Below, piece after piece: positions 1-64,000 of a stretch of DNA of 64,000 nucleotides. A program made the translations under genes and the position numbers. The stretch is from an uncultured Gemmatimonadales bacterium (GTDB lineage: Bacteria; Gemmatimonadota; Gemmatimonadetes; Longimicrobiales; Gaopeijiaceae). The notes under the pieces were generated by a model, which made no database searches, was not told the origin of the DNA, and saw nothing but the letters and a program-made list of their open reading frames with translations. The DNA is taken from contig CAWELD010000003.1 of NCBI GenBank assembly GCA_963809895.1, positions 2,112,001 to 2,176,000 on the forward strand, given 5' to 3'. Positions within the stretch are counted from its first letter, which is position 1, and every line of letters begins with the position of its first letter.

Positions 1-115
1 CGGCACCGTGCCCCTCCAGCGGCATTCGGCTCCAGGCCAGCACCCCGTGCTCGTGAAGGAGGTGCGCCACGCGCACGTCGTCGTCTTCCAGATAGAGAAG
101 CAGTAGCAGCTTCAT
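1..115 (-). CDS. Partial small protein (N-terminus MKLLLLLYLEDDDVRVAHLLHEHGVLAWSRMPLEGHGA), probably a P-II-like transporter-associated protein
   Basis: ATG at 115 preceded by AGGAG, 10 nt after the RND permease stop; beta-alpha-beta pattern with a P-II-like 'GxG'; runs off the window edge. Confidence 0.55.
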   Translation of the reverse strand, partial: MKLLLLLYLEDDDVRVAHLLHEHGVLAWSRMPLEGHGA

Positions 116-125
116 GATGATCTCC

Positions 126-3100
126 TTAGGAGCCTGTCCAGCTCGCGACGGGCTCGTCGTCACTGGAAGGCACGCGGGGCCAGCGCCGCCGCATGAGAAA
201 GTAGATGCCGGGTACCACCACCAGGGTGAGGAGGGTGGAGGCCAGCGCGCCGGTGATGAGGGCGACGGCCAGTCCCTGGAAGATGGGGTCGAACAGGATG
301 ACGATGGCCCCGATCACCACCGTCCCCGCCGTCAGGGCGATGGGTCGGGTCCGCACGGCGCCGGCCTCCAGCACTGCCTGCTTCAGCGGCACGTCCTGAT
401 CGAGCCGCGCTTCCAGGTAGTCGATGAGGAGGATACCGTTGCGCACCATGATGCCCGCCAGGGCGATCATGCCGATCATGGAGGTGGCGGTGAAGAAGGC
501 GTCGAAGATCCAGTGACCCGGCGCGATCCCCACCAGCGTCAGCGGGATGGCCGCCATCATGACCAGGGGCGTCGAGAACGACCCGAACCACGCCACGATC
601 AGCACGTAGATGAGCACCAGGGCACCGGCGAACGCGATGCCCAGGTCCCGGAAGACCTCGTAGGTGATCTGCCACTCTCCATCCCACTTCAGCACCGGCG
701 TCTCCACGGACGCCGGCTGGGCCGTGTAGAGCTCGGGGAGGGAGCCTCCCGCTTCGGGGAGGTGGGCCAGCTCGTCCTTGAGATCAAGAATGGCATACAC
801 GGGGCTCTCCGCGCCACCCGCGACCTCGGCCGTGACGTAGACCACGCGCTCCCCGTTCTTGCGGTCGATGACCTGCGGAACCCGCGCTTCGTCGCGATCC
901 ACGACCTCCGAGACCGGCACCAGGGCGCCGGTCCGCGACAGGACCTGGAGGCCGCTCAGACGGTCGTCGCCCGAGCGCGCCTCCTCGGCCAGGCGCACGC
1001 GCACCGGCACCGGCGTGCGCGCCTGCGGGGCGTCCAGCTGGGCCACGACCTGCCCCCCCACGCCCACCGCCAGAGCCTGGACCACCGATGCCTTCTCCAC
1101 GCCGGACAGCGCCGCCCGCTCCGGATCGACGGCGAAGCGGAGCTCGGTCTGGGGTGCGGTGAGCGACCAGTCCACGTCCACCACCGACGGGTGGTCACGG
1201 AAGCGCTGCATGACGGCCCTGGCCACCGTCTCGCGCTGGTCGGACGAGGGCGCGTACACCTCCGCCACCAGGGTGGAGAGCACCGGAGGACCGGGTGGCA
1301 CCTCCGCCACCTTGATGCGGGCGTCCACCTGGTGGCGCGCGGCGGCGGCGTCCACCAGGGGGCGCAGCGCCAAGGCCACGTCGTGGCTGCGGGCGCTGCG
1401 CTCCTGCTTCGGCACCAGATTCACCTGGAGATCCGCCACCGTCGGCCCCTGCCGCAGGTAGTAGTGACGGATCATGCCGTTGAAGTTGAAGGGCGCCGCG
1501 GTGCCCGCGTAGAGCTGGATGTCGGCCACTTCGGGCAAGGTGGTCGCGGCCCGCGCCATGTCCTGGGCCACGGCCAGCGTGGTCTCCAGCGGTGTTCCCT
1601 CCGGCAGATCCAGGATTACCTGGATCTCGTTCTTGTCGTCGAAGGGAAGCATCTTCATGCGCACGGTGCGGGTCAGGAACATCGCCCCGGCCCCGACCAG
1701 GAGGACGGACACCACCGCCAGGGCGCCCCACAGCCGTCGCGGATGCTCGAGGAGCGGCCCCATGATGCGCCGGTAGACGCGGTAGATGCGGGTCTTCTCC
1801 AGGACGTAGGCCTCGCCCTCGCCGGCATGGGCCCCCTTGAGGAGGCGGAACGCCAACCACGGCGTGATCATGAGGGCCACGCCCAGGCTGAAGAGCATGG
1901 CCACGGTGGCGCCGATGGGCATGGGACTCATGTAGGGCCCCATGAGGCCCGACACGAAGAGCATGGGCAGGACCGCCGCGATCACGGTCAGCGTGGCCAG
2001 GATCGTGGGATTGCCCACCTCGTCCACCGCGGCGCGGGCCGCGGCCCGTAGGGGGCGGTCCCGCATGGCGAAGTGACGCTCCATGTTCTCCGCCACGATG
2101 ATGGAGTCGTCGATGACGATGCCGGTGACGAAGATGAGGGCGAAGAGCGTCACGCGGTTCAGCGTGTAGCCGAAGACCTGATAGACGAAGAGCGTGAGGG
2201 CGAAGGTGACGGGCACGGCCATCATGACCACCACCGCGCTGCGCCAACCCATGGTCAGCGCCACCACCAGCCCCACCGCGAGCACCGCCATGAAGAGGTG
2301 CTCCTTGAGCGTCGTCACCTTCTCCCGCGCGGTCTCGCCGTAGTTGCGGGTCACCTGCACCTGCACGTCGTCGGGAATCACCTGCCCGTGCAGCCCGTCG
2401 AGGCGCGCCTCCAGAGCGCGGCCGACTTCGGTGGCGTCGGCACCGGGTCGCTTGGACGCGGCCAGCACCGCGAAGGGCTCCCAGACACCGGACGCGTCGG
2501 TGTTGAAGGTATACGTGTCCACCTCGGCGGGCCCGTCCACGATGCGGGCCACGTCACCCACCTGGACCAGGGCGCCGTCGCGCACGTCCAGCACCACCCG
2601 GGCCACGTCGTCGGCGCTGGACAGGAAGGGTCCCGCCACCACGCGCAGCACCTTCCCGTCGCGGGTGAAGGTGCCGGCATCGGCCCGCACGCCAGCGGCC
2701 TGCAGGCGCTGGACCACCAATCCGGGATCCACACCCCGGCCCGCCATGGCGTCGGGCAGCAGCTCCACCCGGATCTCCCGGGGCTGGCCACCCACCACGG
2801 TCACGTCACGCACGTCGGGAAGCGACTCCAGCTCGACCCGCACCTCGTCGGCCAGGCTGCGCAGCTCGGAGGGGTCGCGATCGGGACTTCGCAGGGTGGC
2901 CGTGAAGAAGGGCACGTCGTCGATGGTCACGGTCTTCACCAACGGCATGGTCACGCCCGGGGGCATGCGGTCGGCGTACTTCATGAGCGTGCTGTAGAGG
3001 CGAACCAGGCTCTCCTCCATGTCCCGGCCCACCTCGTAGCGCACCGTCACCAGGCCGAAGCCCGGCTCCGCGTGGCTGTAGACGTACTCCACGCCCTCGA

Positions 3101-3335
3101 TCCCCGAGAGGATGTTCTCCAGGGGGATGAGCACCCGATTCTCGACCTCGGCGGGCACGGCGCCGGGATACGGAACGTAGAGATCCGCCAGAGGCACGAT
3201 GATCTGGGGCTCCTCTTCGGACGGCATCGTAGCCAGCGTCCAGGCGCCTACCCCCAGGGCGCCCGCCATGAGGAGCGGTGTGAGCTTGGAGTCGAGAAAG
3301 ACGGCGGCGAGCCGTCCGGCGAGATTGCTCTTCAT
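126..3335 (-). CDS. RND efflux transporter permease subunit (AcrB/AcrD/AcrF family)
   Basis: 1069 aa; PSEEEPQI, GIVIDDSIIVAEN, GIMVRNGILL and RTRPIALT RND motifs. Confidence 0.95.
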   Translation of the reverse strand: MKSNLAGRLAAVFLDSKLTPLLMAGALGVGAWTLATMPSEEEPQIIVPLADLYVPYPGAVPAEVENRVLIPLENILSGIEGVEYVYSHAEPGFGLVTVRYEVGRDMEESLVRLYSTLMKYADRMPPGVTMPLVKTVTIDDVPFFTATLRSPDRDPSELRSLADEVRVELESLPDVRDVTVVGGQPREIRVELLPDAMAGRGVDPGLVVQRLQAAGVRADAGTFTRDGKVLRVVAGPFLSSADDVARVVLDVRDGALVQVGDVARIVDGPAEVDTYTFNTDASGVWEPFAVLAASKRPGADATEVGRALEARLDGLHGQVIPDDVQVQVTRNYGETAREKVTTLKEHLFMAVLAVGLVVALTMGWRSAVVVMMAVPVTFALTLFVYQVFGYTLNRVTLFALIFVTGIVIDDSIIVAENMERHFAMRDRPLRAAARAAVDEVGNPTILATLTVIAAVLPMLFVSGLMGPYMSPMPIGATVAMLFSLGVALMITPWLAFRLLKGAHAGEGEAYVLEKTRIYRVYRRIMGPLLEHPRRLWGALAVVSVLLVGAGAMFLTRTVRMKMLPFDDKNEIQVILDLPEGTPLETTLAVAQDMARAATTLPEVADIQLYAGTAAPFNFNGMIRHYYLRQGPTVADLQVNLVPKQERSARSHDVALALRPLVDAAAARHQVDARIKVAEVPPGPPVLSTLVAEVYAPSSDQRETVARAVMQRFRDHPSVVDVDWSLTAPQTELRFAVDPERAALSGVEKASVVQALAVGVGGQVVAQLDAPQARTPVPVRVRLAEEARSGDDRLSGLQVLSRTGALVPVSEVVDRDEARVPQVIDRKNGERVVYVTAEVAGGAESPVYAILDLKDELAHLPEAGGSLPELYTAQPASVETPVLKWDGEWQITYEVFRDLGIAFAGALVLIYVLIVAWFGSFSTPLVMMAAIPLTLVGIAPGHWIFDAFFTATSMIGMIALAGIMVRNGILLIDYLEARLDQDVPLKQAVLEAGAVRTRPIALTAGTVVIGAIVILFDPIFQGLAVALITGALASTLLTLVVVPGIYFLMRRRWPRVPSSDDEPVASWTGS

Positions 3336-4390
3336 CGGGCGGCCTCCGTCTCCGACGCGGCCGGGCCGGCCGCGGTCGGGGGCGCCTCGGAGGTCGTCCG
3401 GGACACGGGCTGGCCGTCACGGAGGGTGTCCGCCGGACGCCGCACCACCGTGAGCGTTCCGGGGGGCCCGGCGAGGACCTCCACGACCTCGTCGAGGGAT
3501 CGCCCGAGGCGCAGCCAGCGCAGGCGCAGGGTGTCGGCCTCCACGACGTAGACTCCTTGCAGCTGCCCGCGCCGTACCACGGCATCGGCGGGAATCCACT
3601 GGCTCCCGGAGCCCACGTCGTCCAGCTCGAGGCTTACCACCTGCCCGGCCCTGAGCCCCGAACCCGAGGGTGAGGCTTCCACCCGGAAGCGACGGGTGGT
3701 GGGATCGAGCGTCGGCACCACACGGGTCACGGTCGCCGGCACCCTGTCGCCTGCGGCGGTGCGAACCGCGACCGCCTGGCCCGGGCGCACCGATCCCGAC
3801 AGGTCCGAGGGCAGGTCCGCCGCCACCTTGAGGGCGCCGGTGCCGGCGATGCGCAGCACCGCGCGCCCCGGCACCGCCAGGTCGCCGGGATCGGCCATGC
3901 GCGCGGTGACCACCCCGTCGAAGGGCGCCCTGACCTCCACGTACGCCGCCTGCGCTTCGGCTTCCTGCACCGCTGCGCGGGCGGAGGAGGCCCGGGCGCT
4001 CATCTCGTCCAGCTCCTGCTGCGACGCCGCGCCGTCGGCGGCCAATCGCTGCACGCGCCCCAGGGTGCGCTCCGCCAGTTCCGCGGCCGCCCGGGCGCCC
4101 TCGATACGGGCCTGCACGTCGCTGGCGTCCAGGTGCGCCACCACCTGGCCCGCACGCACACGGTCCCCCACGTCCACGTCCACGCCGGTGAGCGTGCCGC
4201 TGGCGCGGGTCGCCACGTCGGCGCTCTGGCCGGATTCAACGCGCGCGGCGTAGCGGGCCGCGGCCGGCGCCGTCCAGGCCTCGGTGACCGTCACGGCCAC
4301 CGGCTCCACCGGCCCCGTCTCCGGACGGGGCTCGTCGCCCCCGCAGGCCGCCACGAGGGCGGCGCTCGCCACGATCCAGATGTGCTTCAT
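3332..4390 (-). CDS. RND efflux periplasmic adaptor (membrane fusion protein), lipoprotein
   Basis: Start MKHIWIVASAALVAAC (lipobox); VDVGDRVRAGQ and VRAPFDGVV lipoyl/hairpin motifs; ATGA overlaps with both neighbours. Confidence 0.92.
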   Translation of the reverse strand: MKHIWIVASAALVAACGGDEPRPETGPVEPVAVTVTEAWTAPAAARYAARVESGQSADVATRASGTLTGVDVDVGDRVRAGQVVAHLDASDVQARIEGARAAAELAERTLGRVQRLAADGAASQQELDEMSARASSARAAVQEAEAQAAYVEVRAPFDGVVTARMADPGDLAVPGRAVLRIAGTGALKVAADLPSDLSGSVRPGQAVAVRTAAGDRVPATVTRVVPTLDPTTRRFRVEASPSGSGLRAGQVVSLELDDVGSGSQWIPADAVVRRGQLQGVYVVEADTLRLRWLRLGRSLDEVVEVLAGPPGTLTVVRRPADTLRDGQPVSRTTSEAPPTAAGPAASETEAAR

Positions 4391-5751
4391 CGTCGGTCTC
4401 CCTCGCGGGTGGTGTTCGTATCGTCGTTGTGGTCGCCCAGAGCGAAATCGAGCGTCGCCCGGGCCATGAGGAGCTGCGCCTCGGCGTCCACGCGAGCCGC
4501 TCGCAGACGCGCGGCCTGTGCCTCGGCCTGGAGGAGGTCCGAGAGGGTCGTCATGCCCTCGTCGTACCGGCTGCGCAGGAGCCGTGCGGCCTCCCGGGCC
4601 GCATCGTCGGCCACCCGGGCGCTGGCCACCGCGTCGTGCGCCGATTCGAGGCCCCGACGCGCCGACGCGAGCTGGACCTGTGCGGCGCGGAGCTGCGCCT
4701 CGTGACGCGCCTCCGCGGCGCGGGCCTGGGCACCCGCGGCGTCGGCCCCGGCGCTGAGACCGAAGCCGGTGAAGAGGGGCACCGAGACCTCCACACCCAC
4801 GGTCCAGTTGGCCGAGGGATCGTCGAGGAAGCCCGGCGCGTGGCTGCCCAACTGGGCGAACCCCGCCACCGTGGGCAGCCGGGACAGCGTCGCCGAGCGG
4901 GCCCGGGCGCGGGCAGCGTCGGCGGCAGCCGCCGCGGCGCGCACATCCGCCCGGGACCCGGGGTCCGCGGGCAAGGCCGACAGGTCGTCGGACATGGTCG
5001 GCAGCGAGTCCACAGGCTCGGGAACCCGGTCCACGGGCCAACCCAGCTGAGCCCCCAGGGCGTCCAGCGCGTCCGCCACGGCGGCTCCGGCGCGCGCCAG
5101 CCTGGCTTCGGTATCGGCGCGGGCAGCTTCGGCCTGGAGGACGTCGGCGTCGGTGGCCATGCCCTCGTCGCGCCGCCGGCCCGTGCGGTCCCGGGTCGCT
5201 TCAGCCGCCTCCAGGGCGGCCTGAGCGGCACCCACCTGGCCTCGGGCGCGCACCGCTCCGAGGTAGAGGAGCCGCGCCCGGTAGCGGGTGGCCTCGGCGG
5301 TGCGGTCGGCCGCGGCCCCGGCAGCCCTGGCGTCTCCACGAGCCGCGTCCAATCCCGCCCAGCGTGCCGGCGCGCCCACCTCCCAGCGCGCTCCCAGGCC
5401 GGCGGTCCAGTCGGACACGGGGTCGGGGTCGTTCAACGCGTCGATGTCCAGATCCTGGGCGCCGAAGCGCTCCTGCCGCAGCTTGGCACCGAAGACGGCC
5501 ACGGGATCGTCGGTTCGCATGGCGCCGGCGTTGGCCTGGACCCCGGGCCAGCGGAAGGCCCCCGCGGCGTCCGCTGCCCGATCCGCGGCGCGTGCGTCCT
5601 CTCTGGCCGCGCGTAGCGAGGGGTTTCCGGCCAGCGCCTGGGCCTCGGCCTCGGCCAGGGTGATGGGCACCCGCTGGGGCGCCTGGGCCGACGCCGCGGG
5701 CGGCGCTCCCAGCAGGAGCAGCGGCAAGAGCAGTCGAAGAGATCGGGTCAT
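4387..5751 (-). CDS. TolC family outer membrane efflux protein
   Basis: Signal peptide; two OEP repeats; VSVPLFTG and RYDEGMTTLSDLLQAE motifs. Confidence 0.92.
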   Translation of the reverse strand: MTRSLRLLLPLLLLGAPPAASAQAPQRVPITLAEAEAQALAGNPSLRAAREDARAADRAADAAGAFRWPGVQANAGAMRTDDPVAVFGAKLRQERFGAQDLDIDALNDPDPVSDWTAGLGARWEVGAPARWAGLDAARGDARAAGAAADRTAEATRYRARLLYLGAVRARGQVGAAQAALEAAEATRDRTGRRRDEGMATDADVLQAEAARADTEARLARAGAAVADALDALGAQLGWPVDRVPEPVDSLPTMSDDLSALPADPGSRADVRAAAAAADAARARARSATLSRLPTVAGFAQLGSHAPGFLDDPSANWTVGVEVSVPLFTGFGLSAGADAAGAQARAAEARHEAQLRAAQVQLASARRGLESAHDAVASARVADDAAREAARLLRSRYDEGMTTLSDLLQAEAQAARLRAARVDAEAQLLMARATLDFALGDHNDDTNTTREGDRR

Positions 5752-5813
5752 GGCTCGTATCGCGTGAGGACGCGTGGATTGCGGGGATGCGGAGCGTCAC
5801 GGTGTGAGGGCCC

Positions 5814-6117
5814 TCAACCGGCGTCGCCCCGAAGGCACGACAGCACCTTCAGGGATCGGGGGTCGCCCAGCCTGTAGTAGACGTGGACGCCCTCCCTGCG
5901 CCGGGCGAGCACGCCCTTGTCACGCATGAGGTTCAGGTGCTGCGAGCACAGGGCCTGTTCCAGCGCCAACGCCTCGTGGATCTCCGTCACCGTCGCCTCG
6001 CCGGTGCGCTCCAGCAGATCGATGATGCGCAGGCGCACCGGGATGGCCCAGGCAGCGGAGCATCCTCGCCGTGGACTCGAAACGATCGTCGGGTGTTTTC
6101 GATGCGCGCGGTGACAT
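5814..6117 (-). CDS. ArsR/SmtB family transcriptional regulator (one extra base near 6040)
   Basis: MSPRASK...MLRCLGHP joins VRLRIIDLL...SQHLNLMRDKGVL...VYYRL in another frame; span is 304 nt (3n+1). Confidence 0.85.
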
Positions 6118-6142
6118 GGGCGGTCCCCTGAAGGATCGTAAC

Positions 6143-6166
6143 ATTAGAAGATAGTAATATTCTAAT
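6143..6166. promoter_or_regulatory. Putative ArsR operator (AT-rich inverted repeat)
   Basis: ATTAGAAgAT-agta-ATaTTCTAAT directly upstream of the arsR start, in an otherwise GC-rich context. Confidence 0.7.
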
Positions 6167-6230
6167 ATTCTGAGGCCGTCAAGGCCCAGTGAGGGGGTCA
6201 TGCGAGAGTGTCAGAGCCGCGGGCTGGGCG

Positions 6231-7080
6231 TCAGTTCAACCGTCGCCGCCGGGAAACCTCGTCGAGGAGGCGGCGTTCGTCTCTGGTGAGGGAGCTCATG
6301 CCGTGGGCGGAGATCTTGTCCAGCACCCGATCGACCTCGTCCAGGAGGCGACGCTCCTCGACGTTGCTCCACCCCGTGCGCTGCTGTTTGGACGACGCGT
6401 CCTCGGCCGTCTCGTCGGCCTCGTCACGGGGCACGATGGCCAGCCGGCGGGGCGCCTTCGGGGCCACCTTCTTCAGCCGCTCCAGCGCCCGCGAGGTACG
6501 CCAATCGGCCTTCAGGTAGATGAAGGCGGCCAGCAGACCGCCCAGATGGGCGAAGTGGGCGGTGGGTCCGCCGGGCGCGCCGAAGGCGCCGAAGAGGGTC
6601 ATGAGAAAGAAGAAGGCCACGAGCCACTTCGCCTTCACCGGAAAGATGCCCCAGATGTAGATGGGGGCGTCGGGCCAGTTCATGGCGAAGGCCGAGCATG
6701 AGTCCGAAGCACGCAGCCGACGCGCCCACGACCCACACCGGAGCGAGCAGGAGACTCAGGACCGCGCCTCCCAGGCCGGCCACCACGTAGAACCGGAAGA
6801 ACTCCCTCCCGCCCCAACGCGCCTCGAGCGGAGGCCCGAAGAAGAAGAGCACCAACATGTTCACGAACAGGTGCATGAAGCCGGCATGCACGAACATGTA
6901 GGTGAACACGCCCCACGGCCGGGTGAGGATCCGCTGGGGCTGGAGCGCGAACCACTCGTTGACGAGCCCCTGGCCGGCCAGGAGGGTCAGCAGGAAGACG
7001 ATCCCGTTGGCCACGAGGAGTCGCTTCACCACCGGGGTGAGCGAGTAGCTGAATCCGAAGCTCCGGCTCTGGTACGCCAT
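6231..7080 (-). CDS. Rhomboid family intramembrane serine protease with a C-terminal soluble tail (frameshift near 6690)
   Basis: HLFVNM, GASA (catalytic Ser) and AHFAHLGG (catalytic His) lie in two ORFs; tail EVDRVLDKISAHGMSSLT. Confidence 0.88.
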
Positions 7081-7175
7081 GTTCCCGCCGTTGAGGGTCC
7101 GACCCTGCCCCACCACCTATACTAGCCTACGCCCCGGTCCCGGGGCCATGTCAAATCGGCCCCCCCGGGGAGGTC

Positions 7176-8198
7176 TCAAACCCCCGTCCCGCGGTCCGGG
7201 TTCCGGGCCGCGGCCAGACGAGCGATCCGGTGGCAGAGCTCGGGAAACGACACGCCCATGGCTCGGGCCGCCTTGGGCAGCAGGCTGTTGGCGGTCATTC
7301 CCGGCAGCGCGTTGGCCTCCAGGCACCACGCGGTCCCGTCGTCGTCCAGGATGAAGTCCACACGGGAGAAATCCCGGAGTCGGAGGGCCCGGTGCACGCG
7401 CACCGCGAGCTCTTGCACGTGTCGTGCCGTGTCGTCGGGCAGATCGGCGGGAAAGATCTCCTGGGCCATGCCCGGCTGGTACTTGCACGCGTAGTCGAAG
7501 ATCTCGTGCTCGGGAATGATCTCGCCCACGGGCAAGGCCTGGTCGCCCACGACCCCCACCGTCAGCTCACGCCCCGGAACGTAGCGCTCCCACACGGGCA
7601 GATCGCCGAAGCGCGAGGCCGCCTCCACCGCCGCTTCCAGCTCCGCCCGGTCATGCGCCAGATGGAGGCGGAGCGACGAGCCCCCGCCCGCCGCCTTCAC
7701 GATCACGGGAAGGCCGAGGGCCGCCTCCACCTCGTCGGCGCTGTGCTCTCCGGCCAGCCAGTCCGGGGTCGGAACGCCGGCGTCCCGGAGGAGCCGCTTG
7801 GTGACCTCCTTGTCCATGGCCAGCGAACAGCCGAGCCGGTCGCTCCCGGTGTAGGTCACGCCGGCGGCGTCCAGGAGCGCCTGCAGGGTGCCGTCTTCTC
7901 CCGTTCCGCCGTGGAGCGCCAGGAAGTAGACGTCCACGTCGCGCAGATCGGGATCCCGGGTCAGGGCCACGGTGTGGCTCTCGTCCAGGTCGCGGAGCTC
8001 CTCGTCGAGGGGCGGCGCCGCGCGCACGCCGGATTCCAGCAGGCGGGCTTCGTCGTCCCGGGACAGGAGGCCCCGCACCGTATCCACCGCCACCACGTCG
8101 TGGCCCGCCTGGCGGAGCGCCGCCGCCACCTGCGCGCCGGAAGACAGGGAGACCTCGCGCTCGTCGGAGGTCCCCCCCATGAGGACCGCGATCTTCAC
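7176..8198 (-). CDS. ddl: D-alanine--D-alanine ligase
   Basis: VLMGGTSDEREVSLSSG, LHGGTGEDG, MDKEVTK, DYACKY and LEANALPGMT motifs; GTG start overlaps the cbs stop. Confidence 0.93.
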   Translation of the reverse strand: MKIAVLMGGTSDEREVSLSSGAQVAAALRQAGHDVVAVDTVRGLLSRDDEARLLESGVRAAPPLDEELRDLDESHTVALTRDPDLRDVDVYFLALHGGTGEDGTLQALLDAAGVTYTGSDRLGCSLAMDKEVTKRLLRDAGVPTPDWLAGEHSADEVEAALGLPVIVKAAGGGSSLRLHLAHDRAELEAAVEAASRFGDLPVWERYVPGRELTVGVVGDQALPVGEIIPEHEIFDYACKYQPGMAQEIFPADLPDDTARHVQELAVRVHRALRLRDFSRVDFILDDDGTAWCLEANALPGMTANSLLPKAARAMGVSFPELCHRIARLAAARNPDRGTGV

Positions 8199-9583
8199 AC
8201 CCGGCTCTGGGTCAGGTCGCGCACCACGTCGTAGCGGGTGACGATGTCGTCCAGCGACCCGTCCCGCCGCACGAGCACGGCGGGATTCTGCCGCAGCAGA
8301 CGGCTGACCTCCTCCGCGTCCGTGAGGGCGTCCACCACCGGGAAGGGGGTATCCATGGCACCCTCCACCGACCGGTCCAACAGACCCGGATCCTCCAGGA
8401 CGGCCGCCATGAGCTCGGCCTCGCGCACCGATCCCACGCACTCTCCGTCCAGCACCACCGGGAGCTGGGACACGCCGTGCGTGGTCATGGTGGACAGCGC
8501 CATCTGCACCGCCGTGGTGGGCGAGACGGTCATGAGAGCCGGGGCGTCTTCCTTGGCCGCCAGGACGTCGGCGGCCGTGCGGCGCCTGGGGCGCTCCAGG
8601 AATCCGTTCTCGCGCATCCACTCGTCGTCGAAGCACTTGCTGAGATAGTGCTCGCCCCAGTCACACAGGACCGACACGACGAAGGCGTCGGGGTCGTCCA
8701 GCTCCCGGGCCAGCTCCACGGCCGCGTGGGTGATGAGCCCGGCGGATCCTCCCACGAAGAGTCCCTCTTCGCGGGTGAGGCGGCGCGCCATGCGAAAGCT
8801 GTCGCCGTCGGAGACCGTCACGTAACGGTCCACGACGTCCAGGTCCAGGGTGCCCGGGATCTTGTCGTTGCCCAGGCCCTCGACCTTGTAGGGATGTCCC
8901 TCGATCTCTTCGCCGGTGTTGAACCAGGGCCCGATCATGGAGCCTTCGGGATCGACGCCGACGATCTGGACCTCCGCATTCTGCTCCTTGAGGAAGCGCC
9001 CGGTTCCGGTGATGGTGCCTCCGGTTCCCGCGCCGGCCAGGAAGTGGCTGATGCGTCCGCCGCTCTGCTCCCACAACTCGGGCCCGGTGCTCCGGTAGTG
9101 GGCGTCGGGATTGGCTTCGTTGTAGAACTGGTTGGCGAGGACCGCGCCAGGCGTACTGCGGGCGATGGCCTTGGCCTTCATCACGTAGTTTTCGGGATGA
9201 TCCGGTGGCACCGCCGTCGGCGTGATGACGACCTCGGCACCGAACGCTCTGAGGAGCTTGACCTTCTCCGAGCTCATCTTGTCCGGCATGGTGAAGATGC
9301 ACCGGTAGCCGCGCATGGCCGCCACCATGGCCAGGGCCAGACCGGTGTTCCCGCTGGTGCCCTCCACGACGGTGCCTCCTGGACGCAACGTGCCCTCGCG
9401 CTCGGCGGCCTCGATCATGGACAGGCCGATACGGTCCTTCACCGAGCCGCCCGGGTTCATGAACTCGCACTTCCCGTAGACCGGCGTCGGGCAGCCGTCG
9501 GTGACCCGGTTCAGGCGGACGAGGGGGGTCCATCCGACCACCTGGAGAATGTCGTCGTAGGGCCGGCGATGGCGCTCACTCAT
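8195..9583 (-). CDS. cbs: Cystathionine beta-synthase (PLP enzyme with C-terminal CBS pair)
   Basis: KCEFMNPGGSVKDRIG (PLP Lys), TSGNTG, GAGTGGT motifs; C-terminal CBS domains. Confidence 0.88.
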   Translation of the reverse strand: MSERHRRPYDDILQVVGWTPLVRLNRVTDGCPTPVYGKCEFMNPGGSVKDRIGLSMIEAAEREGTLRPGGTVVEGTSGNTGLALAMVAAMRGYRCIFTMPDKMSSEKVKLLRAFGAEVVITPTAVPPDHPENYVMKAKAIARSTPGAVLANQFYNEANPDAHYRSTGPELWEQSGGRISHFLAGAGTGGTITGTGRFLKEQNAEVQIVGVDPEGSMIGPWFNTGEEIEGHPYKVEGLGNDKIPGTLDLDVVDRYVTVSDGDSFRMARRLTREEGLFVGGSAGLITHAAVELARELDDPDAFVVSVLCDWGEHYLSKCFDDEWMRENGFLERPRRRTAADVLAAKEDAPALMTVSPTTAVQMALSTMTTHGVSQLPVVLDGECVGSVREAELMAAVLEDPGLLDRSVEGAMDTPFPVVDALTDAEEVSRLLRQNPAVLVRRDGSLDDIVTRYDVVRDLTQSRV

Positions 9584-9953
9584 GCTCGCCCCCGGGGCGT
9601 GGACGCTTGGAGAAGTGGACGGGGACCTCGGCCCAGACCTCGATGCGCTTGCCGTTGCGCCTCGCCGGCTGGAACCTGAGCTCCCGCGCGCCTGCGATGG
9701 CGGCGGAGTCGAAGGCCGAATGGCCGCTGGGGTCGAGGACCTCGACGCTGTCCACCCGACCGGTGTCGGTGACACGGACCCGGAGCAGCGTCTCACCCTC
9801 CACGTCCTGGTCCCAGAGCTCCACGGGATACTCGATGGGGACCTCGCCGTAGAGGGGGGTCGGCCGCTCGATCTGCTGATCGCCCGCGCACGCCGAGCCC
9901 AGCACGACGGGCGCGAGGATCCAGATGCGACGCAGGTCGGGAAAATCCATCAT
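9576..9953 (-). CDS. TonB C-terminal domain protein (short, possibly a lipoprotein)
   Basis: YP...VEGETLLRVRVTDTGRV...SGHSAFDSAA...RFQPA...VPVHF; N-terminal LGSAC. Confidence 0.85.
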   Translation of the reverse strand: MMDFPDLRRIWILAPVVLGSACAGDQQIERPTPLYGEVPIEYPVELWDQDVEGETLLRVRVTDTGRVDSVEVLDPSGHSAFDSAAIAGARELRFQPARRNGKRIEVWAEVPVHFSKRPRPGGEHE

Positions 9954-12592
9954 GACGGGTCGTCCCCTCCGGCCTCGCTCGCGAGCCGGGCCAGGAGGTT
10001 CATCGCTTCCAACGGGGTCAGTCGATTCACGTCCAGATCGCGCAGGTGGGCCACCACCGGATGCTCCGGCACGGGTCCGTGAAAGAAGGAGAGCTGATCG
10101 GGAGGCGGCTCCGAGGCCGGGCGGTGCCGCCCGTGACGCCCCAGACCCTCGCCACCCCCGGAATGTGTTCCCTCCAACTCGGCGAGAAGTTCCCGGGCGC
10201 GCGCGATGACGCCGCCGGGCACCCCGGCCAGGCGCGCCACCTGGATTCCGTAGGAGCGGTCGGCGCCACCCTGCTCGAGGCGGCGCAGGAAGACGATGTC
10301 CTCGCCCACCTCCTTCACCGCCACGTTGAGGTTGCGCACGCCGGGGAGCAGGTCGCCGAGCTGGGTCAGCTCGTGATAGTGGGTGGCGAAGACCGTCTTG
10401 CAGCCCACGAGCTCGTGGAGGTGCTCGGTGACGGCCCAGGCGATGGAGACGCCGTCGTAGGTGCTCGTGCCGCGCCCGATTTCGTCCAGGAGGACCAGGC
10501 TGTCCTCGGTGGCGCCGTGGAGGATGGCGGCGGTCTCGTGCATCTCGACCATGAAGGTGGACTGCCCCCGCGCCAGGTTGTCCGAGGCGCCCACGCGCGT
10601 GAAGATGCGGTCCGCCACCGGCAAGCGGGCCTCGTCGGCGGGCACGAAGCCTCCCATCTGCGCCAGCAGTTGGATCAGTCCCACCTGACGCAGGACGGTG
10701 CTCTTGCCCGCCATGTTGGGACCGGTGAGAACGACGATGAAGCCGTCCCGGTCCAGCGTCACGTCGTTGGGAATGAACTCCTCGCGGGGCATCATGGTCT
10801 CCACCACCGGGTGGCGACCCGCACGGATCCCGAGCTCGAAGCCCGTGTGCACCTGTGGGCGGACGTAGCTCCGGCGTTCAGCCACCTCGGCCAGGGTGCC
10901 CAGAACGTCGAGCGAGGCCAGACGGGCCGCCGTGTCCTGGATGCGAGGCACCTGGCGACCCACCGCCTCCCGCAGCTCGCCGAACAGGCGCGCCTCGAGC
11001 TGTGCGATGCGGTCCTCGGCCCCGAACACCTTCTCCTCCCACTCCTTGAGCTCGGGGGTGAAGTAGCGCTCGGCGTTGGCCAGGGTCTGCTTGCGCACGT
11101 AATCGCCGGGCACCCGGTCCAGGTTGGCCTTGGTGATCTCCAGGTAGTAGCCGAAGACCTTGTTGAAGCCGACCTTGAGCGAGCTGATGCCCGTGCTTTC
11201 CCGTTCCCGAGCCTGAAGACGGGCGATGAAGTCCACCGCGCCGTCGCGGGTGTCCCGCAGGTCGTCCAGCTCCTCGTCGTAGCCGTCGCGGATCACCCCG
11301 CCGTCCTGGAGGTTGGCCGGCGGATCCTCGGCGATGGCGCGATCCATGAGGTCGGTGACGTCTTCCAGCAGATCCAGCTCGCCGACGAGCTCGCCGAGAA
11401 GTGGCGCCTCGGCAGCGTCCAGCACGTCACACACGTCGGGGAGCTGAGCCAGCGACCGTCCCAGACCCCGCAGGTCACGGGGCCCCACGCGGCCCGTGCC
11501 CACCCGGCCGGCGATGCGCTCCAGGTCGGTGATCCGGCCAAGTCGCTCCCGGAGCGCCCGGCGCACGTCGGCCCGCTCCACCAGCTCCGCCACCGCCTCC
11601 TGCCGGCGCCAGATCGCTTCGGGCTCCACCAGGGGCCGCAGGACCCAGCGACGCAGGAGCCGGCCTCCCATGGCCGTGACCGCGTCGTCGAGCACGGCCA
11701 GGAGGGTCGCGCCCTCCTCGCCGGCCCGCAGCGGCTCCACCAGCTCCAGGTTGCGGCGGGTCATCTCGTCCAGGACCATGGCGGCCCCGGTCCGTAGGAT
11801 GCGCGGCGCCTGCAGGTGCGCCGCTCCACCCGGGCGGATCTCCTGCACGTAGGTCACGAGCGCTCCGGCGGCCCGGATCAGGGCGCCGTCGTCCTGGCCG
11901 AAGCCGAAGCCCTCCAGCGACTCCACCCTGAAGCGCCGCCGCAGCTCGTCCCGGGCCAACTCCGCATCGAAGACCCAGTCGTCTCGCCAGGTGCGGGCGG
12001 GACCGCCCGACGAAGGCGCGGCGAGCGCCGTCAGGGCCGGATCGTCCTCGAGCGTGCGGGGCAGCAGGAGCTCCGACGGCTCCAGGCGGCCCAGCTCGCC
12101 GGCCAGGTCGCCGGGCTCCACGAGCTGCACCGTGAGCTCGCCGGTGGAAAGGTCCAGCGCCGCCACGCCCCGCGCCCCCGACGGATCCGGCGGAGACAGC
12201 GCCACCAGGTAGCTGTTGCGGCGCTCCGGAAGCAGCGTCTCGTGGAGCACGGTGCCCGGCGTCACCGTCTCCACCACCTCACGACGCACGATCCCCTTGG
12301 CTTCGGCGGGATCCTCCACCTGCTCGCAGATGGCCACCCGCCGTCCCGCCTTCACCAGGCGCGCCAGGTATTCGTCCAGCGCCTTCACCGGGATGCCGGC
12401 CAGGGGCACGCGGGCCGCGGCGCCGTTGTTGCGCGAGGTCAGGGTGAGCCCCAGCAGCCGGGAGCCCTCTTCGGCGTCCCCGTAGAAGAGCTCGTAGAAA
12501 TCCCCGACCCGGAAGAACACCAGGGCGTCGCGGTGGCGGTCCTTCACCTCGCGCCACTGCTGCATCAGGGGTGTGTCGTCGCTGGCAGCCAT
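9950..12592 (-). CDS. mutS: DNA mismatch repair protein MutS
   Basis: TPLMQQW, GDFYELF, TGPNMAGKST, STFMVEM, DEIGRGT and SYGIQVA motifs. Confidence 0.98.
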   Translation of the reverse strand: MAASDDTPLMQQWREVKDRHRDALVFFRVGDFYELFYGDAEEGSRLLGLTLTSRNNGAAARVPLAGIPVKALDEYLARLVKAGRRVAICEQVEDPAEAKGIVRREVVETVTPGTVLHETLLPERRNSYLVALSPPDPSGARGVAALDLSTGELTVQLVEPGDLAGELGRLEPSELLLPRTLEDDPALTALAAPSSGGPARTWRDDWVFDAELARDELRRRFRVESLEGFGFGQDDGALIRAAGALVTYVQEIRPGGAAHLQAPRILRTGAAMVLDEMTRRNLELVEPLRAGEEGATLLAVLDDAVTAMGGRLLRRWVLRPLVEPEAIWRRQEAVAELVERADVRRALRERLGRITDLERIAGRVGTGRVGPRDLRGLGRSLAQLPDVCDVLDAAEAPLLGELVGELDLLEDVTDLMDRAIAEDPPANLQDGGVIRDGYDEELDDLRDTRDGAVDFIARLQARERESTGISSLKVGFNKVFGYYLEITKANLDRVPGDYVRKQTLANAERYFTPELKEWEEKVFGAEDRIAQLEARLFGELREAVGRQVPRIQDTAARLASLDVLGTLAEVAERRSYVRPQVHTGFELGIRAGRHPVVETMMPREEFIPNDVTLDRDGFIVVLTGPNMAGKSTVLRQVGLIQLLAQMGGFVPADEARLPVADRIFTRVGASDNLARGQSTFMVEMHETAAILHGATEDSLVLLDEIGRGTSTYDGVSIAWAVTEHLHELVGCKTVFATHYHELTQLGDLLPGVRNLNVAVKEVGEDIVFLRRLEQGGADRSYGIQVARLAGVPGGVIARARELLAELEGTHSGGGEGLGRHGRHRPASEPPPDQLSFFHGPVPEHPVVAHLRDLDVNRLTPLEAMNLLARLASEAGGDDPS

Positions 12593-12689
12593 CCGGGGGC
12601 GGTCAGGGGAGTCCGGGGTGGGAGGGTCGAAGGTTATCCCGGCCGGGGTGCCCGATCAACCGAGCGCACCGGCGAACCCCCCTCCGCCG

Positions 12690-14768
12690 TCAGCGGTCCG
12701 ACACGGGGGCGTCGGCGTCGGCCCAGCGCCGGAACCAGGCCAGCACGTAGGCCACCTTCCGGATCATGTTGCTGGGCCGGGCCGAGATGTTGTGCCCCGA
12801 CTGTGCGATGCGGACCATCATGGTGGGCACCCCCTGGAGCTTCATGGCCGCGTAGTACTGCTCGGTCTCGGAGATGGGAGTCCGGTAGTCCTGCTCGCCG
12901 TCGATGAGCATGGTGGGCGTGGTCACGTTGCCGGCCAGCGACAGGGGCGAGCGGCTCCAGTACTGCTCCGGGTCCTCCCACGGCTTGGCGCCGAACCAGT
13001 AGCGGGCGAAGAAGGGGATGCCGTCGGCGTGCAGGACGAAGCTGGACCAGTTGATGACGGGCTTCTGCACGACGGCGGCGCGGAAGCGGTCCGTCTTGCC
13101 CACGATCCAGGCGGTGAGCACGCCGCCACCGCTTCCGCCGGTGACGTACAGGTGGTCGGTGTCCACGATGCCCCGGTCGATCACCGCGTCCACACCGGAC
13201 ATCAGGTCCTCATAGTCGTGCCCCGGATAGGCGTGGTGGATGAGGTTGCCGAACTCCTCGCCGTACGAGGTGCTCCCCCGGGGATTGGTGTACAGGACCA
13301 GGTTGCCGGCCGCCGCGTAGAGCTGGATCTCGGCGGCGAAGCGCGGGCCGTAGTTGGAGAACGGCCCCCCGTGGATTTCCAGCACCAGCGGGTAGCTCCG
13401 GGAGGGGTCGAACCCCGGCGGCGTGACGAGCCACCCCTGCACGCGGCGCCCGTCGTAGGAGGACTCCCACCACAGCTCCTCCACCTGCCCCAGCTTCTTG
13501 TGGGCCAGGAGATCCTCGTTCAGGTCCGTCACGGTGCGCACCTGCCCACCGCGCCGCCCCACGGCCACGTCGGCGGGACGGGACGGAGAGGTGCGCGTGT
13601 AGGCGAAGGTGCCGTTGCGCGCCACCGTGAAGGAGCCGCCCCCGTAGGGCCGCCCGTACGAGGTGCCTCCCAGGCCGTCGGCCAGCTCGGCGACGTCGCC
13701 CCCCAGCGTGACGTAGCCGATGCGGGTGTCGCCTTCGTCGTCGTACTGGAAGTAGAGGCCCTGCCCGTCGGCGGCCCAGGTGAGCCCACCCACGTCCCGG
13801 TCCAGCGAGGCCGCCACCTCGTGCCCGCCGCTGCCGTCGCGGTTCATGATGTACAGCCGGGTCACCTGGTAGCCCTGCAGATGGTCGTCGTAGCCCGTGT
13901 AGGCGATCAGTCTGCCGTCCGGGGAGACGGCGGGCGAGCCGTCGGGGCCGTAGCGGTCCGTGAGCCGGGTGAGGGTGCCGTCGGCCACGCTGAGCTCCCA
14001 CAGCTCACTGTCCTGAGCCTCCAGCTCACGGTCGTCGCGATGGTTGGACGAAACGATGAGCGCGGAGCCGTCGGGCGTCCACGCCGGGCTGCCCACGTCG
14101 TAGGGCCCCGGGGTGAGGTCCCGGGGCGTGCCTCCCTCGGCCGGCACCACGAACACGTGGGTGTAGCCGTCCTCCAGATAGCCCTGTCCATCGGCACGGT
14201 AGGCGATGTCGTCGACCACCCGCGGAGCCGGCGTCCACTCGGCTCCCTCGGGCATGTCGGGAAGCTGCACGTCCAGCCCCGTGGGCTCGTGGACCGGCAC
14301 GAACTGGGTGAAGGCGATCCAGCGGCCGTCGGGAGACCAGCTCAGCGACCCCGGACCCCGCGTCAGCGTGGTGAGGCGCGCCTCCTGGCCCGTGTCGAGC
14401 CAGCGGACCCACAGCTGCGTGCTCCCGTCGCGGGTCGAGACGTACAGAAGCCGGCTGCCGTCGGGCGACCAGCGCGGCGAGCCGTCGTTCTCTCCCCCGG
14501 TGGTGAGCGCCCGGTGCGTGCTGCCGTCGGCGGCCACCATCCAGAGATTGGAGCGGTGCCGGTCGGTCATGATGTCGAAGAAGTTGCGCACGTAGACGAC
14601 CCGCCCCCCGTCGGGCGAGATGCGCGGGTCCGACGCGTACTCCAGGCCGAAGACGTCCTGGGCCTGGAAGAGATCCCCGTCACCGGCGGCCTCCTGCCCC
14701 TGGGCGCTGAGACCTCCGTGGAAGGATCCCGCCACCATCGCCACCGCAAGCCAAGAGCGTACGCGCAC
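12690..14768 (-). CDS. S9 family (prolyl oligopeptidase/acylaminoacyl peptidase) serine peptidase, secreted
   Basis: Signal peptide after a GGAGG RBS; PD40-type propeller repeats; IHGGP; GGSGGG nucleophile; GEQDYRTP; His near the C-terminus. Confidence 0.92.
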   Translation of the reverse strand: MRVRSWLAVAMVAGSFHGGLSAQGQEAAGDGDLFQAQDVFGLEYASDPRISPDGGRVVYVRNFFDIMTDRHRSNLWMVAADGSTHRALTTGGENDGSPRWSPDGSRLLYVSTRDGSTQLWVRWLDTGQEARLTTLTRGPGSLSWSPDGRWIAFTQFVPVHEPTGLDVQLPDMPEGAEWTPAPRVVDDIAYRADGQGYLEDGYTHVFVVPAEGGTPRDLTPGPYDVGSPAWTPDGSALIVSSNHRDDRELEAQDSELWELSVADGTLTRLTDRYGPDGSPAVSPDGRLIAYTGYDDHLQGYQVTRLYIMNRDGSGGHEVAASLDRDVGGLTWAADGQGLYFQYDDEGDTRIGYVTLGGDVAELADGLGGTSYGRPYGGGSFTVARNGTFAYTRTSPSRPADVAVGRRGGQVRTVTDLNEDLLAHKKLGQVEELWWESSYDGRRVQGWLVTPPGFDPSRSYPLVLEIHGGPFSNYGPRFAAEIQLYAAAGNLVLYTNPRGSTSYGEEFGNLIHHAYPGHDYEDLMSGVDAVIDRGIVDTDHLYVTGGSGGGVLTAWIVGKTDRFRAAVVQKPVINWSSFVLHADGIPFFARYWFGAKPWEDPEQYWSRSPLSLAGNVTTPTMLIDGEQDYRTPISETEQYYAAMKLQGVPTMMVRIAQSGHNISARPSNMIRKVAYVLAWFRRWADADAPVSDR

Positions 14769-14964
14769 AACCACCTCCGGAAAGACCGTGTCCGGGAGCC
14801 CGAGCGGTGTCGTCCGATCCGGGCGTCCCACGCGGCAACCAGGATAATCACCGGGGGCCGGCTGCGCATCGTGGAGCGCGCCGCCCACCCTTTTCGCCAG
14901 CTCACCTCCCGGCGATCTTTCACACGTCGGCGACCCTCCCCAATCGCCGGGACCAGGAGGCATC

Positions 14965-15369
14965 ATGGCGGCCACAGAGCTCGCCTACGGCATGAAGAAG
15001 ACGGTGGCAGGCACCCTCGACGAGGTGGAGCCGAAGGTGCGGGCAGCCCTCAAAGAAGAGGGGTTCGGGGTCCTCACCGAGATCGACGTGAAGAGCACCA
15101 TGAAGCAGAAGCTGGACGTCGACTTTCGCCCCTACAGGATTCTGGGAGCCTGCAACCCGCCGCTGGCTCACCGCGCGCTCAGCGAGGAGCTGGACATCGG
15201 CCTGCTCCTGCCGTGCAACGTGGTGGTCTACGCCGGGGACGATCCCGGCGAGACGGTGGTGGCGATCCTGGATCCGCTGCTACAGCTCTCCATCTCCGGG
15301 CGAGACGACATCGAGCCGCTGGCCCACGACGTACGCGCGAGAATGGAGCGGGTTCTCGACGCCCTGTGA
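14965..15369 (+). CDS. DUF302 domain-containing protein
   Basis: GFGVLTEIDV, YRILGACNP and IGLLLPCNVVV motifs; AGGAGG RBS. Confidence 0.9.
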   Translation: MAATELAYGMKKTVAGTLDEVEPKVRAALKEEGFGVLTEIDVKSTMKQKLDVDFRPYRILGACNPPLAHRALSEELDIGLLLPCNVVVYAGDDPGETVVAILDPLLQLSISGRDDIEPLAHDVRARMERVLDAL

Positions 15370-15397
15370 CCGGACGCGACCCGCCCGGGCGGTCGGC

Positions 15398-16156
15398 TCA
15401 GCCGCCCACGGAGGATTCCCGCTCCGCGCCGGGCACGATGGCGGCGTCCAGACCCGCGGCGCGCACGCGGTCGTAGAGCTCCTTCGCCGCCGCGGCGTCG
15501 GGGAAGCGCCCGAGCCTGACCCGGATCAGCCCGGAACCCGGCACCTTCGCCAGGCGGGGCTCGAACCCCGCCGCCCGGGCCTGCTCGGCCAGGGCCCCGG
15601 CCCTCGCCTGCTGCGAAAAAGCGCCGAGCTGGACGGTGTAGTCACCGCGGGCCGACGCATCCTCGGGCTCGGGCTCCGGCTCGGGCTCGCGCGCGCTGGT
15701 GCGGGGCGGCGCGGCGGCGGCCGCGGGGTGGGCTTCGAGCCAACGCTGGGCTTCGGCCCGGAGCGGGCTTCCCGGATAGTCCCGTTCCAGAACGCGGTAG
15801 TGGCGGGCCGCGCGCACCGAGTCCCCGGACAGGTCGGCGGCCATGGCCAGCCGTTGGAGCGCCCGGGCCGTGAAGGGCCCGCCCGGGAATTCCACCACCA
15901 GGCGGGTGTAGTCCAGCGCCGCCTGGCCGGGATCCAGCGTGAGGACGCCGCGCAGCCAGATGCCTCGCTGGAGCTGGTCGCGGGACGCCCGGGCCGACTC
16001 ACCGTCCCACCAGGAGAGGAGCTCGGCGCGGGCGTCCTGGACACGGCCCTGAGCCACCAGCGTCTCCACGTGCTCCAGGGACTGGGCGCGTACGGTCGCG
16101 GGCGTCAGGAGGGCCAGGATCGCCAGGATCAGGCAGGCCCGCAGGACACGGGTCAC
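15398..16156 (-). CDS. Secreted TPR-like + SPOR peptidoglycan-binding domain protein
   Basis: Signal peptide; helical repeats (EFPGGP, DYPGSP); YTVQLGAFS...RVRLGRF SPOR motif; GTGA overlap with holA. Confidence 0.85.
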   Translation of the reverse strand: MTRVLRACLILAILALLTPATVRAQSLEHVETLVAQGRVQDARAELLSWWDGESARASRDQLQRGIWLRGVLTLDPGQAALDYTRLVVEFPGGPFTARALQRLAMAADLSGDSVRAARHYRVLERDYPGSPLRAEAQRWLEAHPAAAAAPPRTSAREPEPEPEPEDASARGDYTVQLGAFSQQARAGALAEQARAAGFEPRLAKVPGSGLIRVRLGRFPDAAAAKELYDRVRAAGLDAAIVPGAERESSVGG

Positions 16157-17154
16157 GCCGCGGCTCCGGCCCGGGCCATCAGCCCCAGCAGCCACTCCTC
16201 CACGACGGCTTCGTCGGAGCCCCCGCTGGACTTGAGCAGACGGTCCGCCCTGCGCAGACCCGAGACGGCGGCCTCGATTTCGTCCGGCGGCCAACGGCGG
16301 GCCTGGGGCAGGATCTTGCGGCGCGCCAGCCAGCGGAGGTTCCCGGGCAGGGCTTCGGAGAGTGCCTCGGCCCCCAAGGTGCGGCCCACGCCCAGCCGGA
16401 GGAGCTGGCTGGTGAGCCCGATCACGAGCCCCACACCCGACTCCCCCTGCCCCAGGAGCACCGGAAGCGCCTCCATGGCCTCGACGAAGCGCCGCTCGCC
16501 GACCAGATCGAACCACTGCCAGCGGTCCTGCTTCGGCAGCCGGGTGCCCGCGGCCTCCACGTCGGCGCGCGTGATGGACCGACCCTCCTCGACGTAGTCC
16601 GCCAGCTTGTCGAGCTCCCGCGCCAGCACCCCCAGGTCGGTGCCCACGGCGGCACCGAGGGCCCGGGCCGCGTCCTCCTCCATCTCCACGCCCAGCACGC
16701 TACGCGCCCGCTCCATGAGCCAGATCGGCACCTCGTCGTCGGACACCGGTCCGAATTCCGCGGCGCGCGCGATCTTCTTGAGCTCCTTCCAGAACCTGGC
16801 CGAGGTGGTGGGTCCCGACACCAGGACCAGGGCGAGCCCCGGAGGAGGTGACTCGGCGGTGGCCAGCAGCAGATCCCGGAATCGGGACGACGACGACAAC
16901 TGCTCCGTGTCCTTCACCTGAACGACCCGCCACTCCGCCATCATGGGCGGCGTGGCCAGGATCGACGCCAGGTGATCCACCTCCAGATCGCCGCCACGCA
17001 GGACGTCGAGGTTGAAGTCCTGGGTGGCCGGATCCAGATGCGCTTCGACGAGGGTGCGGGCGGCCTGATCCCGGCGGAACGCGTCCTCGCCGTGCAGGAA
17101 GAAGACACCACCGTGTCCGTGGCGCTCCAGGGCCCGCACGAAGGGATCCGTCAC
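16153..17154 (-). CDS. holA: DNA polymerase III subunit delta
   Basis: FFLHGEDAF, DFNLD, PMMAEWRVV, ELDKL and ADRLLKSS motifs. Confidence 0.9.
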   Translation of the reverse strand: MTDPFVRALERHGHGGVFFLHGEDAFRRDQAARTLVEAHLDPATQDFNLDVLRGGDLEVDHLASILATPPMMAEWRVVQVKDTEQLSSSSRFRDLLLATAESPPPGLALVLVSGPTTSARFWKELKKIARAAEFGPVSDDEVPIWLMERARSVLGVEMEEDAARALGAAVGTDLGVLARELDKLADYVEEGRSITRADVEAAGTRLPKQDRWQWFDLVGERRFVEAMEALPVLLGQGESGVGLVIGLTSQLLRLGVGRTLGAEALSEALPGNLRWLARRKILPQARRWPPDEIEAAVSGLRRADRLLKSSGGSDEAVVEEWLLGLMARAGAAA

Positions 17155-17170
17155 GCTTGGAGGGGTCGGC

Positions 17171-17725
17171 CTATTGGAGGCCGGTGCGGATCAGCATGCC
17201 ACCCTGCCGGTAACGGCCGCGAACCGGGGCGTACTCGAAGAGGAGCGCGCTGGGCTGACGCCAGAGATCCTCGCCGCTGAGCTCCAGCGCGGCGGGCGAA
17301 GACGAGGGCAGCAGCGAGGGCAACTGCACGCGCAGCCCCAGGGGCCGGGGCGCGGGGCGTGTCACCACGATGGGCGAGAGCTGGACCTGGGGCTCGTCGA
17401 GCAGGGTCGGCGACCAGGCGGCCAGCATGAGCAGCGCCGCCACGCCCAGCAGGAAGGCCGCCGAGGTGGAGGACGACCTGGAGCGGGCCAACGCCCGCTC
17501 GTCGTCCACGTGGAAGAGGCGGTGCTGGAGGCGTTCCTCGAATGCTTCGCCCACCTCCAGATCCGTGGTGGCCCTCAGCAGCTCACGGCCCCTGAGGTAC
17601 ACTTCCTCGTACCGGCGACACCGAGCACACCCACGGCGATGCGCGCGCGCAGCCTCCATCACATCGGACTCGGCGATGCCGTCGATGTAATCGGAGAATC
17701 CCTCGATGAACTCCGAGCAGGTCAT
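17171..17725 (-). CDS. zf-HC2 (ZAS) membrane-anchored anti-sigma factor
   Basis: MTCSEF..SDYIDG..HRRGCARC (HxxxCxxC); one transmembrane helix; downstream of an ECF sigma. Confidence 0.85.
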   Translation of the reverse strand: MTCSEFIEGFSDYIDGIAESDVMEAARAHRRGCARCRRYEEVYLRGRELLRATTDLEVGEAFEERLQHRLFHVDDERALARSRSSSTSAAFLLGVAALLMLAAWSPTLLDEPQVQLSPIVVTRPAPRPLGLRVQLPSLLPSSSPAALELSGEDLWRQPSALLFEYAPVRGRYRQGGMLIRTGLQ

Positions 17726-17867
17726 GCCGCTCCCACTCCGTCGGTCGGGTACGATGATCCAGAGAGTGGTACAGAGTTCCCCCCGGGGGGTTCCCGTCCG
17801 ACACACGCGGGGCCCCGGACGCCGAACGCCCGGGGCCCCACCGACTTGGTCGCCGTCCCGGCCCAGG

Positions 17868-18524
17868 TCAGTCGATCATGGGGGCGATGATCTGCGCGAA
17901 GTTGTTCCTCGCCCGGTTCAAGCGGCTCTTCACGGTGCCCAGATTGACGCCGGTGATGTCCGAGATCTCCTCGTAGGTCTTGCCCTCCAGCTCCCGGAGC
18001 ACGAACACGATCCTGTGGTGCTCCGGAAGCTGGGCCACCGCCTCTTCCACCTTCTCCTTCAGATGGCGCTTGCGGAAGAGATCGTCCGGCTTGTAGTGGG
18101 TGTCCTCCCACTCCAGCGGACGGTGGTCGGCGTCCCAGTTCTGCTTGATGGCCTGGAACAGCACCAGGGGATTCCTGGAGCGGTTGCGCAGCTCGTTCTT
18201 CGCCAGGTTGCTGGCGATGGTGTAGATCCAGGTGGAGAACTTCTTGGACTGATCGAAGCGCTCCAGGTGCCGGTACACGCGAACGAAGGTCTCCTGTACG
18301 AGATCCTGCGCCCGCTCCCGGTCGCCCACCGTGCGATACACGAAGTTGATCAGGCGGTTGTCGTAGCGCCGCACCAGCTCGCCGAAGGCGCGCTCATCGC
18401 CGTCGAGAAAGGCCTGCACCACCTCGCTGTCGTTGAGTTCCTGGAGGTGACTGCGGTGCTGCGACGCATCGCCCCGCCGTTGGGGGGTCTCCGCCCGTGC
18501 CCGTCGAATTGCCTTGGCACCCAT
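17868..18524 (-). CDS. ECF RNA polymerase sigma factor
   Basis: AQDLVQETF, FSTWIYTIASN, YEEISDI and GTVKSRLNRAR motifs. Confidence 0.95.
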   Translation of the reverse strand: MGAKAIRRARAETPQRRGDASQHRSHLQELNDSEVVQAFLDGDERAFGELVRRYDNRLINFVYRTVGDRERAQDLVQETFVRVYRHLERFDQSKKFSTWIYTIASNLAKNELRNRSRNPLVLFQAIKQNWDADHRPLEWEDTHYKPDDLFRKRHLKEKVEEAVAQLPEHHRIVFVLRELEGKTYEEISDITGVNLGTVKSRLNRARNNFAQIIAPMID

Positions 18525-18601
18525 GGTTTCACCTCTCCGTTGCTCTCGTCGGCCCGCCGGCGTCGGGCCCGTGGTCCTGCCTGCCGGCATCTCGTAGGGG
18601 A

Positions 18602-18617
18602 TGCACCCTCCGTGCCA
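18602..18617 (-). promoter_or_regulatory. Putative sigma54 (-24/-12) promoter
   Basis: TGGCACGGAGGGTGCA = TGGCAC with GG-N10-GC spacing, upstream of the ECF sigma gene. Confidence 0.5.
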
Positions 18618-18624
18618 ACCACCA

Positions 18625-18650
18625 AACGCACGGAACGCCGGGCATGTTCC
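18625..18650 (-). promoter_or_regulatory. Putative ECF-type autoregulatory promoter
   Basis: GGAAC-N17-CGTT upstream of the ECF sigma gene. Confidence 0.55.
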
Positions 18651-18715
18651 CCGTCACTGTCCACTCTGAGGGACGCCCTGCGACGCCATCGGGACACGCC
18701 CCCGACGGCCCGGCG

Positions 18716-19297
18716 TCACCCTCCGCCGTCGACCGCCTCATCCACCAGGAAGCAAGCCGCGTAGAGAATCGTCGCCACGCTCTTGCAGTCCACGATGCGA
18801 CCGTCCCGTACCATCTCCACAGCCTGCGAGAAGGGCATGCGCACCACCTCGACGAACTCGTCGGCGTCCAGGTTCGTCTCGCCCTCCTGCAGCTCCCAGC
18901 CGGCGTAGAGCCGGATCATCTCGTCGGTGAACCCCGGGGTCGTGAAGATCCGGGTCAAGGGCTCCAGCCGCCCTGCCCGCCGACCCGTCTCCTCCTCCAA
19001 CTCGCGGTGGGCGCACGCGTCCCAACTCTCGTCGGGACCCAACGGGAGTCCCGCCGGCACCTCGTAGAGCTCACCCCCCGCCGCGTACCGGTACTGGCGC
19101 AGGAGGAGCACCTCGGGATCCGGATCCCGAGGACTGGTCACGAACGGCAGCACCGCCGACGCGCCGGGATGCCGGATCATCTCCAACTCACCCGTGGAAC
19201 CGTCCGGAAAGCGCACGGTGTCCAGGCTCAGCTTGACGATCCTGCCCTCGAACACGGGACGGGATTCCAGAAGACCGGCCCCAGACGGTTCAATCAT
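18716..19297 (-). CDS. NUDIX hydrolase (ADP-ribose pyrophosphatase-like)
   Basis: HPGASAV, RQYRY, EVPAG...AHRELEEETG Nudix box. Confidence 0.92.
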   Translation of the reverse strand: MIEPSGAGLLESRPVFEGRIVKLSLDTVRFPDGSTGELEMIRHPGASAVLPFVTSPRDPDPEVLLLRQYRYAAGGELYEVPAGLPLGPDESWDACAHRELEEETGRRAGRLEPLTRIFTTPGFTDEMIRLYAGWELQEGETNLDADEFVEVVRMPFSQAVEMVRDGRIVDCKSVATILYAACFLVDEAVDGGG

Positions 19298-19380
19298 GAG
19301 ACGACCGAGTTGAACGAAACGACACACGTGCCGTTCCTGAGGTGGGATACGGTGAGGGGCGAAGAGGGTTGCAGGACCCG

Positions 19381-20742
19381 TCACGCATCGTGGACGTGGA
19401 CCGGACCGAGCTCCAGGGATTCCAGGGGCTCGCGCACCTGATCGGCGTCGCCCACGACGACGATGGTGAGCTCCGAAGGCCGCACGTGCCGGCGAAGGGC
19501 GGCGGTGGCGGCGGCGGGCGTGACGGCCCGGATCTCGTCGCGGTAGCGCGTCCAGGCGTCTTCCGGCAGCCGGTGCACGACCAGCTCGGCCACGCGCCCG
19601 GCGATCTGCTCGGTGGTCTCGAGACGCAGCGGGAAGACACCGGCCACGTAGTCGCGGGCCGCGTCCACCTCGGCTTCGGACGGGCCGTCGAGCACGTAGC
19701 GCTCCACCTCGCCCACGGCCTCGCGAACCGCGTCGGCGGTGACGCCGGTGTCCACGGCGGTGCGCACCGAGAAGGGGCCGGGGCCCCGCCGGAAGGCGAA
19801 CCCGGAGCGGACGCCGTAGGTGAAGCCCCGGGTCTCACGCAGGTTCAGGTTGAGGCGACTGGTGAAGGTCCCGCCCAGGATGGCGTTGGCCACCACCAGT
19901 GCCGGATAGTCCGGCGTGGACCGCGACACGGCGGGATGTCCGATACGGAGCTCACTCTGGACCGAGCCGGGCCGATGGATGACGTGCACGGTACGTTCCC
20001 GGAACCGGGGCCTGCCGGCGACCCCGGGCTCGACCGGCGGGGCGCCCTCCCACCCGGCGAATACGCTCCGGGCCCACGCTTCGACCTCGCCGTGCTCCAC
20101 GTCACCGGCCACCACCAGGCCGCCGCCCGACGGCCGGTAGTACGCCCGGGCGTAGTCCGCCAGCTCCGCGGCGGTACGGGGCGCGATCGAGGCCTCGGTG
20201 CCGCCCGAGGGCCGGCCGTACGGCTCGCCTTCGGCGTAGAAGAGCTCGGCGGCCTTGTCGCCGGCGAGGGCGGAGGGGTCCTTCGCCCGCTGACGGATGC
20301 GCGCCAGCGCCTGATCCCGGGCACGCTCCACTTCGCCCTCCGGGAACGCCGGCGCCAGCACCATCTCCGCCAGCAGGTCCAGACCTTCGGCGAAGTGGTC
20401 GGCGAGACAGGACAGGTAGGCGACGGTGGCGTCCCAGTTGGCGTGGACCGAGACGTCGGCCCCCACCGCCTCCAGGGCCTCGGCCAGGGCCGTGCCGCTG
20501 CGCTTGCGGGTGCCGCCTTCCAGGGCGTTGGCGGTGAGCACGGCGAGCCCGGCCCGGTCCGCCGACAGCGCCGCTTCGCCGGCGGGAAGCACCAGCGCCG
20601 CGGTCACCACGGGCAGGCGAGGCAACGACACCATCCGCACCGGCAGCCCGTTGTCCAGGGTGCGCAACTCGGCGGGGGGCACGTGGAAGGGCCGGAGCGC
20701 TCCGGGTGCCGGAGCCCGGGTGCGATCGAGTGCGGCGCTCAC
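19381..20742 (-). CDS. M16 family peptidase, non-catalytic subunit
   Basis: LDNGLPV and NAILGGTFTSRLNLNLRETRGFTYG motifs; no HxxEH. Confidence 0.9.
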   Translation of the reverse strand: MSAALDRTRAPAPGALRPFHVPPAELRTLDNGLPVRMVSLPRLPVVTAALVLPAGEAALSADRAGLAVLTANALEGGTRKRSGTALAEALEAVGADVSVHANWDATVAYLSCLADHFAEGLDLLAEMVLAPAFPEGEVERARDQALARIRQRAKDPSALAGDKAAELFYAEGEPYGRPSGGTEASIAPRTAAELADYARAYYRPSGGGLVVAGDVEHGEVEAWARSVFAGWEGAPPVEPGVAGRPRFRERTVHVIHRPGSVQSELRIGHPAVSRSTPDYPALVVANAILGGTFTSRLNLNLRETRGFTYGVRSGFAFRRGPGPFSVRTAVDTGVTADAVREAVGEVERYVLDGPSEAEVDAARDYVAGVFPLRLETTEQIAGRVAELVVHRLPEDAWTRYRDEIRAVTPAAATAALRRHVRPSELTIVVVGDADQVREPLESLELGPVHVHDA

Positions 20743-22037
20743 TGGTCCTCCTCCGGTACGTAGGTGACCACGGCCCGGTTGTCGGGCCCCAGGAAGTCGG
20801 CGGCGAAGCGGCGCACATCGGCAGTCTCCACCGCGCGGATCCGGGCCAGGGTCGAGTTCATTCGTTCCGGATCGTCGAAGAGCGTCGTGTACATGGACAC
20901 CAGGTCGGCCCGGTGATCGAGATGCTCCATGCCCCGCACCTCCCGGGCCTCGGCCAGCGTGCGCGCCCGCTCCACCTCGTCGTCGCCCACCCCGGCGAGC
21001 GCCTCCAGCTCTTCGCCGGCGGCGGCCTCGAGCTCCGCCGGATCCCCGTCCGGGTAGCCGGTGAGCCACACGAGCAGCGTGGACCCGCCGGTGACCAGGG
21101 GAAACGCGAAGCAGGACACGTCGCGGGCGAGGCGCTTCTCCCGCACCAGGACCCGGTACAGGCGGGAGCCCCGTCCCTGGCCCAGGATCTGCGCCGCCAG
21201 GTCCGCCGCGTCGAAGCGGTCGTCGGTGAACGGCGGAATGCGCAGACCCACGAGCACCCGGGGCAGCGGCACGTCCCGCTCCAACACGGTCCGGCGGGTG
21301 TCGCCGAGCACGGCGGGCACCGAGGTGCGTCCGGGCACGGGCGGGGGCTCCTCGCCCCCGGGCAGCGTTCCGAACCAGCGCTCGGCCAGCTCGAAGACCC
21401 GTTCGGGCTCGGCGTCGCCGGCCACCGTGAGCACGGCGTTGTTGGGCGCGTAGTAGGTGCGGAAGAAGTCCGAGACGTCCTCCAGCGACGCCGCGTCCAG
21501 ATCCTCCATGGAGCCGATGACCGTGTGGTGATACGGGTGATCCTCGGGCCAGGCCAGCTTCTGGAGGTGCTCGTCCCAGTCCCCGTAGGGCTGGTTGTCG
21601 TAGCGTTGGCGCTTCTCGTTCTTCACCACGTCACGCTGGTTGTCGAGCTTGTCCTGGGTCATGGCCTGCACCATGTAGCCCATGCGGTCCGACTCGAGCC
21701 ACAGCGCCAGTTCCAGGTGATGCGAGGGCAGCGTCTCGAAATAGTTGGTGCGGTCGAACCAGGTGGTGGCGTTCAGAGACCCACCGGCCCGCTCCACCAG
21801 CTCGAAGTGCCCGTTCTTGGGAACGTGCTCCGAGCCCTGGAACATCATGTGCTCGAACAGGTGGGCGAAGCCCGTGCGACCCGGACGCTCGTTCCGCGAG
21901 CCGACGGCGTACCAGAGGTTCACCGCCACCACCGGAAGCGAGGGATCGGGCGCCGCCACGACCCGCAGCCCGTTGTCCAGCGTGCGGCGGTGCAGCGCGA
22001 AGCCCAGATCGTGGTGCTTGCGGCTCGATGTGCTCAA
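20739..22037 (-). CDS. M16 family (pitrilysin) zinc peptidase, catalytic subunit
   Basis: GFAHLFEHMMFQGS (HxxEH), NATTWFDRTNY and WLESDRM motifs. Confidence 0.94.
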   Translation of the reverse strand: MSTSSRKHHDLGFALHRRTLDNGLRVVAAPDPSLPVVAVNLWYAVGSRNERPGRTGFAHLFEHMMFQGSEHVPKNGHFELVERAGGSLNATTWFDRTNYFETLPSHHLELALWLESDRMGYMVQAMTQDKLDNQRDVVKNEKRQRYDNQPYGDWDEHLQKLAWPEDHPYHHTVIGSMEDLDAASLEDVSDFFRTYYAPNNAVLTVAGDAEPERVFELAERWFGTLPGGEEPPPVPGRTSVPAVLGDTRRTVLERDVPLPRVLVGLRIPPFTDDRFDAADLAAQILGQGRGSRLYRVLVREKRLARDVSCFAFPLVTGGSTLLVWLTGYPDGDPAELEAAAGEELEALAGVGDDEVERARTLAEAREVRGMEHLDHRADLVSMYTTLFDDPERMNSTLARIRAVETADVRRFAADFLGPDNRAVVTYVPEEDQ

Positions 22038-22092
22038 CGTTCTCCTCGCGGTTTCGTCCGATGTCGTGGTGGGGCGCCTCTCCGGAGCCCGC

Positions 22093-22983
22093 TCAGGGCC
22101 GGGTGTACAGCCGCTCGCGGAAGGCCGAGGGAGCGAATTGGCTCTTCAGGAAGCGCGCGCAGGCATCGGCGCCCTCGGTGATGCGCTCCTCCACGCCTTC
22201 TGCCAGGAGCCGATCGGTGCCCTCGGCCACGAAGCGGCCCCGCTCCAGCATCTCCCACGCCTCGGTCTCGTGCTCCACGGCGCCCAGCGCCAGGGCCGCC
22301 AGAAGCTGGGCCTCGGTGTCCTCGTCGCGCAGCCGGGCACCGGCCTCCAGCTCCGCGGCGGCCTCTTCGGCCCGGCCGTCTTCCAGGAGGGCCAATCCCA
22401 GCACCACGCGGCTCCACCCGTCTTCGGGGTCGAGCTCGGCGGCACGGGCCAGCTCGGCGAGCCCGCGCCCCAGGTCGTCGTGCAGGATGTGGCCGACGCC
22501 GAGCTCGTACGCCACCACCGCGTCGTCGGGCTCCAGCTCCCGCGCGGCTTCCAGCTCCCTCAGCCCCTCCTGCACCATCCCCTCGCGCGTCAGATAGGCG
22601 CCGTACATCCAGCGGGCCAGGGCCACGTCGGGCCCGAGAAGCGCCGCGGCCCTCAGGGCGGTCTCGGCGTCGGGGTCGTCGAAGTTGGCCAGCGCCGTAC
22701 CCGCAGTCGCCAGCAGAAAGGGATCCTCCGGATCGGCCGCCACGCACTGCTTGAAACGCTCGTAGGCGATGCCGTCGAGGCCCAGCTCACGCTCGGCGAC
22801 CCCGAGCCAGCACAACACGAAGGGATCCCCGGGAAACGACTCCAGCCCCTCGCGCAGGACCGTGGCCATGCCGTCGAAGTCGCCGTCGTCACCCAGCCGG
22901 TGGGCCTCTTCGAGGAGGGCCTCCAGCCCGGCGGCATGGCGAGCGTCCATCCCGTTTCCGCTCGTATCGTCGCTCATGGACAT
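22093..22983 (-). CDS. Tetratricopeptide repeat protein
   Basis: Repeated helical units ending in 'P' (ADPEDP, LEPDD, LDPEDG); acidic. Confidence 0.8.
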   Translation of the reverse strand: MSMSDDTSGNGMDARHAAGLEALLEEAHRLGDDGDFDGMATVLREGLESFPGDPFVLCWLGVAERELGLDGIAYERFKQCVAADPEDPFLLATAGTALANFDDPDAETALRAAALLGPDVALARWMYGAYLTREGMVQEGLRELEAARELEPDDAVVAYELGVGHILHDDLGRGLAELARAAELDPEDGWSRVVLGLALLEDGRAEEAAAELEAGARLRDEDTEAQLLAALALGAVEHETEAWEMLERGRFVAEGTDRLLAEGVEERITEGADACARFLKSQFAPSAFRERLYTRP

Positions 22984-22989
22984 CCCCCG

Positions 22990-24204
22990 CTACGCGCCGT
23001 ACTTCACCAGCCGCCCCGCGTGCGCCAGGGCGAGGGGCATGAGGTGGGTGCCGTGGATGACACCCAGATCTCCCCCGCGGCACGCCGACTCACCGAACGT
23101 GGCCGCGGTGGGCCGCGCCCAGCCCGAGGCCACCAGGGTGGGCACGTGGTGCCAGGAGTGTTCGCGGTAGGTGGCGGGCGTCGAGTGGTCGCCGGTGACC
23201 ATGAGCACGTCGGGCTCCAGCGCGGTGACGCGCGGCAGCAGCGCGTCCACCTCTTCGATGGCGGCCACCTTGCCCTGGAAATCCCCGTCGTGGCCGCGGG
23301 TGTCGGTATCCTTGAAGTGGAGGAAATAGAAGTCGTAGCCGCCCCAGTGCCCTTCCAGCAGCGCCGCGGTCTCCGCGTTGCTCGAAGGGACGCCGTCGAC
23401 GGTCATGCCCACCATGCGCGCCACACCCCGGTACATGGGGTACTTGGCCATGGCCACGCCCTCGAGCCCGAAGCGGTCCAGGATGGAGGGGATGTGCTCG
23501 TAGCGGGCGAACCCCCGGGCGAGGAAGCCGTTCATGACCGGCTCGTCGGCCAGGATGTCCCGCACCTGAGCCAGGATGGCACGGACGACCTCGGCGGCGT
23601 GCTCCGAGCCCGGCTCGGTGGCGGCGCAGGGCAGATCGGGCACCCCCGTCTCCAGGGGATCGGTGTCGGTGAGGTCCGCGTCCAGTCCGTCGCCCCGGAT
23701 GCGCAGCACGACGCGGTGCTCCTTCTCCGGCACCAACTCGACCTCGGTACCGGCCGGTGCCTCCAGCGCAGCGCGGATCTTCTCCACCACCCGGCGGGCC
23801 TCGTCGTCGGAGGGCCGCCCCGCCCGCCGGTCGGCCACGTGGCCCTCGTCGTCGAAGGTGGCCAGGTTCAGCCGCGCCGCGATGTCACCGGGCGCCAGCT
23901 CCAGCCCCACGCCCAGGGCGCTGAGCGCCCCCCGGCCGATGACCCAGCGGGTCGGATCGTAGCCGAACAGCGACAGATGGCCCGGCCCGCTCCCCGGGGT
24001 GATGCCCGGCGCCACGGGCTCCATCATGCCCAACGACGCACGTGACGCCAGCGCGTCCAGGTTGGGCGTGCGCGCCGTTTCCAACTCGGTGGCGCCGGTG
24101 TCGGGGTGCGGCAGGCCGCCCAGCCCGTCCATGACCAGCAACACGATGCGGCCACGGCCGGGGGAACGGTCGACCTGATCTTCGGGAAGGACCACGCTGC
24201 TCAT
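22990..24204 (-). CDS. apgM: 2,3-bisphosphoglycerate-independent phosphoglycerate mutase (ApgM/AP superfamily)
   Basis: MDGLGG, TPNLD, PGSGPGHLSLFGYD, DTRGHDG, TGDHSTP and HSWHHVP motifs. Confidence 0.9.
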   Translation of the reverse strand: MSSVVLPEDQVDRSPGRGRIVLLVMDGLGGLPHPDTGATELETARTPNLDALASRASLGMMEPVAPGITPGSGPGHLSLFGYDPTRWVIGRGALSALGVGLELAPGDIAARLNLATFDDEGHVADRRAGRPSDDEARRVVEKIRAALEAPAGTEVELVPEKEHRVVLRIRGDGLDADLTDTDPLETGVPDLPCAATEPGSEHAAEVVRAILAQVRDILADEPVMNGFLARGFARYEHIPSILDRFGLEGVAMAKYPMYRGVARMVGMTVDGVPSSNAETAALLEGHWGGYDFYFLHFKDTDTRGHDGDFQGKVAAIEEVDALLPRVTALEPDVLMVTGDHSTPATYREHSWHHVPTLVASGWARPTAATFGESACRGGDLGVIHGTHLMPLALAHAGRLVKYGA

Positions 24205-24369
24205 GCTTCTGGCCTGTCCGAGGGGGGTGGAAGGGCCGGGACCCCGGGAATATGTCGGAAGCCGGCGTCGACCCCAAGGTGGGGGAGACCACGGAGCCGC
24301 CTTGCCCGGCGGTCGCCGTGCCGCCTACCATCGTCGTCGCATCCACCACCTCCATCCGCGGAGCCCCAC

Positions 24370-26112
24370 ATGATCCGCCGCGCATTCCTCGCCCTCACCG
24401 CGTCGTTGGCCCTGGCCGGCCCGGCGGCGGCCCAGGCCGGCACGCACTACGATGTGCTCCTCGCCGGCGGTCACGTCATGGACGGGACCGGCAATCCCTG
24501 GTTCCAGGCCGACGTGGGCATCCGTGACGGGCGCATCGTGGCGGTGGGACGTCTGGCGGGCGCCACGGCGGAGCGGACCATCGATGCGCACGGTCTGGTG
24601 GTGGCGCCGGGGTTCATCGACATGCACTCGCACGCCGACGACGGCAGCGCCCGCATCGGCGGCGCCACCATCCGCACCGACTCGCTGCGCCGCAAGGCCA
24701 TGCCCAACATCGTGGCCCAGGGCGTAACCACGGTGGTGGTGAACCAGGACGGGCGCTCGCCCTGGCCCATCTCCGGGCAGCGGGACCTGCTGCGCGAGCA
24801 GGGCACCGGGGGCAACGTCATGCTCATGGTGGGACACGGAGAGGTGCGTCGTCAGGTCATGGGCGACGACTATCAGCGGCCGGCCACCGACGACGAGATC
24901 CGCCGGATGCAGGCGCTGGTGCGGCAGGGGCTGGAAGAGGGCGCGGTGGGCCTGAGCGCCGGGCTCGAGTACGTCCCCGGCCGCTGGAGCACCACCGACG
25001 AGGTGGCGGCGCTGGCCGAAGAGCTGGTCCCCTTCGACGGGGTCTACATCAGCCACGAGCGCAGCGAGGGCGCCGATCCCATGTGGTACTGGCCCAGCCA
25101 GGACGACCCCGGCGCCCCCACGCTCCTGGACGCGGTCATGGAGACCATCGAGATCGGTCGCCACTCCGGCGCGAAGGTGGTGGCCTCGCACATCAAGGCC
25201 AAGGGTGCCCACTACTGGGGCTCCAGCCACGCCGCCATCCAGCTCATCGAGTCGGCCCGCGCCGAGGGCGTGCGGGTGTGGGCGGACCAGTATCCCTACC
25301 CCACCAGCGGCACCGACGGCAACACGGTGCTGGTGCCCGACTGGGCGCTGCGCGATCCTGGCGACCGGCGGCGCGAGGACCGCCGCCCGCCCGCCGAGGT
25401 GCTGCGCGAGAAGCTGGCGGACCCGGTCACCGCCGCCGAGGTCCGCCAGGACATCACCCACGAGATCCGCCGCCGGGGCGGGGCCGGACGGGTGGTGGTC
25501 TTCGAGTATCCCGACACGTCGTTGGTGGGCCTGTCGCTGGCGGAGGTGGCCGAGCGCTGGGAGCTGGACCCGGTGGAGACCGCCATCCAGCTCCAGCTCC
25601 GGGGCGATCCCCAGCGCCCGGGTGGTGGCCGCATGCGGGGGTTCTCCATGTCCGAGGACGACGTGGAGGCCTACGCCGCCCGGCCCTGGGTGGCCACGGC
25701 GTCGGACGGCGGGCTCGCCCACCCCGACGACGGCGGCTCGGTACATCCGCGCTACTACGGCACCTTCCCGCGCAAGATCGCCTGGTACGCCCGGGATCGG
25801 GGCGTGCTGTCCGTGGAGAACGCCGTGCGCTCCATGACCTCGCTGCCCGCCCTGCTCATGGGACTCCGGGACCGGGGTCTGATCCGGGAGGGCTTCGTGG
25901 CCGACGTCACGGTCTTCGACCTGGACGAGCTGGAAGACCGCGCCACCTTCTTCGAGCCGCACCAGTATCCGGCGGGCATCCGCTACGTCATGGTGGGCGG
26001 CCAGTTCGTGGTGGACGAGGGCGAGCTCACCTGGGCGCTCCCCGGACAGGTCATCACCGCGGACCAGCGGGGCTCGGCCGAGGCGGGACCGGTCATGCAG
26101 GAAGCGCGGTAG
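24370..26112 (+). CDS. Secreted N-acyl-D-amino-acid deacylase family amidohydrolase
   Basis: Signal peptide; APGFIDMHSH, GLEYVPG, DQYPY and HPRYYGTFPR motifs. Confidence 0.9.
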   Translation: MIRRAFLALTASLALAGPAAAQAGTHYDVLLAGGHVMDGTGNPWFQADVGIRDGRIVAVGRLAGATAERTIDAHGLVVAPGFIDMHSHADDGSARIGGATIRTDSLRRKAMPNIVAQGVTTVVVNQDGRSPWPISGQRDLLREQGTGGNVMLMVGHGEVRRQVMGDDYQRPATDDEIRRMQALVRQGLEEGAVGLSAGLEYVPGRWSTTDEVAALAEELVPFDGVYISHERSEGADPMWYWPSQDDPGAPTLLDAVMETIEIGRHSGAKVVASHIKAKGAHYWGSSHAAIQLIESARAEGVRVWADQYPYPTSGTDGNTVLVPDWALRDPGDRRREDRRPPAEVLREKLADPVTAAEVRQDITHEIRRRGGAGRVVVFEYPDTSLVGLSLAEVAERWELDPVETAIQLQLRGDPQRPGGGRMRGFSMSEDDVEAYAARPWVATASDGGLAHPDDGGSVHPRYYGTFPRKIAWYARDRGVLSVENAVRSMTSLPALLMGLRDRGLIREGFVADVTVFDLDELEDRATFFEPHQYPAGIRYVMVGGQFVVDEGELTWALPGQVITADQRGSAEAGPVMQEAR

Positions 26113-26136
26113 CTTCCCGCGGTGGGGGCCGGCGAC

Positions 26137-26997
26137 CTACGCCGTCCCCCCCTCTTCGCCCATGATCCCTTCCATGGCGGCCTCCAGCGCCCGACGCAGC
26201 TCGGCCGCGGTGGCACCCATGTGGAAGGCGGCCACCGCCACGGGCCGGAGCAGGCCCTCCAGCGCCTCCCGACGCTCCGAGCGCGAGGCATCGCTCCGGC
26301 CGGGCTCGGCCACCCGGGTACCCCGGGCGCCCTCGGTGACCACCACGCCCAGGCGCTCGAGCTCGGTGTAGGCCCGGGCCACCGTCCCGGGGGCGATGTC
26401 CAGCTCGTCGGCCAGGCGCCGCACCGGCGGCAGGCGCTCGCCGGGTGTCAGCGCGCCGGTGGCGACGCCCTCCCGCACGCGGGAGACGATCTGCTCGTAG
26501 ATGGACTCGGACGAGGTGTCGTCGATGCGAACGCGGAAGCGGCCCCGTGGCGGCTCGGCGCCCGCGACCCCGCGCAGCTCGAGCGTCAGGCTGCGGGCAG
26601 CCTCCGGCGTCACACCGAGCGTCCGCAGCACGTTGGCCGCGATGCCCTTCTCTTCTCGCAGGAGTCCCAGGAGAATGTGCTCCGTGCCTACGTGTGCCTG
26701 ATCGAGCTCCCGGGCGGCGGCCATGGCCAGCTCCAACACCTTCTTGGCCCGCGACGTGTAGGGAAGCTCGCCCAGGGCCGGGCCGGCTGAACCGCGCCGA
26801 ACCGCGGCCGCGACCCGCTTGCGCACCTCCTCGGGGTCCACACCCAGCCGGTCCAGCACCTCGTTACCCACGCCGCCGGCATCCAGCAGCCCGAGCAGCA
26901 TGTGCTCAGTTCCCACGTAGTCGTGCCGGAAGCGCACGGCCTCCTCTCTCGCCCGCGCCAGCGACAGCCGCACACGGTCCGTGAAGTTGTACTTCAT
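26137..26997 (-). CDS. Clp N-terminal double-repeat domain fused to a GntR (YtrA-type) transcriptional regulator
   Basis: FTDR..GTEHMLLGLL and YTSRAKKVLE..GTEHILLGLL repeats, then IYEQI..GERLPPVRRLA..TVARAYTELERLG; GAGGGG RBS. Confidence 0.9.
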   Translation of the reverse strand: MKYNFTDRVRLSLARAREEAVRFRHDYVGTEHMLLGLLDAGGVGNEVLDRLGVDPEEVRKRVAAAVRRGSAGPALGELPYTSRAKKVLELAMAAARELDQAHVGTEHILLGLLREEKGIAANVLRTLGVTPEAARSLTLELRGVAGAEPPRGRFRVRIDDTSSESIYEQIVSRVREGVATGALTPGERLPPVRRLADELDIAPGTVARAYTELERLGVVVTEGARGTRVAEPGRSDASRSERREALEGLLRPVAVAAFHMGATAAELRRALEAAMEGIMGEEGGTA

Positions 26998-27014
26998 CGA
27001 GCCCCCCTCAATCT

Positions 27015-27073
27015 TGTACCAGTCTTCTTGGAACATGACGATGCTGCGCTCTTGTGTCAACTACATTGATACA
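27015..27073 (-). promoter_or_regulatory. sigma70-type promoter overlapped by two palindromic YtrA-like operators
   Basis: Minus strand TTGACA-N17-CATGTT (27060-27032); operators TGTACCA-N7-TGGAACA (27015-27035) and TGTGTCA-N7-TGATACA (27053-27073). Confidence 0.75.
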
Positions 27074-27196
27074 AAGAGACCCTCCGCGGTGCTCCGCAGC
27101 TTGCTCCGCTGACGCTCTCCCACCCACCTTGCGGGGTTCCCGCGTCGTGGCCCGCCACGCTCTCGTTGACGTTCGAACATCCCGCTGGAGGCCTTC

Positions 27197-28081
27197 GTGA
27201 ACTGGTCCGAGATCCTCTCCGTCGCCGACCGGATCCTGCAGTACGAATTCCACATCGGGGGCCAGGCGGTAAGCGTCCTCGACCTGGTGATCTTCGTGGG
27301 CATCCTCATGCTCACCTGGATCGTGTCGAGGCTCATCCGCCGCGGGTTGCAGGGCGTCCTGGACCGGCGCGGGGTGGACGATCCCGGGACCGTGGCGGTG
27401 ACGACCCGGATTCTCCACTACGCGATCATGGCGGTGGGGCTCCTGACAGGGCTCTCGCAGATCGGCATCAACCTCTCCGCCCTGTTCGCCGCCGGCGCCG
27501 TGTTCGCCGTGGGGATCGGCTTCGCGCTGCAGACGCTGTCGGAGAACTTCGTCTCCGGCGTCATCCTCCTCATCGAGCGCTCCATCAAGCCCGGTGACAT
27601 CCTGGAGGTCAACGGCGAGGTCATCCGGGTGCAGCGCATGGGAATCCGCACCACCATCGGCCGCAACCGGGACGACGAGGAAATCATCATCCCCAACAGC
27701 ACACTGGTGAGCACCGCGGTCACCAACTACACGCTCCAGGACTCGATCATCCGGATCCGGGCCGCGGTGGGCGTGGCCTACGGATCCGACATGAAGCAGG
27801 TCATGGACGTGCTCCGGGAGATGGCCGATGGACTGGAGTGGCGGCTGGGCACCTACGATCCCGTCGTGCTCCTCACCGACTTCGCCTCGTCGTCGGTGAA
27901 CTTCGACGTGTCGGTCTGGATCGCGGACCCGTGGCGGGCGCCCCGGCGCCGCTCGGACCTCATGCACGGCGTCTGGAACGCCCTCGCCGATGCGGGCATC
28001 ACCATCGCCTTCCCGCAGGTGGACGTGCATTTCGACCGTCCCTTCGAGGAGGCGCTCGACCGCCTTCCCAAAGCGTCCTGA
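27197..28081 (+). CDS. Small-conductance mechanosensitive channel (MscS family)
   Basis: GIGFALQTLSENFVSG, IKPGD, IIIPNS, VGVAYGSD and GITIAFPQ motifs. Confidence 0.93.
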   Translation: MNWSEILSVADRILQYEFHIGGQAVSVLDLVIFVGILMLTWIVSRLIRRGLQGVLDRRGVDDPGTVAVTTRILHYAIMAVGLLTGLSQIGINLSALFAAGAVFAVGIGFALQTLSENFVSGVILLIERSIKPGDILEVNGEVIRVQRMGIRTTIGRNRDDEEIIIPNSTLVSTAVTNYTLQDSIIRIRAAVGVAYGSDMKQVMDVLREMADGLEWRLGTYDPVVLLTDFASSSVNFDVSVWIADPWRAPRRRSDLMHGVWNALADAGITIAFPQVDVHFDRPFEEALDRLPKAS

Positions 28082-28093
28082 GGAGCACCGGAC

Positions 28094-29587
28094 ATGGGCC
28101 CCAGCGACGTTCTCCGGGATCTGGAGCTCCTCCTCCGCTCGGGCCACGGGCTGGTGCAGCTCGAGGCGCGAGACGAGGCGCGCGCCGCCACCCTCCTGGA
28201 GCTGGTGGCGAACCGCCTGGAGATCCCCTTCCTCACCTGGACCCGCTCACGGGGATTGCTCCGGCGTGACATGCCCTCGCCGGTGTATGAGACCGAGCAC
28301 CTGGAACAGGCGCTCACCCATGTCGTGCACGCCGACATCGATGCGCTCTACCACTTCCAGGGCGTCAGCGGAGAGGCGCTTCGTGGCGAGCTGATCGCGG
28401 CCCTGGTGCGAGACGCGGCCCGGGCCATGGAAGGCCGAGTGGGCGCCATGGTGATGACCGGTGGAGCCCTGGCGCTGCCGGAGTCACTCGAGGGTCTGAG
28501 CACCACCGTGCGACTCCCGGGCCCTTCGACCGACGAGCTCCGGGCGCTGCTGGGCCAGGTCGTGCGCGACGTCTCGCAGCGCCAGGACGTGAAGGTCAGC
28601 CTGTCCCGCGAGGAGACCGCACAGCTCCTCCGCCAGCTCTCGGGACTCACCCTCACCGAGGCCGGCAAGGTGCTGACGCGCTCCATCGTCGAGGACGGGT
28701 CGCTGGACGCCGGCGACATCGCCAACGCCGTCGAAGCGAAGCGGCGCATCGTCGAGCGTGACGGGCTGCTGGAGTACTACCCGGTGGAAGCCTCGCTGGC
28801 CGACGTGGCGGACCTGACGGGCTTCAAGGGCTGGCTCGCCGCGCGCACGGAGGTGGTGCGCCATCCCGCACGAGCGCGCGAGGCCGGCCTGCCCTTTCCG
28901 CGGGGCGTGCTCCTGCTGGGCGTGCCCGGCTGTGGCAAGAGCCTGTCGGCCAAGGCCGTGGCGGCCGAGTGGCAGATCCCCCTGCTGCGCCTCGATCCCG
29001 CGGCTCTCTACAACAAGTACATCGGCGAGAGCGAGCGGAACTTCAAGCGCGCCATGCACACCGCCGAAGCCATGGCCCCGGTGATCCTGTGGATCGACGA
29101 GCTGGAGAAGGCGTTCGCGGCCGGCGGCACCGAAGACGGCGGCGTGTCGCAGCGCATCCTGGGCACCTTTCTCTCGTGGCTCCAGGAGCGGAAGGGCGAC
29201 GTCTTCGTGGTGGCCACCGCCAACGAGGTCCAACGGTTGCCCCCGGAGTTTCTCCGCAAGGGTCGCTTCGACGAGGTGTTCTTCGTGGACCTTCCGGACT
29301 CCGCCACCCGCAAGGAGATCTTCCGGATCCACCTGGCCGCCCGGGATCAGGACCCCTCGGCCTTTCCGCTGGCGGAGCTGGCCGCCGCCAGCGAGGGCTT
29401 CAGCGGCTCCGAGATCGAGCAGGTGGTGGTGTCGGCGCTGTACGATGCCTTCGCCGACCACGGCACGCTCTCCGGCTCGATGCTGGAGGCCGAGATCGCC
29501 CGCACGCGCCCCCTGTCCGTGACCATGGCGGAGCCCATCGACGCGCTCCGTCGGTGGGCCCAGGGGCGTACCGTCGGCGCCAACTGA
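28094..29587 (+). CDS. AAA family ATPase, Ycf46-like
   Basis: Degenerate N-terminal module; Walker A GVPGCGKS, Walker B LWIDELEK, SRH FLRKGRFDE; C-terminal LRRWAQGR. Confidence 0.88.
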   Translation: MGPSDVLRDLELLLRSGHGLVQLEARDEARAATLLELVANRLEIPFLTWTRSRGLLRRDMPSPVYETEHLEQALTHVVHADIDALYHFQGVSGEALRGELIAALVRDAARAMEGRVGAMVMTGGALALPESLEGLSTTVRLPGPSTDELRALLGQVVRDVSQRQDVKVSLSREETAQLLRQLSGLTLTEAGKVLTRSIVEDGSLDAGDIANAVEAKRRIVERDGLLEYYPVEASLADVADLTGFKGWLAARTEVVRHPARAREAGLPFPRGVLLLGVPGCGKSLSAKAVAAEWQIPLLRLDPAALYNKYIGESERNFKRAMHTAEAMAPVILWIDELEKAFAAGGTEDGGVSQRILGTFLSWLQERKGDVFVVATANEVQRLPPEFLRKGRFDEVFFVDLPDSATRKEIFRIHLAARDQDPSAFPLAELAAASEGFSGSEIEQVVVSALYDAFADHGTLSGSMLEAEIARTRPLSVTMAEPIDALRRWAQGRTVGAN

Positions 29588-29680
29588 GAGCATCGCTGCG
29601 ACGACACCCTTGCGTTGCGCGCGTTTTCGGTTTTTATTCGCCCCTACCCACAACGTTCTCGCACGAGGAGGAGGATGAGG

Positions 29681-30175
29681 ATGACGTCAGGAGCGGAGCT
29701 GCTCGCCGAGTTCGATCAGGAGATGGCCAACACGCGCAAGGCGCTGGAGCGGGTACCCGACGAAAAGCTGTCCTTCAAGCCCCACGAGAAGTCCTACAGC
29801 CTGCTGGAGCTGGCCTCCCACGTGGCCAACCTCCCGACCTGGACGTCGGTGACCCTGACCACCACCGAGCTTGACCTGGACGAGCCGTGGGACCGCCAAT
29901 CCCCCGAGAGTCGCGAGGAGATCCTGGCGGCTTTCGATACGGCGGTGAAGGAGGCGCGGCCGATCCTGGAAGCCGCCAGCGGTGAGGACATGCAGGTGAC
30001 GTGGACGCTGAAGAGCGGAGATCAGGTCTGGTTCAGCCTCCCTCGGGGCGCGGTGTTCCGGTCCTTCGTCATGAGCCACATGATCCACCATCGCGCGCAG
30101 CTCACCGTCTACCTGCGCCTGCTCGACGTGCCCGTGCCTGGCATGTACGGGCCCTCGGCGGACGAGGCGCAGTAA
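29681..30175 (+). CDS. DinB family protein
   Basis: KPHEKS, LASHVA and HMIHHRAQLTVYLR motifs; GAGGAG RBS. Confidence 0.9.
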   Translation: MTSGAELLAEFDQEMANTRKALERVPDEKLSFKPHEKSYSLLELASHVANLPTWTSVTLTTTELDLDEPWDRQSPESREEILAAFDTAVKEARPILEAASGEDMQVTWTLKSGDQVWFSLPRGAVFRSFVMSHMIHHRAQLTVYLRLLDVPVPGMYGPSADEAQ

Positions 30176-30205
30176 CGAGCCGACCTCTCCTGGCGGGCCG
30201 CCGGC

Positions 30206-30907
30206 TCACACCGGCGGTCCGTCCACGGGCTCGATGAGCTCCGGCCCCTCGTTCGCCGGACGGTTCACCGTGGTCGCCACCGGCCACGCCTCCAACAGGT
30301 CCTCCGGCGCCGGCCGCAGCAGATCGCCCAACTCCTCGAGACCGGCGTCGGGCCGCAGCCACGACCGGCACGCCTCGTCGTCGGGGAGGATTACGGGCAT
30401 GCGGTCGTGGAGCCTGGACATCCAGCGGCTCGGACGGGTCGTGAGAAGCGTGAAGGTCACCACGGGATCCCCGCCCTGGCGGGGCCGCCAGCGCTCCCAC
30501 AGACCGGCGAAGGCGAAGGGTCGGCGATCGGGCTGGTGGATCCAGTACGGGATCTTCCGCGACCCCGAGGCGTCGTCCAGGCGGCGCCACTCGTAGAACC
30601 CGTCGGCGGGCACCAGACAGCGCCGCTCGGCGAAGGCGTCGCGAAAGGCGGGCTTCGAGGCCGCGGTCTCGCTGCGCGCGTTGATGAGGCGATTGCCGAT
30701 GGAGAGGTCGTCGGCCCACGCGGGCACCAGCCCCCAGCGCATGAGCCCCAGTCGCCGCTCGTTCTCGTTGCCCAGGATCACCACCGGAGCGTCCTGGGTG
30801 GGCGCCAGATTGTACCGGGGCTCCCAGCGGTCGAAGGCCACGTGCGCCGGATCGAAGACCTCGATGAGCTCATCGGTGTCCGCGGCCAGGGTGTAGCGTC
30901 CGCACAT
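30206..30907 (-). CDS. SOS response-associated peptidase (SRAP/YedK/HMCES)
   Basis: N-terminal MCGRY, RYNLAPTQ, INARSET, GFYEW and HDRMPVIL motifs. Confidence 0.95.
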   Translation of the reverse strand: MCGRYTLAADTDELIEVFDPAHVAFDRWEPRYNLAPTQDAPVVILGNENERRLGLMRWGLVPAWADDLSIGNRLINARSETAASKPAFRDAFAERRCLVPADGFYEWRRLDDASGSRKIPYWIHQPDRRPFAFAGLWERWRPRQGGDPVVTFTLLTTRPSRWMSRLHDRMPVILPDDEACRSWLRPDAGLEELGDLLRPAPEDLLEAWPVATTVNRPANEGPELIEPVDGPPV

Positions 30908-30909
30908 CC

Positions 30910-32067
30910 TCACCGGCTCCCGTCGCCGCGGGGCTCGCTCACGCGCTGCCGCAGTACCACCAGCCAGTCACCGTCCTCTTCGTGGCGACGGTACCCCAGC
31001 AGATGGAGGATCTGGAGCGCGTACCACCGGGCCACCCGCCGGTTCACCACCAGAGCACCGGGCCGGGAGGGGTGCCGACGGATCCCCGGAAGCCAGTGCA
31101 CGACGCGGGCGAGGCCCAGGCGCCGCATGGCCTGCGACACGTTCAGCCAGAACGGGCGGAACTCCCGGACCACGAAGAAGCCGTCGTCTCCCTGCACCTG
31201 GTACAGGGGCATGAGGATGCGACCCGACTCCGGTGCCCTGATGGGGCCGTCCTGGTCGTGGGCCAGGACCTCGCCCCGCTGAACGCGCTGGAAGTTGTGG
31301 TAGTCGGGCTGCATGCGGAATCCATCGCCGGGGCTCAGGGGATGCCGATAGCGCATCTCCAAGACCCTCGGCCCTTCCCTGCCCTCCCGCGCCAGCAGCT
31401 TGCGCGCGGGGGGCAGTTCCGGCACCGCGGCCTCCGGCAGGATGCCGGTGGCAGTGAGCATGATCCAGATCGCCGCTTCGGCTCGATCCACCGCCAGCGG
31501 CTCTTCGTGCTGACCCGCCTCGAACGCCAGCGAGATGCAGCCACGGCGACCGACGAAATCGTGGAGGGTACCCTCCACCAGCTCCTCGAGACCCAGCACG
31601 AGAGGCACCGGCAGCGTGAGCGCCAGGCTGCGATTCTCCAGGGTGTCCGCAGCGGTGGAGAAGGCGCCGCCCCCGCCGGACGTGGTGTGGAGGTCCAGGA
31701 GGTAGATGGGACCCTTGGCGCTCTCGAGCAGGGTGGTGATCCGGGTCAGGAGCTCCCGCTGCTCCCGGTCCTCGGGCACCTCGCCTCCAGGCACGCCGTC
31801 CCGGAGGCCCGCGACGATGTCCTCGGTCCAGGCGCGGTTCAGGTCGCGCCCCAGGTAGCGTCGGCCCACGGCCAGCGCCTGGCGGTTGCCGGTCAGGAGC
31901 ACCACGCGCCCTCGAAGCCGGTCGCGTCGTGCCCGCAGCGACGCGGCCACGCGGACCGCGGCTTCCACGCCCGCGGGCTCGTTTCCGTGAAGCCCCCCCA
32001 CCACCAGGAGCGTCGGTCCACCCCCCTCGCCCAGATCCGCCAGCGCGCGTTGCTCGGTTTCCAGCAC
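30910..32067 (-). CDS. Succinylglutamate desuccinylase/aspartoacylase (AstE/AspA) family hydrolase
   Basis: GGLHGNEPAG, DLNR, LDLHTTS and FEAGQH motifs. Confidence 0.9.
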   Translation of the reverse strand: MLETEQRALADLGEGGGPTLLVVGGLHGNEPAGVEAAVRVAASLRARRDRLRGRVVLLTGNRQALAVGRRYLGRDLNRAWTEDIVAGLRDGVPGGEVPEDREQRELLTRITTLLESAKGPIYLLDLHTTSGGGGAFSTAADTLENRSLALTLPVPLVLGLEELVEGTLHDFVGRRGCISLAFEAGQHEEPLAVDRAEAAIWIMLTATGILPEAAVPELPPARKLLAREGREGPRVLEMRYRHPLSPGDGFRMQPDYHNFQRVQRGEVLAHDQDGPIRAPESGRILMPLYQVQGDDGFFVVREFRPFWLNVSQAMRRLGLARVVHWLPGIRRHPSRPGALVVNRRVARWYALQILHLLGYRRHEEDGDWLVVLRQRVSEPRGDGSR

Positions 32068-32075
32068 CGCGACCC

Positions 32076-33989
32076 CTATTCCTCTTCCCTCAAACGCTCC
32101 TCCAGGAGCTCGTAGGCGATGGGCATGAAGTCACGTTCACTGACGATTCCCACCAGCCGTCCCTCCTTCACCACCGGCAGGCAGGACACCTTCTCCTCGC
32201 GCATGAGACGGATGGCGTCCAGGGTCGGGGTGTGGGGCTGCACGGTCACCGGATCACGCTCCATGATGGTCTTCACCGGCCGGTCCAGATAGGTGCCGGT
32301 GCCGGCCTGGGCGATGAGGCGCAGCACCGACCGGTACGAGACGATGCCCACCAGGCGGTGATCGTCGTCCTCGACCAGCACGTGCCGGATCTGCTTGCGG
32401 TCCATGAGGAAGGCCACCAGCTCCACGAGCTCGTCCTCGTGGACCGTGAAGAGGTAGGTGGTCATGTACTGCTCCACCCGCAGATAGTTCTGCTTCCATC
32501 CCCCCGCCTCGCGCAGGATCGCCGGGGGCCACTCGTGCACCGGCCGACCCTCCACCTGCAGGCGGACCGTGCTCGCGGTGACCGCCGCCAGGCGCTCGGC
32601 CAGCGTGCCCTGATCCTTCATGCGGTGGAGCGATTGCAGGATCCAGCGGGAACCGGTCTGTCCGGACTCCACCCGGGCCTGGATCACGCCCAGGTAGCGG
32701 TCGATGTCCTCGTCGACGATGCCGTAGCCCTCCAGCCCCCGGCGGGCCAGCGGCAGGAGCGTATCCAGGATGAGACGCGGGGCCGAGACCGTCTCCCCGC
32801 CCACCCAGTTCAGCGCGGCCTTGAGCCCGAGCTTCGCCGCGGCGATGAAATTGCCCTTGGCGTCGTCGAACTCCATGACCTCGCGAATGTCGCCGTATTC
32901 GTTCGCGGCGCCCACCACCGAGCCGATCCAGAAGGCGGCGTTGGCCACCTCGTCCAGCACCGTGGGCCCGGAGCCCAACGCCCGGCACTCGATGCGCAGG
33001 TGGGGATGCCCTTCGCTGATGCCGTAGCAGGGCCGGTTCCACCGGTAGACGGTGCTGTTGTGGAGCTGCAGCGCCTGCAGGCGAGGCACCTCTCCCCGGG
33101 CCAGGAGCTCCAGCGGATCCTCGTCCACGTGGCTCGCCAGCAGCACCCTGAAGCGCGCGATGTCCTCCTGGAAGAGCTCGACGACGGACTGGTCCACCCA
33201 CTGGTCCCCGAAACGGACCCTGGGCGACAGCTCTCGCATGTGGAGGGTGGCGCTGCGGGTGTCCAGGGACTGCTGGAAGAGGGCGATGCGCGTCTCCGCC
33301 CACAGGCGCTTCCCGAAGAGGAGCGGCGAGTTGACGGCTGCGGCCAGCACCGGCGCCGTGACCGCCTGGGCCACGTTGTACAGCCCCGCGAATTCCTCCG
33401 CCGACACCTGCAGGTGGACCTGGCAACTGGTGTTGCACGCCTCCAGCATGACCGAATCGTGCTCCACGTGCAGCTCGTCGGTGCCCTCGATGCGGAGCCG
33501 GTACGCCGTGCCGCCCCTCATCCGGGTCAACGCCTCGTTGAGCGCGTAATACCGGGGCCGAGGCGTGATGTTGTCCAGCGTGAGGTCGGACTTGGACAGG
33601 GTCGGGAGGATGCCGGTGAGCACGACCTGTGAGCCCTCGGCCGCCGCGGCTTCCCGGGCGCGGGCCACCAGCTCGTTCATGTGCTGCTCGAGCCGCCGGA
33701 AGGCGTCGCCCTCGAGCATCATGGGCGGGAGGTTGACCTCGAGGTTGAAGCGGGCGAGCTCGGTGGTGAACGGGTCACCGAGGCGCTCGAGCACCTCCAC
33801 CGCCGAGCGCGCGGGTCGCCAGCCCCGGTTGACCAGGAACATCTCCTGCTCGGCGCCGAAACGGCGCACGCCCGCCTCGATGCGGCCCTGCTCCAGCATC
33901 TGCTCCAGCGCCTGCAGGTCGCGCAGCAGCGCCCGGGTGAAGGCGCGTACGGCCTCCGGGTTGCGTTCGGGAACGAGGTCAACACCCAT
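32076..33989 (-). CDS. Glutamate--cysteine ligase (GCS2) family protein with C-terminal CBS pair
   Basis: FGAEQEMFL, TELARFNLE, EACNTSCQVHLQ, NSTVYRWNRPCY and HLRIECR motifs; two CBS domains. Confidence 0.9.
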   Translation of the reverse strand: MGVDLVPERNPEAVRAFTRALLRDLQALEQMLEQGRIEAGVRRFGAEQEMFLVNRGWRPARSAVEVLERLGDPFTTELARFNLEVNLPPMMLEGDAFRRLEQHMNELVARAREAAAAEGSQVVLTGILPTLSKSDLTLDNITPRPRYYALNEALTRMRGGTAYRLRIEGTDELHVEHDSVMLEACNTSCQVHLQVSAEEFAGLYNVAQAVTAPVLAAAVNSPLLFGKRLWAETRIALFQQSLDTRSATLHMRELSPRVRFGDQWVDQSVVELFQEDIARFRVLLASHVDEDPLELLARGEVPRLQALQLHNSTVYRWNRPCYGISEGHPHLRIECRALGSGPTVLDEVANAAFWIGSVVGAANEYGDIREVMEFDDAKGNFIAAAKLGLKAALNWVGGETVSAPRLILDTLLPLARRGLEGYGIVDEDIDRYLGVIQARVESGQTGSRWILQSLHRMKDQGTLAERLAAVTASTVRLQVEGRPVHEWPPAILREAGGWKQNYLRVEQYMTTYLFTVHEDELVELVAFLMDRKQIRHVLVEDDDHRLVGIVSYRSVLRLIAQAGTGTYLDRPVKTIMERDPVTVQPHTPTLDAIRLMREEKVSCLPVVKEGRLVGIVSERDFMPIAYELLEERLREEE

Positions 33990-34002
33990 GCTCGGCGACC
34001 TG

Positions 34003-34674
34003 CTAGAGAAACGTGGCGATCTCGGCGAGAGACTTCTTCGTGATATCGGGCACGGTGGCGTCGTCCGCCGGATGCCCCACGACCAGGAGCAGGAAGGGCC
34101 GCTCGTGGTCCGGACGCTTCAGAATGCGGTTCAGGAAGCCCATGGGGGAGGGCGTGTGGGTGAGGGTGGCGAGGCCGGCCTCGTGGAGCGCGGTGACCAA
34201 CAGCCCGGTGGCGATCCCCACCGACTCGGTCACGTAGTAGTTCTTGCGCCGCTCCCCACCGGGCAGGACCTCGTAGCTCTGCGCGAAGACGGCGATGAGC
34301 CATGGAGCCACGTCCAGGAAGGGCTTGTGCTCGTCGGTACCCAGGGGAGCCAGCGCCTCGAGCCAGTCGTCCGGCGCCCGCTCGCGGTAGAACGCGCGCT
34401 CCTCTTCTTCGGCGGCCTCGCGAATCCGCCGCTTGATCGCCGGATCGGCCACCGCCACGAAGTGCCAGGGCTGCCGGTTGGCACCGTTGGGTGCGGTGCC
34501 CGCCGCCTCCAGACAGGCCTCGATGACCTCGCGGGGCACCGGCCGGTCCGAGAAGTCCCGCACGGTGCGGCGACGACGGATCCCGGCCAGGAACGTCCGG
34601 GCCCGCGCCACCATCTCGTCATCGGACACGCGCGAGTAGCCCGACAGGGGGATGAAGCGGGGAGCCGAGGACAT
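34003..34674 (-). CDS. Nitroreductase family protein, iodotyrosine deiodinase-like
   Basis: [29 protein letters not shown] and TLTHTP motifs. Confidence 0.88.
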
Positions 34675-34778
34675 GGGATGGGGCCAGAGGAGACGGAAGC
34701 CGGGCTGTGGTCAGCGAATGGGCAGAATCGATGCCCCGGACTCGTCCGTCAAGGAACCTGCCGCGACGAGGGCGCCGC

Positions 34779-35318
34779 TCAGCCTCCTCGTACCAGCAGT
34801 CGATAGGCGTCCGGCGCGGAGCCCGCGCGGACCATGGCCGCCAACACTTCCTCGGGCGAGCGTCGCAGCGCTTCCATCAGGAAGCGCAGGTTCACCAAGG
34901 CCACGATCTCCGGGTCATCGAGCCGGATGCCCGGCCAGGCCGAGCTGGGCTGCTGGCGGTACTCGTCGTAGGCGTGGGCGAGGGGTCCCAGATCGGCGGC
35001 GCCGTCGAGCTCCACGTGGAGCATCCCGGCGTGCACGCCGTAGCGCGAGCCCAGATCCGCCCAGCTCTTGCCCGATCGCCGCAGAGCCGCCACCGCATCG
35101 GCGGAGACACCGCCGCGGCGGGCCACGAAGAGCACCACCGGCACCTCTTCCGGCGGCAGGTTCCAGTCGGACAGGATCTGCACCTCGCCCGCGGTCACCC
35201 CGAAATGCTCGCCCGCCGCCCGGTAGTAGGCGTCCAATCCTCCGGCCTGGGCCGAGGCCCGGAATGGCAGCAGGGCCAGAAATCCCAGGACCAGGACAGG
35301 CAATGGGTGGCGATGCAT
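34779..35318 (-). CDS. Secreted hypothetical protein
   Basis: GGAGG RBS; signal peptide ending ASA-Q; no recognised family. Confidence 0.7.
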   Translation of the reverse strand: MHRHPLPVLVLGFLALLPFRASAQAGGLDAYYRAAGEHFGVTAGEVQILSDWNLPPEEVPVVLFVARRGGVSADAVAALRRSGKSWADLGSRYGVHAGMLHVELDGAADLGPLAHAYDEYRQQPSSAWPGIRLDDPEIVALVNLRFLMEALRRSPEEVLAAMVRAGSAPDAYRLLVRGG

Positions 35319-35411
35319 GGGGATCCTCCGTCCGAAGAGACGTCCGTACTCTCGGGAATCCGTTCCTACACCAACCGTGCCAAAGGGTCCCCTCGGGCCG
35401 CGATTCGCAGC

Positions 35412-36479
35412 CTACCCCGAAGCGGGGCCCCGGGCCAGGATGCGGCTCACCCTCTCCTCGGCCGCATCCAGGGGTGAGACGTCCCGCTCCCGAGCCTCCC
35501 GGAAGATCTCCGTGAGCACGTCGCCGATCCCTTCGAGGCGTCTGCGCAGCCCGGGACCGTCGGGCTCGCCCAGCGACATGCGGCCCAACGCGAGCGCTCC
35601 CCCGCCGTTGATGACGTAATCGGGCGCGTACAGGATGCCCCGCGCGCGCAGTGCCTCGGCGTCGGCGGGCCCACCGAGCTGATTGTTCGCCGAGCCCGCG
35701 ACGATCCTGCAGCGGAGCGAAGGGATGGATCCTGCGTCGAGCACGCCCCCGACGGCACAGGGCGCCAGCACCTCGCAGGGCGTGCGCAAGGCCTCCGACG
35801 GCGATACGACGGTGCCGGCGAGCTCTGCCGCCACCGCCGCCGCCCGCGCCTCGTCCACATCGGCCACCAGAACCTCGGCGCCCTCGCGGGCCAGCAGCTC
35901 AGCCAGGCGTCGTCCCACGTCACCCACACCCTGGACGAGGATGCGGCGCCCCCGAACCACGGGATCCCGGAAGGCGTGGCCCAGCGCGGCCTTGATCCCG
36001 GCGAGCACGCCGAGCGCGGTATACGGCCCCGGATCGGGGGGAGCCGCGCCGGGACCCACCACCTGCCGGCTCACCGAAGCCAGAAAGGCCATGTCTTCGG
36101 GCGTGGTTCCCAGGTCCTCACCGGTTCCGAACGCACCCTGGAGCGTGTCCAGCAGCGCGCCGTAGCGGGCCAGCAACTGTCGACGCTCCTCCTGGCCCGC
36201 CAACGGGCGACTCAGCGCGATCACGGCCTTGCCGCCGCCGAACGGTAGGTCCAGCACGGCCCACTTGCGGGTCATGCCCTCGGCGAGCCGCATGGCGTCC
36301 AGCAGCCCGTCCTCCGGCCGCCCGTAAACCTTCATGCGCGTCCCGCCCACCGGCTGGCCCAGGGTGTCGTCGTGGAGCGCGACGAAGATCCAGGCCCCGG
36401 TGGGGGGATCGTGACGGATCACGACCCCCCGCCCCCGCCAACCCTGGAGGACCCCGGCGAACCCGGTGGTGGGCGTCAC
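35412..36479 (-). CDS. Glu/Leu/Phe/Val dehydrogenase
   Basis: GGTRM, AEGMTRK, GGGKAV, GEDLGT, QGVGDVG, GSANNQL and APDYVINGGG motifs. Confidence 0.93.
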   Translation of the reverse strand: MTPTTGFAGVLQGWRGRGVVIRHDPPTGAWIFVALHDDTLGQPVGGTRMKVYGRPEDGLLDAMRLAEGMTRKWAVLDLPFGGGKAVIALSRPLAGQEERRQLLARYGALLDTLQGAFGTGEDLGTTPEDMAFLASVSRQVVGPGAAPPDPGPYTALGVLAGIKAALGHAFRDPVVRGRRILVQGVGDVGRRLAELLAREGAEVLVADVDEARAAAVAAELAGTVVSPSEALRTPCEVLAPCAVGGVLDAGSIPSLRCRIVAGSANNQLGGPADAEALRARGILYAPDYVINGGGALALGRMSLGEPDGPGLRRRLEGIGDVLTEIFREARERDVSPLDAAEERVSRILARGPASG

Positions 36480-36491
36480 GCTTGGGCTCCG

Positions 36492-38015
36492 TCAGTTCCC
36501 CTCGACGATCTCCTGGTACGACTGGGGATTCCACTGCGGCCGCTGGTCCCGATCCGCCACGTCGAGGCCCAGATAGAACAGCAGCCGGCCGATGCGCGCG
36601 GCCTTTTCGCCGTCGATCTTGTCCACCTCGTCGCTGGGGCGGTGATAGTCCTCGTGCGTGCCGTTGAAGAAGAAGAGGATGGGCACGCCCTTGCGCGCGA
36701 AGTTGAAGTGGTCGGAACGGCGGTAGAAGTTCTGCTCCGGCCAGCGATCGTCGATGGCGGTCATTCCGATCTCGGGGTGCGCCGCGTTCACCCGCTCCAG
36801 CGTCTCACCCAGGTCCGAGTGCTCCTTGCCGATGGCCACGATGGTGTCGGGCCAGTTGCGCCCCACCATGTCGGCGTTCAGATCGGCGGCCACGCTGTCC
36901 AGGGGCACGGTGGGGTGCTCGGCGAAGTAGCTGCTGCCCCACAGCCCCTTCTCCTCGCCGCTCACCAGCAGGAACACCATGGAGCGACGGGGCGCCCGCG
37001 GGAGCGAGGCCATGGCTTCGGCGATCTCCATGACGGTGGCCGTTCCCGAGGCATCGTCGTCGGCGCCGTTGTAGATGGAGTCTCCGGACTCGTCGGGGCG
37101 TCCCACGCCCACGTGGTCCATGTGCGCGCTGTAGATCACGTATTCCCCGCTGAGCGTAGGATCGCTGCCCGGGAGAATGGCCACGACGTTGGGGGCGCTG
37201 GTGTCGTCCAGCACCTGGACGGCGAGGCTCGCCGAGGCCTGGACATCGGTCTCGTGCAGGGCCAGCGGCTGGTCCGCGGCACCCATCAGGGCATCGACGT
37301 CGAGCCCGGCGGCGGCCAGGACCCGACGGGCGGCGGGCTCGCGCACGCTCAGGATGACCGCGCCGCCGCCGTCGCTGGGACGGATCGTACGTGAGCGGGT
37401 CGCGCGATCCGCCATGGACTGCCAGGCCTGGTCGTCACGCGTGTCCAGGGTCCAGATGGCCGTGACGCCCGTGTCCGTGAACTGCCCGGCGCCTCCACGG
37501 CGCCCGCCTCCGTCGGGCGTGCCCAGAACCAGGACCTGCTTGCCTTCCAGGCCCTGCGTCAGGGAATCGGGAACGGGCCCGGTGCCGGTGAGGACCACCA
37601 GCGGCCCCTGCACGTCCACCGCGCTGGCGCTGCCCAGGGGGAGGACCTCGGTCCCGACGGCGAGCGCGCCGTCGCCGATGCGCGCCGAAGAGCCCTCGGG
37701 ATCGAACGCCACCGTCTGGACCGGATAGCGCTGGATGTACTCCTGGCCCGCTCCGGGCTGGAGTCCCCAGTCCCGGAACTGCTCGGCGATCCAGGCCGCC
37801 ACCTCGTCCAACTCGGGACTGGGCGTGTTGCGACCACGCATGGAGTCGGCGGCGAGCACGCCGATGCGGCCCTTGAGCTCGTCTCCGGTGATGGTGGCAG
37901 CGGCGGTGGAGGCGTCCGCCTCCGGCACGGGGGGCACGGGTTGGGGAGCGTCGGGACCGCAGGCGGTCAGGAGCACGCCGGCACAGAGGACGCCGGCCGA
38001 GATCTTGGTGTGCAT
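36492..38015 (-). CDS. M28 family peptidase, lipoprotein
   Basis: LLTAC lipobox; SAHMDHVG, NGADDDASG, GEEKGLWGS, RSDH and YHRPSD motifs. Confidence 0.92.
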   Translation of the reverse strand: MHTKISAGVLCAGVLLTACGPDAPQPVPPVPEADASTAAATITGDELKGRIGVLAADSMRGRNTPSPELDEVAAWIAEQFRDWGLQPGAGQEYIQRYPVQTVAFDPEGSSARIGDGALAVGTEVLPLGSASAVDVQGPLVVLTGTGPVPDSLTQGLEGKQVLVLGTPDGGGRRGGAGQFTDTGVTAIWTLDTRDDQAWQSMADRATRSRTIRPSDGGGAVILSVREPAARRVLAAAGLDVDALMGAADQPLALHETDVQASASLAVQVLDDTSAPNVVAILPGSDPTLSGEYVIYSAHMDHVGVGRPDESGDSIYNGADDDASGTATVMEIAEAMASLPRAPRRSMVFLLVSGEEKGLWGSSYFAEHPTVPLDSVAADLNADMVGRNWPDTIVAIGKEHSDLGETLERVNAAHPEIGMTAIDDRWPEQNFYRRSDHFNFARKGVPILFFFNGTHEDYHRPSDEVDKIDGEKAARIGRLLFYLGLDVADRDQRPQWNPQSYQEIVEGN

Positions 38016-38116
38016 CGTGGTGCGGGGGTTCGGGGTGCGGAGGGTACGACGCAGCAAGGTACTGCCTCACCGGCCATCGCGCCCGCCTCCACCCCCGCCC
38101 TCGGGTCGCGGGGGGA

Positions 38117-40753
38117 TCAGTCCACGGACAACGCCCGTACCGGATCCACGCCGCTGGCGCGTCGCGCAGGCAACCAGCTCGCCAGGAAGCTCACCCCCGC
38201 CAGGACCGCCATCACCAGAGCGAACACCGCCGGATCCCGGGGATCGACACCGACGGCCAGCGTGCGGAGGGCACCCACCGCCGGCACAGCCAGGGCCAGG
38301 CCCAGCACCAGCCCCAGGATCACGCGGCGTGCACCCTGCCCCACCACCATGCGCAGGACGCTGCCGCGATCCGCGCCCATGGCCATGCGTACGCCGATCT
38401 CGTGCGTCCGCCGCCCCACGGCGTATGCGGTCACACCCCAGATACCCACCGCACCCAGAACCAGCGACAGCACGCCGAAGGCGCCCATGAGCTCGGCGAT
38501 GATCCGGAATCCCCCGACACGCTCCACGATCCAGTCGTCCAGGGTGCGCACGTCGGAGACCGGGATGTCGCGGTCCACCGCCCACACCGCCTCCTGAAGC
38601 GAGGGAATCACCGCGGCCGCATCGGTGGCTGCCTTCACCACCACCGTCCGCACGCGCACGCCGCTCCCCCTCATGGGCCGGTAGAGGGAGGGCTCGAACG
38701 GCCGGTCCACGCCGCGCTCCACGTGGTCCTGCACCACGCCTACCACGGACACGCTGGAGCCGTCGGAGAGCACCAGGCTGGCGCCCACGGGATCGCGCAC
38801 GGGCAGGTAACGACGCTGGAAGGCCTCGTTCACCACCACCGCCGCGTCGTCCGCGGCATCGCTGCTCTCGAGCCCACGACCGGAGCGCACCTCCAGGCCC
38901 ATGGTGCGGAAGTACGTGTCCGACACGTAACTCAGGCGAGCGGGAAGCTCCTCTTCGGCCTGGCGGTCTCCGCCGCCGGGCACCTGCACCGTGGTCGCCC
39001 AGTTGGAGCCCTGCAGCGGCGCCGACTGGATCTCGCCCGCGGCGGTCACGCCGGGCAACGCCTCCAGGCGGGCGTCGAGGTCCCGGTAGAGGGCGTCGAG
39101 CTCCTCGCTGGATTCGTAGCGCGATTGCGGCGGGGTCACGCGCATGTACACCACGCCGTCGGGTGCCCACCCGAAGTCCTGGCTCTGCATGCCCACGATG
39201 CTACGAGCCATCACGATCCCCGCCACCAGCAGCACCGCCGCCAGGGCGGTCTGTACCACGACCAGCGTCCCGCCGGCGCGTCCTCCGCCGGCGACGCGCC
39301 GGCCCTGGCGCAGGTCGCCAGCGGGTTGGGCGGTGCGGAGGGCCGGCACCAGTCCGAAGGCCAGAGCGGATCCCAGCGTCACCGTGAGCGCGAAGGCGAG
39401 CACGCGCCAGTCCATCTCGAAGCTGAGGCTCGGGGGGAGATTGGCGGGCAGTCCGGCCACGATGTAGCGCCGTCCCCACTCCGCCAGAGCCATCCCCGAG
39501 ATGCCACCGACGAGCGACAGCACGGCGCTCTCGGTGAGCATCTGACGCACGAGTCGCCCCCGTCCGGCACCCAGCGCCGTGCGCACCGCCATCTCGCCCT
39601 GCCGGCTGTCGGCCCGGGCAAGCAGGAGATTGGCCACGTTCACGCATGCCATCAGGAGCAGGAAGCCCACGGCCGCGCTGAGGACCAGGCTGGCCTGCTT
39701 CGCCACCGGGCCCAGGATCTCGTCGCGCAACGGGATGACCGAGGCCACCCACCCGTCGTTGGTGTCCGGGTGCTCCGCCTGCAGGGCCCGGGCCACCTCG
39801 TTCACGGCGCGGCGGGCGGCGCCCAGGTCCACGCCGTCCCGCAGACGCGCCACGGCCTCCATGTTGTGATCACTACGGGATGCCGTGCTGGGATCCTCGG
39901 TCAGCGGCGCCAGCACGTCCATGGGAGAGTCCATGAACCTGAAATCCCTGGGCAGGATGCCCACCACCGTGCGCGGCTGCTCGTTCAGCACGATCTCGGA
40001 CCCCAGCACGTCGGGATCGCCGCCGAAGCGGCGCTGCCAGAATCCATCGGTCAGGATCACCACGGACGGTGCGTCGGGCCCGGCGTCGGACTCGACGAAA
40101 TCGCGCCCCAGCGCGGGCCGCACCCCGAGAATGCCGAGGAATCCCGGCGTCGTCACCACGCCGGCGAGCTGTTCCGGGTGGTCGCCCCCGGTGAGCACCG
40201 GCCGGGTGGAGCCGTACACGGCCAGGTCCTGGAAGACACCGGCCCGGGCCCGCCAGTCCCAGGCGTCGGCCAGATTCACGTCCGTGTGGCTCCAACCGCG
40301 CTCCGGCTGCTCCGCCCAGACCTGGACGAGCCGATCGGCGTCGGCGTAGGGCAGCGGGCGAAAGAGCAGCCCGTTCACAATGCTGAAGATCGCCGTGTTG
40401 GCCCCGATCCCCAGCGCGAGCGTCCCGGCCGCCGCGACGGTGAGCACCGGCCTGCGAGCCAACGCCCGCAGCGCGTATCGAAGATCGCTCAGAACGCTGC
40501 GCATCCCCTCGCCTCCCCTTTGGTTCGAATTGCCGTCCCACGCGTCCCTCAGTCCACGTTCCCGCAGGCCCGAGCGTGCGGCATCCCACGACGCCCGCAG
40601 CCACACCCTGGCGACCGCCCAGGCACCCCGCTGCCGGGCTGCGCCCAGATGCCCGACGAAGGTGTCCTCCATCTCGGCCCCGAATCGCCGGCGAAACGCT
40701 GGCGGAAAGAGCCTCAGCAGGAGGGCGCGATACGGCCACGGAGCCCGTCTCAC
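38117..40753 (-). CDS. ADOP-type duplicated ABC permease (MacB/FtsX duplicated)
   Basis: LALGIGANTAIFS, LLMACVNVANLLLAR, ALGAGRGRLVRQMLTES, EIGVRMAMGA and PARRASGVDP motifs; GTGA overlap with padR. Confidence 0.93.
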   Translation of the reverse strand: MRRAPWPYRALLLRLFPPAFRRRFGAEMEDTFVGHLGAARQRGAWAVARVWLRASWDAARSGLRERGLRDAWDGNSNQRGGEGMRSVLSDLRYALRALARRPVLTVAAAGTLALGIGANTAIFSIVNGLLFRPLPYADADRLVQVWAEQPERGWSHTDVNLADAWDWRARAGVFQDLAVYGSTRPVLTGGDHPEQLAGVVTTPGFLGILGVRPALGRDFVESDAGPDAPSVVILTDGFWQRRFGGDPDVLGSEIVLNEQPRTVVGILPRDFRFMDSPMDVLAPLTEDPSTASRSDHNMEAVARLRDGVDLGAARRAVNEVARALQAEHPDTNDGWVASVIPLRDEILGPVAKQASLVLSAAVGFLLLMACVNVANLLLARADSRQGEMAVRTALGAGRGRLVRQMLTESAVLSLVGGISGMALAEWGRRYIVAGLPANLPPSLSFEMDWRVLAFALTVTLGSALAFGLVPALRTAQPAGDLRQGRRVAGGGRAGGTLVVVQTALAAVLLVAGIVMARSIVGMQSQDFGWAPDGVVYMRVTPPQSRYESSEELDALYRDLDARLEALPGVTAAGEIQSAPLQGSNWATTVQVPGGGDRQAEEELPARLSYVSDTYFRTMGLEVRSGRGLESSDAADDAAVVVNEAFQRRYLPVRDPVGASLVLSDGSSVSVVGVVQDHVERGVDRPFEPSLYRPMRGSGVRVRTVVVKAATDAAAVIPSLQEAVWAVDRDIPVSDVRTLDDWIVERVGGFRIIAELMGAFGVLSLVLGAVGIWGVTAYAVGRRTHEIGVRMAMGADRGSVLRMVVGQGARRVILGLVLGLALAVPAVGALRTLAVGVDPRDPAVFALVMAVLAGVSFLASWLPARRASGVDPVRALSVD

Positions 40754-41103
40754 GCCGGCTCCATCCCTGCGGACCGATTGCGGGCGCGGGCGACCTGGGC
40801 CCATTCCGCCAACCGCTCCGCCTCTGCGGCCAGGGCCTCACGGCCCCTCGGCGTGATGGCGTAGAAGCGGCGCTTGCCACCCTCGGACGGCGCGTTGTCG
40901 GGGGCTTCGGTCTCACCGATCAACCCGCTCTCGGCAAGGTCGCGCAGGGAGCCGTACAGCGTGCCCGGCCACAGGTGCATCTCCCCGTCGGTGCGCTCCA
41001 GCACCTCTTCCATGATGGCCGTGCCGTGCAGCGCCTCTCCGGCCAGGGCCAGGAGGATCTGGAACCAGTGGGGCTTGAGTCCCTGATCGAGGGTGTCCGC
41101 CAT
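40750..41103 (-). CDS. PadR family transcriptional regulator
   Basis: ILLALA..HGTAI..PGTLYGSL..RRFYAITPRGR. Confidence 0.92.
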   Translation of the reverse strand: MADTLDQGLKPHWFQILLALAGEALHGTAIMEEVLERTDGEMHLWPGTLYGSLRDLAESGLIGETEAPDNAPSEGGKRRFYAITPRGREALAAEAERLAEWAQVARARNRSAGMEPA

Positions 41104-41132
41104 GAGCGACCTCTACGAAATACGGTTGAATA

Positions 41133-41152
41133 TATATACCGACGAGTATACA
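41133..41152. promoter_or_regulatory. Putative PadR operator
   Basis: TATATAC-cgacga-GTATACA imperfect palindrome about 30 nt upstream of padR. Confidence 0.55.
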
Positions 41153-41237
41153 TGCCGACGGGTTTCAGGACCAACCCGGAGATCGATTTGCGAGGACTCG
41201 GGGCGGTGGCGCTCCGGTCATGCCGGAGTCGGAACGC

Positions 41238-42920
41238 TCAGTGACGGCCGCTGCCGACGCGGAAGTCCACCAACCGGAAGGCGCGGGGCTCCACCGAAAA
41301 GGTGACCGGCTGCGACGACACGCCCTCCACGTGTGCCGCGACGGAATGCTCGACGCCGGCGGGCACCCCGCAGAAGCGGTACCGTCCCCGCGCGTCGGTG
41401 GTGGCGCGCGCGGGTGCCTCCCTACCACCGATATTGATCAGGAGCTCCACTTCGACGCCGTCCAGCGGCTCGCCCTGGGCGTCGAACACACGACCGGACA
41501 GCGTGCCGGTGCGCGAGGTGGGCCTCACGCCCGAGCACACCCGGCGCCACACGTCCACCCGCGGTGGCGAGAAGACGCGTAGGGAGTCGGACTCGAGGGG
41601 GACCCGGGCGTCCTCCGCCGCCGGGTAGGCGCCCAGGGTGTCCAGCAACGCGTGCGTGAAGGTCACCAGATAGGCACCGGGGTAGAGCCCCTCGAAGGCG
41701 AAGGAGCCGTCGGCGGCGCTGGTGGTCACGCGCGGCGTGCCGGACAGATGCACCACCGCCCCTGCCAGGGGCTCCCCCGAATCGCCGTCGACGACCCGCC
41801 CCTCCAGGCGCCCACCGCCGGGACGGGTCAGCGGCTCACCCGCATCGGAGTAGGCCTGGATGACCTCGCCTCCCTCCTCGCGGATCCCCGTCACCTCGGC
41901 GTGGTGGAAGAGCCCGAAGATGCGGCTGCGACGTTCCATGAGCGGCATAGAGATGAGCCAGCGTCGCACCACCCACGCCCCGTTGGGGAGAAGCTCGAAA
42001 TCCGCGCGTCCCCGAGCGACCTCCTCGGCCTCTTCCGGGTCGAGGTTCACGTAGTGGTACTCCAGCGAGCGCAGTTCTCCCGACGCCGCGTGGAGCCAGA
42101 GCGTCCCCGTCACGTCTGGAAGCGACGCCCCGGACACGGGCTGGAACGCCAGCCCCACCCAGGGCCCGTCCGGCCCCTGGCGGCCCACCACCCCGAAGCA
42201 GTGGCCGTCGAGGAACACATCGGACAGCGCCACCTCGGGGTCCGGCATGTAGTAGACGAAGCCGTCTCCCTCGGGCTGGACGAAACCGACCCGGGACAGG
42301 GAATCGGCGGGCAGACTGCGGAAGGGCCTGTCGAGATCGCCCTGGCGCAGGCGCTCCTCGTACACGCTGGTGCGCTCAGGGTCGAGCCAGCGCTCGTAGC
42401 GGGCGGCTTCCAGGCGAAGGAGGCCCTCCCGGTGGATGAGCGCCGTGACCTCCAGCGCCTTGCGCGCCTGAACCCAGAGGCGGGCGGTCTCTTCGCCGCG
42501 CCTGGGATCCACCTGACAGCGTCCCTCACCGGTGGCCACGAGAGGATCCAGCGCCACGGCCTCCACGCGCAGGTCCACGTCCAGCGGACCACGGGCCGCC
42601 GCCCGCGCACCCATGGGCTCCGACACCCAGGTGGCGTAGCCGATGCGAATCACCCGAAGGCGGACCTGTTCGCCGATGGGCAGTCGAATGGCGTAGCGTC
42701 CATCGACACGGGAGAGCACGGCGGTGACGCGCGAGGAGTCAGCCCGTATCAACTCCACCAGGGCGCCCTGGACCGGCGTGCCGGCACCCTCCTCGACCAC
42801 CCGCCCGCTGAGGATCTGGGCCGGGAGCGGCGCCGCCCACAGACAGCACAGGATCACCGACGCGGCGACTCGCCACGCCCCGCCCTTCCCTGGCACCGCG
42901 ACCCGGACGTACGTGCCCAT
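41238..42920 (-). CDS. Secreted carboxypeptidase-regulatory-like repeat protein
   Basis: Signal peptide; three 'SGRV..G.P..GA.V' prealbumin-like repeats flanking an unknown core. Confidence 0.8.
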   Translation of the reverse strand: MGTYVRVAVPGKGGAWRVAASVILCCLWAAPLPAQILSGRVVEEGAGTPVQGALVELIRADSSRVTAVLSRVDGRYAIRLPIGEQVRLRVIRIGYATWVSEPMGARAAARGPLDVDLRVEAVALDPLVATGEGRCQVDPRRGEETARLWVQARKALEVTALIHREGLLRLEAARYERWLDPERTSVYEERLRQGDLDRPFRSLPADSLSRVGFVQPEGDGFVYYMPDPEVALSDVFLDGHCFGVVGRQGPDGPWVGLAFQPVSGASLPDVTGTLWLHAASGELRSLEYHYVNLDPEEAEEVARGRADFELLPNGAWVVRRWLISMPLMERRSRIFGLFHHAEVTGIREEGGEVIQAYSDAGEPLTRPGGGRLEGRVVDGDSGEPLAGAVVHLSGTPRVTTSAADGSFAFEGLYPGAYLVTFTHALLDTLGAYPAAEDARVPLESDSLRVFSPPRVDVWRRVCSGVRPTSRTGTLSGRVFDAQGEPLDGVEVELLINIGGREAPARATTDARGRYRFCGVPAGVEHSVAAHVEGVSSQPVTFSVEPRAFRLVDFRVGSGRH

Positions 42921-42974
42921 ACCGCAGAATAGGGTGCAGGAGGTGTGCGGCCAAGGCCGCCGGCCGAACTCCGA

Positions 42975-44552
42975 TCAGCCCCCGGCCGGCTCCCGGGTGA
43001 CGGGATACTCTCCGCCGTCCAGCCACCGGTCCAGGAGGGCCCAATCCACCAGACCGTCGTCGGCCCGCGGCTCCAGGAGGTAGAAGGCCAGCCGGCCCAG
43101 GGGCTGCGAGGCGTCCACCACCGTGGTGCCCGCCGGGAGGGTGCGTTCCTCCGACACCCACTCGCCGAACAGCTCCCGCTCGTTGTGTCCCTGGAAGGCG
43201 CGCTCCGAAACGGCGGTGGAATCGATGCGGAACACCTGAAGCGTCAGGGTCCGGGGGGATTCCAGGCGGGTGGTGGCGATGCCATGGGCCTCGAGCCGAT
43301 CCAGCGCGGGCGTCAGCTCTTCAGGCACGAAGTAGCGCGCGGGCACGGTCTCGCTGTCCGTGGCGGCGAAGGTCCCGTACTCCCGCATGGGCGTGGGCGT
43401 CTCCACGTCCAACCGGTTCAGGATCACCTCGCCGGACCACGGGTTCTTCAGGCGCTCCACCTCGCCCATGAGGATGGTGCTCATGGTGTCGGCGGCCTCG
43501 AAGGTGGCGCGGGTCGGCAGCACCTGCCCCACGACGGAGCGGTCGGCGGCGGTCTCGACCTGGCGGATGCGGTCTGCATCGTCGCGGGCCCAGTCCAGGA
43601 TCTCCTCGACGAACCGGTAGGTGACGCGCACCCGCTCCTCGAAGGTCAGGTAGGCGTAGGCCTCGCTGAGGATCGCCACCCGGTTGCGCAGCCCGATGTA
43701 GTTGTTGTTGAAGCGGGGGCGGTGGTCGAAGGTGTACCAGCCCATCTCGCCGTTCGGCGTGGGTCGCGCATTACCGTAGTAGTAGAAGTTCCAGCCGTCC
43801 TTGTCGTGGATGCGCCGGGTCATGCGCGGCAGGGCCTCGTCACGCAGCAGGCCCACCAACGCCGCGTCGGTGCCGGGATGGAGCGGCGGCGAGTAGGTGA
43901 TCTGGTACGCGTGGTACGAGCCGTTGGTGGTGTGCAGGTCCACGGATACCTGGGGATCGTAGGCCGTCATCATGGCCGCCAGCGACCTGGCCTCGGGCGA
44001 GTCCAGCTTCATGTGGTCGCGGTTGAGATCCAATCCCTGGGCGTTGGGACGCTGCCCCATGCCCGCCAGGGGCCCGTTCTGCCGCGGGCGATTGGTCAGC
44101 AGCACCCGCTCACCACCGTCGGCGTTGTAGAGGGGCGTGACCAGCAGCACCAGGTCGTCGGTCCAGTCGGTGGCCGTCCCGTTGGCCATGGCCCGCATGA
44201 GCATGAGGAGGGCTTCCTTGCCCGGGACTTCGCCCGAGTGGATGCCACCCTGCAGGTAGACCCGGAGCTTTCCCGTGGCTCGCACCGCCTCGGGTGATGC
44301 GTCCGGAGCGCCCACCACCAAGAGAGGAATGGCCCGACCCTCCATGGTGTATCCCATGGTCGTGAGGTGCATGCGGGAATCCGCGGCCGCCACGCGCTCC
44401 AGGAAGGCCATCACATCGTCGTAACGGCTGGTTTCGATGAAGTCGGTGGCCTCGGCCCGCGTGGGCAGCGTGTTGGCGTCGAGGCGGGTCTGTGCCGCCA
44501 CGGGCGCAGCGATTGCGAGGGCGAGAGACAGGGCGGTCAGGCGCGAGACCAT
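42975..44552 (-). CDS. M14 family metallopeptidase, secreted
   Basis: Signal peptide; GGIHSGE, YNADG, DLNRD and VDLHTTNG motifs. Confidence 0.9.
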   Translation of the reverse strand: MVSRLTALSLALAIAAPVAAQTRLDANTLPTRAEATDFIETSRYDDVMAFLERVAAADSRMHLTTMGYTMEGRAIPLLVVGAPDASPEAVRATGKLRVYLQGGIHSGEVPGKEALLMLMRAMANGTATDWTDDLVLLVTPLYNADGGERVLLTNRPRQNGPLAGMGQRPNAQGLDLNRDHMKLDSPEARSLAAMMTAYDPQVSVDLHTTNGSYHAYQITYSPPLHPGTDAALVGLLRDEALPRMTRRIHDKDGWNFYYYGNARPTPNGEMGWYTFDHRPRFNNNYIGLRNRVAILSEAYAYLTFEERVRVTYRFVEEILDWARDDADRIRQVETAADRSVVGQVLPTRATFEAADTMSTILMGEVERLKNPWSGEVILNRLDVETPTPMREYGTFAATDSETVPARYFVPEELTPALDRLEAHGIATTRLESPRTLTLQVFRIDSTAVSERAFQGHNERELFGEWVSEERTLPAGTTVVDASQPLGRLAFYLLEPRADDGLVDWALLDRWLDGGEYPVTREPAGG

Positions 44553-44647
44553 GAAGCGCTCCGGCAGGTGTTTGCGGTCGGGTCGCCGCATGATACGGAC
44601 CCGCCCGGCCCGGGGCCAGGCGGGATGCGCCCGGTAGCCCACACGCA

Positions 44648-44682
44648 CGACGGCCCGGGCGGTCGAGCCGCCCGGGCCGTCG
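44648..44682 (-). terminator. Strong GC hairpin downstream of the ABC ATPase
   Basis: CGACGGCCCGGGCGG-tcgag-CCGCCCGGGCCGTCG perfect 15-bp stem; weak U-tract. Confidence 0.55.
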
Positions 44683-44725
44683 GAGCCCGTCGCCCGCGGA
44701 GAGACCCCGCGGGACGTGGGGAGTC

Positions 44726-45460
44726 TCAGCTGGTCATGTCGAAGCCGGCCTCTTCGAGCTCGTGCGAGCGCTTGGCGTCGTCCTCGCTCACCACCTGGCC
44801 GTCGAACAGGTGCACCTGGCGCTCCGCCACGTGCGCGTAGCGCGGATCGTGCGTCACCATGCAGATGGTCGCGCCCTCGTCGTGCAGCTCCCGCAGCAGA
44901 TCCATCACCGCGTTACCGTTCTTCGAGTCCAGGTTACCCGTCGGCTCGTCGGCCAGCAGGATCAGCGGCTTGCCCACGATGGCCCGCGCCACCGCCACCC
45001 GCTGCTGCTGACCACCCGACAGCTGGCTCGGGTAGTGCCCCATCCGGTGCGCCATCCCCACCCGCTCCAGCGCCGCCTGCACCCGCTCCTTCCGCTCCGA
45101 GCCCGGCATGCCCCGATACGTCAGCGGCAGCTCCACGTTCTCGTACACCGTCAGGTCACCGATCAGGTTGAACGCCTGGAAGATGAACCCGATGGCCTGG
45201 TTGCGGATCTTGGCCCGCTGGCCCGCGCTCAGATTCTCCACCGGCTCCCCGTCGAGCAGGTACTTGCCACCCGTCGGGCTGTCCAGGAGCCCCAGAATCG
45301 ACAGCATGGTCGTCTTGCCGCACCCCGACGGGCCCGCGATGGACACGAACTCCCCGCTGGCGACGTCCAGGTTGATCCCCGACAGCGCGTGCGTCTCCAC
45401 CTCTTCCGTGTAGAAGACCTTCGACAGGTCGCGCAGATGGATCAGGGGCTTCTCACTCAT
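44726..45460 (-). CDS. ABC transporter ATP-binding protein (LolD/MacB-type)
   Basis: GPSGCGKT, IGFIFQAFNL, LSGGQQQR, LADEPTGNLD and VTHD motifs. Confidence 0.95.
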   Translation of the reverse strand: MSEKPLIHLRDLSKVFYTEEVETHALSGINLDVASGEFVSIAGPSGCGKTTMLSILGLLDSPTGGKYLLDGEPVENLSAGQRAKIRNQAIGFIFQAFNLIGDLTVYENVELPLTYRGMPGSERKERVQAALERVGMAHRMGHYPSQLSGGQQQRVAVARAIVGKPLILLADEPTGNLDSKNGNAVMDLLRELHDEGATICMVTHDPRYAHVAERQVHLFDGQVVSEDDAKRSHELEEAGFDMTS

Positions 45461-45502
45461 GGGGCTCTCCGTCCCGGGGTTCCAGTCGTCCGCAACACCT
45501 CG

Positions 45503-46432
45503 TCAATGATTGAGACGAAGTTCGCGGTCGAAAAGTTGCAGGTGGCCCTGCTCGCCGTCCAGAGCGTCGTTCCCGGGCCGGTCCATCGAGATGGGGTCGC
45601 GGGTGATGAGAATGCTCCCGCTGAAGGTCTCCAATTCCACGGTGGCGCCGCCGTTGCCCACCTGGAAGCGGGTCCGCTGGCCCCGGGGAAAGCGGGCCGG
45701 CGCACCGGGCACCGTGGCCCGCACGCTGCCGCGGATCGTGGCCACCGACACCTCGGCACCGGCACCCTCGGGGATGCGCATGGCCAGAGGGCCCCCGTGG
45801 GTCCCGAAGAGATAGCTCCCTCCGGGCTGCACCGTGCCGTCGTAGAGGATTCGACCCCCCACGGTACCGGCCTCCACCTTTCGGGAGCGCACGCCGTCGA
45901 AGACGACGTCCCCCCCAACGGACTCGGCGGCGATGTCGCCGCTCACGTTGATGATGCGTACCGTTCCGGCCACGGCCTCCACGTGCACCGAGGCTTCGGA
46001 GTCCTGGATGCGGATCTCGCCGTTGGTGGAGCTGGCCGAGACCATGCCCCGCCCGCCGACGATGAGCACGTCGCCCTGATTGGTCTCCGCCGACACCTCG
46101 CCCTGGGAGCCGCGCACCTCGATGCGCGTCCACATCCCTTCCAGATCCAGGTCCATGGACGCGGGCACGGTGATGACGTAGTCGACGATGGTCGCGGGCC
46201 CCATGCGGGCCTCGGCCTCCACGTCCAGGCGTTCTCCGTGACGATCGATGCTCACGTAGGTCCGCGACGAATGGTCCGCCTGGATGCGGATTTCGCTCCG
46301 GTCCCACGTGGACACGACGATGGAGCCTCCGGGCGCCTCGACGCTCAGCCTCGTCGCCCCCTGCACGGGGACGATGGTGTCGGTCTGGACAGCGAGGCTC
46401 AGGGCGACGGCTGCGCTGAGAAGGATGGACAT
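45503..46432 (-). CDS. DUF4097-like beta-strand repeat (putative adhesin) protein
   Basis: Signal peptide; repeated 'S.ET..G.V.I' beta units; follows the ECF/anti-sigma pair. Confidence 0.8.
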   Translation of the reverse strand: MSILLSAAVALSLAVQTDTIVPVQGATRLSVEAPGGSIVVSTWDRSEIRIQADHSSRTYVSIDRHGERLDVEAEARMGPATIVDYVITVPASMDLDLEGMWTRIEVRGSQGEVSAETNQGDVLIVGGRGMVSASSTNGEIRIQDSEASVHVEAVAGTVRIINVSGDIAAESVGGDVVFDGVRSRKVEAGTVGGRILYDGTVQPGGSYLFGTHGGPLAMRIPEGAGAEVSVATIRGSVRATVPGAPARFPRGQRTRFQVGNGGATVELETFSGSILITRDPISMDRPGNDALDGEQGHLQLFDRELRLNH

Positions 46433-46474
46433 TGAATCTCCTTGAACGTCAGGGTCCGAGCCGGCCCGACGGGG

Positions 46475-47218
46475 TCATGTGCGAGGAACGAGCTGGGCCG
46501 TAGCCCGGCTCAGAACACGGTACTTGGTGCGTTGCTGGGTCAGGAGCATGTCCTGGAGAAGCGTGCTGCCGGGATCGGAAGCCAGGGCCGCACGCGCATC
46601 GGCGATGGCCGCATCGATGGTGGCCAGGCTCTCCTCCAACGTCTGAACCGTCACCGGATCCAGGCGCCCGCGGCCGCGTGCCAGGAAGGCTTCCAGATCG
46701 GCGATGGCCTCGTCGTACGCGCCGGTCGCCGCCTGGCGCCCCCGAAGCGGCGCGGCGTCCGGAGCTGTCAGCACGGCCGCGGCCGGGCCTGGAGTCACCG
46801 GGCGGACGGCCTGCCAGGTGAGCGCCCCCGACACGAAGGCCAGTACGAGTCCCGCCGCCAGCGCCAGAGGCAGCGGCATCGACACCCTCCGCCGCCACAG
46901 GACCGCACCCTTCGCGGGCGCTCCCACGTCGCGGTCGTCACCGGGCAGGACCGCGGCCTGTCGTACCGGGGTCACCGGGAGCGCGACCACGTCGGGCCCG
47001 TCGGCGATTCGCTGGCGGATGCCGGGCCACAGGTCGTGACCCGGGCGGCCGACCCGTGGCAGCGCATCGAGTCCCGTGCGTACCTCGGCCAGTCTGGCGA
47101 GCCGCTCACGGCAGGGAGCGCAGGCCACGACATGGGCCTCCACGGTCGTCCGCTCGTCGCCGGAGAGCTCGTCGTCCAGGTAGTCGTGAAACGTCACGGT
47201 CTTCGGGTGTCGCATCAT
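46475..47218 (-). CDS. zf-HC2 anti-sigma factor
   Basis: DYLDDEL..HVVACAPC (HxxxCxxC); single transmembrane helix; overlaps the sigma stop. Confidence 0.87.
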   Translation of the reverse strand: MMRHPKTVTFHDYLDDELSGDERTTVEAHVVACAPCRERLARLAEVRTGLDALPRVGRPGHDLWPGIRQRIADGPDVVALPVTPVRQAAVLPGDDRDVGAPAKGAVLWRRRVSMPLPLALAAGLVLAFVSGALTWQAVRPVTPGPAAAVLTAPDAAPLRGRQAATGAYDEAIADLEAFLARGRGRLDPVTVQTLEESLATIDAAIADARAALASDPGSTLLQDMLLTQQRTKYRVLSRATAQLVPRT

Positions 47219-47754
47219 CGGTCCAACGCCTCCTGCACCAGGCTCCGGGCCCGGTGGATCTGTGCCTTCACCGTCCCCAGCGCCACGCCGGTGAGATCCG
47301 CGATCTCGCGGTAGCGATACCCCTGCACGTCGCGCAGCACGAGCATGGTGCGCGCCCCCTGCGGCAATCCCGCAATGGCGCGCTCCAGGTCGACGCGCGT
47401 GCCCGGCATGGCCCGGACCGCTTCGTGTCCGTATCGCTCGAGGTCCGGTGCCGTGTGCTCGCGGTTGCGGCGGCGGCCGGCGCTGCGGCGGGCCTGGAGC
47501 ACGACGTTCACGGCGAGCCGGTGAAGCCAGGTGGAGAAGCGGCTGTCCCCGCGGAACTGGGCCAGATTCTGCCACGCCTTGACGAAGACATCCTGCGTGC
47601 GCTCCTCGGCCTCGCGCGGATCCGAGGTCATGCGCAGGCAGAGGGCGTAGATGCGGTCCACGTGCGCACGATACACCTCCTCGTAGGCGCGGTCGTCTCC
47701 CGCCCGGGCCCGCTCGAGAGCGGCGTCCACGGGGTCCACGGGTGACGCGTTCAT
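47215..47754 (-). CDS. ECF RNA polymerase sigma factor
   Basis: TQDVFVKAW, FSTWLHRLAVN, YREIA and GTVKAQIHRAR motifs; alternative start at 47784. Confidence 0.93.
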   Translation of the reverse strand: MNASPVDPVDAALERARAGDDRAYEEVYRAHVDRIYALCLRMTSDPREAEERTQDVFVKAWQNLAQFRGDSRFSTWLHRLAVNVVLQARRSAGRRRNREHTAPDLERYGHEAVRAMPGTRVDLERAIAGLPQGARTMLVLRDVQGYRYREIADLTGVALGTVKAQIHRARSLVQEALDR

Positions 47755-47818
47755 GGCTGGGGAAGGCTCTGCAAGGGCTCCCATCGGCTCACTCTGAGGG
47801 CGTCCGGACTTCGACCCC

Positions 47819-47848
47819 TTGGATGCCGGGAGCCCACAGGAGGTTTGA
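47819..47848 (-). promoter_or_regulatory. Putative ECF autoregulatory promoter
   Basis: TCAAACC-N15-GCATCCAA upstream of the ECF sigma; 'AAC' -35 and 'ATC' -10 resemble ECF promoters. Confidence 0.4.
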
Positions 47849-47877
47849 ACCGAGCCGGGGCCGGCGGCGAGCCGTGC

Positions 47878-48321
47878 CTATGGCCGGTCTTCGCGGCGAT
47901 GAACGAAGCGCAGCCCCGACCAGTCCTCGTCGACGGCGCAGACCTTGTTGTCCACCAGGCCCGCGGCCAGTCCGTGGCTGCGAACCACGCCTCCGTCGAG
48001 ATCCTTCCAGAGAGACGACGACTTCTTGGGCCAGCAGATCCAGAGACCTCCGGTCCAGGCGAGCAGCCTCTGTGCGTGGTCGAAGTGCGGGGCCAGACAG
48101 GCGGTCTCGGGCACCGCGCACAGCACGACGTCGAAGGCGTCGTCCGTGCCCCGGAGCGGAGACCCGGGCTCCGCCGGATCCGCCACCACGGTGACGCCGG
48201 TGGGCAAAGGCGCGACGAGCTCGGCGAGGGAGCCCGGATCGAAGAGCACGGCGAGGCGGTGTCCCTCGCGGATCCCCAGCTTCTTCGGTAAGGGAGTTCC
48301 CGAATACCCGTGTGTCGTCAT
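47878..48321 (-). CDS. DUF3052 family protein
   Basis: GYSGTPLPKKLGI, LWICWPKK, GLVDNKVCAVDEDWSGLRF motifs. Confidence 0.85.
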   Translation of the reverse strand: MTTHGYSGTPLPKKLGIREGHRLAVLFDPGSLAELVAPLPTGVTVVADPAEPGSPLRGTDDAFDVVLCAVPETACLAPHFDHAQRLLAWTGGLWICWPKKSSSLWKDLDGGVVRSHGLAAGLVDNKVCAVDEDWSGLRFVHRREDRP

Positions 48322-48404
48322 CCCGTACCTCGCGTGTGAGCGTCCCCTGTGGGCTGCTAGCTTATCGTCTCCCTTCCCGCATCGTCACCTCCAGCCGGAC
48401 TCCC

Positions 48405-49155
48405 ATGGACTGGATCGCCCGACCCGACGCCTGGATCGCCCTGGCCACGCTCACCGTGCTCGAGCTGGTGCTGGGGATCGACAACATCGTCTTCATCTCC
48501 ATCCTCTCGGAGAAGGCCCGCACGGATCGGCGTGCCGTGGCGCGCAACGTGGGACTGGCCATGGCCATGCTCACGCGGGTAGCGCTGCTGTTCTCCATCG
48601 CCTGGGTGATGGGCCTCACGCGGACGATCCTGGAGGTGGGCGGGCGTGAGCTCTCGTGGCGCGACCTGATCCTCATCTTCGGCGGCGTCTTCCTGCTGAC
48701 CAAGTCGACCCGTGAGATCCACGGCAGGCTCGAGGGCGAGGTGCACGGAGACCAGGTGGGAGCCGGTGCGGGCCTGGCGGGGGTGATCCTCCAGATCGCG
48801 CTTCTGGACATGATCTTCTCGCTGGACTCGGTAATCACCGCCGTAGGCATGGCCGACGACCTGGGCGTCATGGTGACCGCGGTAGTGGTGGCCACCGGAT
48901 TCATGATGCTGGCGGCGGGACCGGTGAGCCGCTTCGTCATCGGACCATCCCACGGTGAGGATGCTGGCACTCAGCTTTCTCTTGCTCATCGGAATGACGC
49001 TGGTCGCCGAGGGTCTCGGGCAACACATCAGCAAGGGCTACATCTACTTCGCCATGGCTTTCTCGGTCTTCGTGGAGATGCTCAATCTGAGAGCGCATCG
49101 GGTGAGCGGACGGCCGGTCCGCCTGCGCGGCCCCACACTGGTCGAGGAGGAGTAG
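48405..49155 (+). CDS. TerC family membrane protein (one extra base near 48940)
   Basis: LELVLGIDN and [11 protein letters not shown], then [27 protein letters not shown] in another frame; span 751 nt (3n+1). Confidence 0.88.
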
Positions 49156-49173
49156 CACCGCCCCCCATGACAC

Positions 49174-49207
49174 GAAACGGGCGCCGCCCCCGGAGGAGCG
49201 GCGCCCG
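49174..49207 (-). terminator. Intrinsic terminator between convergent terC and the copper-protein gene
   Basis: CGGGCGCCGC/GCGGCGCCCG stem followed by TTTC on the minus strand. Confidence 0.55.
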
Positions 49208-49230
49208 CGGCGTCCGATACGGGTCAGGGA

Positions 49231-49821
49231 TCACATGGCGCCGGTGACGCCAGCCTCCCCGTCGGCGGACACGTTGAAGTGCAGCCACATCCCGCTCACG
49301 GCGTGCCCCGGAATGAAGCAGACCATGGCGTACTGACCGGCAGTCGCAGCGGTGAAGGTCACCGTCTCGTCCTCACCGGGCAGCGTGGCATCGGTCATCG
49401 ACGTGGGATCCGCCGTGATGGCACCATCGAAGACCGGGGTCGGCTCGATGCTGGCGGGCGGCGTGCTGAACCCGTTCACGATCCCCAGCGAGTGCGCCAT
49501 GTTGGGATCGTTGTTGTGGAAATGGATCGTCACGTTGGCGCCCACCGGCACGGTGATGGTGACCTCGCCGTGCTGGTAGCCGTTGAAGTTCCAGTAGTTG
49601 CCCTTGTTGGTCTTCCCGGCGACGATCTCCAGCGTCACGTTCTGGCCGTCGGCCTGGAACCAGTCGGGCTGGGTCATCTCGCCGGACATGGCCTCCTGCT
49701 CGGCCGGCTGTTCGGCGGCGGCGGACTCTTCCATGGCGGGGGCGTTGTCTGCGGACTCGGAACCGCCGCATGCGGCGAGTCCCAGCAGCAGAGCCATGCC
49801 CAGAGGGGCGATGCGCTTCAT
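49231..49821 (-). CDS. Sulfocyanin/rusticyanin-like blue copper lipoprotein
   Basis: LAAC lipobox; WNFNG; type-1 Cu ligands H (MAHS) and C-x4-H-x4-M (CFIPGHAVSGM). Confidence 0.87.
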   Translation of the reverse strand: MKRIAPLGMALLLGLAACGGSESADNAPAMEESAAAEQPAEQEAMSGEMTQPDWFQADGQNVTLEIVAGKTNKGNYWNFNGYQHGEVTITVPVGANVTIHFHNNDPNMAHSLGIVNGFSTPPASIEPTPVFDGAITADPTSMTDATLPGEDETVTFTAATAGQYAMVCFIPGHAVSGMWLHFNVSADGEAGVTGAM

Positions 49822-49978
49822 AATGGTATCCTGTTCGGTGGCGTTGCGGTCTCGACAGGTTGGAAAGCCGTCTGATTTCGACGGAATCCTTACCCGGGCC
49901 TCTCCCGGATGTGCCGTAGCCTGGAAAATCTAAAGGCGGTCGAGGGCGAGGTACAGGCGCCCCCCCGCAGGGGAGCCG

Positions 49979-51157
49979 TCAGGACGAGTAGTACGCCGCG
50001 TTCTCGTCGATGTAGCCTTGTGAGAGATCGCAGCCCCACAGGCGTGCTGCGCCGCTCCCCAGACCCAGGTCCACACTGAGCTCCACCGGGTCATCGAGCA
50101 GGATCTGCCGGACCTCGGCTTCGTCGAAGGCGCGCCGCAAGCCGTCTCCGAATACTTCCACGCCACCGATGCGCGCCACCAGCCGGTCCACGTCCACCGT
50201 GCAGGTCACGCACTTGCCCACGGCCATGAGAATCCGGCCCACGTTGGGATCACCCCCGTGCACCATGGTCTTGATGAGCGGGGAGTTCACCAGCGATCGA
50301 CCGATGAGCCGCGCCTGTTCTCCGTCCACCGCGCCGGCCACACGGACGCGGAGCAGACGCGTGGCGCCCTCGCCGTCCCGCGCCAGCACCTCGGTCATGG
50401 CAGTGCACAGCTCCAGCAGCGCCGACTCGAACCGGGCGGCATCGACGGCACCCGCCGTCCCGCTGGCCAGGATGGCGCAGGTGTCGGACGTGCTCGTGTC
50501 CGAGTCCACCGACAGGCAGTTGAAGGTCTGGTCCACGACGCGGCGGAGCATCTCGTCCAACGCCCGGGCATCCAGCGCCGCGTCGGTGAAGACGTAGGCC
50601 AGCATGGTGGCCATGTCCGGAGCGATCATCCCCGAGCCCTTGGCCACGATGGTCAGCACGACGTCGCCGTCGTCGCCCCGCACGGTCGTGGAGAGGGCCT
50701 TGGGATGGGTGTCGGTGGTCATGATCCCCCGAGCCCCCACCAGCGGATCGTCCTGGAGCCGCGCCGACAATCCCCCGAGCCCCGCCTCGATGCGCTCGAT
50801 GGGAAGGGGCACCCCGATGACACCCGTGGAGCTCATGAGCACCAGCTCCGGGTCCACGCCGAGCTCCTGCGCCGCGGCCCTGCCCATCTGACGCGCCCGT
50901 TCCACGCCTTCCCGACCGGTGCCCACGTTGCTCACCCGGGAGTTCACGACCACCGCCTGCAGGCGGCCGGCGGCCAGGAGCTCTCGTCCCACCACGATGG
51001 GGGCGCCCGGGACCTGGTTTCGGGTGAAGACCGCTGCCGCCTGACACGGCGTGTCGGAGGCGAAAAGGGCGAGATCGTCACCGGTGGCTTTGATGCCACA
51101 ATGCGTGGCGGCACACCGGAAGCCGGGAGGAAAGCGGGGCGTCTCGTGGAGGGGCAT
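49979..51157 (-). CDS. argJ: Bifunctional glutamate N-acetyltransferase/amino-acid acetyltransferase ArgJ
   Basis: STGVIG, IMTTDT, KGSGMIAPDMATML, DSDTSTSD and RDGEGAT motifs. Confidence 0.93.
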   Translation of the reverse strand: MPLHETPRFPPGFRCAATHCGIKATGDDLALFASDTPCQAAAVFTRNQVPGAPIVVGRELLAAGRLQAVVVNSRVSNVGTGREGVERARQMGRAAAQELGVDPELVLMSSTGVIGVPLPIERIEAGLGGLSARLQDDPLVGARGIMTTDTHPKALSTTVRGDDGDVVLTIVAKGSGMIAPDMATMLAYVFTDAALDARALDEMLRRVVDQTFNCLSVDSDTSTSDTCAILASGTAGAVDAARFESALLELCTAMTEVLARDGEGATRLLRVRVAGAVDGEQARLIGRSLVNSPLIKTMVHGGDPNVGRILMAVGKCVTCTVDVDRLVARIGGVEVFGDGLRRAFDEAEVRQILLDDPVELSVDLGLGSGAARLWGCDLSQGYIDENAAYYSS

Positions 51158-51234
51158 GGCGCCCAAATATGGATCGAGCCCTGCCGGACGCAATCGGCAG
51201 GGCTCGTCTCATCCACACGAAGCGGGTGACGCGG

Positions 51235-51405
51235 CTACTCGGACGAACTCCCGAGCGCGGCCGAATCGAGGTGGCCCGTGCCCGAATCCAGGGGAAGCGC
51301 TTCACGCGCCATGCGGCGAAGCGTGGAGGCGACCCTGCGGTCACCCTCTCCCTCGGCCCGGGTCGCGGCCCGGAGCAAGAACCGGATCCTGTCTTCCATG
51401 GTCAT
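51235..51405 (-). CDS. Small hypothetical protein (56 aa)
   Basis: Strong GAGGAGGAG RBS; MTMEDRIRFLLRAATRAEGEGDRRVASTLRRMAREA helical hairpin. Confidence 0.6.
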   Translation of the reverse strand: MTMEDRIRFLLRAATRAEGEGDRRVASTLRRMAREALPLDSGTGHLDSAALGSSSE

Positions 51406-51563
51406 GGCTCCTCCTCGTCGTCCCAACCGGCGGAAGTCCCGCCGCCGATCACCCGTTCATGATTATCTACTGCCGGAACGCCCAAACTGTTTCACCACAA
51501 CGTTCGACAGGACTCCCGGGCGATCGAAGGGCGGGATCGGCCATCCGGTGCGGCGACGCTTCC

Positions 51564-51926
51564 TCAGGCTTTGAAGAAGCGCTCCTTCACCACCTTGCCG
51601 TCGCGCCAGTGGCGGACCGCGACCTGATCGAAGGTCTGCTCGCCCCACTCCTCGTGGGTGATGTCGAAGTGCCAGGTGGACATGGTCACGCCGTCGCCCA
51701 CCGCCCAGTCCGTCACCTTCAGGTTCCGGACCTCACTCACGTTGCTGAAGAACTCCTGTTCCCGTCGGCGATTCCGCTCCTTGCCGATGAAGGGCTCGTC
51801 GGAGCCCTCCTGCATCACCACGTCTTCGGCGTAGAAGTCGTCGAACGCCTCCAGGGCGTCACCGTCCATGATCGCTTGATTCAGATCCTTCTCCAGTTCC
51901 GCGAGCGTGCCTGTGGCAGTGCTCAT
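51564..51926 (-). CDS. SnoaL-like/NTF2 family protein
   Basis: FYAEDVVMQE..QVAVRHWRDGKVVKERFF; GGAGA RBS. Confidence 0.88.
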   Translation of the reverse strand: MSTATGTLAELEKDLNQAIMDGDALEAFDDFYAEDVVMQEGSDEPFIGKERNRRREQEFFSNVSEVRNLKVTDWAVGDGVTMSTWHFDITHEEWGEQTFDQVAVRHWRDGKVVKERFFKA

Positions 51927-51989
51927 GGGGTCTCCCGTGTCCTGAGGACGAAGTCGGCCTCACGGCCCGAAATCGTTCATGATGTACTA

Positions 51990-52003
51990 CTTGTCTAGTC
52001 AAG
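51990..52003. promoter_or_regulatory. Putative MarR-type operator
   Basis: CTTG-t-CTAG-t-CAAG palindrome in an AT-rich patch between marR and the SnoaL gene. Confidence 0.45.
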
Positions 52004-52045
52004 CATTGTTCCGACGAAAAGGGCTCTTTGTCGGCACGGGGTCGC

Positions 52046-52546
52046 CTAATTCGCCCCCTGGTCCGCCTCGCGGAATCCCTCGCGCACACGGTCCAGAAGC
52101 CCGATCAGCGCGTCGAGATCGCCGCCGGAAAGGACGTTCTGCATCAGCCGGTCCCCGGCCTCGAACTCCTCGTCGAGGCGGGTGAGCAGCTCGAGCCCCT
52201 CGGAGGTGATGAAGCAGAACACCTGCCTGCGGTCCTCGACGCCACGCCGGCGGCCCACGAGGCTCTTGCGGATGAGACGATCCACGAGGCGGGTGACGCC
52301 GGGATGCCGCTCCACCATGCGCTCGCCGATGTCCAGGGTCGGGAGGCCGTCGGGCCCGGCGCCGCGCAGGATCCGGAGAACGTTGTACTGCTGGAGCGTG
52401 ATCCCGTCCGGCGCCAGACGATGGGCGAAGTAGTGACGAATGTCGTCGGCGGTCTTGAGCAGCGCGACCATGGCCTCCTGGCCGCGGCTGAGAGGGACTC
52501 GCTGACGGATCTCCTCGGCCACGGAACGGGGTCGGCCTGACGCCAT
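52046..52546 (-). CDS. MarR family transcriptional regulator
   Basis: ITLQQYNVLRILRG, VTRLVDRL and DRRQVFCFITSEG motifs. Confidence 0.92.
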   Translation of the reverse strand: MASGRPRSVAEEIRQRVPLSRGQEAMVALLKTADDIRHYFAHRLAPDGITLQQYNVLRILRGAGPDGLPTLDIGERMVERHPGVTRLVDRLIRKSLVGRRRGVEDRRQVFCFITSEGLELLTRLDEEFEAGDRLMQNVLSGGDLDALIGLLDRVREGFREADQGAN

Positions 52547-52764
52547 CGTAGGGCACCTGATGAGGTGGATTGGAAGCTGTGGGGCCGCGAGCAAGCTGCT
52601 CGTCCTCCCCCTGCGAGGCAAGCGAACGGCATACGATGTGCAGGCGCAGGACACGGGCCATTGGCTTGCGGATCGCGCCGCGAAGCCGTGAATTGCCATG
52701 GGGCCCCGTCGTATCGCGCGGCACAGGGATGAGCCCGGGCCCGAAGCCAACCCGGAGAACGCGC

Positions 52765-54891
52765 GTGTCCACCTCGGTTCGCAGCCCCCGCGTCCCCCTT
52801 CAGAAGGTGCTGGGGCTCTTCGACGTCTACGCAGTGGGGGCCGGAGCCACCCTGAGCTCCGGGTTCTTCCTGCTGCCGGGGCTCGCGGCCGCGGCGGCCG
52901 GTGCGGCCCTGCCCCTGGCCTACCTGTTGGCCGCGCTCCTGCTCTTTCCCGGATTCCTCAGCAAGACCGAGCTGGCCACCGCCATGCCCCGGGCCGGGGG
53001 TGTCTACTACTTCATCGATCGGGCCATGGGCCCGCTCATGGGGAGCATCGCAGGCTTCGGCACCTGGATCTCGCTGATGCTCAAGGCCGCCTTCGCCCTG
53101 GTCGGGGTCGGGGCGTATCTGGGTCTGGTCCTGCCCGAGCTCGAGATGGGGCCCGTGGCGGCCGGCTTTGCCGTGCTCTTCGGAGCCATCAACGCGCTGG
53201 GCGCCAAGAAGAGCAGCGCCTTCCAGGCGGGGCTCCTGGTGGCGCTCCTGGTGCTTCTGGCCTGGTTCATCGGCCTCGGACTGACGCAGGTGCGGGCCGA
53301 ACAGTTCGCGCACCTGTTCGCGGCGGGTCCCGCGGGCCTGGTGGAGGCCACCGGCCTGGTGATCGTGAGCTTCATGGGCCTCACCAAGGTGGCCAGCATC
53401 GCCGAAGAAGTGCGCAACCCGGAGCGCAACATCCCGCTGGGGCTCTTCCTGGCCTTCGGCTCGGTGCTCCTCATCTACGTGGTCGGGACCGCCGTCATGG
53501 TGGGCGTCGTGGGCGTGGAGACGCTGGCCCGGAACGGGGGTGACCTGACGCCGGTGGCCACCGTGGCCCGCACCCTAGTGGGCCCCTGGGGTGGGATGCT
53601 CATGGTGGCGGCCGCGGTGCTCGCCTTCTCGTCGGTGGCCAACGCCGGCATCCTGTCGGCGTCACGCTACCCGCTGGCCATGAGCCGGGACAGCCTCCTG
53701 CCCGCACGGCTCGCGCGCATCAGTGGGCGAGGCACGCCGCACCTCTCCATCGCGCTCACCGTGGCAGTGATCCTCGCCCTGGTGCTCGTCCTGGATCCGA
53801 CGAAGATCGCCAAGCTGGCCGGGGCGTTCATGCTGGTGACCTTCGGCCTCAACTGCCTGGCCGTCATCGTCATGCGCGAGAGCCGCATCCCGTCGTACGA
53901 TCCGGGGTTCCGCTCGCCCTTCTATCCGTGGATCCAGATCGTGGGCATCGTCACTCCCGTGTGGATGATCATGGAGATGGGCTGGCTGGCGTCACTGTTC
54001 AGCGGGCTGCTCATCACCTTCGGCGCCATGTGGTACACCTACTACGCCCGGGCCCGCGTGAGCCGCGAAGGAGCCATCTACCACGTCTTCGAGCGGCTGG
54101 GCCGGCAGCGAGACGAGGGGCTGGACCGGGAGCTGCGGGGCATCCTCAAGGAGAAGGGGCTACGTTCGGCGGATCCCTTCGACGAGGTGATCGCCGACGC
54201 CCTGGTCATCGACCTGTCCGAGCGCGCTCGCTTCACCGAGGTGCTGCGGCGGGCATCGGTAGGGCTCGGAGCCCGTCTGGGTCTCGATGCAGAGACGCTG
54301 GAGGAGGGATTCCTGAAAGGCACGGCGGTGGGCATGACGCCGGTCTCGCACGGCGCCGCCCTGCCGCATGTGCGCATACCAGGGCTGGCGGAGCCGGCGC
54401 TGGCGCTGATCCGCGGCGCGGAGGGCATCGACCTGGACGTGGCCATGGACGGCCTGGGGCGGTCAGGCACGGAGCCGGTGCACGCCGTCTTCTGCCTGGT
54501 GAGCTCCGAGGAGCAGCCGGGGCGCCATCTGCGCATCCTGGCCCAGATCGCCGGACGCGTGGACGACGACGACTTCATGGACGCCTGGCTGGCCGCCACC
54601 CATCCCCAGGAGCTCAAGGAGGTGGTGCTCCGGGACGAGCGCATGCTGGCGCTCCGGCTCCTGCGGGGGACTCCTTCGTCGGGGCTCATCGGCCACGCCA
54701 TGAGCGAGCTGGCCATGCCCGAAGGCACGCTGGTGGCGCTCATCCGGCGCTCGGGCGACTTCGTGGTGCCCCGGGGCGGCACGATCCTGTGCGAGGAGGA
54801 CCGCCTGACCATCATCGGCCATCCCGACGGCGTGCAGGCGCTGCGCGTCCGCTTCGGAGTGGCCGCGGGCGGGGGGCCGGGCTCGGACTGA
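52765..54891 (+). CDS. APC family amino acid permease fused to PTS EIIA-like and TrkA-C (RCK-C) domains
   Basis: GATLSSGFF, PRAGGVYYF, AEEVRNPERN; then GAALPHVR and HLRILAQIA (EIIA); then LIRRSG..VPRGGTILCEEDRLTIIG (RCK-C). Confidence 0.88.
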   Translation: MSTSVRSPRVPLQKVLGLFDVYAVGAGATLSSGFFLLPGLAAAAAGAALPLAYLLAALLLFPGFLSKTELATAMPRAGGVYYFIDRAMGPLMGSIAGFGTWISLMLKAAFALVGVGAYLGLVLPELEMGPVAAGFAVLFGAINALGAKKSSAFQAGLLVALLVLLAWFIGLGLTQVRAEQFAHLFAAGPAGLVEATGLVIVSFMGLTKVASIAEEVRNPERNIPLGLFLAFGSVLLIYVVGTAVMVGVVGVETLARNGGDLTPVATVARTLVGPWGGMLMVAAAVLAFSSVANAGILSASRYPLAMSRDSLLPARLARISGRGTPHLSIALTVAVILALVLVLDPTKIAKLAGAFMLVTFGLNCLAVIVMRESRIPSYDPGFRSPFYPWIQIVGIVTPVWMIMEMGWLASLFSGLLITFGAMWYTYYARARVSREGAIYHVFERLGRQRDEGLDRELRGILKEKGLRSADPFDEVIADALVIDLSERARFTEVLRRASVGLGARLGLDAETLEEGFLKGTAVGMTPVSHGAALPHVRIPGLAEPALALIRGAEGIDLDVAMDGLGRSGTEPVHAVFCLVSSEEQPGRHLRILAQIAGRVDDDDFMDAWLAATHPQELKEVVLRDERMLALRLLRGTPSSGLIGHAMSELAMPEGTLVALIRRSGDFVVPRGGTILCEEDRLTIIGHPDGVQALRVRFGVAAGGGPGSD

Positions 54892-54895
54892 AGCC

Positions 54896-56664
<1,769 letters not shown>

Positions 56665-56711
56665 TGAGCCGTTTAATCTCGGGGATCGAGGCGACGGGTC
56701 AAGCCCGTACG

Positions 56712-56747
56712 TGAAGAGCGGCGCCCGCCGTGAGGGGCGGGCGCCGC
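56712..56747 (-). terminator. Intrinsic terminator of rnpB
   Basis: GCGGCGCCCGCC/GGCGGGCGCCGC 12-bp stem followed by TCTTC. Confidence 0.65.
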
Positions 56748-56748
56748 G

Positions 56749-57131
<383 letters not shown>

Positions 57132-57168
57132 CTGAAGAATACGGCGGGAGGGCGGGCGAGTTCCACGC

Positions 57169-57354
57169 CTACCCGTACAACGACCTCCCCTTCCACTCCC
57201 ACCAGACGAACGTGATGAGCCCTCCGATCAGGACCGCCTTCCAGATGCCGCCCCATCCCGGGACGAGGCCGGCTGCCAGACCCAGCACGAGTGACACGAT
57301 CACGGTGTACAGCAACCGCACCGGCCATGAGAATCGCTTCGCTGTGGTGGTCAT
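57169..57354 (-). CDS. Small two-transmembrane hypothetical protein (61 aa)
   Basis: GAGGGGA RBS; two hydrophobic helices; Trp-rich C-terminus. Confidence 0.6.
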   Translation of the reverse strand: MTTTAKRFSWPVRLLYTVIVSLVLGLAAGLVPGWGGIWKAVLIGGLITFVWWEWKGRSLYG

Positions 57355-57498
57355 CTCCCCTCACTCGACGAGGATGCCGGAGGTCTGCGAATCTACCATG
57401 CATTGGTTACGTCGCGCGACCCCTCGTCCCGTGGGTCCCAACGTGATATATCTGGCATCTGCCGGCGCACTCCGTTGCCGAAAACCCAGGATTCTTCC

Positions 57499-59509
57499 AT
57501 GAACGTCCGCCGTCTCCATGCCTTCGCCCTCACGACGGTGCTGGCCTTCGCGGCCTCGCTGCCCGCAACCGCCTCGGCCCAGGACACCCGCGCCATCCGG
57601 CGCACCATCCCCATGACGGACATGATCCAGCGGGCCTTCGCAGCGGGCACGCGGGACTCCACGGGCGCGCCCGGGTCGCGCCTACTGGCAGACCCGAGTG
57701 GACTACTCCATCGACGCCGCGCCTCGACCCGTCCACGTCGGTCCTCAGCGGTACGGAGACGGTCACGGTCCACAACGGGAGCGATCAGGAGATGACGTCC
57801 ATCGTCCTGCGCCTGGACCAGAACATCTTCCGAGCCGAGTCGCCCCGTGCAGCGCCCTCGGCCCCCGCCGAGATCACCGACGGCATGGTCCTGACACGGA
57901 TGAGCGTGGACGGAGAGGCGGTGGACCTGGAGCCCGAGCCCGGCTCGATCCGCGGCCGCCGAGGCGCGCCGCCCGCCGTGTCCCGCCCCACGCTCGTGGG
58001 GGGCACGCAGACCGTCGGCCACCGTCCTCCTGCCGCAGCCGATCGCGCCTGGGGCGACGGCCACGCTCGAGGTGGCGTGGCACTTCAAGATGGCCGGCGG
58101 CGAAGGCGGGCGTGGACACCGCATGACCGCACGCTGGGCCGACTCGCTCTACCAGGCGACCCAGTGGTTCCCACGGGTGGCGACCTTCGACGACCTGAAC
58201 GGCTGGGACACCGAGCCCTACCTCGGTCCTGCGGAGTTCTACCACGACTTCGGCCGCTTCGACGTGCGTCTGACGGTGCCCGGCGGATGGCTGGTCGGCG
58301 CCACGGGCGTGCTCCAGAATCCCGAAGAGGTGCTCACCGCCGACGGCGCGGGAGCGTCTCAGCCACGTCCTGGAGTCCGACGACGACCCGCACCATCGTG
58401 GCAGAGGACGAGGAGGGGCCCGGCAGGGCAACCGCAGCCGGGCGACCGTCTCACCTGGCATTTCGTGGCGGACACGGTGAACGACTTCGCCTGGGGAACG
58501 GCGAAGCACTTCGTGTGGGAAGCGACGCGCGCCACCATCCCCGGAAAGGGGCCGGTGCCCATCCACATGCTCTACCTGCCCGGACGGGCGCGCCTGTACG
58601 AGAACGCGGCGGCGAACGCCCGCCACGCGCTGGAGTTCTACTCGAGGCTCTACATCCCGTACGCCTTTCCCAAGCTGACGCTGCTGGACGGCCCCGACAG
58701 CGGGATGGAGTACCCCATGGTCATCATGTCCAACCAGGGAGCGGCGGATCACGAGGCCGCGCACTCGTGGTGGCCCATGACGGTGGCGAACGACGAGACC
58801 CGCTACGGGTGGATGGACGAGGGCTTCAACCAGTACATGAACATCCTCTCGGATGCCGATGCGGCGGGCGAGGCGCCGAACCTGGACGGACTCGGCCAGC
58901 GCTACGGGCAGATCAGCGGCAACGAGCTCGAGCCGCCCCTGATGTGGCAGGCCAACTACGCCGGCTCCATGTACTCCTTCCAGACCTACAGCAAGACGCC
59001 GCTCATGCTGTCGATGCTGGGCGGCATCGTGGGCGACAGCGGCGGTGTGGCGAGCGCAGAAGGAGTACGCCGAGGAATGGCGCTTCAAGCACCCCTCGCC
59101 GTGGGATTGGATGTTCTCGATGCAGCGCTCCCTCGGGCGCGACCTCGGGTGGTTCTGGTACTACTGGCTCTTCACCACCGAGTCCGTGGACGGCTCCATC
59201 CAGAACGTGTCGAGCTCCGGCGGGCGCACGACCGTGACGGTCCGCCAGGACGGCGCGATGCCCTCGCCGGTGGTGCTCCGGGTGCGCCTGATGCCGTCGG
59301 GTCCCGAGATCCGTCCACCAGCGAACGCCGTGCGCATCGACGAGCTCACCTACGACGTGACCTTCCCCGTGGACGTCTGGCTCGACGGCGACCGCACGTA
59401 CGACGCGGTGCTCGACTTCGGCGGACGCGCCGCCGAGCAGGTCACCCTCGATCCCCGGGGGCGCTTCCCGGACCGCGATCCGGCGGACAACGTTTGGCCG
59501 AGGGGGTAG
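57499..59509 (+). CDS. M1 family aminopeptidase, secreted (multiple frameshifts)
   Basis: Signal peptide; QWFPR, GMEYP, HEAAHSWW..WMDEG (HExxH-x18-E), YSK and WRFKHP motifs in several frames. Confidence 0.85.
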
Positions 59510-59518
59510 CGCGCGCCC

Positions 59519-60832
59519 TCACGGATTCCGATCCAGGCAGCCCGTGAAGTACGGGTTGTTCCGCTCCTGGAAGGGGACGGGCAGGTCGGTGTCGGGGCCG
59601 TAGGCGCCGCCCTTGTAGTAAGGGCCCGACGGGAAGACGTCGTCGGGCGCGCGGCCGTACTGGCGTACCAGCCGACGCAGATCGCCCAGGCGGTGCGACG
59701 ACGCGACCAGGGTGAAGGCCCGCTCCCGGAAGAGCAGATCCACACGGGCCGGGTCGTCGCCGGGATCGGCCAGGGGCGGCAGATCGTAGCGCTCCCGTAC
59801 CTCGTTCAGAAGGGACATCATGGTCGCCGCATCGCCGGCGTGGAGGGCGGCCTCGGCCTGGATGAGGCGGGCCTCGGCGCCCTCCGCCAGCGCGATGGGG
59901 GCATCGCGCGCCGGGTACTTGAGGAGGTCGTACTGGGGCGTGAAGAAGTCGAAGCCCAGGTCGCCGGAGGGATCCCGGGTCCATGGCACGCGGGGATCCT
60001 CGGCGCTGCGGTACGGCAGCCCGCGTCCGCCCTCGTCGTCCGCCAGCGACCAGCGCTCGTAGACCACGTTGAAGTCGTAGACCCCGTTCTCCTGACGCAC
60101 CGTGTTGGTGGAGTAGTAGACGAGATAGCGGAAGTCCGTGGGCACGCCGGCCACGGCCGCCCCGGCTTCGGCCCAGCGTCCTCGATCCAGCAGCGCCCTC
60201 CCCTTGCCCAGGCGCGCAAGGTACTCGGCGCCCTCGTCTCCGGCGGTGGCCGCCAGCGCATCGTCGAAGCGGGCTTCGGCCCGCTGGAACGTCTCGTCGG
60301 TAGTGGTGGGGTGCCCGAACAGAACGGTGCCCCCCACCACGTCGGAATAGGGCACGCCGGAGCAGTAGTTCTCGCCGAACATGACGTAGGTGTAGCCCGC
60401 CAGCGCCCACATCTCGGCCACGCGAGGGTCGGTGTCGCCCTCGTGCGCCGCGGCCAGCGCCCCTGCGGCGCCCTCCAACGATTGCCGCGCCCGCTGGAGG
60501 TTGGAGAACACGGTGGTCCCCACCTCGTTGTCCTCGCGCACCCCCCGGCGGTCCACCTCGGCCCGGGCCAGGAAGGTGCCCGAGTGCACGAACTCGTCGG
60601 CCAGTAGCCCCGAAAGCAGGATCTGCCCCTCGGTGCTGCCGCCGTCGCCGGCCAGCGCCAGGGCGAAATCCCCCAGCGCCCCGGCCCGCAGCGTGGCCAG
60701 GCCCGAGGCCCCGGAGAGGTCGCCGGGCGTGACCACGTCGGGATCGGACACGTCCAGGAGGCCACCCAGGTCGCAGGCGGCCAGCGCCAGCGGCAGGGTG
60801 AGCGCGACGACGAGGCCTGCGGCGCGGCGCAC
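59519..60832 (-). CDS. RagB/SusD family nutrient-uptake outer membrane lipoprotein
   Basis: LAAC lipobox; FGENYCSGVP, LIQAEA, ERAFTL..HRLGDLRR and LPVPFQERNNP motifs; start approximate. Confidence 0.88.
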   Translation of the reverse strand: MRRAAGLVVALTLPLALAACDLGGLLDVSDPDVVTPGDLSGASGLATLRAGALGDFALALAGDGGSTEGQILLSGLLADEFVHSGTFLARAEVDRRGVREDNEVGTTVFSNLQRARQSLEGAAGALAAAHEGDTDPRVAEMWALAGYTYVMFGENYCSGVPYSDVVGGTVLFGHPTTTDETFQRAEARFDDALAATAGDEGAEYLARLGKGRALLDRGRWAEAGAAVAGVPTDFRYLVYYSTNTVRQENGVYDFNVVYERWSLADDEGGRGLPYRSAEDPRVPWTRDPSGDLGFDFFTPQYDLLKYPARDAPIALAEGAEARLIQAEAALHAGDAATMMSLLNEVRERYDLPPLADPGDDPARVDLLFRERAFTLVASSHRLGDLRRLVRQYGRAPDDVFPSGPYYKGGAYGPDTDLPVPFQERNNPYFTGCLDRNP

Positions 60833-60837
60833 GGCGC

Positions 60838-63800
60838 TCAGAACTCCACCCGCACCCGCAGCGACCACGTGCGCGTGGGAGGCTGCGTCATGAAGTCCCG
60901 GGACAGGAAGTTGGCCTGGCCGAACTGGTTCACCTCGGGATCCAGCCCCGTGTAGCCGGTGAAGGTGAGGAGGTTGCGGCCGGCCAGGGTGACGCTGGCG
61001 GCGTCGGCGCCGAGGCGGGCGGCCCACGAGCCCGGCAGCCGCGCGGTCGCGCTCAGCTCCCGGAGCTTCCAGAACGAGGCGTCTTCCATGAAGAGCGACT
61101 GGCTCTGGAAGCTCGAGGGCAGCACGGTCTGGGTGAGCGCCCGCGCCTGCTCCAGCAGCGGCGCCTCGGGATCGTTGAGCCCGCGGCAGATCCCGTTCTG
61201 GCAGCGGAACGCCTCGCCCTGGTTGCGCAGCCGGTAGCCGCCCCGGTACTCGGCCAACGCGTGCACCGACAGCCCCCAGGGGAGCGACAGCGCGCTGGTG
61301 ACACTCAGGTCCCGGTCCGGAAGCGCGCTTCCCTGATAGGTCTCGGTCACCCCCACGGTGAGCTCCGAGGCCACGATGCGGCCGTCGCCGTCGGCGTCCC
61401 GGTAGGTGATGGGCTTGGCCCAGTATCCCCCCAGGGGATAGCCCTCCACGAACCACTGCGTCCCCTGCTTCAGCGGCGGCATGGGATCCCCGCCGGGCAG
61501 CGTGCCCAGCTTCAGGAGCTCGTTGTGGTTGGCCCAGGCCTGCACCCCGACCTGCCAGCGCAGCCAGGGGAGCTCGAGCACGCGAGCGTCGAGGCCCGCC
61601 TCCACGCCGCGGTTCAGCACCTCGCCCAGGTTCACGAAGCGGCTCGCGCCCGCACCCGCCGACGGGGGGATGGGCTGCCGGAGGAGGAGGTCCGTGGTGG
61701 TCTTGCGGTACCAGGTGAAGCGGAGCCCCAGGCGGTCGTCCAGGAAGCCGGCATCGAAGCCCACCTCCACCTCCGACGAGCGTTCGGGCCTCAAGTCGGC
61801 GTTGCCCAGCGAGCCGAAGGTGACGCCGGAGCGGTCCACGCCGTCGGCGGTCACGGCCACCGGCTGGTAGAAGCGGAGCGCGTCGGTGGGGCCGGGCTGG
61901 GCGCCGGAGCGGCCCCAGGCGGCCCGCAGCCGCAATGCCGACAGGGGATCCCAGCGCGGCATGAAGGGCGCCTCGCCGAGCACCCACGACACGCCCAGCT
62001 TCGGGTAGACGATGACGTCGAAGTCGGCGCCGAAGGCGCTGTTGTCGTCGGCCCGGAGCCCGGCGGTGACGAAGAGCCGGTCGTCCAGCGCCAGCTCCTC
62101 CTCGAGGTAGAGCCCCAGGGTGCGGCTCTCGCTGGTGGTCTCCGAGGCCTTGGTCACGCTGGCGGCCGCCACCGAATGCGCGCCGGTGGGGATGTCCTCG
62201 CCGTGGGCGTCGGCCCGGTTGAAGCGGTCCAGGTAGAACTGGCTGCCCACCGTGGTGCGGGTGGTGAGGCGCTGGGTGAGCGCGCGGCGCGCGCTGGCGG
62301 CCAGGTCCACCGTGTAGCCGTGGATGCGGGCCGTGTTCACGTCCCGGAGCCCCACCGGAAAGACGGGGCCGTAGAAGACCCGGTCCCGGGGCACGTCCTG
62401 GATGTCGGTGCGGGTGGCCACGTCCAGCCCCAGCGAGCCCCGGAGCTCCAGCCAGTCGAGGGGCCGGCCGTCGAGCTGCACGCCGGCGACGACGCGGTCC
62501 AGCTCCTGCGACACGGCCAGGGCGAACACGTCGGCCGGCGCGAACAGGCCGTAGCCGTGGGCGGCGCCCCGGTCCGGCGAGGCGTAGCCCAGCATGCCCG
62601 ACGGCAGGATGCCCAGGACGTTGTTGTCGTTCTGCGGAAGGCGCAGGTCGGACGAGATGACGCCGGCGCTCACCCGGGCGTCGAGCCAGTCCCACACGCG
62701 CCCGCCGAAGTTGGCCCGGAGCGAGAGACGGTCCAGCCGGTTGGGATCGAACTGCGAGGCCGGGAGCTGGGCGTACAGGTCGCCGCCCAGCTCGGTCCGC
62801 AGGCGATCCCGCTCGAAGTCGGGCAGCCGGTACACGCCGTCCTGGCTCTCCCAGGCACCGGACAGGTAGTAGGTGAGCCGGTCCGAGCCGCCGGACACGG
62901 ACACGCCGTACTGTTGCCGCCATCCGGTCTGGAAGGGCGTGGTCCGGGGATCCCGCAGCGGGCTGAACATCTCCAGCTCCGCCTGATCGCACGCGCCGGC
63001 CACGGCCTGGAAGGTGAAGCACAGGCGACCGTCGGCCGTGCGGGCGCTGTAGTTGGCCGGGTAGTCGTGGACGTCCTGGGCGAGTCCGGCCTCGAGCCAG
63101 GCCGTCAGGCGCGTGCGCCCCGGCTCGCCACGTCGCGTGGTGATGCGCACCACGCCGTTGGCGGCGTCGGTGCCGTAGAGCGTGGACGCCGAAGGCCCCT
63201 TGACCATCTCCACCGACTCGATGTCCTCGGGAGCCAGGTCGTCGAGGCGCGACGGCACCTGGCCCCCCACGTCGATGGAGCCCGACTCCACCGAGCTCTC
63301 CAGCCGGACCCCGTCCAGGAAGATCACGGGGTCGTTGCCCAGCGAGATGGAGCTGGAGCCCCGGAGCCGGATGCGGGCGCCCGTGCCCACCGTGCCCGAG
63401 CCCGGCAGCACCGTGACGCCGCCGGCGCGGCCGGTCAGGAGCTCCGACATGGTGGTCACCGGGGCCGTCTCCATGACGGTGGCCACGTCGATGCGGGCGA
63501 CCTCGGTGGCCACCTGGCGCGTACGGCGCCGCCCGGTGGCGGTCACCACGAGCCGGTCCAGGGCGATGGCCTGGGACTGTAGCTCGACGGCCAGCGGGGT
63601 GGCGGCGCCGGCCCGCACCACGACGTCCACGCGCGCCTCCTCGTAGCCCAGGGCGCGAACGCGCACCCGCTGCGGCCCGCCGGGCACCGCCTCGAGGCGG
63701 GCTCGGCCCTGGCCGTCGGTGAGCGCGGCGAGCCGGGTCCCCACCACGGCGACCTCCGCCGTGGGCACCGGCCGGCCGCCGGTGCGGTCGGTGACGGTGA

Positions 63801-63924
63801 CGGTCAGCGTGCCCGGAGGCCCCGCCGGCCGCGTCTCCTGCGCGACGACTCCGGACGCCGCGAAGGCCAGCGTCAAGGCGACCACGGCCAGGAGCGCGGT
63901 CCCCCGGCGCCGCAGGACGCTCAC
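60838..63924 (-). CDS. SusC/RagA family TonB-dependent outer membrane receptor
   Basis: Signal peptide; carboxypeptidase-reg domain; IRLRGSSS, DIESVEMVKGPSASTLYGTDAANGVV; C-terminal VRVEF. Confidence 0.94.
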   Translation of the reverse strand: MSVLRRRGTALLAVVALTLAFAASGVVAQETRPAGPPGTLTVTVTDRTGGRPVPTAEVAVVGTRLAALTDGQGRARLEAVPGGPQRVRVRALGYEEARVDVVVRAGAATPLAVELQSQAIALDRLVVTATGRRRTRQVATEVARIDVATVMETAPVTTMSELLTGRAGGVTVLPGSGTVGTGARIRLRGSSSISLGNDPVIFLDGVRLESSVESGSIDVGGQVPSRLDDLAPEDIESVEMVKGPSASTLYGTDAANGVVRITTRRGEPGRTRLTAWLEAGLAQDVHDYPANYSARTADGRLCFTFQAVAGACDQAELEMFSPLRDPRTTPFQTGWRQQYGVSVSGGSDRLTYYLSGAWESQDGVYRLPDFERDRLRTELGGDLYAQLPASQFDPNRLDRLSLRANFGGRVWDWLDARVSAGVISSDLRLPQNDNNVLGILPSGMLGYASPDRGAAHGYGLFAPADVFALAVSQELDRVVAGVQLDGRPLDWLELRGSLGLDVATRTDIQDVPRDRVFYGPVFPVGLRDVNTARIHGYTVDLAASARRALTQRLTTRTTVGSQFYLDRFNRADAHGEDIPTGAHSVAAASVTKASETTSESRTLGLYLEEELALDDRLFVTAGLRADDNSAFGADFDVIVYPKLGVSWVLGEAPFMPRWDPLSALRLRAAWGRSGAQPGPTDALRFYQPVAVTADGVDRSGVTFGSLGNADLRPERSSEVEVGFDAGFLDDRLGLRFTWYRKTTTDLLLRQPIPPSAGAGASRFVNLGEVLNRGVEAGLDARVLELPWLRWQVGVQAWANHNELLKLGTLPGGDPMPPLKQGTQWFVEGYPLGGYWAKPITYRDADGDGRIVASELTVGVTETYQGSALPDRDLSVTSALSLPWGLSVHALAEYRGGYRLRNQGEAFRCQNGICRGLNDPEAPLLEQARALTQTVLPSSFQSQSLFMEDASFWKLRELSATARLPGSWAARLGADAASVTLAGRNLLTFTGYTGLDPEVNQFGQANFLSRDFMTQPPTRTWSLRVRVEF

Positions 63925-64000
63925 GCCCCCTCCGTCCGGGCGTCCCACCGCTTGAGCGCGCGCAACGCGAGCCAGCCCCCGACCATGACGGCGGCCAGCA
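63921..64000 (-). CDS. Partial C-terminus of an upstream membrane protein
   Basis: ...LAAVMVGGWLALRALKRWDARTEGA*; its TGA overlaps the susC GTG start. Confidence 0.5.
   Translation of the reverse strand, partial: LAAVMVGGWLALRALKRWDARTEGA

Follow-up and report, generated by a model that had tools for sequence, protein, structure and literature searches.

A Clp N-domain joined to a YtrA-type GntR module in Gemmatimonadota, a candidate ligand-released autorepressor

The gene, its protein and its promoter

The window examined here, that is the whole stretch of 64,000 nucleotides, carries on its minus strand an open reading frame (26137..26997) for a protein of 286 amino acids, in which translation and Pfam searches place a Clp_N domain and a GntR domain in one frame; we refer to it as the fusion. 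The frame runs from an ATG at 26997 to a stop codon at 26137-26139. This ATG is likely to be the true start: the protein begins with MKYNFTDRVR and the genome's own ClpC with MNYNFTDRVR, and a Shine-Dalgarno-like sequence read from the DNA, GAGGGGGG (27002..27009, minus strand), lies 5 nt upstream. The gene caller's version (P0002) has 299 amino acids and starts 13 codons earlier.

Residues 4-143 (26569..26988, minus strand) form a double Clp_N domain of the ClpC N-domain type, as assigned from PDB match, identity and Foldseek. Pfam recognizes Clp_N (PF02861) in two stretches (E 1.1e-31, 109.1 bits against a cut-off of 20.7), and the best solved relative is the N-domain of B. subtilis ClpC, including its complex with phospho-arginine (pArg), 5hbn (E 1.7e-31). 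Chains of ClpC2 match the sequence weakly (9p2p, E 3.3e-13; 8ad9, E 1.9e-8), compared with E 1e-31 for the ClpC N-terminal domains. Then follow, on the same strand, a flexible and weakly conserved linker (residues 144-153, 26539..26568), defined by pLDDT and by a mean column conservation of 0.23-0.24, and a GntR winged helix-turn-helix (residues 154-232, 26302..26538), defined by the Pfam GntR match (residues 167-229, E 8.4e-14, 51.4 bits against a cut-off of 27), by an Rv1152-type NCBIfam match and by invariant columns. That NCBIfam model, the equivalog NF053730, is the best one for the protein and scores 67.2 bits, below its cut-off of 170. The Pfam search of the protein found neither an AAA+ domain nor a CtsR domain (PF05848).

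The DNA-binding part resembles the YtrA subfamily (Lmo2241, 4ham; the Rv1152 family). Residues 159-280 match YtrA-like Lmo2241 (4ham, E 1.6e-13); the module opens with the stretch F-x-V-x-IDD-x-S-x-x-SIYEQI, similar to the typical N-terminal IDxxSxxPIYxQI of that subfamily, and its recognition helix PGTVARAY is invariant in a 54-sequence alignment. After the winged helix come only two helices (residues 239-259 and 264-275; 26173..26283, minus strand), a predicted YtrA-type dimerisation element according to the DSSP assignment of the model, the predicted dimer and conservation, with no effector-binding domain there. YtrA proteins, however, have about 120-130 residues, no sensor domain and the helix-turn-helix at the N-terminus, whereas here the latter begins at about residue 154, behind a Clp_N extension of 150 residues; the first-pass annotation called the N-terminal sensor atypical. 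Unlike in YtrA systems, no ABC transporter operon is adjacent.

An AlphaFold model based on the 54-sequence alignment (mean pLDDT 88.9) has two confident domains separated by disordered residues 145-152 (pLDDT <50), and its pTM of 0.55 suggests that the Clp_N and GntR domains have no fixed mutual arrangement. Foldseek superposed the N-domain on ClpC1 and ClpC N-terminal domains with TM 0.85-0.94 and rmsd 1.1-2.1 (6pbs_B, TM 0.93, rmsd 1.7), and the C-terminal part on 4ham with TM 0.78; for the pArg complex 5hbn, the overlay that had been suggested, TM was 0.85 and rmsd 2.1. Pfam, the PDB matches and the model thus agree with the earlier description of a complete double Clp repeat joined in frame to a YtrA-type GntR regulator without AAA+ module. 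A symmetric homodimer through residues 245-281 was predicted with ipSAE 0.60 (three runs 0.58-0.60, contact agreement at least 96%, partner pLDDT at least 79), the best of three controls giving 0.00. In the calibration of the method, 20 of 30 proteins with a solved homodimer structure passed the ipSAE mark, as did 1 of 23 whose structure is a single chain; as the alignment was our own and structures of YtrA-type dimers exist, the result may come from resemblance to them. The confident interface includes no Clp_N residues, residues left unnamed being uncertain and not shown to be apart.

Upstream of the gene, a motif scan identified two candidate operators on the minus strand: O1, TTGTATCA-N7-TGACACAA (27052..27074), with one mismatch, and O2, ATGTTCCA-N7-TGGTACAA (27014..27036), with two. 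The consensus, TTGTAYCA-N7-TGRTACAA, comes from the clean double palindromes of two divergent members of the family (L214 and L217). O1 overlaps a perfect -35 element TTGACA (27055-27060), while O2 overlaps the -10-like CATGTT (27032-27037, 17 nt past the -35) and the expected transcription start. The same promoter arrangement lies upstream of the fusion in every carrier examined. At least one palindrome with three mismatches or fewer occurs within 250 nt upstream in 18 of the 19 published carrier loci, and 13 of the 19 have two, spaced 29-40 bp; as background, 16 of 731 segments of 250 nt from 15 of these loci contain a site, the promoter segments themselves counted in. Loci of the unpublished genomes, outside the count of 19, have the same motif, which is kept down to 39-45% protein identity. 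Conservation among 54 representatives is 0.75 in the DNA-binding part and 0.73-0.79 in the C-terminal helices, against 0.49 in Clp_N, and this prominence of the recognition helix and of the C-terminal helices fits with a conserved operator.

Across the whole genome (5.3 Mb) no site other than O1 and O2 has two mismatches or fewer, and at four mismatches there are 59 sites versus 57-71 in shuffled sequence; in four other carriers, sites with zero mismatches, searched with an earlier, -35-weighted form of the motif, occur solely at the fusion promoter. Since O1 and O2 are the sole good genomic sites, the detectable regulon is the fusion gene itself, on a scan that targets with weak or single half-sites could escape. 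The first-pass annotation had proposed that the protein converts its signal into transcription; the only operator sites found are those of its own promoter, so that the transcription in question is, so far, that of the fusion gene. Several candidate targets were discarded. The mcsA-mcsB-clpC genes have no operator site, none being found upstream of mcsA or at clpC in the motif scan of this genome. The box CTTGTACCA upstream of clpB (G000 C3:552344) has four mismatches to the full palindrome, which is the background level, and sits within a sigma-54-like TGGCAC-N5-TTGTA; scans for single 10-mer boxes were uninformative because most matches are coding Trp-Tyr-Lys codons. The divergent genes for an MscS protein and an AAA+ ATPase were rejected because in G249, a genome of the same genus, they adjoin the amidohydrolase gene at a site without the fusion.

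Family, distribution and origin of the sensor domain

It could be suspected that such an architecture is a chimera unique to this assembly, a possibility raised beforehand and now refuted. At least 169 full-length homologues exist, and those with a named organism are nearly all from Gemmatimonadota. A search of 5.8 billion proteins gave 4328 matches at E<=0.001 among 8000 scored candidates; 118 of the best 120 have both Pfam domains, with lengths of about 270-340 residues, and the organism-named sources among these 120 are Gemmatimonadota, Gemmatimonadaceae or Longimicrobiaceae. Of the best 150 matches in a library of representatives at 50% identity, 45 are full-length in a single stretch. By BLASTP, 169 of 268 stored proteins besides the query are full-length fusions, 53 of which served as representatives, and a protein Atlas holds a Clp_N+GntR cluster of 196 members, commonest in Gemmatimonadota. 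Furthermore, contigs from three metagenome DNA runs of three studies cover 26720-27400, i.e. the 5' part of the fusion and the promoter as far as the beginning of the next gene, in near-identical pieces. At the sequence level the fusion is therefore confirmed as in frame and recurrent. Contigs of the one RNA run that includes part of the region cover 27159-27400, corresponding to the 5' end of the MscS gene, and none of the fusion, although absence of a transcript cannot be read from contigs.

Carriers were counted with the C-terminal half only (residues 150-286, E<=1e-25), and the tallies take in two unpublished genomes (G157 and G182). This search replaced one with the whole protein, which recognized only 7 carriers in 301 genomes, a number that is too low because ClpC hits mask divergent copies. 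The fusion was present in 12 of 401 sampled Gemmatimonadota genomes and in 10 of 147 genera; within one family the figures were 10/401 genomes and 9/78 genera. Four other genomes of the window's genus lack a match, although one of them, G249, has a very divergent copy elsewhere on the chromosome (39% identity, degenerate Clp_N).

G249 does not have, at the syntenic site, the insert of 1084 bp that comprises the fusion gene and its promoter (26113..27196, no strand assigned): there, 17 bp separate the stop codon of the amidohydrolase gene from the MscS start codon. In the window the fusion lies within this insert between the same two genes, opposite in strand. Neither boundary repeats nor mobile-element genes were found around the insert, whose GC content is like that of the surroundings, and PADLOC matched no defence family. 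The neighbours vary among 8 carrier loci, so we do not claim conserved operon partners, and in most other carriers the fusion stands alone. The fusion gene is accessory. M20 peptidases, beta-lactamase/DUF3471 proteins and amidohydrolases recur near fusions, and may just be common in the phylum.

The origin of the Clp_N part is suggested by its similarity to ClpC. Over 152 residues it shares 63% identity with the ClpC N-domain of the same genome, and the stretches ALGELPYTSRAKKVLE and REEKGIAA, which surround one of the pArg sites discussed below (site B), are identical in the two. The N-domains of B. subtilis ClpC and M. tuberculosis ClpC1 share the fold, 45-48% identity and the eight pArg-contact positions, and differ in that the fused domain has no AAA+ rings. 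A tree was built from 122 N-domains, with 35 of 110 database fusions sampled and two rows from unpublished genomes dropped; fused copies fall there among Gemmatimonadota ClpC N-domains on branches of 0.4-0.9, compared with a median of 0.03 for ClpC, and mean conservation is 0.91 in 76 ClpC N-domains of the phylum. The fused domain evidently evolves much faster than the ClpC N-domains of the same phylum. On the free tree the fused copies are not one clade (5 changes), and a single clade is still acceptable by the AU test (p 0.274); with such long branches, the tree is compatible with a single as well as with multiple origins. A pattern scan of metagenomes gave 80 loci, all ClpC N-domains, because the GTEH motif was one of the two search patterns.

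Phospho-arginine residues and the McsA-McsB-ClpC system

The fusion keeps all eight residues of the pArg sites, as previously noted: T6/R8, T30/E31, T81/R83 and T105/E106 stand at these positions in the translation and align to T7/R9, T31/E32, T81/R83 and T105/E106 of ClpC. They comprise a Thr and an Arg at the N-terminus of alpha1 and of alpha5, together with the Thr-Glu of each GTEH motif. In PMC13345244, a pocket of ClpC2 is described to which the N-terminus of alpha1 and the alpha2-alpha3 and alpha5-alpha6 loops contribute. From this description of one pocket, and from the two-fold pseudo-symmetry of the domain, we infer that site A would consist of T6/R8 and T105/E106, and site B of T81/R83 and T30/E31. 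In the window's copy the loop that lines site A (alpha2-alpha3) differs from that of ClpC and is one residue shorter.

While in 76 ClpC N-domains of the phylum all eight residues are invariant (R83 in 75), in the fusions they decay. With the strict quartet required, among 54 representatives site A is intact in 9, site B in 22, both in 6 and neither in 29; considering Thr/Ser and Glu only (n=53), site A is kept in 19, site B in 39 and either in 42. Among all 170 full-length members the strict counts are 79 for site A, 123 for site B, 68 for both and 36 for neither. Residues of site B stand above the domain mean of 0.49, T81 being Thr/Ser in 48/54 and E31 present in 46/54. It is thus plausible, judging from the residues, that the window's copy binds pArg, above all through site B; since the residues decay across the family, pArg sensing is not the function of every member.

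The same genome encodes in a row mcsA (with its UVR motif), mcsB (PF00217, E 1.5e-61) and clpC, and CtsR (PF05848) was not found in it (95% complete). The view that the protein reads pArg gains from the eight residues and from this gene row, and loses from the small number of representatives with both quartets intact. The expected co-occurrence with mcsA, mcsB and clpC does exist, but is uninformative: of 151 genomes sampled in the phylum 149 have mcsB, as do all four other published carriers (4/4), so that the kinase accompanies every fusion but also occurs in the genomes, about 97% of the total, that lack the fusion. Given that mcsB is nearly universal whereas the fusion occurs in about 3%, the pArg system works without the fusion, which is not a core part of it. 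Searching the full-text literature, subscription journals being outside it, we found nothing related on McsB of Gemmatimonadetes.

Proposed function and alternatives

We propose, with a probability of about 0.5, that the fusion is a ligand-released autorepressor and buffer that senses ligands of the ClpC N-domain. It would be a dimeric repressor of the YtrA-type GntR class with an N-terminal extension on a flexible tether, the extension being probably a recently duplicated Gemmatimonadota ClpC N-domain. Without ligand, dimers would sit on the two palindromes over their own -35 and -10 elements, so that the gene would be almost silent. Molecules that normally dock on the ClpC N-domain would, on building up, also bind the Clp_N of the fusion; for the window's copy the likeliest ligands may be arginine-phosphorylated proteins made by McsB. 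Operator occupancy would then fall, either because a bulky cargo is present beside the winged helix or because the two dimers on the operators lose their mutual contacts, and the derepressed protein would accumulate and soak up the ligand. Because the derepressed protein would itself bind the ligand, the fusion could act as a self-limiting sensor and buffer of ClpC-N-domain ligands.

The closest precedent is the mycobacterial and actinobacterial ClpC2, and its use as such in the first-pass annotation is fair. ClpC2 represses its own gene from two pseudopalindromic operators that cover the -35 and -10; cyclomarin A releases it (PMC10030653, of 2023), and so do pArg and pArg-casein, with oligomers being lost (PMC13345244, a preprint of 2026). 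Both proteins combine a ClpC-N-domain-like module with a DNA-binding module and no AAA+, and the pair of palindromes that is conserved across the -35 and -10 of the fusion promoter would fit with autorepression as in ClpC2. In both families one pArg pocket is better kept than the other, and a logic of sensor plus sponge is proposed for both. The two differ, however, in several respects. The domain order is reversed, Clp_N being N-terminal in the fusion and C-terminal in ClpC2; DNA binding and dimerisation rest on a YtrA-type GntR module instead of the ClpC2 N-domain; the operator is TTGTAYCA-N7-TGRTACAA and not CGTCAAC-N5-GTTGACG. The better-kept pocket appears to be site B in the fusion and the alpha1/alpha5-alpha6 pocket (site A, if the pairing is right) in ClpC2; and identity is 63% between Clp_N and the host ClpC, but about 40% between ClpC2 and ClpC1. 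The phylum hosting the fusion, moreover, has a recognizable McsB. We know of no arginine kinase in the phylum of ClpC2, and to our knowledge ClpC2 has been until now the sole example of a Clp-N-domain transcription factor. Our searches of the full-text literature, outside subscription journals, found no paper on a Clp_N + GntR architecture. The earlier statement that the architecture is uncharacterised consequently holds for the Clp_N-GntR build, which is new, but not for the concept: a pArg-responsive repressor with a Clp N-domain is already in print for ClpC2, and the fusion is an independent build.

A strong rival, given the accessory spread, the fast-evolving sensor and the self-only regulon, is a decoy or sponge role. 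The gene would be an accessory resistance cassette whose Clp_N imitates the N-domain of the host ClpC; attackers of that domain, be they natural products or proteins of phages or competitors, would bind the decoy, derepress it and be titrated, any pArg binding being incidental. Several of the results above speak for it: the patchy distribution, the insertion between genes that are adjacent in a genome of the same genus, the variable neighbours, a promoter that appears self-contained and autoregulated, the long branches, the loss of pArg residues in many members and the resemblance to the host's own ClpC N-domain. The cyclomarin-sponge role of ClpC2, shown in PMC10030653, is a precedent. On the other hand, we know of no compound or protein directed at the N-domain in Gemmatimonadota. 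The known cyclomarin-type compounds are unlikely ligands, because the ClpC1 residues critical for cyclomarin, F2, F80 and E89 (PMC10030653), correspond to K2, Y80 and E89 in the fusion and to N2, Y80 and E89 in the genome's own ClpC. A fast-evolving mimic would also drift from an invariant target, and PADLOC, as mentioned, assigned no defence family. We regard the decoy as a serious but unlikely explanation. Its extended form, a mobile self-contained target-mimic cassette that spreads horizontally among soil and wetland Gemmatimonadota and shields ClpC from agents attacking its N-domain, is likewise unlikely.

It may also be that Clp_N senses no ligand and is a module for protein-protein contacts or oligomerisation, for instance bridging the dimers on O1 and O2, so that the fusion would be an ordinary autoregulated YtrA-type regulator. 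The representatives in which neither quartet is intact and the very degenerate Clp_N of some members, such as the G249 copy, agree with this, as does the distance between the two operators, which suits a dimer of dimers; ClpC2 also oligomerises through its Clp_N-like domain (PMC13345244). Against it stand the confident dimer interface, which lacks Clp_N residues (the unnamed ones being uncertain), the retention of T81 and E31 above the domain mean and the eight pArg residues all kept in the window's copy, and we judge it quite doubtful.

A last alternative is a switch similar to that of CtsR, the regulator of the clpC operon in Firmicutes, which is likewise a winged-helix repressor tied to the McsB/ClpC pathway. 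McsB inactivates CtsR by phosphorylating arginines of its winged helix, and phosphorylated McsB binds the ClpC N-domain; similarly, Clp_N could dock auto-phosphorylated McsB, which would phosphorylate arginines of the invariant wing G-A-R-G-T-R and release the DNA. That the genome has mcsA-mcsB-clpC and no detected CtsR, and that R225 of the wing is invariant and R228 nearly so, would fit, but this is very improbable: mcsA-mcsB-clpC and clpB have no operator site in the scan of this genome, about 97% of McsB genomes lack the fusion, CtsR being likewise absent from the one genome searched for it, and wing arginines are common in GntR proteins generally. In sequence the fusion is not related to CtsR (by PF05848).

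To return to the fusion as a whole, a gene that is rare, variably placed and with a regulon confined to itself looks more like a buffer or decoy than a master regulator of stress, and such a role bears on how an essential protease may be protected from overload or attack. The fusion appears to embody the same idea as ClpC2 with a different DNA-binding module, domain order and operator. If the target-mimic reading were true, bacteria would have repeatedly fused a Clp N-domain to a DNA-binding domain, and, with ClpC2 and a cyanobacterial family of Clp_N with an ArsR-type HTH, sensor-sponges would have been built repeatedly. The compact unit of promoter, operators and repressor could serve as a pArg-responsive genetic switch. 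Since the phylum has a clear McsA-McsB-ClpC system, a link between arginine phosphorylation and transcription may here be tested with all its parts present.

Genes adjoining the fusion

Beside the Clp_N-GntR fusion gene, the window carries an MscS-type channel gene (27197-28081, +) followed after 13 bp by a gene for a 497-aa single-AAA ATPase (28094-29587, +), in which an N-terminal part of 250 aa precedes an AAA part matching PADLOC IetA models (E 1e-24). A contig from an RNA library spans window 27159-27400, and the MscS and AAA ATPase gene pair is also found beside an amidohydrolase gene in G249, a genome of the same genus.

The fusion often has as its neighbours genes for enzymes that split peptide or amide bonds (beta-lactamase/DUF3471, M20 peptidases, alpha/beta hydrolase, amidohydrolase), as reported for the window (24370-26112) and for loci L119 (9116-10702), L122 (8852-13300), L011 (971-2761) and L012 (4037-5347). 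In L122 the fusion is followed by three hydrolase genes that share its strand and either overlap or lie a short gap apart. The phylum being rich in peptidases, this vicinity may be a chance effect. The same locus, which belongs to the fusion carrier G214, possesses a stand-alone GntR gene of YtrA size (125 aa, L122 7303-7680, -) adjoining the fusion in divergent orientation, and this gene is possibly a relative of the donor of the fusion's DNA-binding half.

Clp repeats and related architectures

At the DNA level, the two Clp repeats of the fusion are visible as a 35-nt direct repeat inside the gene (window 26659-26693 and 26884-26918), the copies being 77% identical and spaced by 225 nt, or 75 codons. 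Among the proteins found by homologue search, P0122, P0125, P0171, P0210 and P0256 are long and built from many Clp_N-like stretches, with 11 of them matched in the 1762 aa of P0125 and 9 in the 1375 aa of P0256.

The second match in the protein Atlas was a cluster of 88 members, commonest in Cyanobacteriota, combining Clp_N (100% of members) with an ArsR-type HTH (HTH_20 in 99%, HTH_5 in 95%); with a feature score of only 0.78, we consider it a lead to a third, separate architecture joining Clp_N to DNA binding. The Clp_N part of the fusion also matches the phage family phrog_35667 of PHROGs (E 6.7e-27, profile length 235), and therefore stand-alone proteins similar to the ClpC N-domain are encoded by some phages.

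Clp genes and arginine kinase in the window's own genome

A sigma-54-like element, TGGCAC-N5-TTGTA, is located at C3:552330-552352 of the window's genome (G000), about 70 nt 5' of a clpB-like gene (888-aa Clp_N ORF). The CTTGTACCA within this element agrees by coincidence with a half-site, one arm of the palindromic operator at the fusion's own promoter.

Outside the window, the same genome possesses an mcsA-mcsB-clpC operon (C3:1091115-1095298, -; locus L008 5115-9298), where mcsB adjoins clpC and the products are McsA (173 aa, UVR motif), McsB (375 aa) and ClpC (832 aa); ctsR was not found in this genome. Since mcsB was detected in 149 of the 151 Gemmatimonadota genomes sampled, the arginine-kinase system is phylum-wide in Gemmatimonadota.
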